A stretch of 62,972 bases of DNA, the filler included, from Trichosphaerium sp. ATCC 40318 (lineage: Eukaryota > Protista > Tubulinea), in NCBI GenBank assembly GCA_038496445.1. It is 5 parts of 5 records of this genome, joined end to end, with 100 filler letters (N's around TTAATTAATTAA, not from the genome) between each part and the next. Parts side by side here need not be neighbours in the genome. Positions count along the whole stretch, not along the records: positions 36,658 to 58,989 come from JALMLS010000327.1; 4 more parts are not named here. One strand, written 5' to 3'. A model generated the notes under the pieces. It was not told the DNA's origin. It saw only the letters and a list, made by a program, of their open reading frames with translations, and did not search any database. Below, in pieces: positions 1 through 62,972 of the stretch. The position numbers were made by a program, and so were the translations under genes. Within the stretch, counting starts at the first letter, position 1. Every line of letters begins with the position of its first letter.

Positions 1-1854
1 AAGCCACTATCGTCCCAAGTGATGGACGATCTACTAATGTGGTACCCTTCAATAAATTTGTTTTTGTGAGATCGGAGCGAGCTGTTCCGACCTCAAGAAA
101 GTGTCAAACGCCAGTAAGGCGGCTGCATAAAAGATTAAATCTTTGGGTGAATCTAGGTTCAAATGTTCTTTCATCTGAACCAGATGTTCTGGGGTAATGG
201 GATCTTTTCTCGTGACATGGGTGCCACGAGATTTACTAATCCCATTCATAAGTAAGTTAAAGCGAAACCACTTCTCAGTGGATGGCCTGGGGAAGCCATA
301 CCACTGGGCGTAAAAACGAATCGCTATGAGGTATTTTTGTATGGTTCTTGTTTTTAGGTTAAAACCTATGACCATGACAGTGACTACGTCACATAAAATT
401 GGTTGAGACACAGGAGCGGATCTATGTCAAGAATGATGCAAGCTTTTAAATAGAATCTCCATCCTGAGCGGTACGATGACCAGGTGCCTTCAGCGAGAGC
501 CTCATGAATGAGTTCTCGACGGCGATCTTTAATCAACGATTTTTCCATTGACAACTGTCTAAAGGAATATTGTTGAGATCGCAGTAGAGTTGGCACCCTT
601 TTAAATCGTTTCTGTAGAGGAGATCTGTGATTGTATTATCCTTAGAGGAAATATGATCAAACACAATCCTAAAATTCAAAGTCGCTTGCATCAAGTGAAT
701 TTCACGGATCATAGGCATAGCATGAGCTACTTAGTCGTTAATCGGTTTAGTGCAGCTTCGGCATTGGTGTTGTCAGTGAACGCGTGTTCCACTGTAGACG
801 ACAGAAGAAGCCCAATTTAGTTTACCAACCAGAGATTGCAGCTCTGATTTCATCGCAGAGGATTTCTTAGTGAACTTATCTAATAAAATATGTAGTTCTT
901 TGAGACGGTCTTTATCTAAACGTGCCTGTTTTACCGAGTCAAGAATGACTCCAAGATATTTAACCGTCTGAGAAGGTGCAGTAACTTTAGAATCCTTGAT
1001 TGTAAAACCAAGTTTTCTGAGTACTTCGATGAGTTTGTCACGGACAAAAAGACATTGTTCTTCGGTATTAGCCAAGATCAACCAGTCATCCATGTAGACA
1101 CAAACATAAAACCAAAAGTTATTTTGAAAGGCTTCTTTTATACATCTTGTAATAAAACAAAATACGTACGGCGCTATATTTAAGCCAAATGGCATCCTAG
1201 TGTCAACATAAAAGGATCCATTCCAAAAGAAACACAGGTACTGCCACGAGTTAAGACTCATCGGTATCGCCCTGTAAGCTTCGCTTATATCCACCACAGC
1301 CATAAAACAACCAAGGTTAAGAAGAAAAATGAGTTGAATGGCTTCACGAATGCCATCCAACGAGAATTTAGGAGGAGAGTTAAGGTCGTTCACAGAACGA
1401 CCTTTGGGTGCACTGAGGTCGACGATGCGTCTAGCTTTGCCGTCGGCCTTCTCAATAGCACCAAGAGCATTGACCCATAGCGGTTCAACCTCAGAAACAA
1501 AAATGCGACCTGTTTGTCACTCATTAAAAATATCTTTATCTAAAATTTCAAAGTTTTCAAAACAAGATTTGTAATTTTCTACTTTAACACTTGACGTAAT
1601 CTCAGAAGAAATATCAACACCAAAAGTTAACCATGCTACAACTTGTTCTCGGCCAGAGACGCCGAACAAAAATTTATTCCAATAATCAATACAAAGGGTA
1701 AGCTTAGAAATAGCTACCTGGTTGTTGGTACCCTTGATAGTTATAAGGGGTACCAAACCTACGAACAGTCATTGGCTGTTGGCGTCCTTGCGGTCTTTGT
1801 GTAACCACTTTAGGTTTTTGGGCGCCGTTTCTGGAGTAGCCTTTTGTTCAAGGA
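1..1854 (-). repeat. Inverted near-identical copy of 6848-8701 (partial gag end, RT/RNase H and YR of the retroelement) at the contig start
   Basis: Position 1 pairs with 8701. ORFs 773..1393(-) and 7308..7928(+) are identical. Differences seen are single-base indels. Confidence 0.95.
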
Positions 1855-1989
1855 TAGATTTGTGATACCAACAGCTTGCAATCGCTTGTACTTAAGAAGT
1901 AGGTTAAAGAGTCTTTCAGCGTGCGAAATGAGCACTTGTTGCTAAATCAATCTGGTTGTAAGTTTGAGAGATTACTATTGGCTGTATAC

Positions 1990-3480
1990 ATATAAGCACT
2001 GGATGTCGCGTTGGTGAGCATATTTAGTTCCATCATCGCCACATGATAAACCTGGTGTTGAAAATAGAGTTGGCAAGACAGATTGCTATCCAACAAAATA
2101 ATAAAAACAGTTGAAGTACACATTTATGTTCAGAACATTTTTTAATAAACTCAGAAAGTACAATCAACATCTCGCGTCTTGTTTGAAGTTCATTTAACAC
2201 TCTGCTACAGGCAGAAACCTTCAAAATCTGATAATCTATTTAAATAAGCATTCGCTGTTACTTGATAAAATCTCTGTGCTAGAGTTTCCGGCGAATAGAA
2301 TTGCCAATATGTAATGGGATATTCTGTTTGTTTCACTATTTTGATATCCTGACAAAATAACTTGACAAGGAATTCTGCAATAGCATCAATTGTAGCTACA
2401 CAAAAAAAGTCAGAAAAAACAACGAATACGACAAAAAAGCAAAGAGACTACCTTCAGGGCAGTCTGGAAACACCTTACAGAAATCGGTTGGTATAACACT
2501 TTCATCTCTGTACATAGCCAAATTGATAGCAAGAAAATTGCCTGTTTTGCAAAGGGAACGTGACCACAACGAGAAGTTATGTATTGATCTGTGAAGTTTT
2601 GTGCCAAATATTTGATCAGGTACATTGTAGTCAGCAAGTACAATATTGTAGACAACAAAGTATTCGAATCTATCATAGTCACAAGCTTGCTTAAATAGCT
2701 TGTGAGACATTGAAGGATACATTGTCAATCTATGATAACGTTAAATGACACTATTGGGAGTAATTGGTGTTTCACATACTTTAATGTCCATTGGTTGTAG
2801 TAACAAATGTATTCAGAAGGTAAATCAGTATGTAGAAGTGTACACGGCATATTAATGATGTCATCGGCAGTCACGACATACTGTTCATCAAGTATTCTTG
2901 GAGCAGCCTCTTCAAAACTATTACAAATGTAAGTACCTTCCATTGGAAACAAAAATGTACTAAGATTGTTGAGTCTCGTCTGTGGCGTCATTTATAGCTT
3001 CACTTGTATTAACACCTTCACTTACCAATTTCAAAGCAACTTTGGTCTTGATTGCATCAACACAAGCGCTCTAGTAGGTTGCTAAGTGTAGATCCAAAAA
3101 ACCAGAAAAAGTAAATGTTGTATTGTTCTTGTACTGATGGTTTATCTTTTGATACTTTCACTGCAACTGAGAATGCATATTTTTGGATACACTCCTTGAA
3201 TGGAGAAAAGTCTGGTGACACTGCGAACTGTGCAAAACCTATCATATTTTTGAGAAAGAAAATGACTTTTGAATTGATTTTGTTTCTCACCTCCAAGACA
3301 CATGTGTATATTATCACCAAGAAAAAATACTTGTGACATGTTTCGATCCGCTTGTCGTTCTTTCCGCATAATACTACGGATTTCTTTGTCACTTGACTTT
3401 TGTTGTTTACTTCTCTTCTTAAAACGGTTCGTATGTCTTATCTTTGTGATAGTTCTTGGCACCGTGTATGGGTTTAAACC
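1990..3480 (-). pseudogene. Degraded coding-like region of unknown product
   Basis: ORFs 2725..2991 and 2410..2682 are in frame across one TGA (2725-2727), with intron-like segments nearby. No recognisable domain. Confidence 0.25.
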
Positions 3481-4432
3481 TACATTGTAATACTTTTTAA
3501 GAAAGCTATGTGTCTTGGCCCTTGTCTATTAAAGTGGGTAAGTAATACACAAGGTAGTACACAACAATAAAATGCAAACATACCCTACTGACTTGGAATA
3601 GCTCTTTGAATTCATGCTGACAATACAACGCATACGGTTTCGCAGTTTGAGCAATTGATAAAATAGACATCCCATCAAGAAAGCTTATCACGTGCCACAC
3701 AATCTCAGTTGGAAGTTCTAAAAATCAATATCACTTCGTTTGTAGTTTTCGAGTTAGTACCTGTAAAATCAGTAAACGTGGAGGAGTTGCCAGACTCGGA
3801 GTCAACCGTGATTGTTGTGGATTTGTTTTTCTTGTATCGAGTTGATATGAACGGCTCGTTGTTAGATACGATGTATTGGTGAATGCTAATGTACAAGTTA
3901 CCGAAACGTTAAAAGCGTCAAATAAGCACAAAATCGAAACAATTCAAGCGTAAAATAGCGTTTCATGTATGAATTGTACATAAAGGATCAAAATAGCGCT
4001 TTTGTTCTAAAAAACGCTACTTGTACCCTTTGCAAGCTTCCAGTAATGACTTAGACGCCGAATGAGATTGTTTTAGAGCTTGTGACGCAAGAACATCTTG
4101 AAGGATTTGTTTTTTCTAGATTACGGCTTAGATTAGCGTCTTTGAGTCAACATTAACCTTTCTTAAAGTGATAACATCAAGACCTTCCATTGCGCTTGCA
4201 AAATACAGTGACAACTATTTTATTGTTGCAGTTTTCTTCACTTTTCTTCGTGTCTTATTCTTTTTCTTCTGGAAAATCACGTGCAAGTGACAGACCAGTC
4301 GCAAAGGAAAGTAGACATTTTCTTTGTGTTCGAAATATACGTCAGTCAAAAGGAAAGAAATTACGACGTACATTAGCTCCTTACGGTAGTAAAAAAAAAA
4401 GTTATGTAGTAAAAGTATTTCGTCATTTATTT

Positions 4433-5137
4433 TTACTGATGTGATCTTTTGTGTACAAAGACATTGAATAGCAAGCTAGCTGCCTTGCGCCTACAAGTGG
4501 TGAATTTCGGCGTTTTATGAGGTGTCATACTGTCGATAATGGCATGTAAAGATGTTAAGGTCAGTTTCATAAGACCTCGTGTCATGTGACATTTCTCATT
4601 TTGCACCTGACCCTTTTCAACATTACACCATGGCAGCTGGTTGGCCTTATCCACAGAGCAAAATTTGGCCTTATAAAAGGAATGCAAAACGGCTTTGTCA
4701 GTTCTGGGACGGCCTACAAATAAATCAAGCTCTTTTTCTGCATTTTCAAGTAGATCTGGATTTGTGGCTCGAAGAATGCGATTGATCAAAACAGGCTTGT
4801 TGCCATCTGATTTAAGTAGTAGCTTCTTGCATATAGACTGAAGCTCTGTTTTGTGTTTGGATTTTAGAGTTTCCTCTGTCCATCTCAATATATTGTGTTG
4901 TTTTTTTGCTTGTTGCTTGCTGCAGTTGTAACAAGACCATGAATCACCCTTAACATTTCCCTTGTGCTCCTCAGAATACCAGTTAAGACATTTAGAGCGA
5001 TACCAAAGTTCACAATCATCACACAAAATCATTTCAGGTCCATCAATTTCTTTGTTTTCAAATTTACATTCATCTATGCAATGATATTCAACAGCATCAG
5101 GGAGGGGTTTGAGAAGGATTTTTTCTTTCTCCTGCAA
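4433..5137 (-). pseudogene. Transposase C-terminal fragment: PHD finger + SAP-like motif + piggyBac-like DDE C-terminus
   Basis: PHD: CIDEC..MILCDDCELWYRSKC..WSCYNC (His replaced by Arg). SAP-like: LKSKHKTELQSICKKLLLKSDGNKPVLINRIL. LHSFYKAKFCSVDKANQL resembles piggyBac YN..M.GVD..DQ. Confidence 0.55.
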
Positions 5138-5627
5138 TACTTTAACATCTTTTAAAGAGGGTCCACTCTGATTCTAGTTCATACAGCCACAGAATTCCAA
5201 AATATTTCATAATCTCAGAAACAGCTATTGACGTCTTCCAAAATGAATTTAACTTGACACCTTTTTTTGTTCAGGCAGTGTATATAATACCTCGTTGAGC
5301 TTCAGAGCATGCTGCAAGATATTCCCAGACTCTTATCAGAACCAGCTTTGAATAAATAGATTTAACTGAGTAATTACTAATATTCCCTCTGTCAAACAAC
5401 GCAAAATTAGGTTCTGATACTTGAACTTGCTTTGACTCTTTGATGTAGTGGAATTGAGGCAACTTCATAAAGAAGGGTACAATTCCCTGTGCGGATGAAG
5501 TCAATAAACTTCTGCACTGGTGAAAAGCTGGTGGAACGGAATGTAAGAGACTTTGTACTTTTCTCTCACTTCCCAAACGTCACAACAGAGCGTCAACATA
5601 ATAAACCAGCTACTGCGATCTCTAAAA

Positions 5628-6932
5628 ATGTCTCAGACTCAACCAAGTACGCTAGAAGAACAATTTGGAAAAGCTTTAAATAGGGCCGACGCTTTTACGA
5701 TGTTGGATCATGCGACGAAACTTTTAAAGACGTCGACTCAACATTCAAAAGTTGTCGATATTATTCGGGGCGCTTTGCAACTCGACATTTCGAAGCAATT
5801 TTTCACAAATTGGTGCAAATCGCCTATTTTAATAAGAGCTAAATATATCTCTTTTATCGGGTATTGTTTAAGAAATAACAAAGTTATCCCAGCCCTCTTT
5901 TTCACTGCAAACAGCAGATTAGCTGCTGTGTCTAGTGATATTTCTGCTTTTCTCCTTAAAAATTCTTCTGGTCTAATGCCGAAAAAATTTACAGGTGATA
6001 AAGTTGTTTCTACTCCTCAATCGACTGCTCCTATTAACCAGGTTCCGGCTTCGTCCTCTAGTAGTGACATCGCCGATCTCAAAAATAGGATTTCGGCTTT
6101 AGCTGATGCCATGGGCTCTATCCAAGCAACCATGTTAGCACAAGCTGCCCCGAAACCTAGAGTTGAACAACCTAAAAATACGTTGCTGGTTCAAAGTACG
6201 TCGAACCTTAATTGGTTTGATGTTAATGCGTCCTCAGTAGACGCTCTCGAACAAGACGTAGATGTTAGATTTTCGGGTCGTGCTCCCGCCCCGAAAAGGT
6301 ACAATTCTATTTTACCTAATCAGTCAGCGTTTAACGGAGTTAATAGAAAAGCTCCACCTTCGGATGAATTCGAAGACGTTAAAAGACAAAAAATGTACGA
6401 TCGCTGTCCAGTTGTTTTTCTTGGCGAATTAAAAACTGCCAACACTTTTCTTTTATCTGAAAACCAACATAGAAAACTTTGTTCTTCTACGGATTATAAT
6501 CTTACAGAATTTGCGGTTTTAAATATGAAATTAATTGTAAAATTTTTGGGTTTGGTTTCTTCTGGGCAACTTTCTGTCGATAGTGTTATGGACTACGTCC
6601 ATTATATCGAACAGATTTTCTCATTTGCTGCCTTAGATCTTCGTTGGAGCGGTCCCAGATCGCTGAGATCCCTAGACTTGACAATGCGATCAAATTTATT
6701 AACAAGCGACTCGCCGTGGTCCGTAATCCCTGGCTTTTTAACGGCCATTCACGCCGTTCCTCGAACTAACAAGTACGGTAGCTTGAAGAACAGGACGGAA
6801 AACGCCTTCGAAAACTCGAAGGACAAATTCAATCCGTTTCTACCTTCCTTGAACCAAAAGGCTACTCCAGAAACGGCGCCCAAAAACCTAAAGTGGTTAC
6901 ACAAAGACCGCAAGGACGCCAACAGCCAATGA
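5628..6932 (+). CDS. gag-like ORF1 of the YR retrotransposon
   Basis: Long intronless ORF (ATG 5628) directly upstream of RT, with a coiled-coil-like segment. Assigned by position. Confidence 0.7.
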   Translation: MSQTQPSTLEEQFGKALNRADAFTMLDHATKLLKTSTQHSKVVDIIRGALQLDISKQFFTNWCKSPILIRAKYISFIGYCLRNNKVIPALFFTANSRLAAVSSDISAFLLKNSSGLMPKKFTGDKVVSTPQSTAPINQVPASSSSSDIADLKNRISALADAMGSIQATMLAQAAPKPRVEQPKNTLLVQSTSNLNWFDVNASSVDALEQDVDVRFSGRAPAPKRYNSILPNQSAFNGVNRKAPPSDEFEDVKRQKMYDRCPVVFLGELKTANTFLLSENQHRKLCSSTDYNLTEFAVLNMKLIVKFLGLVSSGQLSVDSVMDYVHYIEQIFSFAALDLRWSGPRSLRSLDLTMRSNLLTSDSPWSVIPGFLTAIHAVPRTNKYGSLKNRTENAFENSKDKFNPFLPSLNQKATPETAPKNLKWLHKDRKDANSQ

Positions 6933-8169
6933 CTGTTCGTAGGTTTGGTACCCCTTATAACTATCAAGGGTACCAACAACCAGGTAGCTATTTCTAAGCT
7001 TACCCTTTGTATTGATTATTGGAATAAATTTTTGTTCGGCGTCTCTGGCCGAGAACAAGTTGTAGCATGGTTAACTTTTGGTGTTGATATTTCTTCTGAG
7101 ATTACGTCAAGTGTTAAAGTAGAAAATTACAAATCTTGTTTTGAAAACTTTGAAATTTTAGATAAAGATATTTTTAATGAGTGACAAACAGGTCGCATTT
7201 TTGTTTCTGAGGTTGAACCGCTATGGGTCAATGCTCTTGGTGCTATTGAGAAGGCCGACGGCAAAGCTAGACGCATCGTCGACCTCAGTGCACCCAAAGG
7301 TCGTTCTGTGAACGACCTTAACTCTCCTCCTAAATTCTCGTTGGATGGCATTCGTGAAGCCATTCAACTCATTTTTCTTCTTAACCTTGGTTGTTTTATG
7401 GCTGTGGTGGATATAAGCGAAGCTTACAGGGCGATACCGATGAGTCTTAACTCGTGGCAGTACCTGTGTTTCTTTTGGAATGGATCCTTTTATGTTGACA
7501 CTAGGATGCCATTTGGCTTAAATATAGCGCCGTACGTATTTTGTTTTATTACAAGATGTATAAAAGAAGCCTTTCAAAATAACTTTTGGTTTTATGTTTG
7601 TGTCTACATGGATGACTGGTTGATCTTGGCTAATACCGAAGAACAATGTCTTTTTGTCCGTGACAAACTCATCGAAGTACTCAGAAAACTTGGTTTTACA
7701 ATCAAGGATTCTAAAGTTACTGCACCTTCTCAGACGGTTAAATATCTTGGAGTCATTCTTGACTCGGTAAAACAGGCACGTTTAGATAAAGACCGTCTCA
7801 AAGAACTACATATTTTATTAGATAAGTTCACTAAGAAATCCTCTGCGATGAAATCAGAGCTGCAATCTCTGGTTGGTAAACTAAATTGGGCTTCTTCTGT
7901 CGTCTACAGTGGAACACGCGTTCACTGACAACACCAATGCCGAAGCTGCACTAAACCGATTAACGACTAAGGTAGCTCATGCTATGCCTATGATCCGTGA
8001 AATTCACTTGATGCAAGCGACTTTGAATTTTAGGATTGTGTTTGATCATATTTCCTCTAAGGATAATACAATCACAGATCTCCTCTACAGAAACGATTTA
8101 AAAGGGTGCCAACTCTACTGCGATCTCAACAATATTCCTTTAGACAGTTGTCAATGGAAAAATCGTTGA
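6933..8169 (+). pseudogene. Reverse transcriptase / RNase H (pol), disrupted
   Basis: Motifs LGAIEKADGKARRIVDLS, VVDISEAYRAIP, MPFGLNIAP, YMDDWLI and YLGVILDS, plus RNase H tail TDNTNA..HISSKDNTITDLLYR. In-frame TGA at 7182-7184; frame break and deletion near 7920. Confidence 0.9.
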
Positions 8170-9143
8170 TTAAAGATCGCCGTCGAGAACTCATTCATGA
8201 GGCTCTCGCTGAAGGCACCTGGTCATCGTACCGCTCAGGATGGAGATTCTATTTAAAAGCTTGCATCATTCTTGACATAGATCCGCTTCCTGTGTCTCAA
8301 CCAAATTTATGTGACGTAGTCACTGTCATGGTCATAGGTTTTAACCTAAAAACAAGAACCATACAAAAATACCTCATAGCGATTCGTTTTTACGCCCAGT
8401 GGTATGGCTTCCCCAGGCCATCCACTGAGAAGTGGTTTCGCTTTAACTTACTTATGAATGGGATTAGTAAATCTCGTGGCACCCATGTCACGAGAAAAGA
8501 TCCCATTACCCCAGAACATCTGGTTCAGATGAAAGAACATTTGAACCTAGATTCACCCAAAGATTTAATCTTTTATGCAGCCGCCTTACTGGCGTTTGAC
8601 ACTTTCTTGAGGTCGGAACAGCTCGCTCCGATCTCACAAAACAAATTTATTGAAGGGTACCACATTAGTAGATCGTCCATCACTTGGGACGATAGTGGCT
8701 TTACCTTAAAATTTACAAAAACTAAAACTATCCGTGATAGATCACGGGTATTGTCCATAGAAGTGGTTGACTCCACTTCTCCGATCTGTCCAGTGCCATA
8801 TCTCAAATTGCTGCTGGACAAACATTCACCTAAGCAAGGTTCCATCTTTGCTTACACACTCCACGGCTCCTCGTGGTGCTTGACCTATAAACGTTTCGTT
8901 AGTTTTACGAAAAAGATTATGGGCCAAGTGGGCGCCCAAGGCAACAACTTCGCCGGTCATTCGTACCGTCGGGGTGGTGCCACATGGGCGTTCAAGTGTG
9001 GTATGAAACTTCCAGTCATCAAAGACTTGGGTGACTGGAAGTCTGATGCTGTACTCATGTATATTATCGTTGACGCAGATCAGCGTAAGCGCGTCAAACA
9101 ACGCCTAGCGGCAATGACGCGCTCTAGATTGTTGGGCCAGTGA
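8154..9143 (+). CDS. Tyrosine recombinase (integrase), apparently intact
   Basis: Catalytic set R (TFLRSEQ), K (KTKT), HxxR (GHSYRRGGAT) and W/Y (LGDWKSDAVLMY). Confidence 0.92.
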   Translation: MEKSLIKDRRRELIHEALAEGTWSSYRSGWRFYLKACIILDIDPLPVSQPNLCDVVTVMVIGFNLKTRTIQKYLIAIRFYAQWYGFPRPSTEKWFRFNLLMNGISKSRGTHVTRKDPITPEHLVQMKEHLNLDSPKDLIFYAAALLAFDTFLRSEQLAPISQNKFIEGYHISRSSITWDDSGFTLKFTKTKTIRDRSRVLSIEVVDSTSPICPVPYLKLLLDKHSPKQGSIFAYTLHGSSWCLTYKRFVSFTKKIMGQVGAQGNNFAGHSYRRGGATWAFKCGMKLPVIKDLGDWKSDAVLMYIIVDADQRKRVKQRLAAMTRSRLLGQ

Positions 9144-9723
9144 TCAGCACGAGAATGTACTCTTCGTTGTTGGCGGCTAAGGCTGTGCCTTCGCGTGTAC
9201 TATTTCTGCCAATCACTGTCTACAATCTATCTCTCTCTGTCCTCTCTCTGTAATGACTAACCTAGGTTTTCTCATTTAACACTTCCCAACCTTGTTTTTT
9301 TACTTTGAAAAGGCTCTCAGAGATTTGTACTAGATAGGCACGCTGTTTGGCAGCGTTTTCTTTGCTGTGGTTGTATTCTACGGGCTTTTTCTGCTCTTTT
9401 TACATTTTGCCTGTCTGCGTTATTTTGCACTTTGGCCTCCAGACCGCTGATGTCCATCACGTAAAAAGGTATGCAGGCACAAAAAGAAGACGTTTTACTA
9501 ATATTTACTACACATAAAAAAATTTTTACTACACGTAAGGAGATTAGGTCAAATTAAGTATTAAATCACGTGGACTTACCAATTACGCCACTCGTTATCT
9601 TTATCTAATAACGACCTAACACTTATACGCATTGGGCGACTTAGAAAGGGTTGCAGCACACGGTATCACTTAATACTTCCAAAAAAAAGTTAACGGTAGC
9701 TTTCCCACGTTTCAAATAGCATA

Positions 9724-10653
9724 ATGGACCGTCAAACAAAGGCAATATCCACGTATCACCAAGCATACAGCAAACCAAGTAATATTGAGCTTTTGGAGAT
9801 GCCCACAGAGATACTTACCCACTTACTACAGTTCTTGAAGAGACGTGATCGATTTAAAACATCCCAGAGCTGTATGCGATTATCTAGCATCATACGACAT
9901 AACATTGGATACCATTCTATCCAAATCAAATCAAGTGAATGTTGTAGACTACTTTCTGGAAGCCCACTTCTAAAAAACACAAGACTATGTTTCAATTCAT
10001 TCCCTCGTGCAAAAGACGAAGATATATCTATTCTTAATGGTGTTAAATCTTTATTCCTTTGTATCAACAGATACATTACAGATGAAGCCATAAAGAACCT
10101 TTGTGGTGTTGAACGCTTAATGTTATATAAGTGTCCAGGTATCACAGACATAGGTTTAATATCAATTGCGAAGGACCTCAAGTGGATTCATCTCAACTCT
10201 TCTGAAATAACAAATATTGGACTTAAAGCTCTTTCTGGAGTACCACAGATTTCTGTGTCAGGGTGTAAGGTTATAAATGATGATGTATTGTCAGTACTAT
10301 CTGGTGTGCATACAATTAATTTGAGTAGGTGTAACCGCATCACAGATGAGGGGATCTCTTCATTAGCTGGTGTACACACAATAAATTTGAACGAAACACC
10401 AGTAACAGATAAAGGTGTTTCAGCTCTGGCTGGTGTTCATTCAATTACTCTTCGATGCTGTGAGCATTTAACTGGATCATGTATGGAAAGCCTAGCTAAT
10501 GCACACTTGATTGATCTATCACATACAAAAGCAACAGATGATTGGCTTACTCCACTATCAGGTGTTAAGGTGTTAATACTGTCAGGTTGCAAAAATGTTT
10601 CAGAAAAATGTGTGGCCGAGCTCAAAAACAAGGGCGTGAGCGTTAGAAAGTAA
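9724..10653 (+). CDS. F-box / leucine-rich repeat protein, intronless
   Basis: F-box LLEMPTEILTHLLQFL..SQSCMRL; repeats of the form GVHTINLSRCNRITDEGISSLA. Confidence 0.85.
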   Translation: MDRQTKAISTYHQAYSKPSNIELLEMPTEILTHLLQFLKRRDRFKTSQSCMRLSSIIRHNIGYHSIQIKSSECCRLLSGSPLLKNTRLCFNSFPRAKDEDISILNGVKSLFLCINRYITDEAIKNLCGVERLMLYKCPGITDIGLISIAKDLKWIHLNSSEITNIGLKALSGVPQISVSGCKVINDDVLSVLSGVHTINLSRCNRITDEGISSLAGVHTINLNETPVTDKGVSALAGVHSITLRCCEHLTGSCMESLANAHLIDLSHTKATDDWLTPLSGVKVLILSGCKNVSEKCVAELKNKGVSVRK

Positions 10654-11054
10654 TAACCAAATGCTCTCTGTCGTTAAGTTACCAATGTACTAAAGCAATG
10701 AGGTAACTTCCATACTTGAGAGTTTGACAATCTGAACTTCATCAGCTGTTTTTACCAACACTGACGAGTAAGGAACCCCTTTGATATCATTTGGAAGCCT
10801 ACCTCTGTCCAAAAATAAATAGCCATTTACGATATGAAATAACTTCTGGTTAATAGAAAACCAAGCAGTATGGTTAAGAAGTTATTTTCTTTGGTTTATT
10901 GGGTTTGTCTCCAAGGCTGGTTGCCAACTCAGAGCTCCAAACACTCTTTAATTGGAATTACAAGCACTCACAAAGTACATCTCTGTTTGCTCAAAGCAAT
11001 GTAATCCGTGTTTGTTTGGTTTTTTTAGTGTTAGATTTTTTTTTGATGTTTGAA

Positions 11055-13521
11055 TTACTCTTCCATTGCATCGCCTGAAACCTTAGTAGACTCATCTTCA
11101 ACGGAAAGACCTGCCACCATTGTATCCAATGTCACCTTTAGTTCTATTTTTGCAGTAGTTGCATCCTTTCCACCAAGATTACTTGCAAATTCTAAAAAAA
11201 ATTAATCAAAAATGAAACTACCAAAACAGTTTCACTGTCATTACAGTACTTATACACGTGGTACAAAAGAGCGTAGATATTTTGTTACAAATTACAACCC
11301 AAAAGAGGTTCATACCTTTAATATACGAAATGACATCAGCCAAGCTGTGTCCTTGAAGTTCCAAAAGCTCCAAACATTTTTCCTTTAGTTTTTCATTTGA
11401 ACTACACACAATCCCAATAACATAGTCAACATATTGTAGTGTAAATAATCCAGCATCTAAACGTTCCATATAGAAATCTAACTCATCTTCTTCTGTAAGT
11501 TCAAGACCCTGAAGAAAAAGATTAAAAAATACAAGAAAGAAACGAGAATCGAACTCAACAACAAATTTCTCGTCTGCAACCAACTGTCGCCTTATAAAAT
11601 AATGTACATACCTGTTTTACAAGTACATTACGTTGTTTACTTATTTTAGCATCAGCACTACGAACACGTGTGACATATGTATCGTGTAATTCAATGAGCC
11701 TCTCAATCTTTTCAAAATTTGTTTCAGCAAACTTTGCCAAAACTCTACCCCACAAGTTACCTTCTGGAGACAGATGGGTAAACAGTGATGCAATGATAGA
11801 CATGCAATGCTCTAAGAGAAATATTAATATTAACTTAACATTTTTATTTCTAAATCACGTGATTGATTGAACGTACCATCATCTTCTAAAGTTGAAAATC
11901 CTTTTTTATGTTTTTGTGCTCCTTTCTTCATAAAAGCAGCAAAAAGAGTTCCTAATCCAGGTATCTCAACCCATCGTTTACAATTATTAACATCTTCTTG
12001 CATTGCAAAGCTCAATAGCTTAAGTGCGCATTTTCTAGCGAATCTCTTATTCCTACAACAGAAGTTAAGGTACAAAGGCAGTAGCGTCGCGAGCAACAAA
12101 ATGTCAAATGACAGAATTTTTCTTATATTTTTCTGACTTTGGCCGATTAATCGAACTGATTACGTACTTGATAATTTTTTGCATCAAACGTAATCCTTGA
12201 GCTTCAGTAAAGTATTTTTTGTTCTCTTTAAGAACAATAGTATTACATAAACAATTAAACAAGTTCTCAACCATTTCTTCTTCTTCAGATGAAGGAGGGT
12301 TCTTTTTTTGATAAAGAGCAATTGCAGATAATAGCGTATTAATACCATTGGAATCACCAAATTCTATTTGATTTTTCTTTGAGTTTTGTAGTAGAATAAA
12401 GAGAATCTCAGCGCAGTATCTAGGAAGATTGTGAGACGAATACAAAGATGTTTTATAATACCATACCCTTTAATCTCCTCGAATTTCGGCTTTTTTAAGC
12501 GGTTCAAGAGCCATTTCATGATAGAAGTCTTTTCTACTAAAGAGCGTGCAAGAAGTGGTTCAATTTCAATTATATTTTCAACAATTTCCAGAGTAGCAAA
12601 AACACCTATGATCGAAATTAGATGTAAAAAAAAGTCATGACATTTTACCTTTTTTATCTTCGAATTGTGACTCATCAAAACGGTGTATTGTTTGTATAAT
12701 GCACTCAAGTAGTTGGTTATCAATCTATACATAATAAAAATAAGACAAAAGATTCAATACTGGTCATAAGTAATGACAACAATGAGAATAACCGAAAGAC
12801 AATTCAGTCAAAAAAAGTAAAAGAAAAAATAAAACAGCACAAGAAACTCACCATTTTCTCTACCAAATATGACACCTGGTCTGGAGCATCCTCTTCGTTT
12901 GTATAAACACTTTCATCGGTCAAATCACGTATAAGTGTAATCACATCAATGCAAATGTCAGTATTCTCATGTTGGAATAAGGAAAGCAAGGTTTCATGGC
13001 ACTTGAGGCGGACTAGTTCTCTAGTTGATAAATATTAGCGGGCGGTTTTGTAGCTTAGCAGACGGGATTTGGCGTAAAACAACATAAAACCAATCATATG
13101 AAGTTAGGTATTACTTACGGGTACAAATAAGGGTTCGTTGCGATTTGTGTGAAGTCCTTTATGGCATTATCTAGTTCTATCTCTGACGTGACAAATCTGA
13201 CATTATTAGCGCTTATTCGGGCGATTGAGCGTACTTTTCAGGCTTACTGGCAAATTTAATGCGCATTTGTTGATTTCTGGTTAATACGCGCTCTAGATTA
13301 AGAACCAAGCGCTTAAGACCTGTTAAATCCACTTCTTGTACCTATCCACTCTGTTAATAAACAAATACTGGCTATAGGTCTGTACGAACATCCTCTGCTT
13401 GGTCTAATAGCCGTTGAATGGTTTCTTCATCAAGGTCTTCCAAGTCCACTTCATCAAGGTCTATTTCAGCAAGGTTTGCTCCATCATCTACTTTCTGGCG
13501 CTTCGCTGGTCTAGCTGTCAT
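11055..13521 (-). CDS. CTNNBL1: Beta-catenin-like protein 1 (spliceosomal), multi-exon
   Basis: Spliced translation includes RNQQMRIKFASKPEKFVTSEIELD, LFQHENTDICIDVITLIRDLTD, EEEEMVENLFNCLC, KFAETNFEKIERLIELH and YMERLDAGLFTLQYVDY. Confidence 0.92.
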
Positions 13522-13662
13522 TTTGCAATGATTACGCTTTGCTTTCGACACGTTAGAGCTTCGATAAGGCAGGAGGACTTAACATTGCGATAGAAAGTTT
13601 TTTTTGTTCGCCCCGATACCATACTAGAGCACACGAGTGACTTGTTTGCAGTATACGAACCA
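13522..13662. promoter_or_regulatory. Putative ~140-bp bidirectional promoter between CTNNBL1 and TMEM135-like
   Basis: Divergent start codons at 13521(-) and 13663(+). Confidence 0.5.
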
Positions 13663-15386
13663 ATGGGAAATAACACAAGCACTTTACCTGACGATAGGCG
13701 CACAGCTAGGAAAGAACTGATATCGGCACTTGAAGGCTTTACAAAAGGTATAAATAGTGAATATAAGCAATAATAACGCTCGTATAAAGGGTTTTGTGTA
13801 AGTTTTATACCAACATGCCTGTTAAAGCGGAGAGTTACCGGTATTCGACGTGCTCTCGCGTTGGGAACATTCTGTGGAGGATTTCGTGCAGTGACATCTC
13901 TTATGACAGAATTAAAACGAAGTGAGTGAAGCCGGTTATGTATTTTTCTTTAAAGTATCGCTATCAATTTACTCAACGACCACCCCTATTTTGGGTAAAA
14001 TTACATTTCCCAACAAAAACTCCACGTGCTGCTTTTGGAATATTCACATGCGCATTATCAAAGGAAAACAGATGCCTGACTTGTCTGAACGACTTCAATT
14101 GGCTATATCTTCGGCGATAAGCATGACAGCTGCTCTAGTGGTTGACGGTGAACTTCACCTATCATCAATTCTTGTAAACTGGTAAGCAAGTGCTGCTAAG
14201 AAGCATTGGCTTCTTTCAAACTTGTACTCGCTTTCTAACCTTCTTTTATAAAGGTTTTTGGTTCGTGGTATTCGCACTGTAACACCTGAAGTGCCTTATG
14301 GCGCTACTATAATTGTTTGTATTGCTGCTAGTCAGCTAATTTCCACATGGTTGCAAGCTCCAGATGAACTACATCCCTCCTATATCAAATTCATGAACTT
14401 TCATAGTGGTCAGACTATCGATACACTTCGTATATTACAAAACCATCGTGGTGATAAGCTTGATGTTTGTAGTATTACACATCCAGGTACCATACAATTC
14501 AGCTGTTGAACAACTCTTCTCGAGCAGAAGTTCAGTCGAAAACAACCACAACATCTTAATGGCTCGTCGTGGTGTTCACCACGTGCTGAGGCATTTTTTT
14601 TGATTTTTTTTTTTGTTGTAATCACGTGTTGCTTTTTACTTACCTACTAAAAAAGGTAAGTCACACTTGATGTATAATGTAGAATATTTTATATCTGAAC
14701 TTAAAAGAGCAATACCTACATACCTTCCATTGTATTTGATATTCTATGCTCTTTCAAAACACAAGAACAAAAGTATTATTCAACTCATGTTAAATGTACT
14801 ACGTTCAAGTATATTCTTAACAACAATATGTGGATTGGGATGGGCATCTGGATGTGTTTATTACCCCTTAACTGGAAGAAACTTCACTCGTACAAACTTA
14901 TTCAGCCACTCGTGCGTTTTTCTTTTGCTTATCTTGATGTTTTGTTGACCAATCCTGTTTTAGGTGGGTAGCTGGTTTGGCAACCCTAATAGAGAGGCCA
15001 AATAGAAGAAAAGAACTTGCCGCTTATGGTATCACATACGCTATTGACTCAGTGTATACATACTTGAGAAAGAGAGGTACAGAAACACTCCACCTTGTGT
15101 TGCGTTAATTAACTCTTATGAAACAGGGTACCTGGGTCATCCACCAGCTTGGGTTAGTGGTGCACTTATGGTAATATCTTTAGCAATGATGATGTATCGA
15201 TTTGATCTACAACCAGGTTAGTACATGAGATTATTGTTTACAAAAGTTTGGGCTTTTTTAACGTATTGTTTTACAGGATTCATTACAAAGTGGTTGCTCA
15301 ATATTGACAAGGATAAAGTTCTTGGCATAAAAAAAGACGACGAGGATGACGTGTCAAGTCCAAGACAGCTAAGGCATACGACATGA
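13663..15386 (+). CDS. TMEM135: TMEM135/PMP52-like membrane protein, multi-exon
   Basis: Motifs include ALGTFCGGFRAV, QLISTWLQAPDELHPSYIKFM, CSITHPG, RSSIFL and LIERPNRRKELAAY; hydrophobic segments. Confidence 0.75.
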
Positions 15387-15649
15387 TCATGTCCCTTGTT
15401 AAAATAAGTAATTCTAGTAAACCCTTTGTTTATATCCAATAATTTTCTAGCTACTTTGTGTTGTTTTAGACAAGTTACTCTACTCTATTTCCATAAAGTA
15501 GAAAATAGAGTATTAAGCTGAAGTAGGGTTACACTATCACTAGGATCGCTCTTAAAAAAGTTGACCTACGATGGTATATATTGATGGAGAGATAAATATA
15601 GTGACAACATTTGCAGTAACTTTTTCTCTATTTTATAATTTGTTTTTTA

Positions 15650-17096
15650 TTATGTTGAAGGTACAATAGCTTGAGGACAGTTAAAGTAAAAATCAGGATC
15701 ATAATCAGCTTTGATACTCTGTAACCTAGGATAATTCTCGCCGTAATAATGTTTAACTGCGTCATCTAAGTACAGTATAGGTACATTTTGATAAACCTCA
15801 AAACTTCCATCTTCAGAGAACATTGGAATAATCACTTCCTCATACACATGTTTTGACCATTCTTCAACATCAGAGATCTCCTTCTGATAAGAAAAAAAGA
15901 TTGTACCAAGTTCAAGAGACATAAGAGATGACCTATGGACATACGCTGTATCAGTCCTGCTACGAGACATACTCACACCGCCAGATAAATAAAAATGAAA
16001 ACCAAAATGAACACTTTCGCTCAAGTTTGGTGCACTTTGTACTGCCTCTAGTAACTTTTCTAAATCGGAAATAGTTGGATATCTCTTGATCTCAATCTCA
16101 TTCCATCCAGCGTAGTATATGTGTTTTCCTACTTCATTCTCATACCCCATTCTATAAGCCTCATATGGACTTATTGTGTACTCCTTGTAGTCAGATACAG
16201 CAATATTTTTTAAGTTGTTTTGCGCAAACAATCTTCCGCTTGCTGAGTTGCCAAACCACCAGCCGTCTAAAGATGCTGACCCATTAAGGTTTAGTGAAAA
16301 CGATCCACTAAACTCTTTTGGTGTATCTACAGCATACATTCTTTGAAAGGCGGTTATAACATCTTCTCTAGCAATAATGCATTCGAAGCTTCAACTAAAT
16401 AAGTACACCATTTTTTATTCAAGTTCGTACCGCAGAACTGATGGCACCGGTTTCTTTGGTAGCACAATATCATGACCGACAACCGAGTCTAAACCAACAC
16501 CATAAGATCTCTGAGAAGGGCTCTGACCACCTCCTTGAAGAAATCCACCAAGCCTTACTCCAGCAGCTGAGCCCCACGTCATGAACAGGTTGTGTTCTTC
16601 GCAGAAATCCACTAATTGTGACATGTTTGTGCCTTTAATGACCGTATTAGTAATATACGTCCTAGTGAAAGTTTTTCAAACCTGGGCCAGCGGTAGCTGT
16701 CGATGTATTGTAATTATAAGTGATTGAGTTCAATCGTGATACATCAATAACGACACGATTGTCAAGAACTGATAGCTGAGGATAACTATGGCCAGAAGAA
16801 CGCACAACGATACAAACAGAAGCTTTCCTGCTAGTAAGGACTGACCATCGAACATCTTGTACCGATGTAGCGTATACAACACCAAAAGGATTACGCTTGT
16901 CCTCTAGATTCCACGATAAAGTTGAGTTAACGAACGGAATATCACCACGCTTGACAATACTAGCGCGTTCATTCAAACCAGCTCTTAGAGACGTCCAGAA
17001 GTCATTCTGAGGGTACATTACTGTACAATCAAAAGCGAATGCTACTGATAACATTAACAAGCACAACAGGACATTGTATCCATCAGAACGACGCAT
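15650..17096 (-). CDS. Secreted FAD-linked oxidase, berberine-bridge-enzyme-like; possibly internally deleted
   Basis: Signal peptide, RSSGHSY flavinylation motif, VRLGGFLQGGG..YGVGLDSV, and C-terminal YQNVP..YYGENYPRLQSIKADYDPDFYF. Confidence 0.85.
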
Positions 17097-17227
17097 TCCC
17101 ACAAAGAGATTGCTTGTTTTATCAATAAAAAAGCTTGGCTTATCTAAAATTAATATTTAAATAAGGCCAAAATGTCCACGTGATAAAAAAACTAACAAAG
17201 GTTTTTTTTTGTGAGCGGTTTTTTCTT

Positions 17228-18844
17228 TTACCACCACTGTTTTAAATAATTTACAGCATCTGTGACCTTTTCACCTAATGTCTTTTCTTTTGTATCCTTG
17301 TTGTTATTGTCATCTTGGCTTAAAATGTGTTTCTTAACTTCTGTATCTTCTTGAACAACTTCATTATTCGAATTTTGTTGTTCAACTCCTTCTTTAACAT
17401 CATCTTCACCTATTACTTCTACTGACTCATCTTTTTCTTTTGTTTCTACTTGATCATTACCAACTACTTCATCCTTTACTTCTTCTATACCAGTAACAAT
17501 ATTATTAGTTTCTGGTTTCTTTGGTTTTTTTGGAACTCGTTTAATCATCTGTGAACAAAGCTTTGTGTTAGCTAACATGAATAATAACAACAGAGTCATA
17601 CATGATGCTCATCAAATGATGGAGGAGCTTCCATTCCAGTGACTATAAGAAGTACTTCAATAGCTCCTTCTAAGCCTTCACGTGGTTCAGAAACACCCCA
17701 AAGAATATCACAATCTGGTCCAACACGCTCATATATCGCCTCACTGATACTATTAACTACCTTCATTTTAACATCTGATCCTCCTGTAATACTAATTAAT
17801 GCAGATTTTGCTCCCTAAATACCAGTATTAGAAATAGTTGTTAGAAACAGCCAAAAAAAAATACCTCAATTGAAACATCAGATAAAAGAGGATGATTAAT
17901 TGCTGCTTCTGTAACTTCAACTGCTGCGTTTTCTCCCTTTGCATTTGCCCAAGCCATAAGCGCAAATCCTTGATCTTTAATAGCATTTTCAACATCAGCA
18001 TAATCAAGATTGATAAGGCCTAATAACTGTTAACAAAGCGCACCAATAAAAAAAAGTTGTCAAAAAAAAACACAAGAAGCAACACTTTTTATCACCACGT
18101 GTTCTCTTTGTAGCTCAAGTACACTTACCAGGATATATTAATAAATCACGAATACCCTTAACTCCGTTATACAATACACGATCAACCATCTTGTATGACT
18201 CATTTGCTGTAATATTTGGAGACATTTGAAGTAATTTCTGATTAGATACAACAACAGTAATATCAGTATTACTATCCATCTCTCTTATTCCAGAAAGCGC
18301 AGTTGCAAATCGTTTAGGTCCTTCGTGCTTGAATGGAAGTGTAATGAACCCAACCGTTAAAATGCCCATATCTTTCGCCTTTTGAGCGATGATAGGCGCT
18401 GCTCCAGTGCCTGAAGGTAAATAAGAAGTTTTTTGCGTATCTTCAAAAGTCTCACTGCGTACCTGTGCCTCCACCCATGCCAGCAGCAATGAATAACATA
18501 TCTGTACCTTCTAACTCTTTTTCTACGTCTGCGAGACTATCTTCAGCAGCAAGAGCGCCCTTTTTGATGTCAGGACGAGAACATTAGAAGAGAATAATAA
18601 AATCACCTTTTCAACATCAGCTCCTGTGCCAGCGCCACGAAAACTGTTTTGACTGACTGTCAAGTGGACTTTATGTGGCGCCAACGATTTATGAAGTGCT
18701 TGAGTGTCTGTGTTTACTGCAATGAACTTGACATCTGGTACTTCGTTGGAAATCATTGTATCTACGGCGTTACTACCACCACCTGATAACGGTAAGCGAA
18801 AAAACAATAATAACTGCCAAAATACAGCCTATCCGCTTTCTCTA
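17228..18844 (-). CDS. ftsZ: Eukaryotic FtsZ, probably mitochondrial; multi-exon, 5' truncated at contig edge
   Basis: Motifs [42 protein letters not shown] and [10 protein letters not shown]; spliceosomal introns; acidic C-terminal tail. Confidence 0.93.
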
Positions 18845-18944
18845 NNNNNNNNNNNNNNNNNNNNNNNNNNNNNNNNNNNNNNNNNNNNTTAATTAATTAA
18901 NNNNNNNNNNNNNNNNNNNNNNNNNNNNNNNNNNNNNNNNNNNN
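18845..18944. other. Artificial contig spacer
   Basis: N-run, TTAATTAATTAA (all-frame stop), N-run. Confidence 0.99.
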
Positions 18945-21119
18945 TGTTCTGACAGTATTTTAGTTTCGACAAAAGCTAGTCCTACATGGAATGAAGATTT
19001 CTTGTTTCACTTTACTGATCGCACTCAACAACAACTTGTTTTTATGGCCAAGGATAAATCTCGCATTGGGAGCTATGTACGATTTTATTACAGATTTTTT
19101 ATTATTTCGGATTTTCACTTGTTTTTTTTTCGTTTTGATAATCATTGTTTGGCGTTGAACTCGCAGTTTTTTCCACTAAAATAACTATTGTGGGTACTCT
19201 TTTATGTATTTCATCCATTCAGTATACTCATGCACAATGAAATCGTTTCGTCAGCGTAAAAGAACTGCCTCGAAAAAGTGAACTCTCTTTTTTGTTTTTT
19301 TTTTTCATCTGTGCAAGAATGCTGATGTCTGTGTTTAGATCGGTTTTTCTGTATTAAACTTTGTCGCCTTGGCGCCACACAACCGTGTTGAAAAGACTAT
19401 TGTCCTAAAAGGAGGTGTATCAAGCAAAGCAACGATGAAAGTGTCTTGCAAGTGGATACCAGGCACGTATCTTATGAATATTGCCTTATAAATTAATATC
19501 TACAAAATAGACGGTATTATGCCACGTCAACCCGGTACAACTGCAAAGAGTTATATTCACGTACCACGCCTCAGGTAATTATTAAAAGTTGTTTTTTTTT
19601 AATGAAAAACATTTTGATACATGAATTCAAAGTTTCTCATATTTCTCAGGCTCAAAGTATCCAAAGCAATAGCTTATGCTGGAGAAACACTATCTGGTAA
19701 AGTAAAGTTTAGTGTCGGACCTCCAGTGACAATCAAGGATGGGCTATATGTTAGATTCAGTGGCAAAGTAAGAAACTATTTTTTTTGCTTGTAGTTGACT
19801 TTACATGAATAGGAAGAATTGGATGTAGTTTATCGTGGTGCTGGCCTGTATGGCCAGAATAATATTCTGACAAAAGCTTATGCTGTTGTCACACCAGAGA
19901 AAGGTTCTACTAAAGTAATTGGACCTGGACGCTACAGCTGGAAGTTTACAGTCAAACTACAGTACGTTGAAATTTTTTTCAGAGAACGAGAAGAGGTTAT
20001 CTCTAACGCACTTGACAGTGATCCTATGCCTCCTTCTTTTGTTGATTTCTTTGGTTATATTCGTTATGCATTGTATGCTACAGTAGATAAAGGAAATAAG
20101 TATTACTACAGTGCGTAATATGGATCACAAGCTGCTTTTCTTTCATATTTTTTCTTCACTTCAAAGAAGCTTCTTTGCTCTCTTTGGAGGTTTCTTGCAA
20201 TATAGACTATATATCTTGTTAATAATATTATAGGTTTACCTATAAAAGTCAGTTCACCACATACCGGCATTTTAGCACCAAGGTTTAACCCTGCTAAATG
20301 TCAAAAAGTCATAAAGAAGCATAACGTTGAAGTATTGGTTCGTTTGAGTTCTTGGTGTCTTCTTCTTGGCCGTGATAAGAAAGTTGGCTTCCATATGGTT
20401 AGTTACATACTTTAATATTATGGTTATACATAGATGAGTACTTACGGTTGTTGTAGGAGATGACAAACACGTCATCTCACAATATCGGAAAGGTGAAGAT
20501 AAAGTTTGTTGAAAAACGTTTTGGTATCTCTACAAACGTCAGTGAAGTATTCCAAGACGAGCATATCCTTGCTAAAAGGTATAGAGACTTTATTAAAGGG
20601 TTTTTTTGTAACTTATTCGTGTGTAGAAACCTTGGCGCTGTTTGTCCTGCAAAGGGAGGAAAATTCCAGAAAGATTTCAATATCTCTTTACCAAAGAACT
20701 ACAATCAACCTTCAATCACCAAGGCTCATGGTGGAAAGCGTATATTCATACAGCACTATGTTTCTGTCACTACAAGTACGTTAAATAAGAGTTAAGGAGT
20801 ATTTTCGCCTTCGTATTTTTTTTTTTTTTTTTTTCTATCCTTTTGATGGCCTATCTTTGGACGTAAAAAGCTTCACGTGTTATTTCATCTATTGCATAAT
20901 TATTGCTTTCTTTACACACGTATTTTTATTTGTCTGCAAGACTTTCTTGTTTGGGACTGTGTTTTTTTGAATTTTTTTATTGTTGGTTCTTACTCTTTGT
21001 TTATAGCCAAAACATCGGTTACTCATAAGCACAGACAGACAGTTATTGTTCCTATCAATATAATACAGATAGACCCAGAAAGATTACCGAAGTTCAAGGG
21101 AGAAAAGGATAGTAAATAG
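18945..21119 (+). CDS. C2 domain + arrestin-domain protein, 5' partial, multi-exon
   Basis: C2-like SPTWNEDFLFHF..LVFMAKDK. Arrestin-N AYAGETLSGKVKF..PGRYSWKFTVKL..PPSF..GYIRYALYATVDK. Arrestin-C NTSSHNIGKVKIKFVE..PSIT. Confidence 0.78.
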
Positions 21120-22359
21120 TAGATTAATACTAAGACAACGCCGGGGCATGGTATGTTTTAATAAAGACATTTGAGATTGAATCCTTTTAATATACATTAC
21201 GCTCATCTTACGAAGAAAATATTCATGCTGTCGTTGTACTATTGCTGTTAATCCTAGTCGATTTTGGTCGGCGCGAGTAGTTGAGATATTTGTAGATGCT
21301 AGAAATCACAGTAGCAATCTGTTTGTAAGGCTGATAACGCGAAACAAGCTATCGCTTATTGTAAGTAAGCGCACTGTCGGCTATGAGTTTGTACTTGGTC
21401 AAAACGCCTGGAAAATCATTAAATAGCAACAAAAACTGTAATTTAGACGCAAATAAGTAGGGCGTTGCGAATAACACAGCCTGTACAAGGATATTTTTGG
21501 AATTGCCGATAATCAGACTCTGTTCATTTAAGCATGGTAAATCTAGGCGCACAGACAAAGCTAACCTAATGGTAGCCTGATAGTTTAACGCCTTTGTAGA
21601 ATTTGGCTCAGGAAGATTTAATTGTACTACTGCATTGGTTTCAGGACGCTTGTGGCGTTGGACTGGAGAATCAGAGTCGCGAATCAAGAGCTGAGTTACT
21701 CAATAATACGACGGTTTACATACCAGGGTACTCAAGCCATGCAGTTTTCCGTCATTATAACTTGGACATTAGGCACCTAACTATGACCGCAGTTTCGGAG
21801 TGAATTGTTGAGGTTTGAAGTTCTGCCGGCCGTTTCGCGCTTTTAATTCAAATTGCGTGTTATCGTCTGTAATAGCTCCTAATAGATATACAAAGAGCAA
21901 AAATGGCGTGTTGGATTGTTTTGATGAGTTTTAGTAAGCTGTGAAGCTTTTAAAATTATAATCCGACATGAAATACGCAAAACGGACGGAAATACTCGCA
22001 ATTGGTCTTAACGTGCGTAAAGAACCATTAAATGGCAGTTCGGAAAACTAAACAACCAGATCACCTGACGCACTTCAGCATGCGCAGTAACTTGCTCAGT
22101 TATAACAATTGCATGTAGGAAAAGTGGATTTATACGCAATGCGTATTTTTATTCGTTTTTTTTGTATTCGGAAAATAAAACTAAATTACTTCACGTTTTA
22201 CTGGCACAACAAAATACTCTTCGTTTCGTTATCGAACGCTCAGAATACCTCCAAAACAAGGTTTAGATGCTATGTGGGTGCATTTGTAGAGAATTAGAGA
22301 AAACCACAATAATTGTTGATCATAGATTTGGCAAGTTAAAAAGGAAATTTTTTTTTAAA

Positions 22360-22960
22360 GCTACCAGTGGTCGTTCCGCACAAACATCCCCTTATCTGAT
22401 CACCCAGTACACACAAAAACTTGCGATATCATCATACCTGCGTTTCACCAGATTCCCGACGCAAGGTGTACAAAGGAAATATGGCCCAGGGGGCAACAGT
22501 ATCGCCCTACTGTTGTGGTGGAACGGGTAACATGCTCACTGGACTTAATACCTCCGGTTTGGGAGCAGTGGTAATATAATGTAGTATTACTTCAAGGGAC
22601 TCGGGAGGGTTTGATATGTCTCAGGGTTGTAATACCTGTAACTCTTTTTTTTTCTTTCTTTAGATATTCTCATTCCAAGTACGTGCTATCTTCTACATAG
22701 CCGGCTTCAACTGGGTCTTTGCCTATACCTCCTGGACACTACCGTGTTTTTAGTTTCTCCACAGCAGCGTTGCAATTGTCCATGAAAACTCCGTAAATGG
22801 ATTTGACGTTAACAACAAAGTTACGGGTATGGCAAGGCTACTCATACATGATGTTATGTCAAACTTGCATTTGTTGATTGTTAAAAGCGTGGTAACAAAA
22901 TTAAAGTGCTCTCTTGTAAACTGAAACTTCGCACATGTGCTGTATCGAACGAATTCGGTG
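22360..22960 (+). pseudogene. Possible decayed gene, weakly resembling an Ntn-hydrolase (acid ceramidase-like) segment
   Basis: Frame fragment GTGNMLTGLNTSGLG with internal stops and an intron-like segment at ~22626-22663. Weak recognition only. Confidence 0.2.
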
Positions 22961-23869
22961 TTTAAGAGGTTTGGTGATACCATAACAAATCCGTAAAAAA
23001 AAGACAATAAAAAAGTAAAAAGCTGCTGAAATACTTCAGCCTTGTTTGGTTGTACGTGGAGGTTTTTGTAAAAGGGGACATTTTCACAAATACAGCACAC
23101 GGAGAACCGTTAACAAGCTACTACACAATTTTGAACTTTCTCTTTTGACGACTTTTCTTGCAATCACGTGCTTTTACATTTGGTCGGAGCTGTTGTTTAT
23201 ACTTTACTGTCGCTATCCGTTTTGCGTTTGTTACAATAATTTAAATAGCGTCTTAATGATGTGATACATTGACAGTGTTGACAAGGTTCATTGCTGTATA
23301 CGTTCTGAAACTTTTCAATGTTTTTACACTTTTGTCTTCCACATAATTTTCCTGGTTCATCCGATAATGTGAGAGTAGAACTCAATAGCAGTACACGCGT
23401 TTTTTGGTTGTTACTTAGAACACTCTCAAAAGTGTCATGAAGTTTTGGAAGCAAAACTGTTCGGAGTTTTTTCGACAATGTGAAGCCAAACTAGTGTACG
23501 AGCGTCTGTTTATTGTGACGACGCGATATGTCTAGTGTTGGCAGAACGAAATTCATTGTGACTTTTTTATGGCTAGTACTTTGAGATTAGCAGTATTAAA
23601 GACGATATTGCAAGGTATTCGTACAACGTGATAGCGCGACATAATTCTCTTTTTGTTAGCCAAAAAATTACTAGCGCAAAAAAAGGTTGTCGCGACAATC
23701 TTTTGTTCACAAGTGCACATGATGAACAAAAGCTCCGTTCATACTGTACTTCCTATTCCACACATACAACATCTCTTGCTTTGATAAATTGTATCAGTCA
23801 CGTGGTACGTAATGAACAAAAAGCTAAAAAGCGAGAACGAAGGAAAAAACTAATCGCGGTTTTAGGAAA

Positions 23870-25405
23870 ATGCTTTACACTATACTCTTCGCACTGTTTT
23901 TAGCGACTACTATTGCTCAATGCCCTACATCTGATCAAATAACCATCGACTTTGAACAAGACGGTTCTGGCTCTCCTCTTTCCAAAGGAGATATCATTAC
24001 AAATCAATACGAATCTCTAGCTATTGGCGTAACTTTCGAGGGCAAATCGAACGATGACCCTCCAAACCCAGCTATGATATTCGATAGCGCGGATCCATCA
24101 TCTAAAGATTTGGATATTGGTACACCAAACGAGGACTTTGGAGGTCCAGGCGAAGGCAAAGCTGGCGAGACAAACTCGTACGCAGTGGAAAGAATTAGTA
24201 ATTTTTCTCAAAGTCGTTTTTTTGCAGTTTTTGCCGTTCGCACGTGATTTTTCTTCTCGAACTCCACTCATTTTTTAACTAGGGAACCTCGTAACAACGT
24301 CCTCATCTTATCAGAAGACGGTAATGCAGCTGAACCAAACGACAACGGCGTGCGTGTTTTTTAGTCGATTTTTTTTACTTTTTTTTGCTTTTGCTGACAG
24401 TTTTTTCGCTTCTAGAACGGTGGTACAATTAAAATTACCTTTGGCCAACCTATCACTCTATTGAGTATCGATGTCCTTGATATTGATAAAGAAAACTGGA
24501 AGATCCAAACCTTCGATGTAGACGGAAACAAGACTTCTTCAACAAACGCAATTGTACGCAAAAAAAAATTTTGCTCAACTCCTTGTTTTTTTTCAACGCA
24601 ATTCAAACGCTTATTTTTTATTAAAGGACTTGGGTGACAACTCATACCAAAGCGTTGCTGTTGATGTAGATGCTGTGTCTGTACGTCTAGAATCACTAAT
24701 TCATGCTTTAAGATAAAAAACCTTGTTTTTCTTGGCTGTTTGTTCTGACTCTATTTCTTCCTTTAGTACGCATATGTTGTAGCTGATGCTTCTTTCGCTA
24801 TTACTGGACTATCCTTCATTTGCGATGAATGTCCAGATGACTGCGAAAAAGTCACTCCAGGCTTTTGCGGATGTGGTCAACTCGAGACCGACACAGATGA
24901 AGATGGAACTCCAGATTGTATCGATGAGTGTCCTACCGATCCAGCGAAAATCGCGCCTGGTACTTGTGGATGTGGTGTAGAAGATGCCGAGGCTTCTAGC
25001 GCTTGCGACTGCGCAAACCAAATCTGTGAGTGCTTTTGTGCTCGCGGCGGAGGAATATGCGATTGTGCCGGTGGTAGAAGATGTATCAGCATCCCAAGCT
25101 CACAGCCAGATTGCGGCTACACCGTCATCACAGATGTTGGTTTATTCACTATTACGACCTCTGCTAGAAAGAGACAAGCCACATCAACTGAGATTGTTAT
25201 CAATCAAACAGGAGATGAGTTTACAATGGATATTCCAAGCGGTTTTACAGTTACAAAAGACAAAGTTGTTCAAACAGATGAAGTTGTTGAGTCTGGTAAA
25301 TCAAACCAAGTTAGCGCTATTACAGCTTCTTCTAGCACTAACGGTGACTTGTCTTTGATTGCTTCTTTGGTTGTTATCGTAATAGCTGTATTCTTCAGCT
25401 TATAA
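23870..25405 (+). CDS. Secreted or surface-anchored protein with bacterial-type N-terminal domain and TSP3-like Cys/Asp repeats, multi-exon
   Basis: Signal peptide; AMIFDSADP..DIGTPNEDFGGPG..NVLILSED..PNDNG..GG; repeats CPDD.EKVTPGFCGCG..DTDEDGTPDCIDECPTDPAKIAPGTCGCG; hydrophobic C-terminus. Confidence 0.7.
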
Positions 25406-26383
25406 CTGTATGACCATGCCTTTTTTTTGTTGTACTGTTAACACATAAATCATTTCAAATAAAAACTGAATTAATTTTCGCAATGTCGTTATAGTAAGTC
25501 GTGCTGTTTCTCCGCTATAAGTTTTTGGAGCTAATACTTGGTATTTTGTATGATAAAGCTCGTAGATTTTTATATCTCTACCAACGTAGATGCAGTTGAT
25601 AGGCCAAGATTGGCGCTTCATATTACTACACTAGCCTTAAAGCGAAAATCTCTTGTATTCTCTCAAAATGTGCTTCTCTACTGGTTGTAGCTACACGGCA
25701 TTTATTGTTCTATTTGTGAACTACCGTAGGTGATCGCGACACGTGGCTCTATAGAACGCGTACCACTTTTTAAAATAGAAAACGGAAAACAAAGGGGTTG
25801 CTATCTAGGCCAAAAAATAAATAGACTTTGATGTGGTTTTTATTTGTAAGGAGGTGCTCACCTACCAATTATCTCATATGGAACTTCGCTACTATGTTTC
25901 AAAGAACACACATTGGCAAAACGTAAAGTGGGTCATGACAACAAGAAAGGTTCTACGCAATCACAGCTAGAAAAAAGCTCATTGTTTTTTTTTTCTTTTC
26001 ACCCAAATTTTACAACACCAAGAACCTATAAGCCAACACGCGCAATGGTAATCATTTATGGTCGCGGTAAGCAAAGATTTATAATACTTTCAGCTTTTAA
26101 TTCGCTAGCGAATTCAAATTGTTTTTGTGACAATAGTAAGATATAATGTTACGTCACGTGGCATTCAATCACGCGTAATTACTCATCAAAATTGCGCTCG
26201 CATTTAAGTGATTTGCAAGCGCTTCTACAGTAAAATTAGATAGATATCCTGAAAGAGGTCCAATAACGCTACAGAACTGCGAAGAGTAAGCTGTTATAAT
26301 AATGATTATTACTGCTACATTGTGAATTGACTAGTAACGATCACAACAAGCGCGAGAGACCTCCTCTTCATAGCAAATAACAA

Positions 26384-28578
26384 ATGTTGTTACTATCGAG
26401 CGCTATGAATACTTCAACACGTCTGACAGTACGTAAAATCATTTGTGGTGATAATAAAAATCAATATATTCTTAGCTTCTTCTTCTTCTCCTATGCGTAA
26501 GCTGTTCAGCTAGCACTTTTCCATGGGCGACGCTTGAGGCTTCAATAAACGGGAACGTACTACTTCCAGGAGACCAACGGTATCATGATATCAGGTACGA
26601 AAAGAAATCGTTTTGATTGTGTACTCAAGTTGTTTTGTTTAGGGATAAAATTGTAACTCTCAATGCAGACGTACCAGACGATCAACCTCTTGCTATTGTA
26701 CAACCCTCAAACCCACAAGACGTTAGATCTACTATTCTATTTGCCAAAGACAATGATATACCCCAAGTTACAGCTTTAGCTGGTGCGCTTCTTGAACTTT
26801 TTTTTTTCGCCAACAAGACCAAATCTTTTTCAAACTCGAAAATATCACCTGTTCGGAAAAACTTTCCATCTTTTCAAAAATACTCCGTACATTCGGCTGT
26901 TTACGTCTTTAGGTGGTCACAATGGAGACGGCTTTAATTTACCGCTAAATGGCATTCAACTTCAGTTTGGACTCATGACTGCTATTACTATTAATCCAGC
27001 GAATAACTACACCACTATAGAACCAGGTATTGTACCAACTCAAACTGTCACAAACCAACTTTTATTAGGAGTGTTGGTTGGTAATGTCACCGCGGCTTTA
27101 GCTCCTTTGAACAGAGGCCACCCAGTCGGTAATTGTCCCAGTATAGGCGCAAGTACGTTAAACGGAAAACTGAAAAAATAATACCACAAACTTTCGAAAA
27201 TCACGTGATTTTTCTAAAATTAGTTACTAACCTTTTTTTTTTAGCTGGCTACCTGTCAGTTGGTGGGTTTGGCTTTTGGACAAGACTTCATGGTATGGGA
27301 GTAGATGTTATAGTAGAATATGAACTTGTTACGGCAGCAGGAGACATTGTCATTGTCAACAAAGACTCTAACCCTGATCTGTTCTTTGCACTAAGAGGAG
27401 CACTTCCTGCTTACGGTATTGCGACCAAGATAACGTTAATGACTTTTGATACTTCAAACTTCTTTGGAGGATACTTGAACTACAGGGTTAATACAACTGA
27501 TCAAGGAAAGCAAATCATTAGGGAGTGGTATACACGTATCTTCAGCTTACCCGATCTCATCGATAACAAGTTCTTTCAAACGAGGATTAATCCTATTCTG
27601 CGTACAAACAGACTAACTGGAGCGGATTTCATGGATCTTCAACTTGAGATAATATTTTTGGGACCTGATTCTGTTGAAACAAAGAAATCCAAACTAAGAC
27701 CTTTGGTTGATATTGATAACGTTGATTTTTTTCCTGAATGGATAAACCCAGATATTCCAGAGAGATTGCCAGTGTCTTATTTCTTCTACAACAACAATAA
27801 TTTTGAAAGCAACATTATGTACGTACAATGAGCGCCAGATATTTGAATACAGCTGAAGGATGGCTCCTTTTTTTTCTTGTTTTTGCATTTTTCGGTTTTT
27901 TTTTTTGACTCATGTCTTTTCTTTCTTTACCTTACTCTCTTCTTAGTCTATTCAGTACCAGAATCACCAACTTTCATCAATACAGAAAACATGGTATGTA
28001 TTTAAAACAGTAAACAAGTCACGTGACTTTATAAATAGGAATGATTTCTGAAGAGAGAATTAGACAACCTGGTATTTTTGATGCTATACTGGATCAGTTC
28101 ATGATAGGATTCAACTTTAGTGAGCCTTCAAGTAGAGGCCAGCTTGGTGAAATTACACTCTCTGGTAAACGTGTTGCAGAGATTCCAAGAAGCGAGAACG
28201 CATTCTATTCTAGAGATTTCGGATTTCTATGGAGTTACTCTTTAAGTTACCAGACTGCAGAATTGGTAACTAGAGCTAGAGCCTACTACGATCCTTTCCT
28301 ACTTCGTATGACAACAATTGCACAAAACAGAGGCTTCTACGGAAACTATAATAGTATCAGAACAGGTAGAGAGTACGACGCACTCGGTACGTTAACACTT
28401 TTTCTTCGTTTTTATTTTCGTTTTTTAAATCTACTCACAAGTCACATGCTGTCATATCTCTTATAGATAATTAGGAACAAATATGCCTCGACTTGAAAGG
28501 GTCAAAGGAGTATGGGATCCAAACAATATGTTTTCTAGGTCTTGGGCTATTGCTCCAGGGGTAGGATGTACGGTTTAA
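26384..28578 (+). CDS. Secreted FAD-linked oxidase (BBE/VAO family), multi-exon
   Basis: Motifs PLAIVQPSNPQDV, AGGHN, GNCPSIG..GGFGFWTRLHGMGVD, NPDLFFALRG, YGNY and RLERVKGVWDPNNMF. Confidence 0.87.
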
Positions 28579-28681
28579 TATAACGTTTAACTTCAACGAT
28601 TGATTGACTTGATTAATAGTACGTTGTACTGATGCTGAAGACGCCGATATAAGAGTATCTCGCTTTTTTCTCTTTGCCGAT

Positions 28682-29833
28682 ATGGAAATAGACAGTGTTG
28701 TTAATTTTGGAGATTTAACTAAGGACAGCTACATTTCACTTGCGTTATACAATGATGATCTTCAAGAAATTGCATTGTTCGACTTTGAGTGGTGGTCAAA
28801 CAATTGGAACTCAAAGGTGTTCATACTATTTATCTTTTTGGTTGTAAAAAAGTAACCGATGAAGGTATCAAGGCACTCAAAGGTGTTCACACTATTAGTC
28901 TTGGTGGCACTGCAATAACAGATGAAGGTATCATAGCACTCAAAGGCATCCATACTATTAACATTGGTGACTTCAGTGACAGACAAAGGTCTCAAAGCAC
29001 TCAAAGGTGTTCATACTATTGATCTTTCTGGTTGTAAAAAAGTAACCGATGAAGGTATCAAGGCACTCCAAGGTGTTCATAATATCAACCTTGAAAGTAC
29101 TGAAGTTACAGATGACGGAATTAAAGAACTTGCTGGAGTTCACACAATCAATCTTTCATTTACCTCTGTAACAGATAAAGGTGTAAAAGCTCTTGCTGGA
29201 GTGCATAGCATTAAGCTTTGTGGGTGTGATAACATTACAAACTTAGGTAAAGACCTTACAGAAGTTTAAACAACACGATCTTTTTGTAAAGCGTAGCAAC
29301 TGACATTCTCTTTCTAGCAAACAATTTACCACTGAAATTTTTTGTAAAGGCTAAATTTGATTTCCAACCTAAAAAAGAACATGATCTGGGGCTATCTAAG
29401 GATGACATTATTCGTGTTTATGACAATGATGGTGTACACTTACAAAATTTTCCTTAGTAAAAGCTAACCTTTTTGTTACTAGGATTGGTGGTTTGGCAAA
29501 AATGGTGAAAACTGTGGTTATTTGCCAAGCAATTATGTAGAACAAATCTATCCTCAATTTTGGGTTGTTGCCTTGCACAAGTTCAGCTCTGGCGTAGATA
29601 ATGCTCTGGATTTGTCCAAGGGTGATGAAATTCTCGTCTATGATAATAAATATGTACACATTCTTTCTTTAGTTTTTTCCTTTCCTTGTTCATTACATAA
29701 TTTGTATTAGGACTGGTGGTTTGGTAAAAATGGTGACAACTATGGTTATTTCCCAAACAATTATGTAGAAAAAAAACCTATCGAAGATCTTTTCCAAGAG
29801 CAAAATTTGTTTAGTGATGTACTAGTTAAATAG
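28682..29833 (+). pseudogene. LRR + two SH3 domain protein with frameshifts (pseudogene or sequence error)
   Basis: LRRs GVHTIDLSGCKKVTDEGIKAL. SH3 motifs KAKFDF..DLGLSKDDII..DWWFG..GYLPSNYVE, twice. Frame breaks near 28810 and 28968. Confidence 0.75.
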
Positions 29834-29995
29834 TTATGTCCCACGTGATGCTCACCGTTTGAATAAGCTTTAAAGACTGTATTAGATTATCCATCAGCCC
29901 TTTGATTGGAAACTACTTGACCAGAAACAAAGATAAATAATAAAAGATTAATTTTAAAAAAAGGATTTCTTTACAATTATACAATCACTTTATGA

Positions 29996-32900
29996 TTATC
30001 TTACAGAGTCTATCATGGCTAGTCTGCATTGCTTATATTGATGCATTACACGTTGTAAATCTTGTTGAGTAAAGCATTCATACCAATCTAAAATTATTGA
30101 TTAGTAAACGACATGACTCAATCAACAAAGGACCAAACATTTCAAGTCAGATTTAAAAAAAAAAACAACAAAAAAGGGCGTATTTGCCTACTGCCTGAAC
30201 ATAATCAAAAAATGCGTACTGTACTGGAATGGTCTGTTTTGAACTAACTCTGGTACTAACTTAAGGCTACAATAGAAAATAAGCAAAAAGAACAATTGGA
30301 CGACCCAAAAAAAAGAAAGAAAAAAAAAGCCTCTAAGTACCAAGTATCATAATCTTTTCTGTCTTGTAGTACATCCAAAAGCCTCGAGAAGCAAATAGGT
30401 ATACACAATGTACGTATAGTTTGTAGTTGTTGTAAACGATCAGATATTACAGCATCAGTAAATGAATCTGCAAGAAAACCAGAAGGATAACCAAACATTG
30501 GTCTGTTACTGGAATTATTCCCTCCCAAAAGGATCGCAATAAACTCGTCTGAAAGTTGCTTCATCTTCGCTACCCATTCATTTTTATCATTTGTATACTT
30601 GCTTGTTGCATTATCATTGATAAGCCCATCGCTGAATCTCACTCTAGGCCGTAGGCTACAAAGAATTTTGAGAACAAAAATAAAAAACTTCATAAAAAAA
30701 ATAACAAGAAAAAACGTACGTTGGCTCCTGAGGTTGATTTGCCTTTGTACGCTCATAAGCTGCCCATACATCAATAGCTTTTAAGTATATATTAATACAG
30801 TTATGTTCACGCATAGCATTGAGGGTATCCTTTAATTCACTATCGTAAGTATTGCCAGCCTAAAGCAAAAATTAGTCACAGTCAACCACAAAACAACACA
30901 ATTTACGCCAACAGGAAGTTCTTGACGTACCAATACATCTAATCCAGCATGTAACGCTTTCTTAGATTGTATCATAAAACTTTCTAGCCAAGTATCAAGC
31001 AAAGAATACACCTGGAAATGAAATGTTAGAAACCAGATACCAAAAGATTTTCAAGAAAGAAACACTTACTTCACGCGCAGGCTGGAGCTTATCATTCGCA
31101 ATAAAAGCACGTGCTAGCGAATTTCCATACTCCAGTGCCTTGAGGGGTTGTGAATTGAGGCAAAGCCACTCCAGAGATCGAATTTTTTGCATGTCACTTA
31201 ATTATATCAATACAACAAGCCAAGTGGTTTTTTGATTTTCCAGAAAAAAAAAGAAATGATTTGCCTTGATAGGCCATTAAATAATCGTACTCTGCTGTTG
31301 CTGTACTGGTAACAGCACGTGTTTTATCAGTATCTGTTGTCCTCATTGTAGCTTCTACAACATTTTCTGTAATGATATCCGTAGATAGCTTATACTGTGC
31401 AGCGTGATCCAAAGCACGTGAGCGAACGTCTGTTTCTGAAATTTGACGTAAATAGTCAGCGTAGACGACGTTTTGTAACTCAACATCTGGAATACATGCA
31501 GTGTATTGCGCTACACGCTCTCCCTAAGATACATAAGACACATGAAGCCCACAACTTAAACCGAAAAAACAACTGAAAGTTCGAAAAACGGAGTGAATGA
31601 AAACATTCTACTGCGCTCTTCATTTTCCCTTATAATGCTTTAAACGTACAGGCTCATCATCCATGAGATAGCGAACATAACGCTCTACAATCAAGCTTAC
31701 CAAATTATCTTGACACACAACAGGACAACGACAATTTGTAATTTTACTCAACCGATATAAAATTATTGCAATATGCGCAGCAAATCGTTTGACAACAATA
31801 TCTCTCCTATCAAATAATGAGTACAACAACACTATACTTAGACGACAACAATTAGGCCTTTGGAAAATGTTGGTAGTGAGCTTAGGCGCAAACAAGCCAA
31901 TACACATTCAGAAAAGAAGAACAAAAAGAAACGTACCCTTTAGAGCGCTCATTGAGCGTATCAAGTACTCCGGATATATCATGCAGTATAATCTGTTGTC
32001 TTACTTGATGATACAATGAAGCAAAGTGATTAGATACTACACGCTTCTCTACATTCTTTACTAATCGTATAATAGGATTCATCTCAATAAGTAAATCGCC
32101 TACAGGCTGAGAATCTGGTTTAAACGAACTTGGAAGTCTATCAATAAGCTACAACAGTCGTTAATAATCACAACATCTTCACTCGTCTAATAAGACACTA
32201 AACACATGCTAATAACTCTGATAACTAGCATAGCATGTAGGGAAAAAAATAGTTTGTGATATGAACGAGAAAAAGAAATACGTACTTCGTTTTCACGTTT
32301 GTGAACAGCTTCAACAGTATGAGCCCACATGAAGTCTTCCCAAGTATTACAGCAAGGTACAATACCAGGTAAATAACCAACTAAAGTAGCGTATAATCCA
32401 CGTTCGTATTGTGAAGGCATAAGATTACCTTCAACAATATTCTCAACCACTCTTGCAAAAAGTTTATAATTTTTGTTTCCGTCCAATTTAAATTGAGTAA
32501 ATGAGTTATGAAATGATAACCTTGTGTCAGAATAAGGTATCTGTCCAAGAATAGATGCTGCTCTCCATGGATCACCTCCTCTCTACAATAACATGTTTTA
32601 AAAAAAAATTCTGTGCACGTGATACTCTAAAATGATTTGGAATTGAAAAGTCTCCTTCATTGAAAAAAAAAAGTTCCAAAGTCTTCTACGGTGTTGTGTA
32701 CCTTTGCCATGGCATACGCTCTTTCGATTTCTCCACGACGAATGCATTCCCACATTAGCTTAACTAATTGTTCATCTGCTTGCTTATCCGCATGAGAGGT
32801 ATGTGGTGATGCTCTAATGGAATCAGGGTCATGCTGATGCCCCTCTTTGTTAATGCCAACACTTCGAGAAAAATTGACAGCTGACACTATTACATCAGGT

Positions 32901-33519
32901 AGAGGCTCACACTCTTCACTCCAGCTGCGTAATATCTGTATTTTGCGTCAGAGAAGTGTTGAGGAGGTTAAAAGGCGTTTAAACAGAAATTTCAACCAAA
33001 AATATGTAAACAACATTTATAAGCGTTTTTTGTACCTTGAGTTCGCGGAATACGCTATCAGCATCAAGTGCAGCCTTTAAAACTTGACTTCTGCCAATAT
33101 TTACGTTCAAATCCCAGTTAGGGTCTGGAAACGATGCTGTGTTGTCTGGTTGCCTACAACGGTCCTGGTATAGTGTCGTGATGAGTCTATAAGTACTTCT
33201 CTCAGCCCAGACGCTATCACGCTCATGTAGCTTATGGAACGAATCAACAGTGCCCAGGTGCGCTGCATTACTCATCGGTGCGTATGTAGACGTTATTGGA
33301 AAGGCGTGAGAACCATCTTGCTGTCTCTTTTTGAAGGATTCGAATGTTAATGATGGTGTTTGTACATTTAGCACTGATAGCCTATAAAAAATTTATTAAT
33401 TTGCTATTTGAATAATTTGGCGCCTGCCGTTTCTCGCAACTCGTTACAAGACGATCAAGGCATGAGAATACAGCTTGTTGCTGTAATGCCAAAGCGTATT
33501 CTTCTGTTGTTTCTTCCAT
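29996..33519 (-). CDS. NUP107: Nuclear pore complex protein Nup107/Nup84, multi-exon
   Basis: Motifs HDPDS..DEQLVKLMWECIRRG, PWRAASILG, YERGLYATLVG..CNTWEDFMWAH, KIRSLEWL and IRTLCIP. Confidence 0.9.
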
Positions 33520-33670
33520 TGTACTACTAATTACACTAACATAGAGTACTTGTAGGCGAAGTGCCAACCAGGCTGTCAAGAATACAACAGAAAAAATAAA
33601 CCGCAATGGAGCAGGTTAAGCGGCAAAGACCCGCAGTCAATAAAAGTAATTGAGCGACACATCAGCAACT

Positions 33671-34273
33671 ATGAAAAGCAATTATTGTACATATGTATGA
33701 ATTTTTCGCCGTCTAACAGCGTTTTTTTTAGCTCTACCAGATAAAACTTCAACAATTGTTGTAAGCGCGTTTCTTTGCTTGATTACCATCTCTGGTATGC
33801 AAATTTTCGCTGAGAAGCTCGGTTCCTCACCTCCTCTGATAACTTTGGGTGGATTCTTTGCTTCGCTAGTATTCATGTTCGTCGTACTCGTATCCTACTC
33901 TTTTAGTGTCATAAACAACTTTTGAACTAAAAAACATTTATTATTTTTCTTTAACTCAACAGGTAATGGGTAACCTCAGAAGCGTTATAAGCTGGCCTGA
34001 GCGTACGTAACAAGTTGTAGTGCTATTTCTAATTCTTTGTCTAGTAATTGTTGGACTTACCGTATCAAGCGTTGCCGCAGCGTCGGTACACAGAATATGT
34101 TTTACAATTGGGTGCGTCAACTAATATTTTTTTTTTCGTTTTGACAACACATGTGCTAACCGACCTCCTACAGCCTTATCTTCTCTGTTGTACTTATCTT
34201 GTGGATGAACTTTGCATCATCAAGCATTTATTCTCGCTTGGCAGCTCAAAATAAGGGCAAAGTAAGAAGATAA
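33671..34273 (+). CDS. KRTCAP2: Oligosaccharyltransferase subunit KCP2, multi-exon; divergent from Nup107
   Basis: Spliced translation SGMQIFAEKLGSS..TLGGFFASLVF..GNL..WPE..VHRICFTIGLIFS. Confidence 0.85.
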
Positions 34274-34577
34274 ACAAAAACAAAACAAAAAAAAATTGCT
34301 TGTTCTTCAAAGCGAGCGCCATCACGGATATACACTTCAAACTAAAACGATTGGGCTGTATTAAATAAAACTGTGATGTTTTTGACACGTATTACACTAT
34401 TGATAGTATATCTTTAATTTTACGTGGTCGATCGCCTCAAGACATAACGTGTCGTCTGTTGCGGGTTTTGACAGTACATGACCGAAAGCAAATTGTAAAA
34501 TCTACTTTCAATATTGAAGGCTTTGATGTTCACACCTTATCTGCTTGTATTGGCGTGAGGTGTACTGAGTTGTTAAA

Positions 34578-36557
34578 ATGAAAACAGGCACTGATGACCC
34601 AGTAAAGCTCCTTGTAGAGCTAGATAAGGTATGTAGTAATACGTAGGAACGCTATTGTCAATGTTTTAACAGCTAACTCACCATTATTAAAGGGATTGCG
34701 CGCAGACAATGTAGGACAAAAAGTTTTGGCGATAGAGGACATGGTAGCGCTTATTGATAAATATCCGTTCAAAATCGTTGTAAATACCGCTATTCTCAAA
34801 CTGACAGATGTTTTTGCTTCCAGGTACGCCAGATATATAACCACACATCGTTAACCAGCCCTTAGCACAAACTTCATTCGAGGTGTCATTGTAAAGCAAG
34901 TCACGCAGGTTGAGAAGCATCTAAAAGGTTTACTGAACGTAGAAGAAGTCATTAGACGTGCTACACAAGTCCTAGAGAGTAATGATGCCACAGAGCGTAC
35001 CTTGACATTTAGGTATTTATTTAAATTTTAAACCGCCAAAAACTTTGCTTCAGTATTCTTATTACTATTCTAGGTTAATTGGTGCTATGGCCTCTATTGT
35101 TGGTGATAGTCCTACAGCATTGCAAGGGTATACAAGAACCAACAAGCCATGTTATCTATTTTTTATTCAATGCAATTAATGTTCTACTTTACGTCAAAAC
35201 TACATACTTATATATATTTTCGCATGCCTAATCTTATACAAGGATAACCAAAGGATTAACTTCATCGTATTCAAACGAAGTTTCAGCTTCAATCTTTGCT
35301 ATTAAAAAAATCACACGTGTATCACCACAGTTCGCTCAACAAATTCTTCCTACAATACGGGAGATGCTCAAAGGTACTTTAACTCCCCTATTCAATAACC
35401 AGTGAAAATAATTAGCTGATCGCCGCTCCCATTAGGTCTTTCAACGCCTCTGCCGATCAAGATAAAACTTATTCCTATCCTTCAGAATATGATGCATAGT
35501 CCGGTATTACTGGAGGAGGCATATGAATTAGGGTTACAAGCTCTAGACACAATTTGTTCCGCAGAGTGTTCTCAAGCAGTTTTGAATGCGCTAACAGCGC
35601 TGACTGTCAGGACACTTGCAAATGTTCAGCGACAGGTAAGAATTCTGTTTTTATTCTCTTGAAGAAAAATTTAGGCTTTTGACTTGTTTGAATTTGCTGC
35701 TTAGATTGTATGTCATATCTGATTATTTTTGTAGTATGATCTTCTTATTAGTATTGCCATAACACATCCACATTCTGGTGTAGTTTCTACGGCATTGTCA
35801 AATCTGATTAGAATAAGATCTCTAATGCTTTATCAAACAACTAAAGAAGACCTTCCAAAACTTGTTAATCTCATCACCCAAACACAAGATAATGCCATAC
35901 GTCTCGTAGCTATTTGTTATATTGATAGTGTAGCTCATGATGCAAGGGGAACTTCAGTATTCCAATACTGTGGTCCTGCATTAGCGAATATTCTACCGAG
36001 CCTTCTTTTTGGATCTGATGTATTGATTTCGAGTGTTTCTTCAATGCTTGTTTCTTCTCTGGTAAAATCAAACGTATTATCAAAGACACGAGCAGTTGCT
36101 TACCTACAATCTGTTCTTCTTCGTTGCCTTTCTGAGAACAAAGAAGTGGAAGAACTGGTACGATCATCACATTGCTCTTTTACGTTTCCTAACTTTCTCG
36201 TTCTAGTGGTCGTTGACCTGCCCTTATGTGAAGCCCCTGAAGAGCTTACAAAAGGCCACACCACGTAAAATAATCATAGCACAATATGCAGTACTCGCTA
36301 GTGACGCATCTTGTGGCAAGAGCATACTTAGCAACATATGTACTACAATACCTCATATTAAAGGTAAAGTTTTGAAAATGGCATACAGCGAGTATCTCAT
36401 AGCATATTTTAGATCCTTCATCTCTTCGTGCGATGCAAATAGCAATTGCTAGAGTTGTAAAAGCAAACCCAGAACTTGTTTCGTGGATCTTCAAGATGAC
36501 AAAAACACCAGGTATGAAGATATTAGAATCTGATTTTTTTCTACATAAATCTGTGGT
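34578..36557 (+). CDS. INTS7: Integrator complex subunit 7, 3' truncated, multi-exon
   Basis: LVELDKGLR..KYPFKIVVNTAILKLTDVF..NFIR..EKHLKGLLNVEEVIRR..SNDATER matches the INTS7 N-terminus. Confidence 0.87.
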
Positions 36558-36657
36558 NNNNNNNNNNNNNNNNNNNNNNNNNNNNNNNNNNNNNNNNNNN
36601 NTTAATTAATTAANNNNNNNNNNNNNNNNNNNNNNNNNNNNNNNNNNNNNNNNNNNN
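36558..36657. other. Artificial contig spacer
   Basis: N-run, TTAATTAATTAA, N-run. Confidence 0.99.
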
Positions 36658-36767
36658 TGCTTGTGTTGATAAAACAATCGACTAAATAGGTTCAACAGTT
36701 GTTGGGACCAACCTTGGGCAGAAGCAGTAAATGCAATGGCTCAAGATTGGATCAGAGAGAACAACTA

Positions 36768-37803
36768 CAGGGCTGAAACTCAGCTAGGCATTGCCTTAAA
36801 GAATGATGCATATTCCTAACATTTGGCATCAGATGGCAAAATCAAGGCATTTGCATTTGGTAATGCCCAATAAAATAAGGCATTTTTACAAAAAGGCAAT
36901 GCCTTCATCAAAAAGGCATTAATACCAGCATTTTTGGGCATCTTTTGGTATTGCATAAAATCAGGTAATGCCTTGTATTGCATTTTTTGGCATTGCATAA
37001 AATCAAGTAATGCCCTGTATTGCAAGTACTTTATGCCTTTATTATGCCTTATTTTTTTAAGCAATATATGCCTTGTATTTTAATTCATATATAAGGCATT
37101 GCCTATACTATATCATAGGACTGATCACATTAAGGAAGTGGTTTAAGGTAAGTAACAGTCAAACAACTTTTACACTTTTTTTTTCACATCACCTACTGAC
37201 GTTTTATATAGACAGGCATCTAGCGCTCTTAGTAATTCATGAAATTAGACGAAACCACCGCCAAACGAACCGCAGCACCCTATTTCACCTACAACAGTAG
37301 TAGGAGTGAACTCCGCGATATTTCCGGGACCGCGGAATTCTAACACTACAAGGTAAGTTTTTTTTTTTTTTTTTTCTACACCATCTCATATTTTCTTTAA
37401 GGTTTTTTCAAATGTGGACTTAGGAGTTTTGTGTATTGTATGTGTACTGTATTATAAAATAAATATTTGTGTTATTACCTGAAAATGCCCTGGTTTATTA
37501 GGCACTGTAGACTATGATAATGCCTTCTTTTTGCCTTCAAAATAAGGCATTGATGCATGAGTTATGCCCTAATTTGAAGGCATAATTCCTTAAAATATGC
37601 AAGCAAAACCATTGCAATCTTGTGTACCAGATGCAAGCATTTTTCATCAAATATAAGGCATTTTTGTAGCAAAAAATAAGGCATTGCCCTGTATTTGCCT
37701 TTTTGAATGAGGCAAAAACTAGGCATTTTTGTAAAAAATAAGGCATTTTTTGATGAAAATGCCTATGCATTGTCCAAAAATGCCTTGTTGAGTTTCAGCC
37801 CTG
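36768..37803. mobile_element. Non-autonomous TIR element A (MITE-like); mirror of 47161-48197
   Basis: TIR CAGGGCTGAAACTCA at both ends; many subterminal AGGCA/TGCCT motifs. Confidence 0.85.
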
Positions 37804-38544
37804 TGTGAGAATTGAATAACAGTATACTGGACACTTACACTAAGTTCAAAGGTATATCAGTTATTATCAAACAGATTGGGCACAATTGGTGGTTATGTGC
37901 AACTACAAGGCCAGTTACCATCACATACAAATGCACAAGGAGTTTCAAGAATGGATGGGCATCGAGTGGAACAGTTTATTTTATTGATTCACACAACTTC
38001 CCTTTGGTTTTAAATTGGCACCATGGCTCTTCACAAAGATCAACAGAGTTATGGCTGTGCATTTGTGTGTGTTAGAAGTAATTATTGTTATATGGTTTGA
38101 CGATTGGATAATAGGTAGATAAGGGCATTTACAACTGACCAAAAGAATTGAATTCCTTGAATTAATCATAGACACTGACAGAGCAGAACTATGCATATCT
38201 GAGTTGAAAATATTCAAGATGTGAGCCCTATTAAAAAACATTATTTGTTCTATTCATATACGAAATTTGGTGCATGTTAAAGATCTTGCAACTTGCATTG
38301 GCAAGATTATTGCTATCAAAGACACATTTTCCCCTGCACAAGTTTTTACTAGAAGTTTTTATAAAACAATTGCTCAAGTAGAAATTTATAACTTACCCTG
38401 GAAGGTTTTGGTGATCCCAGATCTGCAACTATTAAATGATGCCATATGGATATGAAAAGCCCTTCTTCAATGGAATGGCAAGGCAGTATGGTGAGTAAAG
38501 ACAATTCTACAGATCCAAACCAATGCATCTGAAGTAGCCTGGGC

Positions 38545-39276
38545 CAGGGCTGAAACTAAACAAGGCTTTGCCTTAAATACAAAGGCATTTTTGTAAAATC
38601 AGGCATGGATGGCAAAAATCAGGCATTCAAAAATGGCAATGTCTGATTTTGCAAAGGCAATGCCTGTCCTAGTTTTTTTATGCATTGCCAGCCTTAAATT
38701 TACAGGCACCAATTAGGCATTGGTTGTGTACACATTGTACATTAAGGATAGATTGGTTTAAGGTAAGTCTCCACCACACCAACACTTCCTAAACTTTTTT
38801 TTTCATTTACTACTGACGTTTTATATAGACGACGTCACCACGCGCTTAGTATTTTATGGATTCTAACAAAACCACCTTCATTCGAACCGCAGCACCCAAA
38901 TCCACCCACAACAGTAGTACAAGTACTTTAAACCATTTTTCCAGTCTGCGAAAATTATACCAATAATTTGTTAATTTTTTTTTTTAGCTAAAGGTTTTTT
39001 TTCACATGGAGGACATTGCAGTTTTTTGTGTACTGTACTTTAATAAACGAATCACTATTGTATGCCTATATAAAGCCTTGTTTAATGAGTATATGGTGCC
39101 TGGGTTATGCCCAAAAATTGAGGGCAAAAATGCCTTATTGTTGCAATAAAAATGAGGCATTATTGGACCAACAATGCAGGCTATTTTAAGACTAATTAGT
39201 GAACCAGTTGCTTGCTATTTGACCCAAATATGAGGCTTCAAAGCCCAACATTACAAGGCAATGCCTCATATTTGCC
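38545..39276. mobile_element. TIR element B, one end deleted; mirror ~45688-46419
   Basis: Starts CAGGGCTGAAACTAAA and matches the full copy at 48705-49546 but lacks one terminus. Confidence 0.8.
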
Positions 39277-40468
39277 AAACACAGTAGCATGGATGTGAAA
39301 AGGACCACGGGATCCTTACATTGACTTTGTGGTGAAAAAGATGTGGTTGTTGCTTTTAAGCACAAACATGACTTTGTTGCTGCTGGTGTGGATTCCATCA
39401 GCAGAAAACGAAGTGGATTGGCCAAGCAGGATTGTGGATCTTGAAGATTGGACAATAACAGACGAATTCTTCAATTTAGTGGAGGACGTTTTCACTCCAC
39501 ACATGATTGCTTGCTTTGCTTTGTTGATAAACAATTGACTAGATAGGTTCAACAGTTGTTGGGACCAACCTTGGGCAGAAGCAGTAAATGCAATGGCTCA
39601 AGATTGGATCAGAGAGAACAACTACACCTGTCCACCAGTAAGGTTATTGCAGGACATACTAAATCTGTTAGAAAAACAAAAAGCGACAGCTATGTTGATA
39701 GTTTCAAGATGGCCAGCACAGCTGTGGTGGCCAACTCTTTTACGTTTGACGATGGCAATGCTAAAGCTAGGCACAGGGATGGACGTATTCATCCAAGGGC
39801 CCAGTGGTTCTGTAGAACCCTTCAAGAATGTGCATTGGGTGTTTTTGGCGGTGCAGATAAATTAACAGATAATGCTATGAAGGATCTGTCACAAGCACTC
39901 TCTTTTCTGGTGATGGACATAGTGAGAACATGCATAAAAACTATGAAAAGAGAGTGGCGTTCTATTTTCTTCCAGCAAAACCTGAAACTGTAGCATTATA
40001 TATTTCGTCACATTTTTGTTTAGGTGCTACATTGGTGTCAAGAGTGGCATCGGCAGCGATCTCTTTAGTCCACAAGTCCGCTGAGTTTACACCGCTGTCA
40101 TGTACAGGTTGCTTTAATCTCCTTAAGTTAACAAAGGCTGGAATTGAGAAGGCTCAACTGAGAAGAAAGAAGATAGACCTGTTTGATCTAAAAGATTTGG
40201 TTTATTGGTGCAATAACGCGAAAGAGAAGTTTTCCGAGTTCGTGTACCACAAAAACGTGTGTATCATTGCGCTGTACATTTGTACAATGCAAAGACCAGA
40301 AATCACAAAAGTTAAGTTTTAAACCATGAACACGTGGTGGTTGAAAAAGACGGATCGGTTTCTGTCTTGATCGTTTGCACAAAAACTACACAGTTTGGAG
40401 CGGCGCATGAGATTCCTATAGAACCTATTAGGGACGCTGATACTAAAATTTGTCCTGTTAAATTGATT

Positions 40469-41040
40469 TAGAGATGGCAGAAATACCGGTCCGAACCGGT
40501 TCCGGACCGAAACGCAAAAGACCAGTCCGTAAACGGTCCAAACGGTCCGCTGTCAAAGGGAGTACCCTTGGAAAATCGGAAAAATAGCCGAAAAAGGAAT
40601 TTTTGTCAAAGGGTACTCCCTTGGATTTTTATTGGTCCAAACGGTCCCTGTCACAAAATCTCAGAACCCTCCATCTATTGACCTACTCACTGTGTGCATG
40701 CACATAAGGTGGCTGTACACTTTTTGTGGCAGGTTTGAATATCACACTTTTTTTTTTTTCATACCTAAAATAGTTTAGATACTATTATTTCGCGTAAGCA
40801 ATGCACTTGATAAGTTGCTTTACACGCACAAAGTGATAAAAAGATGTTTGGGTGAAAGTGTATGAAAGTATGTAACATCACATGATTTTGTCCAAATGTC
40901 AAAATAACGTCACCACAGGCACATTTTGACTCAAAAAAAGTAGCGGTTAGGCCAGTGTGACCTTGTTTTACCACGCTAAACTTAATTTTGTTAAAACGGG
41001 CTGATTGAGGGCTTTCAACCACTCTATGTGTAGAACTCTC
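40469..41040. mobile_element. Insertion interrupting the YR frame; mirror 43924-44495
   Basis: YR frame CPVKLI resumes as LNYLNITK after ~570 bp. Starts TAGAGATGG; has internal repeats AAACGGTCC x3 and TGTCAAAGGG..CCCTTGGA x2. Confidence 0.6.
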
Positions 41041-41409
41041 AATTTTAAATTATTTGAATATTACTAAACATCTTAAGGATGATGGACCGTTGTTTGTCAA
41101 AGTAAACAAGCGTGACGAGCAATTGGGACCCAGTGGCATCTCAGCAGTGTTTAGACAAGTGGTTAAGTTCGCTGGTAGTACCAAAAGAATCAGTGGGAGG
41201 TTGGCGAGAATAGCAGGAGCATCTTTGGCTGCGTATGCAGATATTCTGTGTGTGGTTTACATGGACATTGCACATTGGTCACTAAATGGAACCAGTGACA
41301 GGCATTACCTACGAAGAGGTCAGGCTGAGAAGCTACAAATATCCAAGCGTATGTTCTCTATATAAATAAAAGTTGTGATAGAGAGGCTCTCTACTCAAAA
41401 CACATAGTG

Positions 41410-41496
41410 GTTTGACTTATGTTTTAAAATTACTCTCGTTTATCATATTTTAATACAATTATACGAGTAATTTCCTAAAACTTAACAAGTCAAACA
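41410..41496. repeat. Imperfect hairpin after the YR stop, candidate DIRS internal complementary region
   Basis: GTTTGACTT..AAATTACTC pairs with GAGTAATTT..AAGTCAAAC; position matches the ICR of DIRS1-type elements. Confidence 0.45.
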
Positions 41497-42254
41497 GACT
41501 TAAGTGTTATTCTCTTTTACAACTTCGAATAACACAACTCTTCTATACACTTGGCTCTTGATGTCGGCTTCTGAACTCCCACCCTCCCACCACGTGATCT
41601 CTATATTTTTAATCACAGCATATGAGCTGTTGTGTCAATGTAAACGTCAGCGTGGGAATGCCGCAACAACTGGCTAGTTGTTTATGACGTCACTAGGACG
41701 GGTGCTTCCTGATATGACGAGAGAGGTTTTAGTGCTTGAAAATTGTGCACAGACATGGTATGTTGTTCGCCTTAATTCAGCGAACAAATATTGTGGAACT
41801 GTAAGATCGGATAGGCGTTAAGGTTTTATTCGAAGAGTGTATATCTTGTACAAAGTGAATTACACATTCTCTGTATACAACTTGGAAGTACATTAAGTGT
41901 GATTTGTTTAACGTTCAATGAATACAAAGTTTGTATTCTCCAACATTGTAGCCAAGTAAAAAGCTCGGTTGTTTTTTGTGATCTATATGATTCCGTTAGC
42001 AGCACTTACATAAATTATGTTCAAAACTACTGGCTAAAACTATTTAAGGTCAAATATTATCAAATAACAGCATCAATCTAAAGTTGTTACACCATCAGTC
42101 TCATCTGAAAGCAAAAACTTCTTATAACCTCTTATAACCATTTATTCTACTGTTGCTAAGTAACTTTCCAATCTCAAAAAGTAAGCAACTAAGTGAGGAC
42201 TTTAACTTTACCAACTCTCCCTTAGCAAATTACCCAAATTCAATATACATTATT

Positions 42255-42581
42255 GTTAAATTTACAGAAAACCCTAACCAACCAATTAAAGCTGGATATC
42301 AAAGTCAACAGCAAGGACACAAGATTAGATAAAGCAGATTTGTAGCTCAAGGTGTATTACAATTGATGTACTTTGTTGACTAAGTTGTGATTTTAGATGT
42401 ACAGACTGTTGCTCGTTATATCATTGCAGTTAAACGAAAACCAAACCAACAACCAACCACACAGTTAGAACAGCAACTGCTGAAAGAAAATGAAGAACTT
42501 AAACAAGCCAATCTAAAATTAGATAAAAATAACAAAGCTTTGCAACATCAAATTAATAAGCGTAAAAAGAAGAGCAAATAA
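42255..42581 (+). pseudogene. 3' fragment of a paralog of the ankyrin-PARP gene (PARP end plus a different coiled-coil tail)
   Basis: Nucleotide match to ~53950-54200 (reverse complement) including the same intron and DVQTVARYIIAVKRK. Multiple micro-deletions in 42255-42360. Confidence 0.8.
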
Positions 42582-43363
42582 TAACTTAAACATGTTCTAG
42601 CTGAGATTGACAGTAACAATAAAACTACAAAGTAATAAACTCCAACAATGTCCTCTATGCCATGACTAAGAAGAATACAGTCAATCAAAGAATAGAATGG
42701 AAACCATTTGGTAATGTATATTGAATTTGGGTAATTTGCTAAGGGAGAGTTGGTAAAGTTAAAGTCCTCACTTAGTTGCTTACTTTTTGAGATTGGAAAG
42801 TTACTTAGCAACAGTAGAATAAATGGTTATAAGAGGTTATAAGAAGTTTTTGCTTTCAGATGAGACTGATGGTGTAACAACTTTAGATTGATGCTGTTAT
42901 TTGATAATATTTGACCTTAAATAGTTTTAGCCAGTAGTTTTGAACATAATTTATGTAAGTGCTGCTAACGGAATCATATAGATCACAAAAAACAACCGAG
43001 CTTTTTACTTGGCTACAATGTTGGAGAATACAAACTTTGTATTCATTGAACGTTAAACAAATCACACTTAATGTACTTCCAAGTTGTATACAGAGAATGT
43101 GTAATTCACTTTGTACAAGATATACACTCTTCGAATAAAACCTTAACGCCTATCCGATCTTACAGTTCCACAATATTTGTTCGCTGAATTAAGGCGAACA
43201 ACATACCATGTCTGTGCACAATTTTCAAGCACTAAAACCTCTCTCGTCATATCAGGAAGCACCCGTCCTAGTGACGTCATAAACAACTAGCCAGTTGTTG
43301 CGGCATTCCCACGCTGACGTTTACATTGACACAACAGCTCATATGCTGTGATTAAAAATATAG

Positions 43364-46300
43364 AGATCACGTGGTGGGAGGGTGGGAGTTCAGAAGCCGA
43401 CATCAAGAGCCAAGTGTATAGAAGAGTTGTGTTATTCGAAGTTGTAAAAGAGAATAACACTTAAGTCTGTTTGACTTGTTAAGTTTTAGGAAATTACTCG
43501 TATAATTGTATTAAAATATGATAAACGAGAGTAATTTTAAAACATAAGTCAAACCACTATGTGTTTTGAGTAGAGAGCCTCTCTATCACAACTTTTATTT
43601 ATATAGAGAACATACGCTTGGATATTTGTAGCTTCTCAGCCTGACCTCTTCGTAGGTAATGCCTGTCACTGGTTCCATTTAGTGACCAATGTGCAATGTC
43701 CATGTAAACCACACACAGAATATCTGCATACGCAGCCAAAGATGCTCCTGCTATTCTCGCCAACCTCCCACTGATTCTTTTGGTACTACCAGCGAACTTA
43801 ACCACTTGTCTAAACACTGCTGAGATGCCACTGGGTCCCAATTGCTCGTCACGCTTGTTTACTTTGACAAACAACGGTCCATCATCCTTAAGATGTTTAG
43901 TAATATTCAAATAATTTAAAATTGAGAGTTCTACACATAGAGTGGTTGAAAGCCCTCAATCAGCCCGTTTTAACAAAATTAAGTTTAGCGTGGTAAAACA
44001 AGGTCACACTGGCCTAACCGCTACTTTTTTTGAGTCAAAATGTGCCTGTGGTGACGTTATTTTGACATTTGGACAAAATCATGTGATGTTACATACTTTC
44101 ATACACTTTCACCCAAACATCTTTTTATCACTTTGTGCGTGTAAAGCAACTTATCAAGTGCATTGCTTACGCGAAATAATAGTATCTAAACTATTTTAGG
44201 TATGAAAAAAAAAAAAGTGTGATATTCAAACCTGCCACAAAAAGTGTACAGCCACCTTATGTGCATGCACACAGTGAGTAGGTCAATAGATGGAGGGTTC
44301 TGAGATTTTGTGACAGGGACCGTTTGGACCAATAAAAATCCAAGGGAGTACCCTTTGACAAAAATTCCTTTTTCGGCTATTTTTCCGATTTTCCAAGGGT
44401 ACTCCCTTTGACAGCGGACCGTTTGGACCGTTTACGGACTGGTCTTTTGCGTTTCGGTCCGGAACCGGTTCGGACCGGTATTTCTGCCATCTCTAAATCA
44501 ATTTAACAGGACAAATTTTAGTATCAGCGTCCCTAATAGGTTCTATAGGAATCTCATGCGCCGCTCCAAACTGTGTAGTTTTTGTGCAAACGATCAAGAC
44601 AGAAACCGATCCGTCTTTTTCAACCACCACGTGTTCATGGTTTAAAACTTAACTTTTGTGATTTCTGGTCTTTGCATTGTACAAATGTACAGCGCAATGA
44701 TACACACGTTTTTGTGGTACACGAACTCGGAAAACTTCTCTTTCGCGTTATTGCACCAATAAACCAAATCTTTTAGATCAAACAGGTCTATCTTCTTTCT
44801 TCTCAGTTGAGCCTTCTCAATTCCAGCCTTTGTTAACTTAAGGAGATTAAAGCAACCTGTACATGACAGCGGTGTAAACTCAGCGGACTTGTGGACTAAA
44901 GAGATCGCTGCCGATGCCACTCTTGACACCAATGTAGCACCTAAACAAAAATGTGACGAAATATATAATGCTACAGTTTCAGGTTTTGCTGGAAGAAAAT
45001 AGAACGCCACTCTCTTTTCATAGTTTTTATGCATGTTCTCACTATGTCCATCACCAGAAAAGAGAGTGCTTGTGACAGATCCTTCATAGCATTATCTGTT
45101 AATTTATCTGCACCGCCAAAAACACCCAATGCACATTCTTGAAGGGTTCTACAGAACCACTGGGCCCTTGGATGAATACGTCCATCCCTGTGCCTAGCTT
45201 TAGCATTGCCATCGTCAAACGTAAAAGAGTTGGCCACCACAGCTGTGCTGGCCATCTTGAAACTATCAACATAGCTGTCGCTTTTTGTTTTTCTAACAGA
45301 TTTAGTATGTCCTGCAATAACCTTACTGGTGGACAGGTGTAGTTGTTCTCTCTGATCCAATCTTGAGCCATTGCATTTACTGCTTCTGCCCAAGGTTGGT
45401 CCCAACAACTGTTGAACCTATCTAGTCAATTGTTTATCAACAAAGCAAAGCAAGCAATCATGTGTGGAGTGAAAACGTCCTCCACTAAATTGAAGAATTC
45501 GTCTGTTATTGTCCAATCTTCAAGATCCACAATCCTGCTTGGCCAATCCACTTCGTTTTCTGCTGATGGAATCCACACCAGCAGCAACAAAGTCATGTTT
45601 GTGCTTAAAAGCAACAACCACATCTTTTTCACCACAAAGTCAATGTAAGGATCCCGTGGTCCTTTTCACATCCATGCTACTGTGTTTGGCAAATATGAGG
45701 CATTGCCTTGTAATGTTGGGCTTTGAAGCCTCATATTTGGGTCAAATAGCAAGCAACTGGTTCACTAATTAGTCTTAAAATAGCCTGCATTGTTGGTCCA
45801 ATAATGCCTCATTTTTATTGCAACAATAAGGCATTTTTGCCCTCAATTTTTGGGCATAACCCAGGCACCATATACTCATTAAACAAGGCTTTATATAGGC
45901 ATACAATAGTGATTCGTTTATTAAAGTACAGTACACAAAAAACTGCAATGTCCTCCATGTGAAAAAAAACCTTTAGCTAAAAAAAAAAATTAACAAATTA
46001 TTGGTATAATTTTCGCAGACTGGAAAAATGGTTTAAAGTACTTGTACTACTGTTGTGGGTGGATTTGGGTGCTGCGGTTCGAATGAAGGTGGTTTTGTTA
46101 GAATCCATAAAATACTAAGCGCGTGGTGACGTCGTCTATATAAAACGTCAGTAGTAAATGAAAAAAAAAGTTTAGGAAGTGTTGGTGTGGTGGAGACTTA
46201 CCTTAAACCAATCTATCCTTAATGTACAATGTGTACACAACCAATGCCTAATTGGTGCCTGTAAATTTAAGGCTGGCAATGCATAAAAAAACTAGGACAG

Positions 46301-47160
46301 GCATTGCCTTTGCAAAATCAGACATTGCCATTTTTGAATGCCTGATTTTTGCCATCCATGCCTGATTTTACAAAAATGCCTTTGTATTTAAGGCAAAGCC
46401 TTGTTTAGTTTCAGCCCTGGCCCAGGCTACTTCAGATGCATTGGTTTGGATCTGTAGAATTGTCTTTACTCACCATACTGCCTTGCCATTCCATTGAAGA
46501 AGGGCTTTTCATATCCATATGGCATCATTTAATAGTTGCAGATCTGGGATCACCAAAACCTTCCAGGGTAAGTTATAAATTTCTACTTGAGCAATTGTTT
46601 TATAAAAACTTCTAGTAAAAACTTGTGCAGGGGAAAATGTGTCTTTGATAGCAATAATCTTGCCAATGCAAGTTGCAAGATCTTTAACATGCACCAAATT
46701 TCGTATATGAATAGAACAAATAATGTTTTTTAATAGGGCTCACATCTTGAATATTTTCAACTCAGATATGCATAGTTCTGCTCTGTCAGTGTCTATGATT
46801 AATTCAAGGAATTCAATTCTTTTGGTCAGTTGTAAATGCCCTTATCTACCTATTATCCAATCGTCAAACCATATAACAATAATTACTTCTAACACACACA
46901 AATGCACAGCCATAACTCTGTTGATCTTTGTGAAGAGCCATGGTGCCAATTTAAAACCAAAGGGAAGTTGTGTGAATCAATAAAATAAACTGTTCCACTC
47001 GATGCCCATCCATTCTTGAAACTCCTTGTGCATTTGTATGTGATGGTAACTGGCCTTGTAGTTGCACATAACCACCAATTGTGCCCAATCTGTTTGATAA
47101 TAACTGATATACCTTTGAACTTAGTGTAAGTGTCCAGTATACTGTTATTCAATTCTCACA
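43364..47160 (-). mobile_element. Decayed DIRS1-type element copy 1, right palindrome arm
   Basis: Mirror of 37804-41600. Confidence 0.85.
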
Positions 47161-48197
47161 CAGGGCTGAAACTCAACAAGGCATTTTTGGACAATGCATA
47201 GGCATTTTCATCAAAAAATGCCTTATTTTTTACAAAAATGCCTAGTTTTTGCCTCATTCAAAAAGGCAAATACAGGGCAATGCCTTATTTTTTGCTACAA
47301 AAATGCCTTATATTTGATGAAAAATGCTTGCATCTGGTACACAAGATTGCAATGGTTTTGCTTGCATATTTTAAGGAATTATGCCTTCAAATTAGGGCAT
47401 AACTCATGCATCAATGCCTTATTTTGAAGGCAAAAAGAAGGCATTATCATAGTCTACAGTGCCTAATAAACCAGGGCATTTTCAGGTAATAACACAAATA
47501 TTTATTTTATAATACAGTACACATACAATACACAAAACTCCTAAGTCCACATTTGAAAAAACCTTAAAGAAAATATGAGATGGTGTAGAAAAAAAAAAAA
47601 AAAAAACTTACCTTGTAGTGTTAGAATTCCGCGGTCCCGGAAATATCGCGGAGTTCACTCCTACTACTGTTGTAGGTGAAATAGGGTGCTGCGGTTCGTT
47701 TGGCGGTGGTTTCGTCTAATTTCATGAATTACTAAGAGCGCTAGATGCCTGTCTATATAAAACGTCAGTAGGTGATGTGAAAAAAAAAGTGTAAAAGTTG
47801 TTTGACTGTTACTTACCTTAAACCACTTCCTTAATGTGATCAGTCCTATGATATAGTATAGGCAATGCCTTATATATGAATTAAAATACAAGGCATATAT
47901 TGCTTAAAAAAATAAGGCATAATAAAGGCATAAAGTACTTGCAATACAGGGCATTACTTGATTTTATGCAATGCCAAAAAATGCAATACAAGGCATTACC
48001 TGATTTTATGCAATACCAAAAGATGCCCAAAAATGCCTGGTATTAATGCCTTTTTGATGAAGGCATTGCCTTTTTGTAAAAATGCCTTATTTTATTGGGC
48101 ATTACCAAATGCAAATGCCTTGATTTTGCCATCTGATGCCAAATGTTAGGAATATGCATCATTCTTTAAGGCAATGCCTAGCTGAGTTTCAGCCCTG
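47161..48197. mobile_element. TIR element A at the junction of two tandem DIRS segments
   Basis: TIRs CAGGGCTGAAACTCA. Left flank is RT sequence and right flank is MT sequence of a second copy; no TSD. Confidence 0.85.
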
Positions 48198-50575
48198 TAG
48201 TTGTTCTCTCTGATCCAATCTTGAGCCATTGCATTTACTGCTTCTGCCCAAGGTTGGTCCCAACAACTGTTGAACCTATTTAGTCGATTGTTTATCAACA
48301 AAGCAAAGCAGGCAATCATGTGTGGAGTGAAAACGTCCTCCACTAAATTGAAGAATTCGTCTGTTATCGTCCAATCTTCAAGATCCACAATCCTGCTTGG
48401 CCAATCCACTTCGTTTTCTGCTGATGGAATCCACACCAGCAGCAACAGAGTCATGTTTGTGCTTAAAAGCAACAACCACATCTTTTTCACCACAAAGTCA
48501 ATGTAAGGATCCCGTGGTCCTTTTCACATCCATGCTACCATGTTTGTGTTGTCATTGAACAACTCCAACGTATGATTTGGTAAAAGGTCTGAAAAGCTGT
48601 GTAACATCTTCATTACTGCAAGTAACTCCAATGTTGCAATTGTCTCGCCTAAGAAAGGACACTTCCAGTTTCCTCTTGCCTTTCAGTTGTTGCAAGTTGC
48701 ACCTCAGGGCTGAAACTAAATAAGGCTTTTTTTACAAAAGCCATTTTTTTGCCACCAAATACAGCCTTATTTTTCACCAAATTGCCTTGTTTTTGCCAAA
48801 AAAAATAAGCAAATATGAAGCATTGCCTTGTAATGTTGGGCTTTGAAGCCTCATATTTGGGTCAAATAGCAAGCAACTGGTTCACTAATTAGCCTTAAAA
48901 TAGCCTGCATTGTTGGTCCAATAATGCCTCATTTTTAGTGCAACAATAAGGCATTTTTGCCCTCAAATTTTGAGCATAACCCAGGCACCATATACTCATT
49001 AAACAAGGCTTTATATAGGCATACAATAGTGATTCATTTATTAAAGTACAGTACACAAAACACAAAAAACTGCAATGTCCTCCATGTGAAAAAAAACCTT
49101 TAGCTAAAAAAAAAAATTAACAAATTATTGGTATAATTTTCGCAGACTGGAAAAATGGTTTAAAGTACCTGTACTACTGTTGTGGGTGGATTTGGGTGCT
49201 GCGGTTCGAATGAAGGTGGTTTCGTTAGAATCCATAAAATACTAAGCGCGTGGTGACGTCGTCTATATAAAACGTCAGTAGTAAATGAAAAAAAATGTTT
49301 AGGAAGTGTTGGTGTGGTGGAGACTTACCTTAAACCAATCTATCCTTAATGTACAATGTGTACACAACCAATGCCTAATTGATGCCTGTAAATTTAAGGC
49401 TGGCAATGCATAAAAAAACTAGGACAGGCATTGCCTTTGCAAAATCAGACATTGCCATTTTTGAATGCCTGATTTTTGCCATCAATGCCTGATTTTACAA
49501 AAATGCCTTTGTATTTAAGGCAAAGCCTTGTTTAGTTTCAACCCTGGCCCAGACTACTTCAAATGCATTGGTTTGGATCTGTAGAACTGTCTCTACTCAC
49601 CATACTGCCTTGCCATTCCATTGAAGAAAGGCTTTTCATATCCATATGGCATCATTTAATAGTTGCAGATCTGGGATCACCAAAACCTTCCAGGGTAAGT
49701 TATAAATTTCTACTTGAGCAATTGTTTTATAAAACTTCTAGTAAAAACTTGTGCAGGGGAAAATGTGTCTTTGATAGCAATAATCTTGCCAATGCAAGTT
49801 GCAAGATCTTTAACATGCACCAAATTTCGTCTATGAATAGAACAAATAATGTTTTTTAATAGGGCTCACATCTCGAATATTTTCAACTCAGATATGCATA
49901 GTTCTGCTCTGTCAGTGTCTATGATTAATCCAAGGAATTCAATTCTTTTGGTCAGTTGTAGATGCCCTTATCTACCTATTATCCAATCGTCAAACCATAT
50001 AACAATAATTACTTCTAACACACACAAATGCACAGCCATAACTCTGTTGATCTTTGTGAAGAGCCATGGTGCCAATTTAAAACCAAAGGGAAGTCGTGTG
50101 AATCAATAAAATAAACTGTTCCACTCGATGCCCATCCATTCTTGAAACTTCTTGTGCATTTGTATGTGATGGTAACTGGCCTTGTAGTTGCCAGAACATA
50201 ACCACCAATCATGCCCAATCTGTTTGATAATAACTGATATACCTTTGAACTTAGTGTAAGTGTCCAGTATACTGTTATTCAATCCTCACATGTCAACTAC
50301 AAGTCTATACAGTTTAGGTCCTTTTTTGGGAACACAATGCATCGGAGAAACATGCTGCACGTGTCCAGGAACAAGGACGCATGTTTTAATCAAGCACGAA
50401 ATTTCTTTATCCATCCAGTTTTTCTCAGTGTGATTCTTTACACAATTGCTGTTTTTGTGGGCACATGTCACGAATTTCATCCAAAAATTCTTGATAAATG
50501 GTTGTTAATTTTAGTTTTGCATTTCTTCGTTGTTTACTGCATACAGCTGACTTCTCAGAAGCTTAAATAGTATTA
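48198..50575 (-). mobile_element. Second, diverged DIRS segment (RT N-terminus to MT domain)
   Basis: HVSPMHCVPKKGPKLYRLVVDM (RT) and LELLAV..NDNT (RNase H). Direct repeat of ~45340-47160 with scattered substitutions. Confidence 0.85.
48705..49546. mobile_element. Full-length TIR element B inserted in RNase H
   Basis: CAGGGCTGAAACTAAA ... TTTAGTTTCAACCCTG, with subterminal AGGCA/TGCC repeats. Confidence 0.85.
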
Positions 50576-50589
50576 AATTGAATTACTGG

Positions 50590-51986
50590 AGTGTTAGTAA
50601 CACGTACATGGTTTGAGCTTGTCCTCAATTGTACTTTCAAGCATTGCTAAGATAAGTGCTTGAGTTGGTTGTTTTTTGGCTTCTAGCGCCCATATAACCT
50701 TTACAGTCGAAGAAAAGGTCTCAATGATATCATCAATGATTGTCCAGTGGTATGTAGTAAAGTCAGGGATGTTCTTTAAAAACTAAATGCATATCAGTGC
50801 TCTGAGCGTTTACTATAAAAAAAAGTACCTTTTTCTCCACTTCTTTCGTTAATACTTTTAACTCTTCTTGTACTGCTTTAAAGGAGGAGAGCATACTAAT
50901 TTTGGAGCTCCATCAAGTGACAACGTCACGTTTTACTTTTTTAGCTTTGTCACCACATACTTTAATCCATGCTAGATACATGTTGTTGGATGTATTTAAT
51001 CCAGTAATGAAGTGTCGAATGGGCACAAAAATAGAGTTTTCCAGATCCTCTAACACATGTGACATTGCATTGTTCAATTAATTGCTTTGAATGTTATTTT
51101 TTGTGTTAATTTAGTACGTACACATAAGTATACTTGATAGAAGCTACTTCACCACCATCTGTGACACCTGTGACAGGCATGACTTCATCACCCAACCACG
51201 ATTCACCTGAGCTATCAGCTTTGCCTTGACACTTGTGACCAATCTACCAATTGTTGTGGCTGTAATAAACATAAATTAAATAAATTAAGTAATGAACGCT
51301 ATGATGCACCTTTATGGTTACCTTCAACGTATGGTAACCCAATGAGAGCTCGTTTTGGTTTAAAATCATCTGTTAGCGAATGCAGTGTTATTGCACAATA
51401 ATAATCCTTTGTTTGACTACATTTCCAAAGATTGGCAGCAAATGTAGGGTATTTGGCTCTTTGTGTTTCTTTTTTTAAGTCACGCATTGTGCTCTTGTAC
51501 TTTTCGTCAATTATGCCTGTCATGGTATTTGGACAGGGTAATGTGTAGCCTGCAATCAGCTCCCTCATCAAGTCAACAAATTGAGGGTTTTGCACCAAGT
51601 TTAGTGGTAAGTTACCAACCACAATCAGCTTTGTCACGAGTTCATCAATGTGCTAAAAAAAGAAAGTAAATATAGGGAAGGAAGGAGTAAATGAGCATGT
51701 GCACCTTTTGTTTCTTTTTTGATACGGGTATAACACTTTTGTTACCAAAAAAGTCTTCCATTACTTGAGCTTGTTTAGTTTTTCCAAGCCATGGAAATTC
51801 GTCTTCTTTACTTTTGTATCCGTGATCTTTGCGCAAATGCTTGAGCTGGTTGGAAGTGGTGCCATGTTGAGGAGGAACAAATGTCTGACAAAACACACAT
51901 CTATTGTCTGTGTAGTACTTGTGAACGTTGGATCTTTGCTTGTAGTACCTTTTTTGGTGCTCGATGTTGCTTGCCTGAAGTTGCAT
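50590..51986 (-). pseudogene. hAT-family transposase remnant with BED zinc finger and introns
   Basis: CVFC..GTTSNQLKHLRKDH (BED); LPLNLVQNPQF..Y.LP; FAANLWK..YCAITLH (catalytic D replaced by N); RDVVT*WSS (degenerate TRWNS). Confidence 0.85.
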
Positions 51987-53470
51987 TTTGGTGTTCTAAA
52001 AATATTCAAATATTCAACAGAAAGATTCAAATTTGCTATTTTTGGTGTGTATTCAAATATTCAAATTCAAATATTCATAGTTTGAGAATGTTACTACACT
52101 CCATCAACTATTGCTATAAATTACACTGTGCAATACCACACATGGTGACTATCACTATGAAAGTGGGGATCGTCAATTAGCTCTTGAGGTATTTAAAAAT
52201 AGTGTTAGACAACACTTCAGTAATTTAAACGCTTGTCAAAGCTTGTGTAATTGCTAATTTTGGGAACTTGCTTTTTCTTTATTCTTTACACCACAAACTA
52301 ACTTTTTCAGCGTTTCTAGTGCAATGAACGTTGTTTAGGTACTTTGTATACACTTGTTCATATTTTGGTACCATAATCCTTGTTTTAGACTATAATGCTT
52401 CTATTGCTGTTTAAGCACTGTTTATAACTGTTGCTGGCTTGATTAATGTGTTTGTGGGCAATGAAGCTCAGTTGACGCTTTTTTAGTTAAGTCTTAAAAA
52501 ACGCCAAAAAACAAGTAAAAAAGTAAATAATTTATTCCACATGTAGAACGTAAACAATAGAGCCATTCATTCCAAAGGTACATTCACACAGAATAAAGCA
52601 TTGATATGAGAGGTGTGAACCCCTTAAAAAAATCGTTCCTAGTGGTAAAACATAACTACAGCAAGCTTTATGGACCTCTGATTCAATAAAGTACCAAGCA
52701 AGAGTGAATATTTTGACATTTTCATTTTAATATTATGTTCATCAACTTCTATGAAAAAGTAACCTCCGTGTTTTGATACCTAAATTATCAAATACTCTAT
52801 AACTGCATATAGGTACACAATGATTTATTGAACAACTGCCAGCAAAAGGAAAGATTTGAAAAGGTATCTGTGGGTTAGAATGATTGTTCAAAATAGTGAC
52901 CAATTTACGGCAATCAGGTCTAGAGACGGGTGATGATAGCTTTATGTGGAACACTGAAAGTGAAAAAAATTGCAAGAAACAACAGAATGTAATCCTTAAT
53001 CACTATGCTGTAAAAGAATTACCTGCAAAACATGGTGGTGTTAGAGGAGAAGAATGTGATCCCAGGCAGAAAAAACTCGGTTTTAGATTCAATGAAATAG
53101 TTGATTGAAGTACACTATCAATTACCAGCAAGTTCTGGTTTAACAAAATTGTAGACACAAATGTGTTCTGAAGCATACCCAAAATTTGGCCAAAAATAAC
53201 GTTTTTGAGGTGTGCTAGACTTTTTTTGAAAGTGTGAACTGCTTGCAAAAATCGTCCCTACTTTACATTACAGTATCTGTATGGGTATTGATGCAGTTGA
53301 CAACATGAAAACCAAAATAATCAAACAAAATGTTTTTTTGGCAACACAAGGATTTTGTTAAAAACACTGTAGTAATGTAGTTTCTATATGCGTGCAAACA
53401 AAAAGCAAGATAAAAAGTGTTTATTTTCAGTTGTAACAGAGGTTTGTGTCACAAAATGTTGACAATTTAG

Positions 53471-56400
53471 TTATTTTAATTGCTGGCTTAGTCTAGTATT
53501 GATTTCCGACAGTCTTCTGTGAACTTGTTTTAGTCTTTTGTTTTCTTCCAATAGCTTGTCATATGCGGTTGGTTGTTGTATTTGAGTCTCATTTGAATAG
53601 CTAGAGGCCCATAATTGCCTTTGCACAAAAGTAAGTAAGAAAGTGATTGATCGCACTTATTTTGTACCGCTTGTCACCAGTACTCTCTGATGTTGCAGAT
53701 GATTTCTTTGCTCTTTTCCTTTGTATTTGGGGCTCATTCGAATAGCTAGAGGCCCATAATTGTCTTTGCACAAAAGTAAGTAAGGAAAGTGATTGATCAC
53801 ACTTATTTTGTACCGATTGGAGACAAAGTTGTCACAATCATCAAAATCAGACAAGTCATCAGAACCAGATTCACCGATACCCCCTGATGCTGCAGGTGAT
53901 TGGATCTTGTTGGTTTTCTTGGACAGTTTCTTTACTCTTTTCCTGTTTTGGTTTTTTCGTTTAACTGCAATGATATAACGAGCAACAGTCTGTACATCTA
54001 AAATCACAACTTAGTCAACAAAGTACATCAATTGTAATCACTACCTTGAGCTACAACTAGCTCATCATACATTGCTTTATCTATTTTATCTTGCTCCAAC
54101 ACTTGTCCTTTGCTGTTTACCAATACATAGTGACTTTGATATCCAGCTTTAATTGGTTTACCAACAAGGTTATCTTCATCTTTAGGGTTTTCTGTAACCT
54201 ATCAATGCTTTGTAAGTAAACAAACCAGTAATGTGATTGGTTGCAGTTGTGTACAGGATATACATTCCCAGGCGTAACCAAACTAAGCACAAGTGTCTTC
54301 TTGTTGTCTTTACCAGATGTATCATATGAACAGGCATACTTAATGCTGCGCTATTTCAAAAAACAAGTCAGATTGGCAATGGTGACTTTTTAACCATACT
54401 GTAAAATAGATTCCTTGACCGTAGTATCCAGCATCCAACGAACTTAATACTCCAAATCCAGCCTTTACAATACTCCAAGCGGCTTTATGAGATGTTCCGT
54501 GAACCATTAATACAACTGGTAGCTGATTATTGGGTTAACAATGCACATGTATAAAATATACCTGATCAGAAACGTCATGGATACAGGCGCTGGATTTCGC
54601 TATGAGATTAAAAGCATGCTTTGCAACTCTTTTCTTGTGATCATTGTGGTCATCAGTTTTGTTCCATGTGTCTGGTAGGTCTCTAATTAAAACATTTCTG
54701 TTAAGAATTCACTTGTAGTAATAAAATAGTTCCTCAACGTATAAACGTACTGGTGTCTTTGCTTCAGCATGGTATTGTATGTGCCAAAGTTGTCGGTCAA
54801 TATATCATTGCAAACAAGATGAGCTTCTACAACATCATATTTATCATAGCCGTGCATCGTTGACATTTGTTGGTAAAGAAACTGTAGTTCTCTCTTGGCT
54901 ACAATATCATTTTTATTTGAATCAAGAAGATTCAGTGTTCTGAAGTGTGTTGCTTTTTTAATTGTACCCCTTTTTTGTTCACAAAAACAGTTAAACACGA
55001 GTTAATAAATACTTATGTTGCTACTCACTTGCTGTTAGATCTATCCCAGGTGTGGGCATAATGTAATCTTGGATTTAAGTCCCATGACGTCTCACTTTTT
55101 AACCCTTCAAGTTTTAGTGTGGTTGGACTAACAGTGCTTTTTTACCTGCTGTAGGGTTTTCAACTCTTTGATTTGGAGATATAGGATTAATAACGTGTTT
55201 GCAATCCTTGCATTCACATTTTTTGAAACTACCAATGTGCTTAGAGAGCTTCTACTCAAACTGTTAGCAAAAATAACTACAAAACAATTACGTGGTTTTG
55301 ATTATGTTGAGTTGCACAATAACTGCACAAATACAATCCATATTGAGAACACTCATAGCAAGCAAACGCTGTACAATGTTAATAAAAGAAATACCACTAA
55401 ACACATACTATCTTGCTTGGGTACTTTTTGAAGAGAATTTGTACACCATCCTTCTTTTATACACATTTCAATAACAGACCCAGTTTGTTTAGTATTACTC
55501 CACATATCATCTGGTAAGTCGGATAGAATTCCTTCCATCAGCTCTCCTTGCTGTAACCAAAAGCTCTAATGAACCAAAATAAGTTATTATATTACACATA
55601 CTTGTATTATGTGTTCATACCGAAGATTGTACAAATGTGCGATTATATGTACAAATCAAATGACAAATGCCTTTTTGCATTGCAAGTTTAAAATATGGAC
55701 GTGTTGGCTTTGTGTGATTAGTACTTAATAGTTGGTACAAAAGGAAGACATACCAAGTATTGCAACCATTTTGCAAGATTGAGTCGCCAGTGAGGTATCT
55801 CTTTCATATGAGCACATGATAACCATAGTTCACAACTTTGTTGATCATTTGGAAACAGTGTCAAAAGAGTTTCAAACACATTGATGAACGCAGGCTCATC
55901 AGCAACCACCTGTGTTAGTATTTTGATTAAAGCCTCTTTCCATTCAATTGAAATTAATAAAATGTCTATAGTTTGTTTCAACAATGTTTTCAAAACTGGG
56001 TTGTGCCCATTTTTTGCTAATATGAATTTAATGTCTTCAAATCAAGTTTATTTGTATAAATACCTGCACAAATTAAAGCAGTACTTCCATTGTCTCGTTT
56101 GGCTTCAATGTTGGCTCCTGATTCAAGTAATACTTTTATCACATTATTGTGTCCATTAAAGGCTACCAATTAAGAGTATATGTGAGTAACAGATGTTGTT
56201 ATGGTTAAACACAATCATACCTGCATCAATCAAAGCAGTACTTTCATCTTTTTCTTTGGCTTCAATATTGGCTCCTGATTCAAGTAATACTTTTATCACA
56301 TTATCGTGTCCATTATATGCTACCAATTAAAGAGTATGTGAGTAACAGATGTTGTTATGGTTAAGCACTATCATACCTGCATTAATCAAAGCAGTGATTC

Positions 56401-57969
56401 CATTTTTTTCTTTGGCTTCAATGTTGGCTCCTGATTCAAGTAATACTTTTATCACATTATCATGTCCATTATATGCTACCAATTAAAAAGTATGTGAGTA
56501 ACAGATGTTGTTATGGTTAAGCACTATCATACCTGCATCAATCAAAGCAGTATGTCCATTTTTTTCTTTGGCTTCAATGTTGGCTCCTGATTCAAGTAAT
56601 ACTTTTATCACATTATCATGTCCTTTATATGCTACCAATTAAAGAGTATGTGAGTAACAGATGTTGTTATGGTTAAGCACTATCATACCTGCGCCAATTA
56701 AAGCAGTGATTCCATTGTCTCGTTTGGCTTCAATGTTGGCTCCTGATTCAAGTAATACTTTTATCACATTATCGTGTCCATTATATGCTACCAATTAAAG
56801 AGTATGTGAGTAACAGATGTTGTTATGGTTAAGCACTATCATACCTGCATTAATCAAAGCAGTGCTTCCATTTTTTTCTTTGGCTTCAATGTTGGCTCCT
56901 GATTCAAGTAATACTTTTATCACATTATTGTGTCCATTATATGCTACCAATTAAAAAGTATGTGAGTAACAGATGTTGTTATTAAACACAATCATACCTG
57001 CATCAATCAAAGCAGTACTTCCATTTTTTTCTTTGGCTTCAATATTGGCTCCTGATTCAAGTAATACTTTTATCACATTATCATGTCCATTATATGCTAC
57101 CAATTAAAGAGTATGTGAGTAACAGATGCTGTTATAGTTAAACACTATCATACCTGCGCTAATTAAAGCAGTGATTCCATCTTTTTCTTTGGCTTCAATG
57201 TTGGCTCCTGATTCAAGTAATACTTTTATCACATTATCATGTCCTTGAATGGCTACCAATTAAAGAGTATGTGAGTAACAGATGTTGTTATGGTTAAGCA
57301 CTATCATACCTGCATTAATCAAAGCAGTGCTTCCATTTTTTTCTTTGGCTTCAATGTTGGCTCCTGATTCAAGTAATACTTTTATCACATTATCATGTCC
57401 ATTATATGCTACCAATTAAAGAGTATGTGAGTAACAGATGATGTTATATTTAAACACTATCATACCTGCACCAAGTAAAGCTGTATAGCCATTATTATTT
57501 TTTGCTTCAATGTTCAATCTTGATTGTATGCATAACATTACAATAACATGGAGATTGTTGCAAGCTACAAATTGGGTTGATACTTAAGTGTTGGTAAATA
57601 CAAACCTGAATAGAATAGAATGTCGTTTGCTATGTCAAGAGTATGTAGACTTTGTATCAGCACATCACCTAAAGGAAAAGTGTTTTTATTATAAGAGAAC
57701 GTGTTTAAACCAAAGGAGGTACATGTAGTAATATTGGGGTATTTGCATTGAAGCTGCGCCAATTCGGCTATTGAAGATTTTTAATAAACGGAGAGGTAGA
57801 TCAAAGATTCGTTTCTATTACCTTTTAATTCTGATTCTTCGATGCTATGTGGCTCTGCCATGAAGCGTTGTAACCAGTGTTGATTGTATGGTAAAATGGT
57901 TTTAAGTTTCGCCGACGGTTCATAGAATTGTTTGTGTTCCGGCTCGTGTACATTGTTTGCGTTCAACAT
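53471..57969 (-). CDS. Ankyrin-repeat array + UBR-box-like zinc finger + PARP-type ADP-ribosyltransferase (H-Y-E) + coiled coil; many exons, frame intact in manual splicing
   Basis: N-cap, 9 x A(YN)GHDNVIKVLLESGANIEAK(EKNGS)TALI(D)A, C-cap. Then CTN..Q..FACYECS..LCSYCATQHNQNH..CECKDC. Then LMVHGTS..IVKAGF..GYYGQGIYFTRSIKYACSY..PGNVY..YQSHY..MYDELVVAQDVQTVARYII. TAA at 53471-53473. Confidence 0.85.
56064..57564 (-). repeat. Tandem array of ~156-bp units, each a 99-nt ankyrin exon plus a ~57-nt intron
   Basis: Exons at 56064, 56221, 56377, 56533, 56689, 56845, 56998, 57154 and 57310, plus N-cap 57466. Introns read GTATGAT..TACTCAC..TTGGTAG. Confidence 0.95.
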
Positions 57970-58989
57970 ATCTCCCCGTTCATATACAAAGCCTTCTCCC
58001 ACACGTACGATGAGAAGATACGGAGATAATACATATGGCGCAATACAACGCGCAAACACAAAATACGGTTCGTTTGCTTAAAATTATGCGACGTTTGTAG
58101 TTTTTTGGCGTTTTCTTTGCCGTTCCCTTTTTAATACTACAACTACTGCCAAAAAACTGGCTGTACGTGGTTACGTTGCGTATAGTATATATAGAGGTTA
58201 AAGCAGTGGTTTACGACACCAAAAACTCAGTTACGTTCCTATTTCGTTCAGGATTAGTTCCTCGGTACAATAACGCGTGAAACATTAAGAGAAGGGGCAA
58301 ACGATAAAACTTGTTGACAGCACGTGAGGATAAATTTTTCAATTTAACACGTGGGTTTTCAGCCACAACTGTTTTTAGTCTCATTCCTTGCCAGCATCCC
58401 GAACGCAATCAGTACAGCTATGATCATGTACGCCCTAAAAGCTCCTTGTATGTACAGGAATAAAACCTAGAAATAGTTTTGAAATAATTTGGGCATTTGA
58501 AGAGCTGAGATGAACTCCAACTAGTTAGAATTTCCAGTGTGAGCTTCAACAACTCAAAGCGTTACAGAATATTTGCGGTTGCGTAACGCTTACTATTCTA
58601 TAGTTCTAAGATTGCAAATAATGGCTATGATTTTTAGTTTTTACCACTTTATTGCGTAGCTATGTATCTACAGCCAGCAGACAAAAGTATGAAAAGTTCC
58701 TTTATACCGCACAAGAACGCACTTAAAATCTTTCTTGAATAAATATCAACTCAAGGTGGAAACTTTGTTTACAATTGCTTGTTGCTGATAAGCCACTTAG
58801 TGTCATTTGCTCTTAAAGTGTTGCGGTCAAAACTGCAAGCGACAATTCTACTCACTCTCTCAAATTACAAAAAAAAGCATAACAAGCAACATTTGTATTA
58901 GTAAAGCTGCCGTGATTGAACAGTATCATTGCTATGAAATTATCTAAACATGACAAACTGATAAAGCCACTACAATCATGTATTGTGTA

Positions 58990-59089
58990 NNNNNNNNNNN
59001 NNNNNNNNNNNNNNNNNNNNNNNNNNNNNNNNNTTAATTAATTAANNNNNNNNNNNNNNNNNNNNNNNNNNNNNNNNNNNNNNNNNNNN
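58990..59089. other. Artificial contig spacer
   Basis: N-run, TTAATTAATTAA, N-run. Confidence 0.99.
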
Positions 59090-59564
59090 TTCGAATCTTC
59101 GGCATACCTTAAAAACAATATTAGTCAGTTGCTCATGGAGAGGGAACCCAAAAAGGGCAAGATGACAAAAGATAAAAGTGATCGTACATCATCAACCCTC
59201 TGTACTTCGACCGGTACTTTGTGGTAAGTACGGTTACTTCGATGATACTCCCAGGCACATACTCGATCTGTGGGCTATCCTGTGGGCCAACGAAAACCTT
59301 GTAGTCATCAGTCCGGACTGTCTTTGTCGCCCAACTCATGAGTGGTTCTGGTATAGTTTCACATATCAAGCGGTCTGGTACTTGCACTTTCACGCCATTT
59401 TGGGTTACTGTTTTGTTCTTCCAATCAGTCGGAGGGCATCCCCAGTCAGTAGCTGTAACGTTACAATGGAAGATAGTATCAGGACTAGCGCTTGAAGCGG
59501 AAAAGGAACTCGATACAAAGAAGACTAAAGTGATAGTAACAATGCAGTATAACGCTGCTGACAT
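59090..59564 (-). CDS. Secreted protein with Reeler-like domain, 3' truncated
   Basis: Signal peptide; EYVPGSIIEVTV..KYRGLMMY resembles Reeler Y.PG..I.V..FRGFLL. Confidence 0.5.
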
Positions 59565-60390
59565 GGCTCACTAGGGTAGAAATTTAGACTTAACTTTGGT
59601 GTGGCTAAGAACAAAAATAGCTCTGGCTTGTCAAAGCAAATACACGTGCGTAAAATTATTTAAAGGTATTTTAAGATTTAAATTACAAGCTTATTTACCT
59701 TCGTTTTGAACCTTTTGTGATGCAAGTGTTGTTATTAGCGTGGTATGTTTGAATAAAAGAAAAGAAGACACAAAAGAAGCACATCAAAAATGTGTTTCGG
59801 TAAGAACAGAGAATTTTGAGTTTGTACAGAGAATTCGTAGGTTGTTGATACGGAGGTTCATCTGCTCACTATTGTAGAAAGGAACAGCGTATGATTTGGG
59901 TTACATATGACGCGAGCCACTCCGAACAATTCGGATAAACCTTCCTACTAGCGTGTAACAACAATTTTACGCTATAGCTGCACGTTGCAATGCTCTACGG
60001 AAATAATACGCCACTTTTTATTTGATAAAATAACAAAACTTCGTGCGAATTGTCATCACGTGATAATTTACACATTTTTTGGATATTTTGCGTTGTTTTA
60101 GTAAAAGTTGTATTGTTTGAAAACGTGATATAAAGTACAAAATGTTTTTGTAGGCGCGCCTATGTGAATCCAAAAATATTATAGAAACAGCGTACATACG
60201 TGTATAGGCATCTATTCCCACCTGCTAAAAAGGAAATAACAAACCAATTTTTACCACAAGGAGAACACGGTTGTTTGGCTTTAGCATTGTTGTAAAATAT
60301 TAAAATGACATGGCTTAACTAGTACATTTTCTTGTTGGTTAAGCGCGTTGTTAACAGCTACAAGTTTTTAGCACAGAAATTGTTTGTCAG

Positions 60391-60982
60391 ATGACCACAT
60401 CATTTCCAAGCAAAGGTATACTTCCTAAGGAAGTTACTCAGGCTGCCAGCTTTATAAAAAAGTACCCTGAGGCTGACGGCCGTGGTGTTGTCGTCGGTAT
60501 TCTCGATACAGGCGTAGATCCAGCAGCACTTGGACTTCAGGTGCGTTAAAAAAAGTTTTGTGGTTATTTTCACCAAAAAAATGCTCTATTCGCTAAAGCA
60601 GTTAACTTAGACAACTTCTGATGGAAAAGTTAAAGTCATTGACCTCATTGACTGCACTGGAAGCGGTGATGTTGATACTAGCACCGTTAAAGAAGCCAAA
60701 GATGGTGTTATTGAAGGCCTAACGGGTCGTACGTTAAAGATCAGTGAAGAGTGGCAAAATCCTTCTGGTAAATACCACTTGGGCTTGAAATTCGCTTTCG
60801 AACTCTACCCAAGCGCTAGCTTGTCAAATCGCATCAAAGCAAAACGCAAGGAAAAATTTGACGCTTTCCACCGCGAGCTACAACACAATTCTCAACAGGC
60901 ACTCGCTTCTTTCGATGCTAAAACATCAGGCGTATCAAAACCCGAGTTAACAGCGCGATTGGAGCAATTGAAAGCTCTTGGA
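60391..60982 (+). CDS. TPP2: Tripeptidyl peptidase II, 3' truncated
   Basis: [36 protein letters not shown]|[23 protein letters not shown]; one intron. Confidence 0.93.
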
Positions 60983-61082
60983 NNNNNNNNNNNNNNNNNN
61001 NNNNNNNNNNNNNNNNNNNNNNNNNNTTAATTAATTAANNNNNNNNNNNNNNNNNNNNNNNNNNNNNNNNNNNNNNNNNNNN
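60983..61082. other. Artificial contig spacer
   Basis: N-run, TTAATTAATTAA, N-run. Confidence 0.99.
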
Positions 61083-61359
61083 TTTTCTAGGTAGTCCACT
61101 ACATCAAAAACATATGAAGGGACACGGCTATCAAGCGGCGGGGGTACCTGACGCTTTCTCCAGTTATGTTTGTGTCTCCAATGACGCCATTTTTTCTGAT
61201 GATGTACCTCCGGTTTATACTCCCGAACCCCATGAGCTCCTTGGTGAAAGTCAAAGCAAAAGCTTGCATATCCTTTTCAAAACAATACGAAGCAAACATA
61301 ATACCAAGTAAAATAAGGCTATACGCTCTGATAGCAAGAATTTTTTGCTTTCTCATATA
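61083..61359 (-). CDS. Partial hypothetical bacterial protein, possibly frameshifted
   Basis: Signal-like N-terminus MRKQKILAIRAYSLILLGIMFA. A second frame is open to the contig edge. Confidence 0.3.
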
Positions 61360-61651
61360 TACCCTTAGATTGGTGACGTTCGTCACTTTTTAAGATAGTT
61401 ATTATCAATGGTTCTCTATTACTAGTATAGTTAATCATATATCTGTTTAAAATTCAATAAAATTATTTCAAAAATAAAATTATAAGCAAAGGGTAGAATA
61501 AACAGAAAGCAATTTCAATCAACTTTGGACGCATTGACATTACAGCATATTGGTGCCACAATACACCATAGAGAATGGGGCATGCAAGCTTTTATCAGCT
61601 TGTACAAAGAGGCATTTTTTAGCGAATATACTGTATACCCTCTTAAGTAAA

Positions 61652-61657
61652 AAGGAG
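61652..61657 (+). promoter_or_regulatory. Shine-Dalgarno sequence
   Basis: AAGGAG 7 nt upstream of ATG 61665. Confidence 0.75.
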
Positions 61658-61664
61658 AAGAAGT

Positions 61665-62714
61665 ATGAATTATATGTACACGTTACTGCGCCCTCTCATG
61701 GTTTTGCTTGGATGTGTTCTTGCTTTTCAGCTTGAAGCTTCACCCTGCAAAAAAAAGATAATTAACGGCCAAGGATCCACACTTGCCCAGCCTTTGTATG
61801 ACGCTATCATACCTGCATTTAAGAAGAAATTTCCCCGCACCCTTAAGATAACGTATAACAGCAATCCTAACGAAACTGGTTCAAGCGCAGGGCTCGCTCT
61901 TCTGCTCGAACGAAAAGTTATTTTTGCCGGAAGCGACGTCCCACCAACCGATGCTCAAGAAGCAATGGCTCAAGGAAAGCTCCTTACTTTTCCTACCGCA
62001 GTTGCTGGTGTCTCTCTCGTCTATAACTTACCGGGAAGCCCTACTCTTACGCTCGATGCTCAAACGGTTGCTAACATTTATAGAGGAATCATAACCAATT
62101 GGTCGCAAGTAAGCCCTTCTTTGCCGAGTTTAGCTATTATTCCCGTTGCGCGTACGGATGGAAGTGGTACAACTGGAGACTTTACTGAGTTCCTTTCTAG
62201 AGCAAGCACTGGTTGGCCGGCTAGCCTTGTAGGAAACGGCCCCTTCGTCTTTGGTAATCCAAATCAGCTTGGTGCTTCAGGGAGTACTGGTGTAGCAACT
62301 GCAGTAAAAAATACGGTAGGTGCTTTAGGGTATGTTGGTTTTGATATAGCAACTGAAAATGGCCTTACATCGGCACTTGTAGTAAATTCTTCAGGAAACG
62401 CTATTGCTCCAAGCATTGCTTCTATAAGAGCAGCTGCTGAAATCGATTGCATATGTGCTGATTTACGATTAGACACCATTGATTCTCCCAACGCACATGC
62501 TTATCCTATAGCAAGCCCGACCAATATTATTGTATTCCGCTTGCAGCCAACTGAAAAAATAGCACGTGATGTGCAGGAATTTCTTAGGTTCATCGTAAGC
62601 CGCCAAGGTTCAAAAATAGTAAGGAGCGTTTTCCTTGCGCCCCTTCCTGCTAAAATAGCTGCTCTCTATAAAGAACAACTCAAAAAGATTCACTCCCGTT
62701 CACAGTCAAAATAA
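61665..62714 (+). CDS. pstS: Phosphate ABC transporter substrate-binding protein (bacterial)
   Basis: Motifs GQGSTLAQPLY, GSSAG, FAGSD.P, RTDGSGTT, GALGYV and AYPI; intronless with SD. Confidence 0.93.
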   Translation: MNYMYTLLRPLMVLLGCVLAFQLEASPCKKKIINGQGSTLAQPLYDAIIPAFKKKFPRTLKITYNSNPNETGSSAGLALLLERKVIFAGSDVPPTDAQEAMAQGKLLTFPTAVAGVSLVYNLPGSPTLTLDAQTVANIYRGIITNWSQVSPSLPSLAIIPVARTDGSGTTGDFTEFLSRASTGWPASLVGNGPFVFGNPNQLGASGSTGVATAVKNTVGALGYVGFDIATENGLTSALVVNSSGNAIAPSIASIRAAAEIDCICADLRLDTIDSPNAHAYPIASPTNIIVFRLQPTEKIARDVQEFLRFIVSRQGSKIVRSVFLAPLPAKIAALYKEQLKKIHSRSQSK

Positions 62715-62723
62715 GCAGTTTAA

Positions 62724-62755
62724 AAAATAAGGGCCGGTATAACCGGCCCTTATTT
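62724..62755 (+). terminator. Intrinsic terminator, probably bidirectional
   Basis: AAATAAGGGCCGGT-ATA-ACCGGCCCTTATTT perfect hairpin just after the pstS stop. Confidence 0.85.
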
Positions 62756-62930
62756 CTCTATTTAACGTATCCTCGCAACTGAAGCCAAGAGATACTTACA
62801 AATAAACATGCTTTTCAAAATATCTATTCAAGCTTTACAGGGTTTTATTTGACTCTACAAATAAACATGATATATTCGAACAGCATAATTTATAGAAGAT
62901 ATCTTTATTATCAAAAGCAAGAAGGTTTTT

Positions 62931-62972
62931 ATGAAAAATATTCTATTAACTTTATTCATGGGTTTATCGTGT
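62931..62972 (+). CDS. Start of a bacterial exported protein, truncated
   Basis: MKNILLTLFMGLS signal-peptide-like start after GAAGG. Confidence 0.4.
   Translation, partial: MKNILLTLFMGLSC

Follow-up and report, generated by a model that had tools for sequence, protein, structure and literature searches.

An expressed ankyrin-PARP gene with a divergent catalytic domain from a multigene family of a Trichosphaerium-like amoebozoan

Known ankyrin-PARP proteins and comparison with the present locus

Fusions of ankyrin repeats to a PARP domain are already known from the tankyrases and from the ankyrin-type Clade 1 PARPs, and have originated repeatedly in eukaryotes (PMC4245714). In the tankyrases (PARP5a/5b, Clade 4), an N-terminal ankyrin array is combined with a C-terminal H-Y-E PARP domain and a multimerizing element, the SAM domain. 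The Clade 1 PARPs, such as Caenorhabditis elegans PME-5 and Dictyostelium ADPRT3, also carry ankyrin repeats N-terminal to PARP and are also found in Amoebozoa; they typically possess WGR and helical PARP regulatory domains and are grouped with the DNA-repair PARPs (PMC4245714). PARP12, ZAP (PARP13), PARP10, and PARP4 are modular cytoplasmic PARPs with target-recognition domains at the N-terminal side, which in the PARP12/ZAP/PARP10 group are CCCH fingers, WWE domains, or macro domains. These three PARPs are antiviral in vertebrates; in PARP12 and PARP10 the catalytic Glu is replaced by Ile, and ZAP is inactive. STAND and NLR-like receptors are built around a central NTPase switch.

The gene described here lies on the minus strand of a 62,972-nt window, the term used for the whole stretch of DNA that was analyzed. 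The rebuilt reading frame encodes, in the order proposed by an initial annotation of the sequence, an ankyrin array, a linker, a finger segment, a PARP-like domain, and a C-terminal coiled coil (Table 1). That annotation had also found the architecture unfamiliar, which held only in part: ankyrin-PARP fusion itself is known as a kind (PMC4245714), but this protein's enzyme domain does not resemble that of tankyrase, Pfam matched none of SAM, WGR, and PARP_reg, and the fusion appears to be of separate origin, on a very divergent catalytic domain. Compared with the tankyrases, the protein has a C-terminal leucine zipper instead of SAM and near-identical single-exon repeats, its array is separated from the enzyme by the helical linker followed by the Cys/His cassette, and it belongs to a lineage-specific multigene family. 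The proposed lack of SAM was borne out in Pfam scans of the exon translations and of the paralogs P0001 and P0002. Similarly, in contrast to typical Clade 1 PARPs, neither WGR nor PARP_reg was matched by Pfam in the exon pieces or homologs. The best profile and fold matches of the catalytic domain were to the PARP12/ZAP/PARP10 group and PARP4, but ankyrin repeats take the place of that group's recognition domains, the Glu is kept in the family, and identity is 13 to 18%. Unlike in STAND and NLR-like receptors, no NTPase domain was matched in exon-piece Pfam scans of this gene.

Gene structure and noncatalytic segments

The gene model comprises 26 exons encoding 1068 aa in a single open frame, with the stop codon at 53473-53471 and 25 introns of 39 to 68 nt, each bounded by GT..AG. 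RNA was compared over 53300-56200, where 122 RNA contigs were found, 44 of them at an identity of at least 99% and 47 at 90 to 95%. Joints of the form CT..AC, equal to GT..AG on the minus strand, fell exactly at the predicted borders of eight introns: 55753-55708, 55620-55566, 55408-55369, 55028-54970, 54750-54683, 54561-54523, 54399-54351, and 53813-53764. A ninth, 54254-54199, was shown by contig pieces. RNA joints also defined exon 55707-55621 and fixed two acceptor sites in the tail. The start codon and exons 1 and 2, upstream of the range of the RNA comparison, were taken from the open frame; a Pfam scan of these two exons gave no match and no recognized domain, and the end of exon 2 forms the beginning of the first degenerate ankyrin unit. 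The ankyrin-to-linker junction was spanned by a 376-nt contig from a paralog (depth, 62.8), which covered linker exon 55754-55944, was spliced at 55707/55754, and entered the last ankyrin exon from 56074. Ankyrin repeats and the PARP-like domain also occurred together in the independent transcripts or ORFs L001, P0007, and L040. The ankyrin-PARP gene is real, spliced, expressed, and intact, and the one continuous GT-AG-spliced frame first assembled by hand is confirmed by the 26-exon model and the nine RNA-shown introns.

Table 1. Features of the ankyrin-PARP gene and its decayed relative in the window
Feature	Position	Strand	Protein residues	Basis or content
Entire CDS	53474..57969	-	1-1068	Gene model; 9/25 introns shown by spliced RNA contigs
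N-terminal exons 1-2	57606..57969	-	1-103	Open frame only
Ankyrin array	55976..57666	-	84-447	TRF period 156 and 465; Ank_4; repeat table
Family-specific helical linker, three exons	55473..55975	-	448-581	RNA joints 55707/55754, 55565/55621
Cys/His-rich insert	55195..55472	-	582-647	Residue list, exon phases, RNA joint 55368/55409
Divergent PARP-like ADP-ribosyltransferase domain, seven exons	53963..55146	-	664-938	Family HMM, 325 bits
Tail	53570..53962	-		Basic NLS-like cluster, acidic Ser/Asp stretch, tandem duplication
C-terminal leucine zipper	53474..53569	-	1037-1068	Read from sequence
Decayed fragment of second family member	42234..42530	+		tblastn, 41% identity, E 4e-9

The ankyrin array consists of ten 99-nt phase-1 exons, each encoding one 33-aa repeat and separated by introns of 54 to 58 nt, and is flanked by a degenerate N-terminal capping unit and a C-terminal half unit. 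The resulting count of ~11 to 12 units agreed with the earlier estimate of about 11. At the DNA level, TRF resolved 56060-57514 into 9.3 tandem copies of a 156-bp unit (91% matches), and a single exon scored 24.5 bits with Pfam Ank_4, over its cut-off. The array grew through duplication of an exon-plus-intron unit. Amino-acid differences between the repeats are confined to the canonical ligand-binding surface, being found only at repeat positions 2, 3, 6, 23-27, and 32. At these nine variable ("hypervariable") codons, which were partly chosen post hoc, pN was 0.25 versus 0 at the other 24, with an intron divergence of 0.048 and a pN/pS of ~1 rather than >1. Of the six positions randomized in DARPin libraries, five varied, versus 4 of the 27 others (Fisher p 0.003). 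Surface-confined variation is usual in ankyrin proteins; the present array, with its one-repeat exons and differences limited to the binding surface, provides a clear case.

The linker was 39% identical to residues 2-120 of P0001. Its exon pieces and homologs gave no match in a Pfam scan, the linker exon alone retrieved no homologs in a word-indexed search, and a protein-atlas look-up of the P0001 linker produced low-score leads only (0.6). The AF2 model of P0001:1-425 predicted this linker to be all-helical, but with a pLDDT of <50.

The Cys/His-rich insert contains 9 Cys and 4 His, and is encoded mostly by a pair of short exons, 55292-55368 and 55146-55251; these total 183 nt and constitute an in-frame phase-1 cassette that is absent from paralogs P0001 and P0002. 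UBR boxes follow the pattern C-x2-C ... C-x2-C ... H-x(2-3)-H ... C-x-C, which the spacing of this ~65-aa segment with its 13 Cys/His residues recalls, and the finger had been described as UBR-box-like. The description was not sustained: the spliced 75-aa finger gave no zf-UBR (PF02207) match in Pfam at E ≤ 10, the best match being zf-C2H2_9 (E 0.12), and no match to solved structures when the PDB was searched by sequence, and membership of the UBR-box family was rejected. A weak half match to zf-B_box (PF00643; E 0.11, 13.1 bits against a cut-off of 24.1) was obtained when the first finger exon was scanned as an unspliced ORF, and was not recovered with the spliced finger.

The duplication within the tail comprises an intron plus the start of an exon, introns 53764-53813 and 53619-53667 being near-identical; the duplicated tail exon is missing in P0014. 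The coiled coil expected at the C terminus proved to be a leucine zipper with Leu at every seventh residue through four heptads, and the coiled-coil tails of P0001 and P0002 are longer.

Catalytic domain and gene family

Six introns within the PARP-like domain were RNA-confirmed. Single-exon Pfam signals were weak because the domains are split across exons of 25 to 90 aa; exon 54400-54522 alone scored 18.3 bits with PARP, below the PF00644 gathering score of 26.7. Pfam and fold support for the domain was obtained by proxy, through its paralogs. P0014, a Trichosphaerium MMETSP transcript and the nearest paralog, was 89% identical over aa 724-940 and scored 35.7 bits with PF00644, and P0001, P0002, and P0007 likewise passed, with 30.9, 36.5, and 52.7 bits. 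The AF2 model of P0002:40-335, which is 58% identical to the core here, had a pLDDT of 80 to 90 in its core and a mean of 65 for the model. In a Foldseek search of the PDB with this model, the 50 best matches were all PARP catalytic domains (E ~5e-9, probability 1.00), and the matches in the AFDB clusters were nearly all PARP-domain proteins. Judged by these proxies, the domain is a member of the PARP/ARTD superfamily with a predicted ART fold, even at its low identity to solved PARPs. The PARP-type fold and H-Y-E triad recognized at the outset were thereby upheld, with His810, Tyr841, and Glu921 encoded at 54499-54501, 54406-54408, and 54061-54063, respectively. Tyr and Glu align with their PARP4 counterparts, and His810 falls in the matching stretch of the Pfam PARP profile (positions 51-90). 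Tyr and Glu were invariant family-wide, as were the motifs G-x-G-I-Y-x-T, P-G-N, G-Y-Q-S-H, and E-L-V. Activity need not extend to the whole family, because Gln replaces the catalytic His in P0003, P0005, P0006, P0011, P0012, and P0016.

Subfamily placement was based on family profile E-values, not on a tree, and ranked PARP12 (7.6e-10) above ZAP (8.7e-8), PARP10 (3.8e-6), and PARP4 (7.7e-6); PARP1/2 also ranked low, as did tankyrase-1 (E 0.78). Given this E-value against that of PARP12, and no SAM, orthology with tankyrase was rejected.

The gene, most likely that of a marine amoebozoan resembling Trichosphaerium, is a member of a small multigene family. The proteins retrieved from transcripts were 49 to 77% identical overall. 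A second family member persists in the window as a pseudogene fragment, which has suffered deletions and acquired stop codons and lies on the opposite strand at a distance of 11 kb; it was detected by tblastn of the model, P0010, and P0014. In keeping with the initial annotation, the divergent expressed paralogs, this fragment, and the binding-surface differences show that the gene is not a conserved single-copy one with an invariant array. When the 72-aa exon 54753-54968 was compared with 1.84 billion representatives, two relatives were found, and the family expanded from these amounted to 12 proteins in 5.8 billion by a word-seeded search of limited reach, pointing to a rare and patchy distribution. 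The catalytic domain is shared by ~85 metagenome loci, and relatives sit on intron-bearing, eukaryote-like contigs. The enzyme module is reused in relatives behind Roc-COR, kinase, ankyrin, or receptor-like EGF-like/TM parts, with Roc-COR preceding it in distant relatives only. Nonexhaustive scans seeded on two short peptide patterns turned up nothing related among 2.9 million viral contigs and one weak MAG match in bacterial and archaeal genomes.

Probable function and alternative explanations

The protein is probably an ankyrin-targeted, dimeric ADP-ribosyltransferase of a birth-and-death family. The concave ankyrin face would recruit a protein ligand, the zipper would pair two chains, in the multimerizing role that SAM has in tankyrase, and the catalytic domain would move ADP-ribose from NAD+ onto the bound ligand or onto itself. 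Mono-ADP-ribosylation would be likelier than polymer formation, because in profile comparison the domain stands closest to PARP4 and the mono-ART PARPs. A signal for nuclear import may be present in the basic cluster. The family dynamics mark the gene as a fast-evolving output module of signaling or surveillance proteins, because the paralogs are divergent, one copy has decayed, the finger cassette is optional, and the module stands behind Roc-COR, kinase, and EGF-like/TM parts. This pattern fits a general signaling output domain equally well as defense, for which a role is plausible on circumstantial grounds.

A more specific possibility, which we regard as credible but not as the expected outcome, is a dedicated cell-autonomous immune sensor, whose array would detect a molecule of a giant virus or intracellular bacterium and whose PARP domain would consume NAD+ or mark pathogen or host proteins. 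The expressed paralogs and pseudogene fragment of a multigene family, repeat differences restricted to the binding surface, the optional finger, Roc-COR NTPase modules ahead of the enzyme in relatives, and the antiviral PARP12, ZAP, and PARP10 as nearest solved relatives by profile are all consistent with it, as are the many giant-virus-derived genes reported in the likely host genome (PMC10521059). Against it, the gene itself has neither an NTPase switch nor a death-fold domain, pN/pS at the variable codons is ~1, the kinase and EGF-like/TM contexts fit general signaling, and NAD+ depletion is pure conjecture. A wider version is somewhat doubtful: the divergent PARP-like domain may represent an undescribed protist family of output domains behind interchangeable sensors, with the ankyrin members as a diversifying innate-immune repertoire. 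Recognition surfaces would then be renewed by exon-unit duplication, and pathogen ligands would trigger ADP-ribosylation or NAD+ consumption. Amoebae are natural hosts of giant viruses, and if the family is a surveillance system, it would add an ADP-ribosylating branch to little-known amoebal innate immunity.

A housekeeping functional analogue of tankyrase, with an array that binds short host motifs and a multimer that ADP-ribosylates the bound proteins to control how fast they turn over or where they reside, perhaps in the nucleus, is unlikely. The order of array, H-Y-E domain, and multimerizing element, the NLS-like cluster, and the repeated origins of ankyrin-PARP fusions (PMC4245714) would suit it, but SAM is unmatched, by profile tankyrase comes a long way behind PARP12, PARP10, and PARP4, the family is rare and patchy within the reach of the word-seeded search, and its paralogs differ strongly from one another, which is not the pattern of a conserved housekeeping gene. 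Should surveillance not be its role, the protein would still be a tractable example of convergence on the tankyrase design and, for surveys of PARP evolution, a candidate for a new clade. Loss of catalysis, leaving a scaffold or an ADP-ribose/NAD+ binder like ZAP or TASOR, is quite improbable: low identity to solved PARPs and the Gln-bearing relatives point that way, but all three triad residues are kept in this gene and the invariant family motifs suggest a conserved active site. Giant viruses and bacteria are both rich in ankyrin proteins, and recent acquisition from one of them in place of a native amoebal family was also considered. The repeat-rich surroundings and the giant-virus-derived genes of the likely host, 40% of them with introns (PMC10521059), are compatible with acquisition, but the 25 spliceosomal introns, the eukaryote-like contigs of the relatives, and the outcome of the two-pattern scans of viral and prokaryotic sequences make it very improbable.

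Pfam matched no ORF in the neighboring palindrome or at 51299-51986. The gene region is rich in mobile-element-like repeats.

Gene model and transcription

An ORF scan found no long open reading frame across the 4.5 kb at 53471-57969. Reconstruction by hand and by script gave the single spliced frame that the initial annotation had proposed, comprising 26 exons and ending in TAA, with all 25 introns bounded by GT...AG and ranging in size from 39 to 68 nt. The start codon, exons 1 and 2, and the introns internal to the array were assigned from open frame and regularity only. The rebuilt 1068-aa protein retains the anticipated order of ankyrin repeats, helical linker, Cys/His finger, PARP-type domain, and C-terminal coiled coil.

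For RNA evidence, contigs from two public RNA runs were placed on 53300-56200. CT..AC joints in these contigs (GT..AG on the minus strand) coincided exactly with the predicted borders of eight introns, and a ninth intron was deduced from contig pieces. The exon 55707-55621 and two acceptor sites in the tail were defined by RNA joints. A 376-nt contig from a paralog contained the linker exon 55754-55944, spliced at 55707/55754, and continued, starting at 56074, into the final ankyrin exon; it provides RNA evidence that the ankyrin and downstream exons lie on a common transcript. Among the 122 placed contigs of one run (X1), 44 had ≥99% identity and 47 had 90-95%, indicating that both the gene and its paralogs are expressed.

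Coordinates of the gene, its protein regions, and nearby features
Feature	Nucleotides (strand)	Residues	Description
CDS	57969..53474 (-)	1-1068	26 exons, then TAA
N-terminal region		1-83	no recognisable domain
Ankyrin array		84-447	degenerate cap, ten 33-aa repeats (each one 99-nt phase-1 exon), half repeat
Helical linker		448-581	
Cys/His cluster		582-647	9 Cys, 4 His
PARP-like domain		664-938	
Tail		939-1036	basic NLS-like cluster, acidic Ser/Asp stretch, tandemly duplicated intron-plus-exon unit
Leucine zipper		1037-1068	Leu at each seventh residue, four heptads
Tandem repeat	56060-57514 (-)		156-bp period, 9.3 copies, 91% matches (TRF)
Duplicated unit	53619-53813 (-)		intron and start of next exon in tandem
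Adjacent ORFs	51299-51986 (-)		two, 112-113 aa
Inverted repeat	36928-42252 vs 42712-48036		5325 nt, 100% complementary, 459-nt spacer
Decayed fragment	42234-42530 (+)		second PARP-like family member, in-frame stops and deletions

Ankyrin array and Cys/His finger

The units of the tandem repeat read as ankyrin repeats. Amino acid differences among the nine core repeats were confined to repeat positions 2, 3, 6, 23-27, and 32, which correspond to positions 1-5, 10, 13, 14, and 17 in designed ankyrin repeat library numbering. Five of the 6 library-randomised positions were variable, against 4 of the 27 others (Fisher p 0.003). Mean pairwise difference per site was 0.25 in the nine variable codons (pN 0.25, pS 0.23), 0.025 in the other 24 codons (pN 0, pS 0.10), and 0.048 in the array introns. 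This pattern fits a recognition surface that diverges on a framework held or homogenised; it does not prove positive selection, as such variation is common among ankyrin proteins and pN/pS is about 1. Repeats 2, 5, and 8 differed from one another at just 1-3 nt, and TRF also reported a 465-bp period, which together indicate recent duplication of three-unit blocks.

A 77-nt and a 106-nt exon carry most of the finger; together they total 183 nt and have identical phase at both ends, making the finger an in-frame cassette; it was missing in both paralogs covering that region (n=2). Its spacing is C-x5-C-x14-C-x2-C-x7-C-x2-C-x3-H-x3-H-x4-H-x6-C-x-C-x2-C-x-H. The label of UBR-box-like did not hold: the spliced 75-residue finger gave no Pfam match to zf-UBR at E≤10, a sequence search matched no solved structure, and the sole zinc-finger signal in the region was half a B-box (Pfam, E 0.11). 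The finger is a real, RNA-covered but unclassified Cys/His module. In the tail, the duplicated unit produces a second "QLWASSYSNE" segment, of which the nearest paralog, P0014, has one copy only.

PARP-like domain and its family

The H-Y-E triad noted initially was confirmed, with His810, Tyr841, and Glu921 filling its positions. The domain scored 325 bits against the family HMM, and the relatives P0014 (35.7 bits), P0010, P0009, P0001, P0002, and P0007 passed the Pfam PARP cut-off (26.7 bits). An AlphaFold model of P0002:40-335 (mean pLDDT 65, core 80-90) matched only PARP catalytic domains in the PDB, namely PARP4, 12, 10, tankyrase, ZAP, and PARP1 (E about 5e-9, identity 13-18%), and, among AlphaFold DB clusters, various "PARP catalytic domain-containing" proteins. 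The family showed no variation in Tyr or Glu, nor in the motifs G-x-G-I-Y-x-T, P-G-N, G-Y-Q-S-H, and E-L-V. In P0003, P0005, P0006, P0011, P0012, and P0016, Gln replaced the NAD+-binding His with Tyr and Glu kept (alignment A2); these distant members may be altered or inactive as enzymes. Two PARP-like halves are present in P0003.

By family profile, PARP12 ranked best (7.6e-10), followed by ZAP, PARP10, and PARP4, whereas PARP1/2 (E 0.1-0.8) and tankyrase (E 0.78) were distant. Neither SAM, as the initial annotation had remarked, nor WGR or PARP_reg was matched by Pfam anywhere in the exon translations or in P0001/P0002. Tankyrase, which bears SAM, and the ankyrin-type Clade 1 PARPs (PMC4245714), which typically carry WGR/PARP_reg, were therefore both ruled out. 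The ankyrin fusion is convergent and sits on a PARP-like clade that has hardly been catalogued. The initial annotation did not recognise the architecture from described proteins; it is neither of these two types, but the ankyrin-PARP design itself is known.

A search of 1.84 billion representatives with the 72-aa exon 54753-54968 returned two matches, P0001 and P0002 (63-66% identity over the exon), both from JGI transcript contigs; the P0001 contig has at least seven ankyrin repeats upstream, beyond a run of N. A profile search brought the family to 12 proteins among 5.8 billion, a lower bound from a word-seeded, length-restricted search. These included MMETSP0405 transcripts of the amoebozoan Trichosphaerium sp. 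ATCC 40318; identity to the window was 89% for P0014 (aa 724-940) and 95% for P0010 (core). The GC content of the window (33-42%) and its short introns are consistent with the published Trichosphaerium draft genome (37.7% GC, 8.7 introns/gene, mean intron 75 bp; PMC10521059). Relatives were encoded at 85 metagenome loci; scans seeded on two short peptide patterns found none in viral contigs and one weak MAG match only in bacterial genomes. The gene is not a conserved single-copy one with an invariant array, given expressed paralogs, a decayed fragment, and repeats varying at nine positions.

The best-supported reading is that the gene encodes an ankyrin-targeted, zipper-dimerised putative ADP-ribosyltransferase in a birth-and-death family whose catalytic part is a portable output domain. 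The array would target a predicted ligand to the putative enzyme, the zipper would dimerise it, and the catalytic part would probably add single ADP-ribose units. The nearest vertebrate PARPs have antiviral roles, and a defence role would be compatible with these and with the family dynamics; a general signalling role for the family would explain the same facts.

Upstream modules and neighbouring DNA

Several loci carried Roc-COR ORFs upstream of the PARP-like domain (L005, L007-L010/L044, and L046), of about 1000 aa in L007:1708-5631, L009:1513-5437, L010:1655-5594, L005:3-4036, and L046. In L007, L009, and L010, the two ORFs were separated by a 69-70-nt GT-AG intron with a variable-length poly-T (pyrimidine) tract, removal of which would yield an in-frame Roc-COR-PARP-like protein. 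A 315-aa ankyrin gene lay directly upstream of Roc-COR/PARP-like ORFs on metagenome contigs. In L022, a protein kinase ORF ended 137 nt upstream of the PARP-like part, and ankyrin repeats preceded the domain in L040 and P0007. EGF-like or Cys-rich ORFs occurred upstream at varying distance in L016, L019, and L021, and likewise in L053; together with a transmembrane-like hydrophobic stretch in P0004, their sequences suggest receptor-like proteins with intracellular PARP-like output. L066:222-5999 and L075 were single ORFs of about 1900 aa with a ZNFX1-type helicase and two ordinary PARP domains (Pfam), and L068, L070, L073, L074, L077, and L083 had similar long ORFs, judged by ORF length only; the helicase/PARP hits are distant and probably of another clade.

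The ORFs at 51299-51986 had no Pfam match at E≤0.01; one contains a C-x2-C ... H-x4-H motif reminiscent of the BED-type finger of hAT transposases. Further inverted pieces (97-99%) extend the perfect inverted repeat to 36672 and 50191, and its ORFs (145, 130, and 103 aa; two copies each) had no Pfam match. The palindrome could represent either a palindromically arranged mobile element or an artefact of long-read assembly. The decayed PARP-like fragment spans the end of its left arm and the spacer.

Follow-up and report, generated by a model that had tools for sequence, protein, structure and literature searches.

The window analysed here (62,972 nt, filler included, joined from five records of the Trichosphaerium sp. 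ATCC 40318 assembly GCA_038496445.1) contains, in the piece from JALMLS010000327.1, a gene in which ankyrin repeats are encoded one per exon and the exons are separated by almost identical introns. This raises the question of whether the array is the product of recent tandem amplification, or whether, as an earlier note on this DNA had proposed, it represents a combinatorial repertoire operating at the level of DNA or splicing. Tandem Repeats Finder reports the array at 56060-57514, with a period of 156, 9.3 copies, 91% matches, 0% indels and a score of 2353. Parsing of the minus strand (all features described below are on this strand) gives nine core exons, from 57408 to 56064, each exactly 99 nt long, in phase 1-1 and translating into a single ankyrin repeat of 33 aa (general form AYNGHDNVIKVLLESGANIEAKEKNGSTALINA). 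There are also nine GT-AG introns between repeat exons (57, 57, 57, 54, 57, 57, 57, 57 and 58 nt). Both the nine 99-nt exons with near-identical introns of 54-58 nt and the duplication of exon plus intron as one 156-bp unit, as the earlier note had described them, are borne out by these results.

The repeated introns share a mean pairwise identity of 93.1% (four of them are identical) and the core exons 91.3%; from unit to unit the identity is 87-97%, with a maximum of 96.8% and no identical pair among the nine units. Only two indels are found, both in introns, and all nine core exons are free of stops, as expected of a real array and not of stutter. A 17-mer that is invariant in the repeated intron occurs nine times in the window, in the array only (0.01 occurrences expected).

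Each unit is read as an intron followed by a 99-nt exon. Unit 1 (57310..57465) has an intron of 57 nt (57465-57409) and its exon at 57408-57310, with RNA joins at 57466, 57408 and 57310. Introns of 57 nt are also found in unit 2 (57154..57309, exon 57252-57154, with AIQGH...KDGITALISA), unit 3 (56998..57153, exon 57096-56998), unit 5 (56689..56844, exon 56787-56689, carrying an RD variant at codons 23-24), unit 6 (56533..56688, exon 56631-56533, RNA joins at 56631 and 56533), unit 7 (56377..56532, exon 56475-56377, RNA join at 56475) and unit 8 (56221..56376, exon 56319-56221, with KDESTALIDA, where the conserved turn Gly has become Glu). A 3-nt deletion shortens the intron of unit 4 (56845..56997, exon 56943-56845) to 54 nt, and unit 9 (56064..56220, exon 56162-56064, RNA join at 56064) has an intron of 58 nt. 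Tandem Repeats Finder also suggested a higher-order period of 465 bp, which we rejected: identity would rise by just one point, from 91% to 92%, and no periodicity shows in the matrix of unit identities.

The edges of the array are older than its core. The most diverged core unit is unit 9 (87-91% identity to the other units), and upstream of unit 1 lies repeat exon 0 (ACNNLHVIVMLCIQSRLNIEAKNNNGYTALLGA, 57466..57564), a diverged tenth ankyrin repeat with ∼72% identity to the unit over the 3' 60 nt of the exon. What had been described as an N-cap does precede the array, but it is itself a full 99-nt, phase 1-1 repeat exon, on which an RNA contig of run X2 lies exactly, with zero differences. 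All ten 99-nt repeat exons are therefore symmetric, as claimed. The claim that each exon is followed by the repeated intron holds for repeat exon 0 and repeat exons 1-8, but not for the last repeat exon (56162-56064), which is followed by an unrelated 47-nt intron closing the array (56017..56063).

A 51-aa query (one repeat plus a read-through tail) matches the Pfam family Ank_4 with 24.5 bits (cut-off 22.7; E-value 3.3e-5), and with the same query Ank_2, Ank and Ank_5 score slightly under their cut-offs. The nine 33-aa units fit the pattern G-x-T-A/P-L-x-x-A ... G-H-x-x-V-x-x-L-L-x-x-G-A, and the 33-residue period is kept throughout.

The remainder of the gene can be followed on both sides of the array. 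The probable first coding exon, MAEPHSIEESELK (57822..57861), was read from the sequence and ends in phase 1; loose ends of X2 and X4 RNA at 57769 continue with the sequence of 57822 onward. An in-frame ATG upstream, near 57970, is an alternative start of the gene. Exon 2 (57606..57767), covering the N-terminal region before the repeats, is based on the open frame and RNA loose ends, and is flanked by introns of 54 nt (57768-57821) and 41 nt (57565-57605), neither related to the repeated intron. Downstream of the array, an exon at 55754..56016 (placed by frame continuity and the RNA-confirmed intron 55708-55753) encodes a C-terminal half repeat, AKNGHNPVLKTLLKQ, and then a helical linker. The middle exons (55029..55707) include a Cys/His-rich segment, CYEC...CSYC...H...CECKDCKH; introns 55566-55620 and 55369-55408 are confirmed by RNA, and with inferred introns at 55252-55291 and 55105-55145 an open frame can be maintained across the stretch. 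Five exons at 54031..54969 encode a probable PARP (ADP-ribosyltransferase) catalytic domain (RNA-confirmed introns 54970-55028, 54683-54750, 54523-54561 and 54351-54399), and the C-terminal tail exons are at 53474..54010 (RNA-confirmed intron 53764-53813), which brings the downstream GT-AG introns confirmed by RNA to eight.

The 87-aa linker exon has no relatives among 1.84 billion representative proteins in an exhaustive HMMER search, which returned a single spurious low-complexity repeat protein (a singleton, unnamed cluster), so this gene family is absent from protein collections; a protein-atlas search with the same exon was uninformative. A word-based protein search for sister arrays, with the exon-plus-intron read-through ORF as query, gave no match.

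The assignment of the PARP domain is based on short pieces and Pfam scores below the cut-off. PF00644 matches a 64-aa piece with an E-value of 0.0018 and 18.2 bits (cut-off 26.7) when exon-sized queries are used, and among the 100 named protein-atlas clusters that lie nearest, 67 carry it (top score 0.88). HGT ... YGQGIYF ... YDELVV, read by eye and unaligned to any solved PARP, occur in the order expected of an H-Y-E (or variant) triad; a phmmer search of the PDB with a 41-aa exon was uninformative. We consider it probable from these sequence features that the region downstream of the array encodes a PARP catalytic domain, and since the gene runs on into it, the gene would be of an ankyrin-PARP type. 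Combinations of ankyrin repeats and PARP domains arose several times (PMC4245714), and the gene shares with tankyrase and other ankyrin-containing PARPs the order of parts, with ankyrin repeats at the N-terminus and a PARP-type catalytic domain (a probable one here) after them. The logic is likely to be shared as well, the repeats recruiting a target and the domain modifying it: by analogy with tankyrase, the array probably serves to recognise targets and deliver them as substrates to the ADP-ribosyltransferase domain. However, tankyrase has a SAM domain between the ankyrin and PARP parts, where this gene has the Cys/His-rich segment and the orphan helical linker (no SAM match was found in the stop-free pieces from 55001 to 56041, by a piecewise Pfam search of limited sensitivity), and the five ankyrin repeat clusters of tankyrase are distinct, whereas the repeats here are near-identical.

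Seven exon boundaries (57466, 57408, 57310, 56631, 56533, 56475 and 56064) coincide with breaks or joins of RNA contigs, which come from three public runs. In one transcriptome, 138 contigs align at 90-100% identity over 4.7 kb, and a single site can be covered by as many as five variant contigs, which indicates that close paralogues are expressed. The repeats of the variant contigs differ again at codons 2-3 (AING, ALGG, ALFG). The contigs with 90-99% identity, which have other repeat codons and other neighbours, suggest that expressed paralogues of this gene exist. Exon skipping and back-order joins were considered for the contigs that join non-adjacent exons and were rejected, because their junction codons (AING, ALGG, ALFG) are absent from the array; these contigs come from paralogues or alleles. 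No unit-skipping join bearing the array's own sequence was found among the RNA contigs of the three runs.

Variants are distributed among the units as a mosaic. In the four-gamete test 77 of 153 informative site pairs are incompatible, compared with a mean fraction of 0.02 in tree-only simulations, of which four out of 2000 reach 0.5 (31 out of 2000 under strong rate heterogeneity); with half of the site pairs failing the test, segments have been exchanged between units. Recurrent selected changes at a few codons could inflate the four-gamete excess. The intron identity had been taken as a sign of very recent duplication or ongoing gene conversion, and the four identical introns and the 77 incompatible pairs do point to recent amplification, inter-unit exchange or both.

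The same identity could also be seen if the repeated intron were kept by function in old duplicates, its 57 nt being near the minimal length and consisting mostly of splice signals or a regulatory element. Consistent with this, most of the variation falls in the spacer that separates the 5' splice site from the putative branch region (pi 0.10, compared with 0 for the 5' site itself and 0.038 for the 3' half), and the overall intron diversity (0.054-0.069) is lower than the exon pS of 0.128; this pS, however, is based on ∼22 sites and is not significantly higher than the intron diversity. The eleven other introns of the gene are equally short (39-68 nt) and have nothing in common with the repeated intron except GT..AG, so that its sequence is not dictated by general splice constraints, and recency is favoured. 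No Rfam family matches anywhere in the gene, which further weakens the functional explanation and rules out a known RNA inside the repeated intron. We regard retention by function as highly improbable. In a metagenome scan the invariant 17-mer was found at 42 loci, none with blastn similarity to the gene, and all of these are chance matches.

Amino-acid changes are densest on the canonical binding face of ankyrin repeats. At the six positions that are randomised in designed ankyrin proteins pN is 0.205, versus 0.042 elsewhere. This does not prove positive selection: pN/pS at the binding-face positions is ∼0.8 on roughly two synonymous sites, too few to separate neutral drift from diversifying selection.

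Taken as it is assembled, with the unit count and order given by the assembly, the locus is in our judgement quite probably an intact, transcribed and spliced gene of the ankyrin-PARP type, whose array arose by recent tandem amplification of one unit, with later exchange between units. The encoded protein would have about ten ankyrin repeats, a linker, a Cys-rich segment and a probable PARP-type ADP-ribosyltransferase domain. In its ancestral gene each 99-nt phase 1-1 exon would already have encoded a single ankyrin repeat, and the likely old edges of the array are repeat exon 0, which has diverged, and the half repeat on the C-terminal side. One internal 156-bp exon-plus-intron unit would then have been amplified head to tail, likely by unequal recombination or replication slippage between neighbouring units. 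The copies appear to have swapped segments with breakpoints inside units, presumably by gene conversion or unequal crossing-over, which would have produced the mosaic of shared variants and left several introns identical. Selection would hold the exons at 99 nt, open and with their scaffold residues kept, while amino-acid differences would build up on the beta-turn and first-helix face, the target-binding side of ankyrin repeats; as the gain or loss of any unit leaves the frame intact, array length and surface would be free to drift or adapt.

A rival reading of the array is that of a programmed or selected combinatorial repertoire. According to this proposal, the array and sister arrays in paralogues would generate diversity, their units being reshuffled in the DNA from copy to copy or from individual to individual, or skipped under regulation in splicing, to give many ankyrin-PARP recognition variants, as has been proposed for the ROCO and NB-ARC genes of brown algae. 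In Ectocarpus, repeat exons that are extra, inverted or inactivated lie in the introns of such arrays, and the repeat domains of paralogues are recombined (2012, PMC3341825; follow-up PMC11378527). The likeness noted earlier is real in that one structural repeat occupies one exon of fixed length and symmetric phase; in both, moreover, a variable repeat domain is joined to a signalling or enzymatic domain, the rest of the gene is conserved, and there are candidate paralogue families. Phase 1-1 and identical splice sites keep every combination of units in frame, and the mosaic, the variable residues on the binding face and the expressed close paralogues differing at codons 2-3 all fit the proposal. 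The array departs from Ectocarpus, however, in its repeat type (ankyrin), its partner (a PARP-like domain), its minimal introns of 54-58 nt and its plain head-to-tail order; blastn and tblastn searches of the unit against 36658-58989 found nothing beyond the C-terminal half repeat and the ten copies in line, so that the spare, inverted or inactivated exons that are the hallmark of the brown-algal arrays (PMC3341825) are absent from this 22-kb piece. The non-adjacent RNA joins carry foreign codons, pN/pS is <1, and unequal exchange in tandem arrays yields the same mosaic without any programmed process. Nothing in the evidence points to a programmed generator of diversity, the repertoire idea is speculative, and we consider it quite unlikely. 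A slightly less doubtful proposition, though still an unlikely one, is an expressed ankyrin-PARP multigene family in a marine eukaryote, with exon-plus-intron cassettes exchanged within and between arrays and with hypervariability at the binding-face codons 2-3, 23-27 and 32; if true, it would amount to an innate-immune-like system in which variable recognition is coupled to ADP-ribosylation, and for ankyrin repeats such a system would be undescribed so far.

A further concern is that the number or order of units is wrong, the array having been expanded or collapsed, as assemblers have difficulty with a 156-bp repeat whose copies are 87-97% identical. The assembly is the only source for the count and order of the units, and the array contig also has a perfect (100% identical) inverted duplication of 5,325 nt around a 459-nt spacer, a palindrome of the sort typical of chimeric reads and possibly an assembly or amplification chimera. 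Each unit nevertheless bears its own combination of variants, the exons are all exactly 99 nt and open with indels confined to introns, and the exon boundaries are backed by RNA contigs; an artefact is very unlikely to explain the array. Ten ORFs of the neighbouring repeats and the palindrome gave no Pfam match, and a neighbouring transposase-like ORF gave none in a word-based protein search.

In vertebrate ANK1/2/3, too, 99-nt exons encode 33-aa ankyrin repeats and the intron position is constant from repeat to repeat, a pattern interpreted as the trace of past exon duplications by which the genes grew. Their introns, however, are long and mutually unrelated, whereas the introns here are 93% and the exons 91% identical, so that the amplification or its homogenisation is recent. 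Copy-number-variable tandem units of exon plus intron are also known from LPA kringle IV-2 and the nebulin triplicate region, which resemble this array in repeating the whole exon-intron unit with near-identical introns, in gaining or losing units in frame and in being homogenised through unequal exchange; their units are kilobases long, whereas this one is 156 bp with a minimal intron. One repeat per exon is reportedly a general pattern of repeat-protein genes, a generalisation credited to Street, Rose and Barrick in 2006. The array as it stands illustrates known principles and does not reveal a new mechanism. It is an unusually clean snapshot of repeat-protein growth, a 156-bp exon-plus-intron cassette caught soon after amplification, with alignable introns, clear traces of exchange and amino-acid change centred on the binding face. 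Should the expressed paralogues suggested by the RNA contigs bear arrays that differ in length and order, the family would lend itself well to the study of in-frame gain and loss of cassettes and of the possible diversification of ADP-ribosyltransferase targets. The C-terminal tail of the gene contains another exon-plus-intron duplication, unrelated to the array, in two copies (53576-53673 and 53721-53819; 93-94% identity, spacing 145-146); this second event within one gene shows that the duplication process is generic.

A single strong tandem array is detected by Tandem Repeats Finder in the contig (56060-57514; period 156, 9.3 copies, 91% matches, no indels, score 2353). On the minus strand it consists of nine exons, each exactly 99 nt: 57408-57310, 57252-57154, 57096-56998, 56943-56845, 56787-56689, 56631-56533, 56475-56377, 56319-56221 and 56162-56064 (repeat exons 1 to 9, in gene direction). 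The GT-AG intron preceding each is 57 nt long, except for those before exon 4 (54 nt) and exon 9 (58 nt). Every repeat exon begins with two bases of a split codon and ends with one (always G) and is therefore phase 1-1; its product is a single 33-residue ankyrin repeat (AYNGHDNVIKVLLESGANIEAKEKNGSTALINA type), and one repeat alone passes the Pfam Ank_4 cut-off. An invariant intron 17-mer occurs nine times in the window, always in the array (0.01 occurrences expected). The nine symmetric ankyrin exons with near-identical introns described in the earlier note are thus confirmed. The note also placed an N-cap ahead of them: an exon is indeed present (57564-57466), but it is likewise 99 nt long and phase 1-1 and codes for a diverged repeat, i.e. 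it is an old tenth unit. The intron after the last repeat exon (47 nt) is unrelated to the repeated intron, and the exon beyond it begins with a half repeat (AKNGHNPVLKTLLKQ).

The intron-plus-exon units share 87-97% identity and no two are the same. They differ by two indels only, both intronic. The nine exons are all still 99 nt long and open, which speaks for genuine sequence under selection and against assembler stutter. Copy number and unit order rest on the assembly, to be taken with some caution since the same contig carries a perfect inverted duplication (36928-42252 and 42712-48036; 5,325-nt arms, 100% complementary, 459-nt spacer), which is either very recent or a chimeric-read or amplification artefact. 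Additional inverted copies of parts of this palindrome (97-99%) lie at 48027-50191, a 42-nt tandem repeat is found at each of its outer ends (36938-37024 and 47940-48026), and the ORFs within it have no Pfam match. ORFs at 51299-51986 and 50286-50480 (-) resemble by eye a BED-type zinc finger/hAT transposase and part of a reverse transcriptase; confirmation came from neither Pfam (E up to 0.01) nor protein search.

Mean pairwise identity is 93.1% for the repeated introns (four are identical) and 91.3% for the exons (pS 0.128, pN 0.075). Within the repeated intron the spacer is the most diverse part (0.10), against 0.038 for the 3' half and 0 for the 5' splice site. The gene's eleven other introns are equally short and have nothing in common with the repeated intron except GT..AG, so its conservation reflects recency or homogenisation, not a general splicing constraint. 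The most diverged core unit is the last, and the first repeat exon (57564-57466) is much more diverged again, as expected of a tandem array whose ends are spared exchange. Variants at the 18 informative biallelic columns are combined as a mosaic (unit 9, for instance, has different variant blocks in common with units 2, 4 and 5), and 77 out of 153 site pairs fail the four-gamete test. In tree-only simulations (nine sequences of 157 sites, coalescent without exchange, matched count of variable columns) the mean incompatible fraction was 0.02, reaching at least 0.5 in four out of 2000 runs, and in 31 out of 2000 with only 45 mutable sites. The mosaic is best read as exchange between units, via gene conversion or via unequal crossing-over with breakpoints inside units, perhaps with a contribution from selected changes that recurred at a few codons. 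Intron identity and the four-gamete excess together support recent amplification with exchange, in line with the very recent duplication or ongoing gene conversion proposed in the earlier note.

Amino-acid variation among the repeats is limited to codons 2, 3, 6, 23-27 and 32. Designed ankyrins reportedly have randomised target-binding positions in the numbering of Binz et al. 2003, and we take codons 2, 3, 24, 25 and 27 to be their positions 13, 14, 2, 3 and 5. pN is 0.205 at six a-priori binding positions versus 0.042 elsewhere; pN/pS at the former is ~0.8, based on only about two synonymous sites, and this variation is as compatible with relaxed constraint as with diversifying selection.

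A second exon-plus-intron tandem duplication is found in the 3' tail of the gene (53576-53673 and 53721-53819; two copies, 93-94% identity, spacing 145-146 nt). It is unrelated to the ankyrin array, and one copy holds an RNA-confirmed intron (53764-53813). Short tandem duplication thus appears to be a general tendency, not a device specific to ankyrin repeats.

The array is a neat new illustration of something already known, the growth of repeat proteins by tandem exon duplication. The earlier note compared it with brown-algal ROCO and NB-ARC genes; in those of Ectocarpus one exon encodes one LRR or TPR, and shuffling is evidenced by extra, inverted or inactivated intronic repeat exons and by repeat domains recombined among near-identical paralogues (PMC3341825; see also PMC11378527). 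The repeat-per-exon layout is shared, but the defining spare exons are missing: introns of the ankyrin array are minimal, and searching all of the 22-kb piece with the unit (blastn and tblastn) returned in-line copies only. Metagenome matches to the intron 17-mer, as a search for sister arrays, were all by chance. A combinatorial repertoire, as the note had it, is speculative.

The open frame can be traced across all exons downstream of the array (the source, a marine eukaryote, has ~35% G+C and introns of 39-68 nt). These encode a helical linker (no relatives detected among 1.84 billion representative proteins), a Cys/His-rich segment, and then five exons with HGT ... YGQGIYF ... YDELVV. The Cys/His-rich segment (55195-55368; C-x2-C-x8-C-x2-C ... 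H ... C-x-C-x2-C-x-H), situated after the ankyrin arm and before the PARP-like domain, may be a B-box-like zinc finger interrupted by a 40-nt intron. The five-exon part is probably a PARP-type ADP-ribosyltransferase domain, judging from sequence matches: a 64-aa piece matches Pfam PARP with E 0.0018 (below cut-off, as expected for a fragment), and 67 of the 100 nearest named protein-atlas clusters of a 41-aa exon carry PF00644. No SAM domain is seen in the stop-free pieces between 55001 and 56041, so the protein is not strictly a tankyrase; according to the literature, ankyrin repeats and PARP came together on several occasions among eukaryotes (PMC4245714). The family of this gene is absent from the protein collections searched.

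Parts of the gene were found in three transcriptome-like public runs (X1, X2 and X4) and one marine metagenome (X8), whose contigs we aligned to 53400-58100 with a likeness threshold of 90%. RNA contigs skip eight downstream segments with plus-strand ends CT..AC (GT..AG on the gene strand, minus): 55708-55753, 55566-55620, 55369-55408, 54970-55028, 54683-54750, 54523-54561, 54351-54399 and 53764-53813. Within the array, one contig of X2 coincides exactly with the 99-nt exon 57466-57564 and departs from the genomic sequence on either side, and further contigs break or join precisely at 57466, 57408, 57310, 56631, 56533, 56475 and 56064, so the predicted splice sites are in use.

Four contig joins look like exon skipping or reversed exon order (56627->57466, 57404->56533, 56779->57310 and 56009->56533). 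We rejected this explanation: the joins are 4-8 letters off the reference, and their repeat start reads AING, ALGG or ALFG, variants found in none of the array's own repeats. Given these foreign variants, and a 90% threshold against exons that are 91% alike, such contigs are paralogues or alleles and are uninformative on skipping in this gene. X1 has 138 contigs over 4.7 kb (57 at ≥99%, 37 at 95-99% and 44 at 90-95%), with up to five variant contigs at one PARP-exon site, which points to an expressed family of close paralogues; paralogue contigs also vary at repeat codons 2-3.

Two X4 contigs run continuously into or across the 41-nt intron 57565-57605, which is spliced out of an X2 contig; possible reasons are intron retention, unspliced RNA and the presence of DNA in the X4 library. 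Where the last PARP exon begins, some RNA contigs end at 54198 and others at 54194, suggesting a pair of alternative acceptors separated by 4 nt; use of the one at 54194 would shift the frame. A contig from a marine metagenome DNA run is identical over 223 nt (54868-55090, including intron 54970-55028), so the source organism is present in an environmental marine sample.

Follow-up and report, generated by a model that had tools for sequence, protein, structure and literature searches.

Nine consecutive 99-nt exons of a minus-strand gene in Trichosphaerium sp. ATCC 40318 each encode one near-identical 33-aa ankyrin repeat, and the amino acid replacements that distinguish these repeats pile up at the positions predicted to form the beta-turn and inner helix lining the ankyrin binding groove. 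Codon analyses of the nine units make diversifying selection at these positions likely, though not proven. We give about an even chance to the reading in which the array, placed ahead of a PARP-like enzyme, is a target-recognition module whose groove has been diversified repeat by repeat.

Exon structure and transcription of the gene

The gene occupies approximately 53.47-57.97 kb of the window (the whole stretch of DNA analysed, 62,972 nt) and is expressed and spliced, its GT-AG introns being removed in RNA and seen as joints with CT..AC ends. A bacterial origin was rejected because of these spliced introns. A putative first exon (57822-57969; this and all features below lie on the minus strand) begins with the ATG at 57969, the first past an in-frame stop, and comprises 49 codons plus 1 nt without a recognised domain up to the donor AAAAG/GTAATAG. 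An RNA loose end at 57769 continues into the sequence of 57824-57832, as would be expected if a 54-nt intron occupied 57768-57821. Splice motifs and an open frame point to a small coding exon 2 of 45 nt (57723-57767; RNA depth about 50) and to a 63-nt exon 3 (57606-57668), which would encode a helical N-cap-like segment (DVLIQSLHTLDIANDILFYS) and is covered by an RNA contig piece over 57563-57668. Next comes a diverged ankyrin-repeat exon of 99 nt, here called exon 0 (57466-57564; ACNNLHVIVMLCIQSRLNIEAKNNNGYTALLGA), spanned to the base by an RNA contig piece. Exon 0 matches Pfam Ank_4 weakly (E = 0.029) and shares 46% identity with the array consensus in its first 50 nt and 73% in its last 49 nt; from about 57514 on, its 3′ half forms the degenerate opening unit of the tandem array. 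The intron before E1 (57409-57465) is already part of the repeated unit, differing from intron 1 at 4 of 57 nt.

The array itself (56064-57408) consists of nine exons and eight introns of 54-58 nt. The exons, each starting on the minus strand at its higher coordinate, are E1 (57310-57408), E2 (57154-57252), E3 (56998-57096), E4 (56845-56943), E5 (56689-56787), E6 (56533-56631), E7 (56377-56475), E8 (56221-56319) and E9 (56064-56162). Every one of them is 99 nt long and in phase 1-1, is preceded by TTGGTAG/ and ends with GCAG/GT, so that splice sites are identical throughout; one repeat per exon, constant length, symmetric phase and tandem arrangement hold for all nine, and all have open frames and intact GT-AG sites. 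In RNA, joints fall to the base on the predicted exon ends 57466, 57310, 56533 and 56064. Tandem Repeats Finder reports a single array at 56060-57514 (period 156, 9.3 copies, 91% matches), slightly longer than the nine exons since it begins inside the preceding diverged repeat exon, together with an additional weak period of three units (465 nt). A single unit matches Pfam Ank_4 with E = 3.5e-5 and 24.4 bits, over the 22.7-bit cut-off, and is thus an ankyrin repeat. In a phmmer search of PDB, E values reached 2e-47 to ankyrin-1/2 and about 1e-36 to DARPin constructs, with alignments in register across GH..V..LL..GA......G.T.L that fix the register of the array against both DARPins and natural ankyrins. 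Beyond PDB, a word-index search with one unit ORF returned no candidate homologue, and a degenerate DNA pattern for VIKVLLESGANIEAK matched nothing in metagenome, prokaryote-genome or viral contigs.

Protein identity among the nine repeats averages 87.6% (range 75.8-97.0%) over 9 × 33 = 297 aa. The array introns are still about 95% identical to one another, and exons differ more than introns do (p-distance 0.087 versus 0.048). Nine of the roughly eleven stacked ankyrin repeats would derive from a 156-bp minisatellite-like unit, a 99-nt phase-1 exon with its 54-58-nt intron, multiplied by tandem duplication or unequal exchange; that this multiplication was recent is suggested by the near-identity of the introns.

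Past E9, a 47-nt intron unrelated to the array introns (56017-56063) leads to a capping exon (55754-56016) placed by frame and splice sites, which is predicted to encode a C-terminal capping half-repeat (AKNGHNPVLKTLL) and, behind it, about 75 aa of orphan helical linker; an RNA joint at 55707/55754 with CT..AC ends marks its edge. The linker exon has no Pfam match, and phmmer found no relative of this 87-aa exon among 1.84 billion representatives, the sole match, a wrong-frame low-complexity repeat protein, being rejected as spurious. None of the 155 pattern matches from a protein-guided scan of metagenomes with the linker was confirmed, and a feature search of the ESM atlas gave only sub-threshold bacterial and viral clusters. 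Two exons with open frames and no recognised domain follow (55621-55707 and 55409-55565, within 55409-55707), separated by a 55-nt intron and flanked by RNA joints at 55565/55621 and 55368/55409, both with CT..AC ends. The stretch 55029-55368 contains a CxxC...CxxC...HxxxH motif (TFACYECSQYGLYLCSYCATQHNQNH), and its exon model is provisional: canonical in-frame GT-AG paths are present, while the RNA joints placed on it are non-canonical at this locus, probably coming from paralogues, and none confirms a canonical path. A 72-aa exon between the array and the PARP-like domain yielded only noise matches (DUF3196, UBA; E above 0.06). Pfam scans of the exons between array and PARP-like domain gave no SAM domain, and those of the N-terminal exon, the linker and the downstream exons gave no NACHT or NB-ARC; no more than about 85 residues lie ahead of the first repeat.

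Five PARP-like exons (54045-54969), recognised from RNA joints and motifs, lie at 54751-54969, 54562-54682, 54400-54522, 54255-54350 and 54045-54198, with joints at 54968/55028, 54682/54751, 54522/54562 and 54350/54400, all with CT..AC ends. They carry the motifs HGT, GQGIYF, SIKYA and YDELVV. Scanned singly, only the 41-aa HGT...GQGIYFT exon matched Pfam PARP (PF00644), at positions 51-90 of the 199-position profile and below the 26.7-bit cut-off (E = 0.0017, 18.3 bits); the other PARP-like exons gave no Pfam match, and phmmer with the 41-aa exon found no PARP in PDB. Read by eye across the translated exons, HGT, SIKYA and YDELVV stand in the expected H-Y-E order, and we take them to align with H862, Y896 and E988 of PARP1. 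The C-terminal tail (53471-53997) holds a basic/acidic low-complexity exon, two exons that by translation and ORF list begin with the same RQLWASSYSNE segment, each behind a near-identical 50-nt intron, a coiled-coil-like stretch and the stop codon, and has an RNA joint at 53763/53814 with CT..AC ends. The remaining introns of the gene measure 39-68 nt. Elsewhere in the same piece of the window lies a perfect 5.3-kb palindrome.

Variable positions, selection and mosaic structure

Translation of all nine exons reproduces exactly the nine variable strings that the initial annotation had read in gene order. The scaffold NVIKVLLESGANIEAK is, as it had claimed, invariant in protein and nearly so in DNA, with one variable site (AAC/AAT) in 48 nt, and a 32-nt core is identical in 9 of 9 units (0 matches expected by chance). 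Two features had escaped it: ANK position 17, immediately behind GH, also varies (D/N), and four sites vary only synonymously. Altogether, amino acid variation touches 9 of the 33 ankyrin positions. Six of these nine are among the seven that two engineered libraries randomise (2, 3, 5, 13, 14 and 33; 2, 3, 5, 10, 13 and 33; PMC9611651, PMC4308713), which bears out the proposed concentration on the ankyrin binding surface (hypergeometric P = 4.8e-4). At ANK position 10 alone, nine young copies present five different residues. The library positions are also the highest-entropy, least conserved positions in natural ankyrin repeats generally (PMC4308713). Because of this, enrichment at them is not in itself a sign of selection; taken by itself, it shows only weak constraint at those sites.

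In RNA contigs from three organisms, codons 1-3 of array-type exons are exactly where other letters occur (AIN, AIK and ALG), with ALF in the cap; many contigs are 90-99% alike across the rest of the gene. As a description of one gene, a natural library goes too far, even though these contigs add variants at the same codons in paralogues or alleles.

Selection was assessed on the nine 33-codon units of this single gene using an MG94 fixed-sites codon likelihood, library codons being set against the rest. Omega at the seven library codons was 3.2 with synonymous sites as the reference (LRT 8.2, P = 0.004) and 5.3 with introns as neutral sites (LRT 21.8), although short introns may be under constraint too. 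Star, caterpillar and period-3 trees gave library omegas of 3.1-3.7 (P = 0.0005-0.0025), any single tree being the wrong model for a mosaic array. Outside the library codons omega was 0.18-0.30: the fold-building residues are under purifying selection, with omega about 0.2. Multi-nucleotide variants (GCC ATT CAA in E2; CGA GAC in E5 and E9) could have been imported as patches that predate their flanks, and omega would then be inflated; with such codon variants masked, library omega was about 2 and not significant (P = 0.14-0.28). Counted as minimum events per site, nonsynonymous changes at library codons came to 13/18.5, synonymous changes to 6/21.7 and intronic changes to 7/54, a difference that is borderline against synonymous sites only (P = 0.04-0.06) and clear with introns included (P = 5e-4). 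Pairwise pN/pS was 0.59 for the whole exon and 0.79 within the six DARPin codons alone. The earlier proposal of diversifying selection thus gains from the unmasked omegas of 3.1-3.7 (P = 0.0005-0.004) and loses from the whole-exon pN/pS and from masking. Since the masked omega is no longer significant, we grade such selection at the library codons, and with it their change at a faster pace than the neutral proxies, as likely, not proven.

The recurrence of variant blocks in different combinations was confirmed: RD occurs with I (E5) or S (E9), and I with EKN (E7), EKD (E2) or RDN (E5). Synonymous changes travel with them, GCC with ATT/TTT and TTA with AGC/GGC/TGT, CGA GAC being common to E5 and E9. 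Of the informative site pairs, 96 of 190 are incompatible (Rmin 6), and Sawyer's SSCF statistic is significant (P < 0.001). The PHI test, which the initial annotation had called for, is not (P = 0.12-0.44), and several of the four-gamete violations span no more than 6-9 nt and rest on single-step changes (AGC/ATC, AAT/GAT), which could arise more than once. By its incompatible site pairs and Rmin, the mosaic among units is real. The sub-exon recombination invoked for it does not follow from these results: given the PHI outcome and breakpoints that would in some cases be only 6-9 nt apart, crossing-over explains the mosaic no better than recurrent mutation or short patches do.

Alternative explanations

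Recent tandem exon duplication combined with relaxed constraint alone, the surface positions drifting neutrally, is possible, although we lean against it. The apparent excess at library codons would then reflect a few multi-nucleotide events and constrained short introns, in line with the whole-exon pN/pS of 0.59, the borderline synonymous-only event test, a masked omega not significantly above 1 and the low conservation of library positions in natural ankyrins anyway (PMC4308713). Drift accounts less readily for an omega point estimate that remains near 2 even when masked and otherwise spans 3.1-5.3 over four trees, for five residues at ANK position 10 among nine young copies, or for exons that have diverged more than their introns. 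Selection for novelty would be equally dispensable if the array were a patchwork of at least two old, diverged repeat types, drawn from within the gene or across paralogues, whose scaffold and introns are homogenised by gene conversion so that seemingly fast evolution is old divergence surviving in short unconverted patches. The linked synonymous changes of the block variants (GCC, TTA, and CGA GAC in E5 and E9), the site incompatibilities with Rmin 6 and the significant Sawyer statistic, the weak 465-nt period and the many paralogous transcripts all speak for such a patchwork. We nevertheless consider it quite unlikely, given that PHI is not significant, that several incompatibilities need breakpoints 6-9 nt apart, and that neutral conversion should erase surface codons together with their flanks, so that the differences kept would still imply selection for diversity.

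Two further explanations concern transcripts and assembly rather than selection, and both seem to us very improbable. The symmetric phase 1-1, the 99-nt length and the identical splice sites mean that any subset of the nine exons keeps the frame, and they could be cassettes for alternative splicing, skipped or mutually exclusive, with the variation serving isoform diversity. Brown-algal LRR exon arrays are alternatively spliced (PMC11378527), and some RNA contigs here join non-adjacent exon ends, for example 57466 to 56627. Those contigs, however, are short-word assemblies across near-identical repeats, have other letters at the joint and are probably paralogue-derived or chimeric. Introns of 57 nt are moreover ordinary in a gene whose other introns measure 39-68 nt, and we rejected on that ground the idea that intron shortness forces mutually exclusive splicing. 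A mis-assembled repeat or a dead gene copy might be suspected from 55.03-55.37 kb, where RNA confirms no canonical path on the locus, and from the 5.3-kb palindrome, which raises some assembly doubt. Against an artefact or pseudogene stand the nine open exons with intact GT-AG sites, the invariant scaffold, RNA contig pieces that match the array (57154-57244) and the adjacent exon 0 (57466-57564) with zero differences, and the in-frame canonical paths that do exist through 55.03-55.37 kb.

Under the target-recognition reading, point changes together with short patches of several nucleotides, either recurring or exchanged between units, would have diversified the groove one repeat at a time. 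The array would bring bound targets to the C-terminal PARP-like ADP-ribosyltransferase by a tankyrase-like logic, and the gene would belong to an expressed multi-copy family that may take part in conflict or non-self recognition. A bolder and, in our estimate, unlikely extension makes a lineage-specific multi-copy ANK-ADP-ribosyltransferase family a germline-encoded recognition repertoire of a marine eukaryote, its binding groove diversified by exon-unit duplication, patch exchange and perhaps combinatorial skipping of the nine frame-neutral exons, in which bound foreign or non-self proteins are ADP-ribosylated. If true, this would amount to a receptor-effector design that dispenses with a NOD domain.

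Comparison with known systems

Near-identity between repeats, broken by hypervariability at a few binding positions, is a hallmark of recognition proteins that evolve fast, among them fungal NLRs, brown-algal ROCO and NB-TPR proteins and PRDM9. The pattern described here is already known from the fungal and brown-algal immune-type receptors; what appears new is its union with a PARP-like enzyme domain. In fungal NOD-like receptors (Podospora HNWD/het-e; Dyrka et al. 2014, PMC4986451), repeats within a gene are likewise at least 85% identical, few hypervariable positions occupy the concave ANK face, and concerted evolution proceeds with repeat shuffling. The Trichosphaerium array, at 87.6% over 297 aa, exceeds the identity used there to define highly internally conserved (HIC) repeats (85% or more of residues identical from repeat to repeat across 100 aa or more), a degree of conservation found in only about 0.8% of metazoan ANK, TPR and WD repeats (PMC4986451). 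The fungal arrays, for which repeat-number polymorphism is documented in Podospora (PMC4986451), follow NACHT or NB-ARC. The Trichosphaerium array shows neither domain, its partner is PARP-like, and each of its repeats has its own exon and co-duplicated intron.

Brown-algal LRR (ROCO) and TPR (NB-ARC) arrays (Zambounis 2012, cited in PMC11378527) share one repeat per exon, constant length, symmetric phase and tandem exon duplication or shuffling with the Trichosphaerium array; in the algae, sites under positive selection map to the concave face, and the genes are candidates for recognition receptors. The algal LRR exons are 72 nt and phase 2 and alternative splicing is shown in the algae, whereas the units here are ankyrin repeats in 99-nt phase-1 exons with different partner domains and tiny (54-58 nt), nearly identical introns. 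We read the likeness as one of architecture, not homology. PRDM9-type C2H2 zinc-finger minisatellites (PMC8925151) also keep near-identical coding units in concert with replacements at ligand-contact residues, but that array binds DNA and lies within one exon, whereas the Trichosphaerium unit includes an intron and adopts the ankyrin fold.

Tankyrase and other ANK+PARP proteins, a fusion that arose several times in eukaryotes, place an N-terminal target-binding ankyrin array before a C-terminal PARP-type domain (PMC4245714), as the present gene appears to do; the parallel supports the proposed sequence of target binding followed by ADP-ribosylation. The gene differs from tankyrase in its orphan linker, the weak one-exon Pfam PARP match, the lack of a detected SAM domain and the near-identity of its repeat copies, where tankyrase has five distinct ARC clusters. 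An ankyrin array with one repeat per exon, a co-duplicated mini-intron and a PARP-like module in place of a NOD one would extend the range of such systems known so far. Should the family be large and polymorphic, it would be a candidate for a system of innate recognition or conflict in a marine lineage that has received little study; otherwise it would offer a clean case of exon-level minisatellites building repeat proteins.

Designed libraries, DARPins (2, 3, 5, 13, 14, 33) and ANK-N5C (2, 3, 5, 10, 13, 33), share with the array a consensus-like constant scaffold (PMC9611651, PMC4308713) and variable positions 2, 3, 5, 10, 13 and 14. The array departs from them in its invariant Lys at position 33, in variation at positions 1, 4 and 17, and in a low diversity of 2-5 residues per position that includes Gly and Cys, both excluded from the designed libraries. 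With these differences, it would provide a compact natural counterpart to DARPin libraries.

Architecture and expression of the ankyrin gene

The nine near-identical ankyrin exons E1-E9 (56064-57408, minus strand) belong to a gene spanning ~53.47-57.97 kb. On the reverse complement of 55.9-57.7 kb, nine acceptors (TTGGTAG before the cut) and nine donors (GCAG/GTATGA) recur at a spacing of 156 nt and delimit exons of 99 nt each, starting at 57408, 57252, 57096, 56943, 56787, 56631, 56475, 56319 and 56162, all in phase 1-1. The eight introns between them measure 54-58 nt, and four are identical. A 32-nt core occurs nine times in the array free of mismatches, against none expected by chance. In-frame translation yielded nine 33-residue units that reproduce letter for letter the unit strings listed in the initial annotation; the scaffold that it had described as invariant in protein and nearly so in DNA, NVIKVLLESGANIEAK, is constant in all nine, with one variable DNA site. 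That annotation had missed the D/N difference directly behind GH, along with four sites at which all variation is synonymous.

Tandem Repeats Finder returned a single array (56060-57514, period 156, 91% matches, 9.3 copies) and also a weak periodicity of three units. The fractional copy (0.3) comes from exon 0, a diverged ankyrin-repeat exon preceding E1 (57466-57564, minus strand), of which it represents the 3′ half; against the unit consensus, exon 0 is 73% identical over the final 49 nt and 46% identical over the initial 50 nt. The intron between exon 0 and E1 differs from the array introns at 4 of 57 bases. The array introns (56017-57465) carry a branch-site-like TACTCAC ~20 nt upstream of the acceptor and a 5′ GTATG complementary to a CATAC ~35 nt downstream, and their variable sites fall outside these elements.

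The minus-strand ankyrin gene is a real, spliced and expressed eukaryotic gene. Contigs from four public RNA runs were placed on 53.4-58.2 kb, and the stretches skipped at their joints run from CT to AC on the plus strand, which corresponds to GT-AG introns read from the minus strand. They define introns of 39-68 nt at 54351-54399, 54523-54561, 54683-54750, ~54970-55028, 55369-55408, 55566-55620 and 55708-55753, and one contig piece corresponds exactly to exon 0 (57466-57564). Joints in the array leave off at precisely the bases predicted to close exon 0 (57466), E1 (57310), E6 (56533) and E9 (56064), and pick up again 4-8 nt beyond the start of a predicted exon; the letters that replace those 4-8 nt turn codons 1-3 into A-I-N, A-I-K or A-L-G, and into A-L-F before the cap exon. 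The codons that vary within the array are therefore also the ones that differ in transcripts of paralogues, alleles or sister species. Since many contigs are only 90-99% alike across the remainder of the gene, it belongs to an expressed multi-copy family.

A putative start ATG (57969, minus strand) is followed by three small exons, the third coding for a cap-like helix, then by exon 0, E1-E9 and a 47-nt intron unrelated to those of the array. The next exon (263 nt, 55754-56016, minus strand) codes first for a half-repeat that acts as a cap, AKNGHNPVLKTLL, and then for a helical linker, for which we found no Pfam match and no relative among 1.84 billion representatives or atlas clusters. Two more exons stand between the linker exon and 55029-55368, a region of provisional exon structure, where canonical in-frame exon paths exist but the RNA contigs placed there fit the locus imperfectly. 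Within 55106-55431, contigs of two runs join 55431 to 55340, 55305 to 55218 and 55195 to 55106, with ends that are non-GT-AG here and the frame kept, most likely reflecting a paralogue with another exon structure; another contig uses the canonical intron 55409/55368. The exon at 55290-55368 (minus strand) encodes TFACYECSQYGLYLCSYCATQHNQNH; lying after the linker and ahead of the PARP-like domain, this CxxC...CxxC...HxxxH pattern looks like a small zinc-binding module.

Translation of the next five exons suggests a PARP-type domain, in which HGT, GQGIYFT, SIKYA and YDELVV...RYIIAV are the recognisable motifs. Because the HGT-GIYF exon is the sole match to Pfam PARP, under the curated cut-off (E = 0.0017), we call this domain PARP-like. 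The gene tail ends near 53471 (minus strand). The gene contains another small tandem duplication, at 53575-53815 (minus strand), where two consecutive units each comprise a near-identical 50-nt intron (GTACAAAATAAGTG.GATCAATCAC...TGCAAAG) and the exon start RQLWASSYSNE(P/T)QIQ; an RNA joint, 53763/53814, confirms the first intron.

Just downstream of the gene, adjacent ORFs of 112 and 113 aa (51299-51986, minus strand) resemble, as judged by eye, the BED-finger/N-terminal part of hAT-type transposases. Further away, 36928-42252 and 42712-48036 form a 5,325-nt inverted duplication, 100% complementary around a 459-nt spacer, which may be a genuine palindromic insertion or else an artefact of fold-back assembly. 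ORFs within it resemble tyrosine recombinases at their C-terminus (RISGRLARIAGASLAAY...HWSLNGTSDRHYLRR), which points to a DIRS- or Crypton-like element, and more partial copies (97-99%) occur at 48.0-50.2 kb.

Variable positions and substitution rates

A phmmer search against PDB sequences aligned one unit with DARPins and natural ankyrins in the same register, placing exon codon 1 at consensus position 12. The nine units vary at ANK positions 13 (Y, I, F), 14 (N, Q, K), 17 (D, N), 1 (E, R), 2 (K, D), 3 (N, D), 4 (G, E), 5 (S, I, H) and 10 (N, S, D, G, C), and position 33 is Lys in all of them. The original DARPin design reportedly randomised positions 2, 3, 5, 13, 14 and 33. DARPin libraries have six randomised positions, marked X in the consensus repeat (PMC9611651), and the ANK-N5C library randomises 2, 3, 5, 10, 13 and 33, on the beta-turn and helix 1, which together are described as one uninterrupted binding surface (PMC4308713). 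Of the nine variable positions, six fall within the seven positions of both libraries taken together (hypergeometric P = 4.8×10−4), and five of the six positions of either library taken singly are covered (P = 0.0028). The concentration on the binding surface proposed from the sequence alone thus holds by homology. Since library positions are the highest-entropy positions in natural ankyrin repeats (PMC4308713), this enrichment would by itself indicate weak constraint rather than selection.

Pairwise Nei-Gojobori comparison of the array exons gave a whole-exon pN/pS of 0.59, falling to 0.37 when DARPin codons are left out, with pN = 0.205 at DARPin codons compared to a whole-exon pS of 0.128. 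Exons were the more diverged (p-distance 0.087, versus 0.048 for introns), which is unusual. Minimum changes comprised 13 nonsynonymous ones at the seven library codons (~18.5 sites) and 4 at other codons (~59 sites), while synonymous sites (21.7) took 6 and intron sites (54) took 7. A binomial test of the excess at library codons gave a borderline result against synonymous sites only (P = 0.04) and a significant one against synonymous plus intron sites (P = 5×10−4). An MG94 fixed-sites likelihood model with shared branch lengths estimated omega at 0.18 outside the library codons and at 3.2 within them (LRT 8.2, P = 0.004), the latter rising to 5.3 with introns as neutral sites (LRT 21.8); star, positional-caterpillar and period-3 trees gave 3.1-3.7 (P = 0.0005-0.0025).

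Probable diversifying selection and the origin of the mosaic

Much of the omega signal comes from codon variants that differ at two or three bases, such as TAT AAT to ATT CAA in E2, GAA AAA to CGA GAC in E5 and E9, and AGT to CAT, and masking multi-base codons left omega at ~2 (P = 0.14-0.28). These clusters have linked synonymous changes (GCC beside ATT/TTT, TTA beside AGC/GGC/TGT), so they could represent short stretches brought in from elsewhere that predate the sequence around them. Diversifying selection at the library codons, as the initial annotation had inferred, is the more likely reading of the nine units, though not established.

The mosaic pattern among the units is real. Informative-site pairs are incompatible in 96 of 190 cases, Hudson-Kaplan Rmin is 6 over the 157-column unit with five of these inside the exon, and Sawyer's sum of squared concordant fragments, a statistic inflated by adjacent multi-base differences, exceeded all 3000 permutations. 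The PHI test on the array units was not significant (P = 0.12-0.44). The combinations previously advanced for sub-exon recombination (EK/RD with S/I, N/D with S/I) would need breakpoints within 6-9 nt and rest on single-step changes, AGC/ATC and AAT/GAT, which could recur. Crossing-over, conversion of short patches, or mutations that recurred under selection may each account for the mosaic. Overall, the initial observation was confirmed and its interpretation was supported in part.

Proposed working and comparison with known systems

The units stack as one solenoid with a cap at each end, their fold residues are under purifying selection, replacements are concentrated on the groove, and a family of variants exists. 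We propose that the groove binds protein targets and that gain, loss or exchange of an exon-plus-intron unit in a frame-neutral phase would be harmless, a turnover that could create new surfaces fast. By analogy with tankyrase, the C-terminal PARP-like domain might modify the bound targets; identity with tankyrase itself was rejected, as Pfam gave no SAM match between the array and this domain.

Among described systems, the nearest parallel is with fungal NLRs, whose highly internally conserved ANK/TPR/WD arrays have repeats at least 85% identical, with hypervariable sites that map to the concave face, and undergo repeat shuffling (PMC4986451). The ankyrin array, at 87.6%, lies within this identity range; however, we found no NOD domain in the gene, which is therefore not an NLR. 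ANK+PARP fusions have originated repeatedly in eukaryotes (PMC4245714), and the exon-per-repeat architecture of the array is paralleled by the LRR arrays of brown-algal ROCO genes (PMC11378527).
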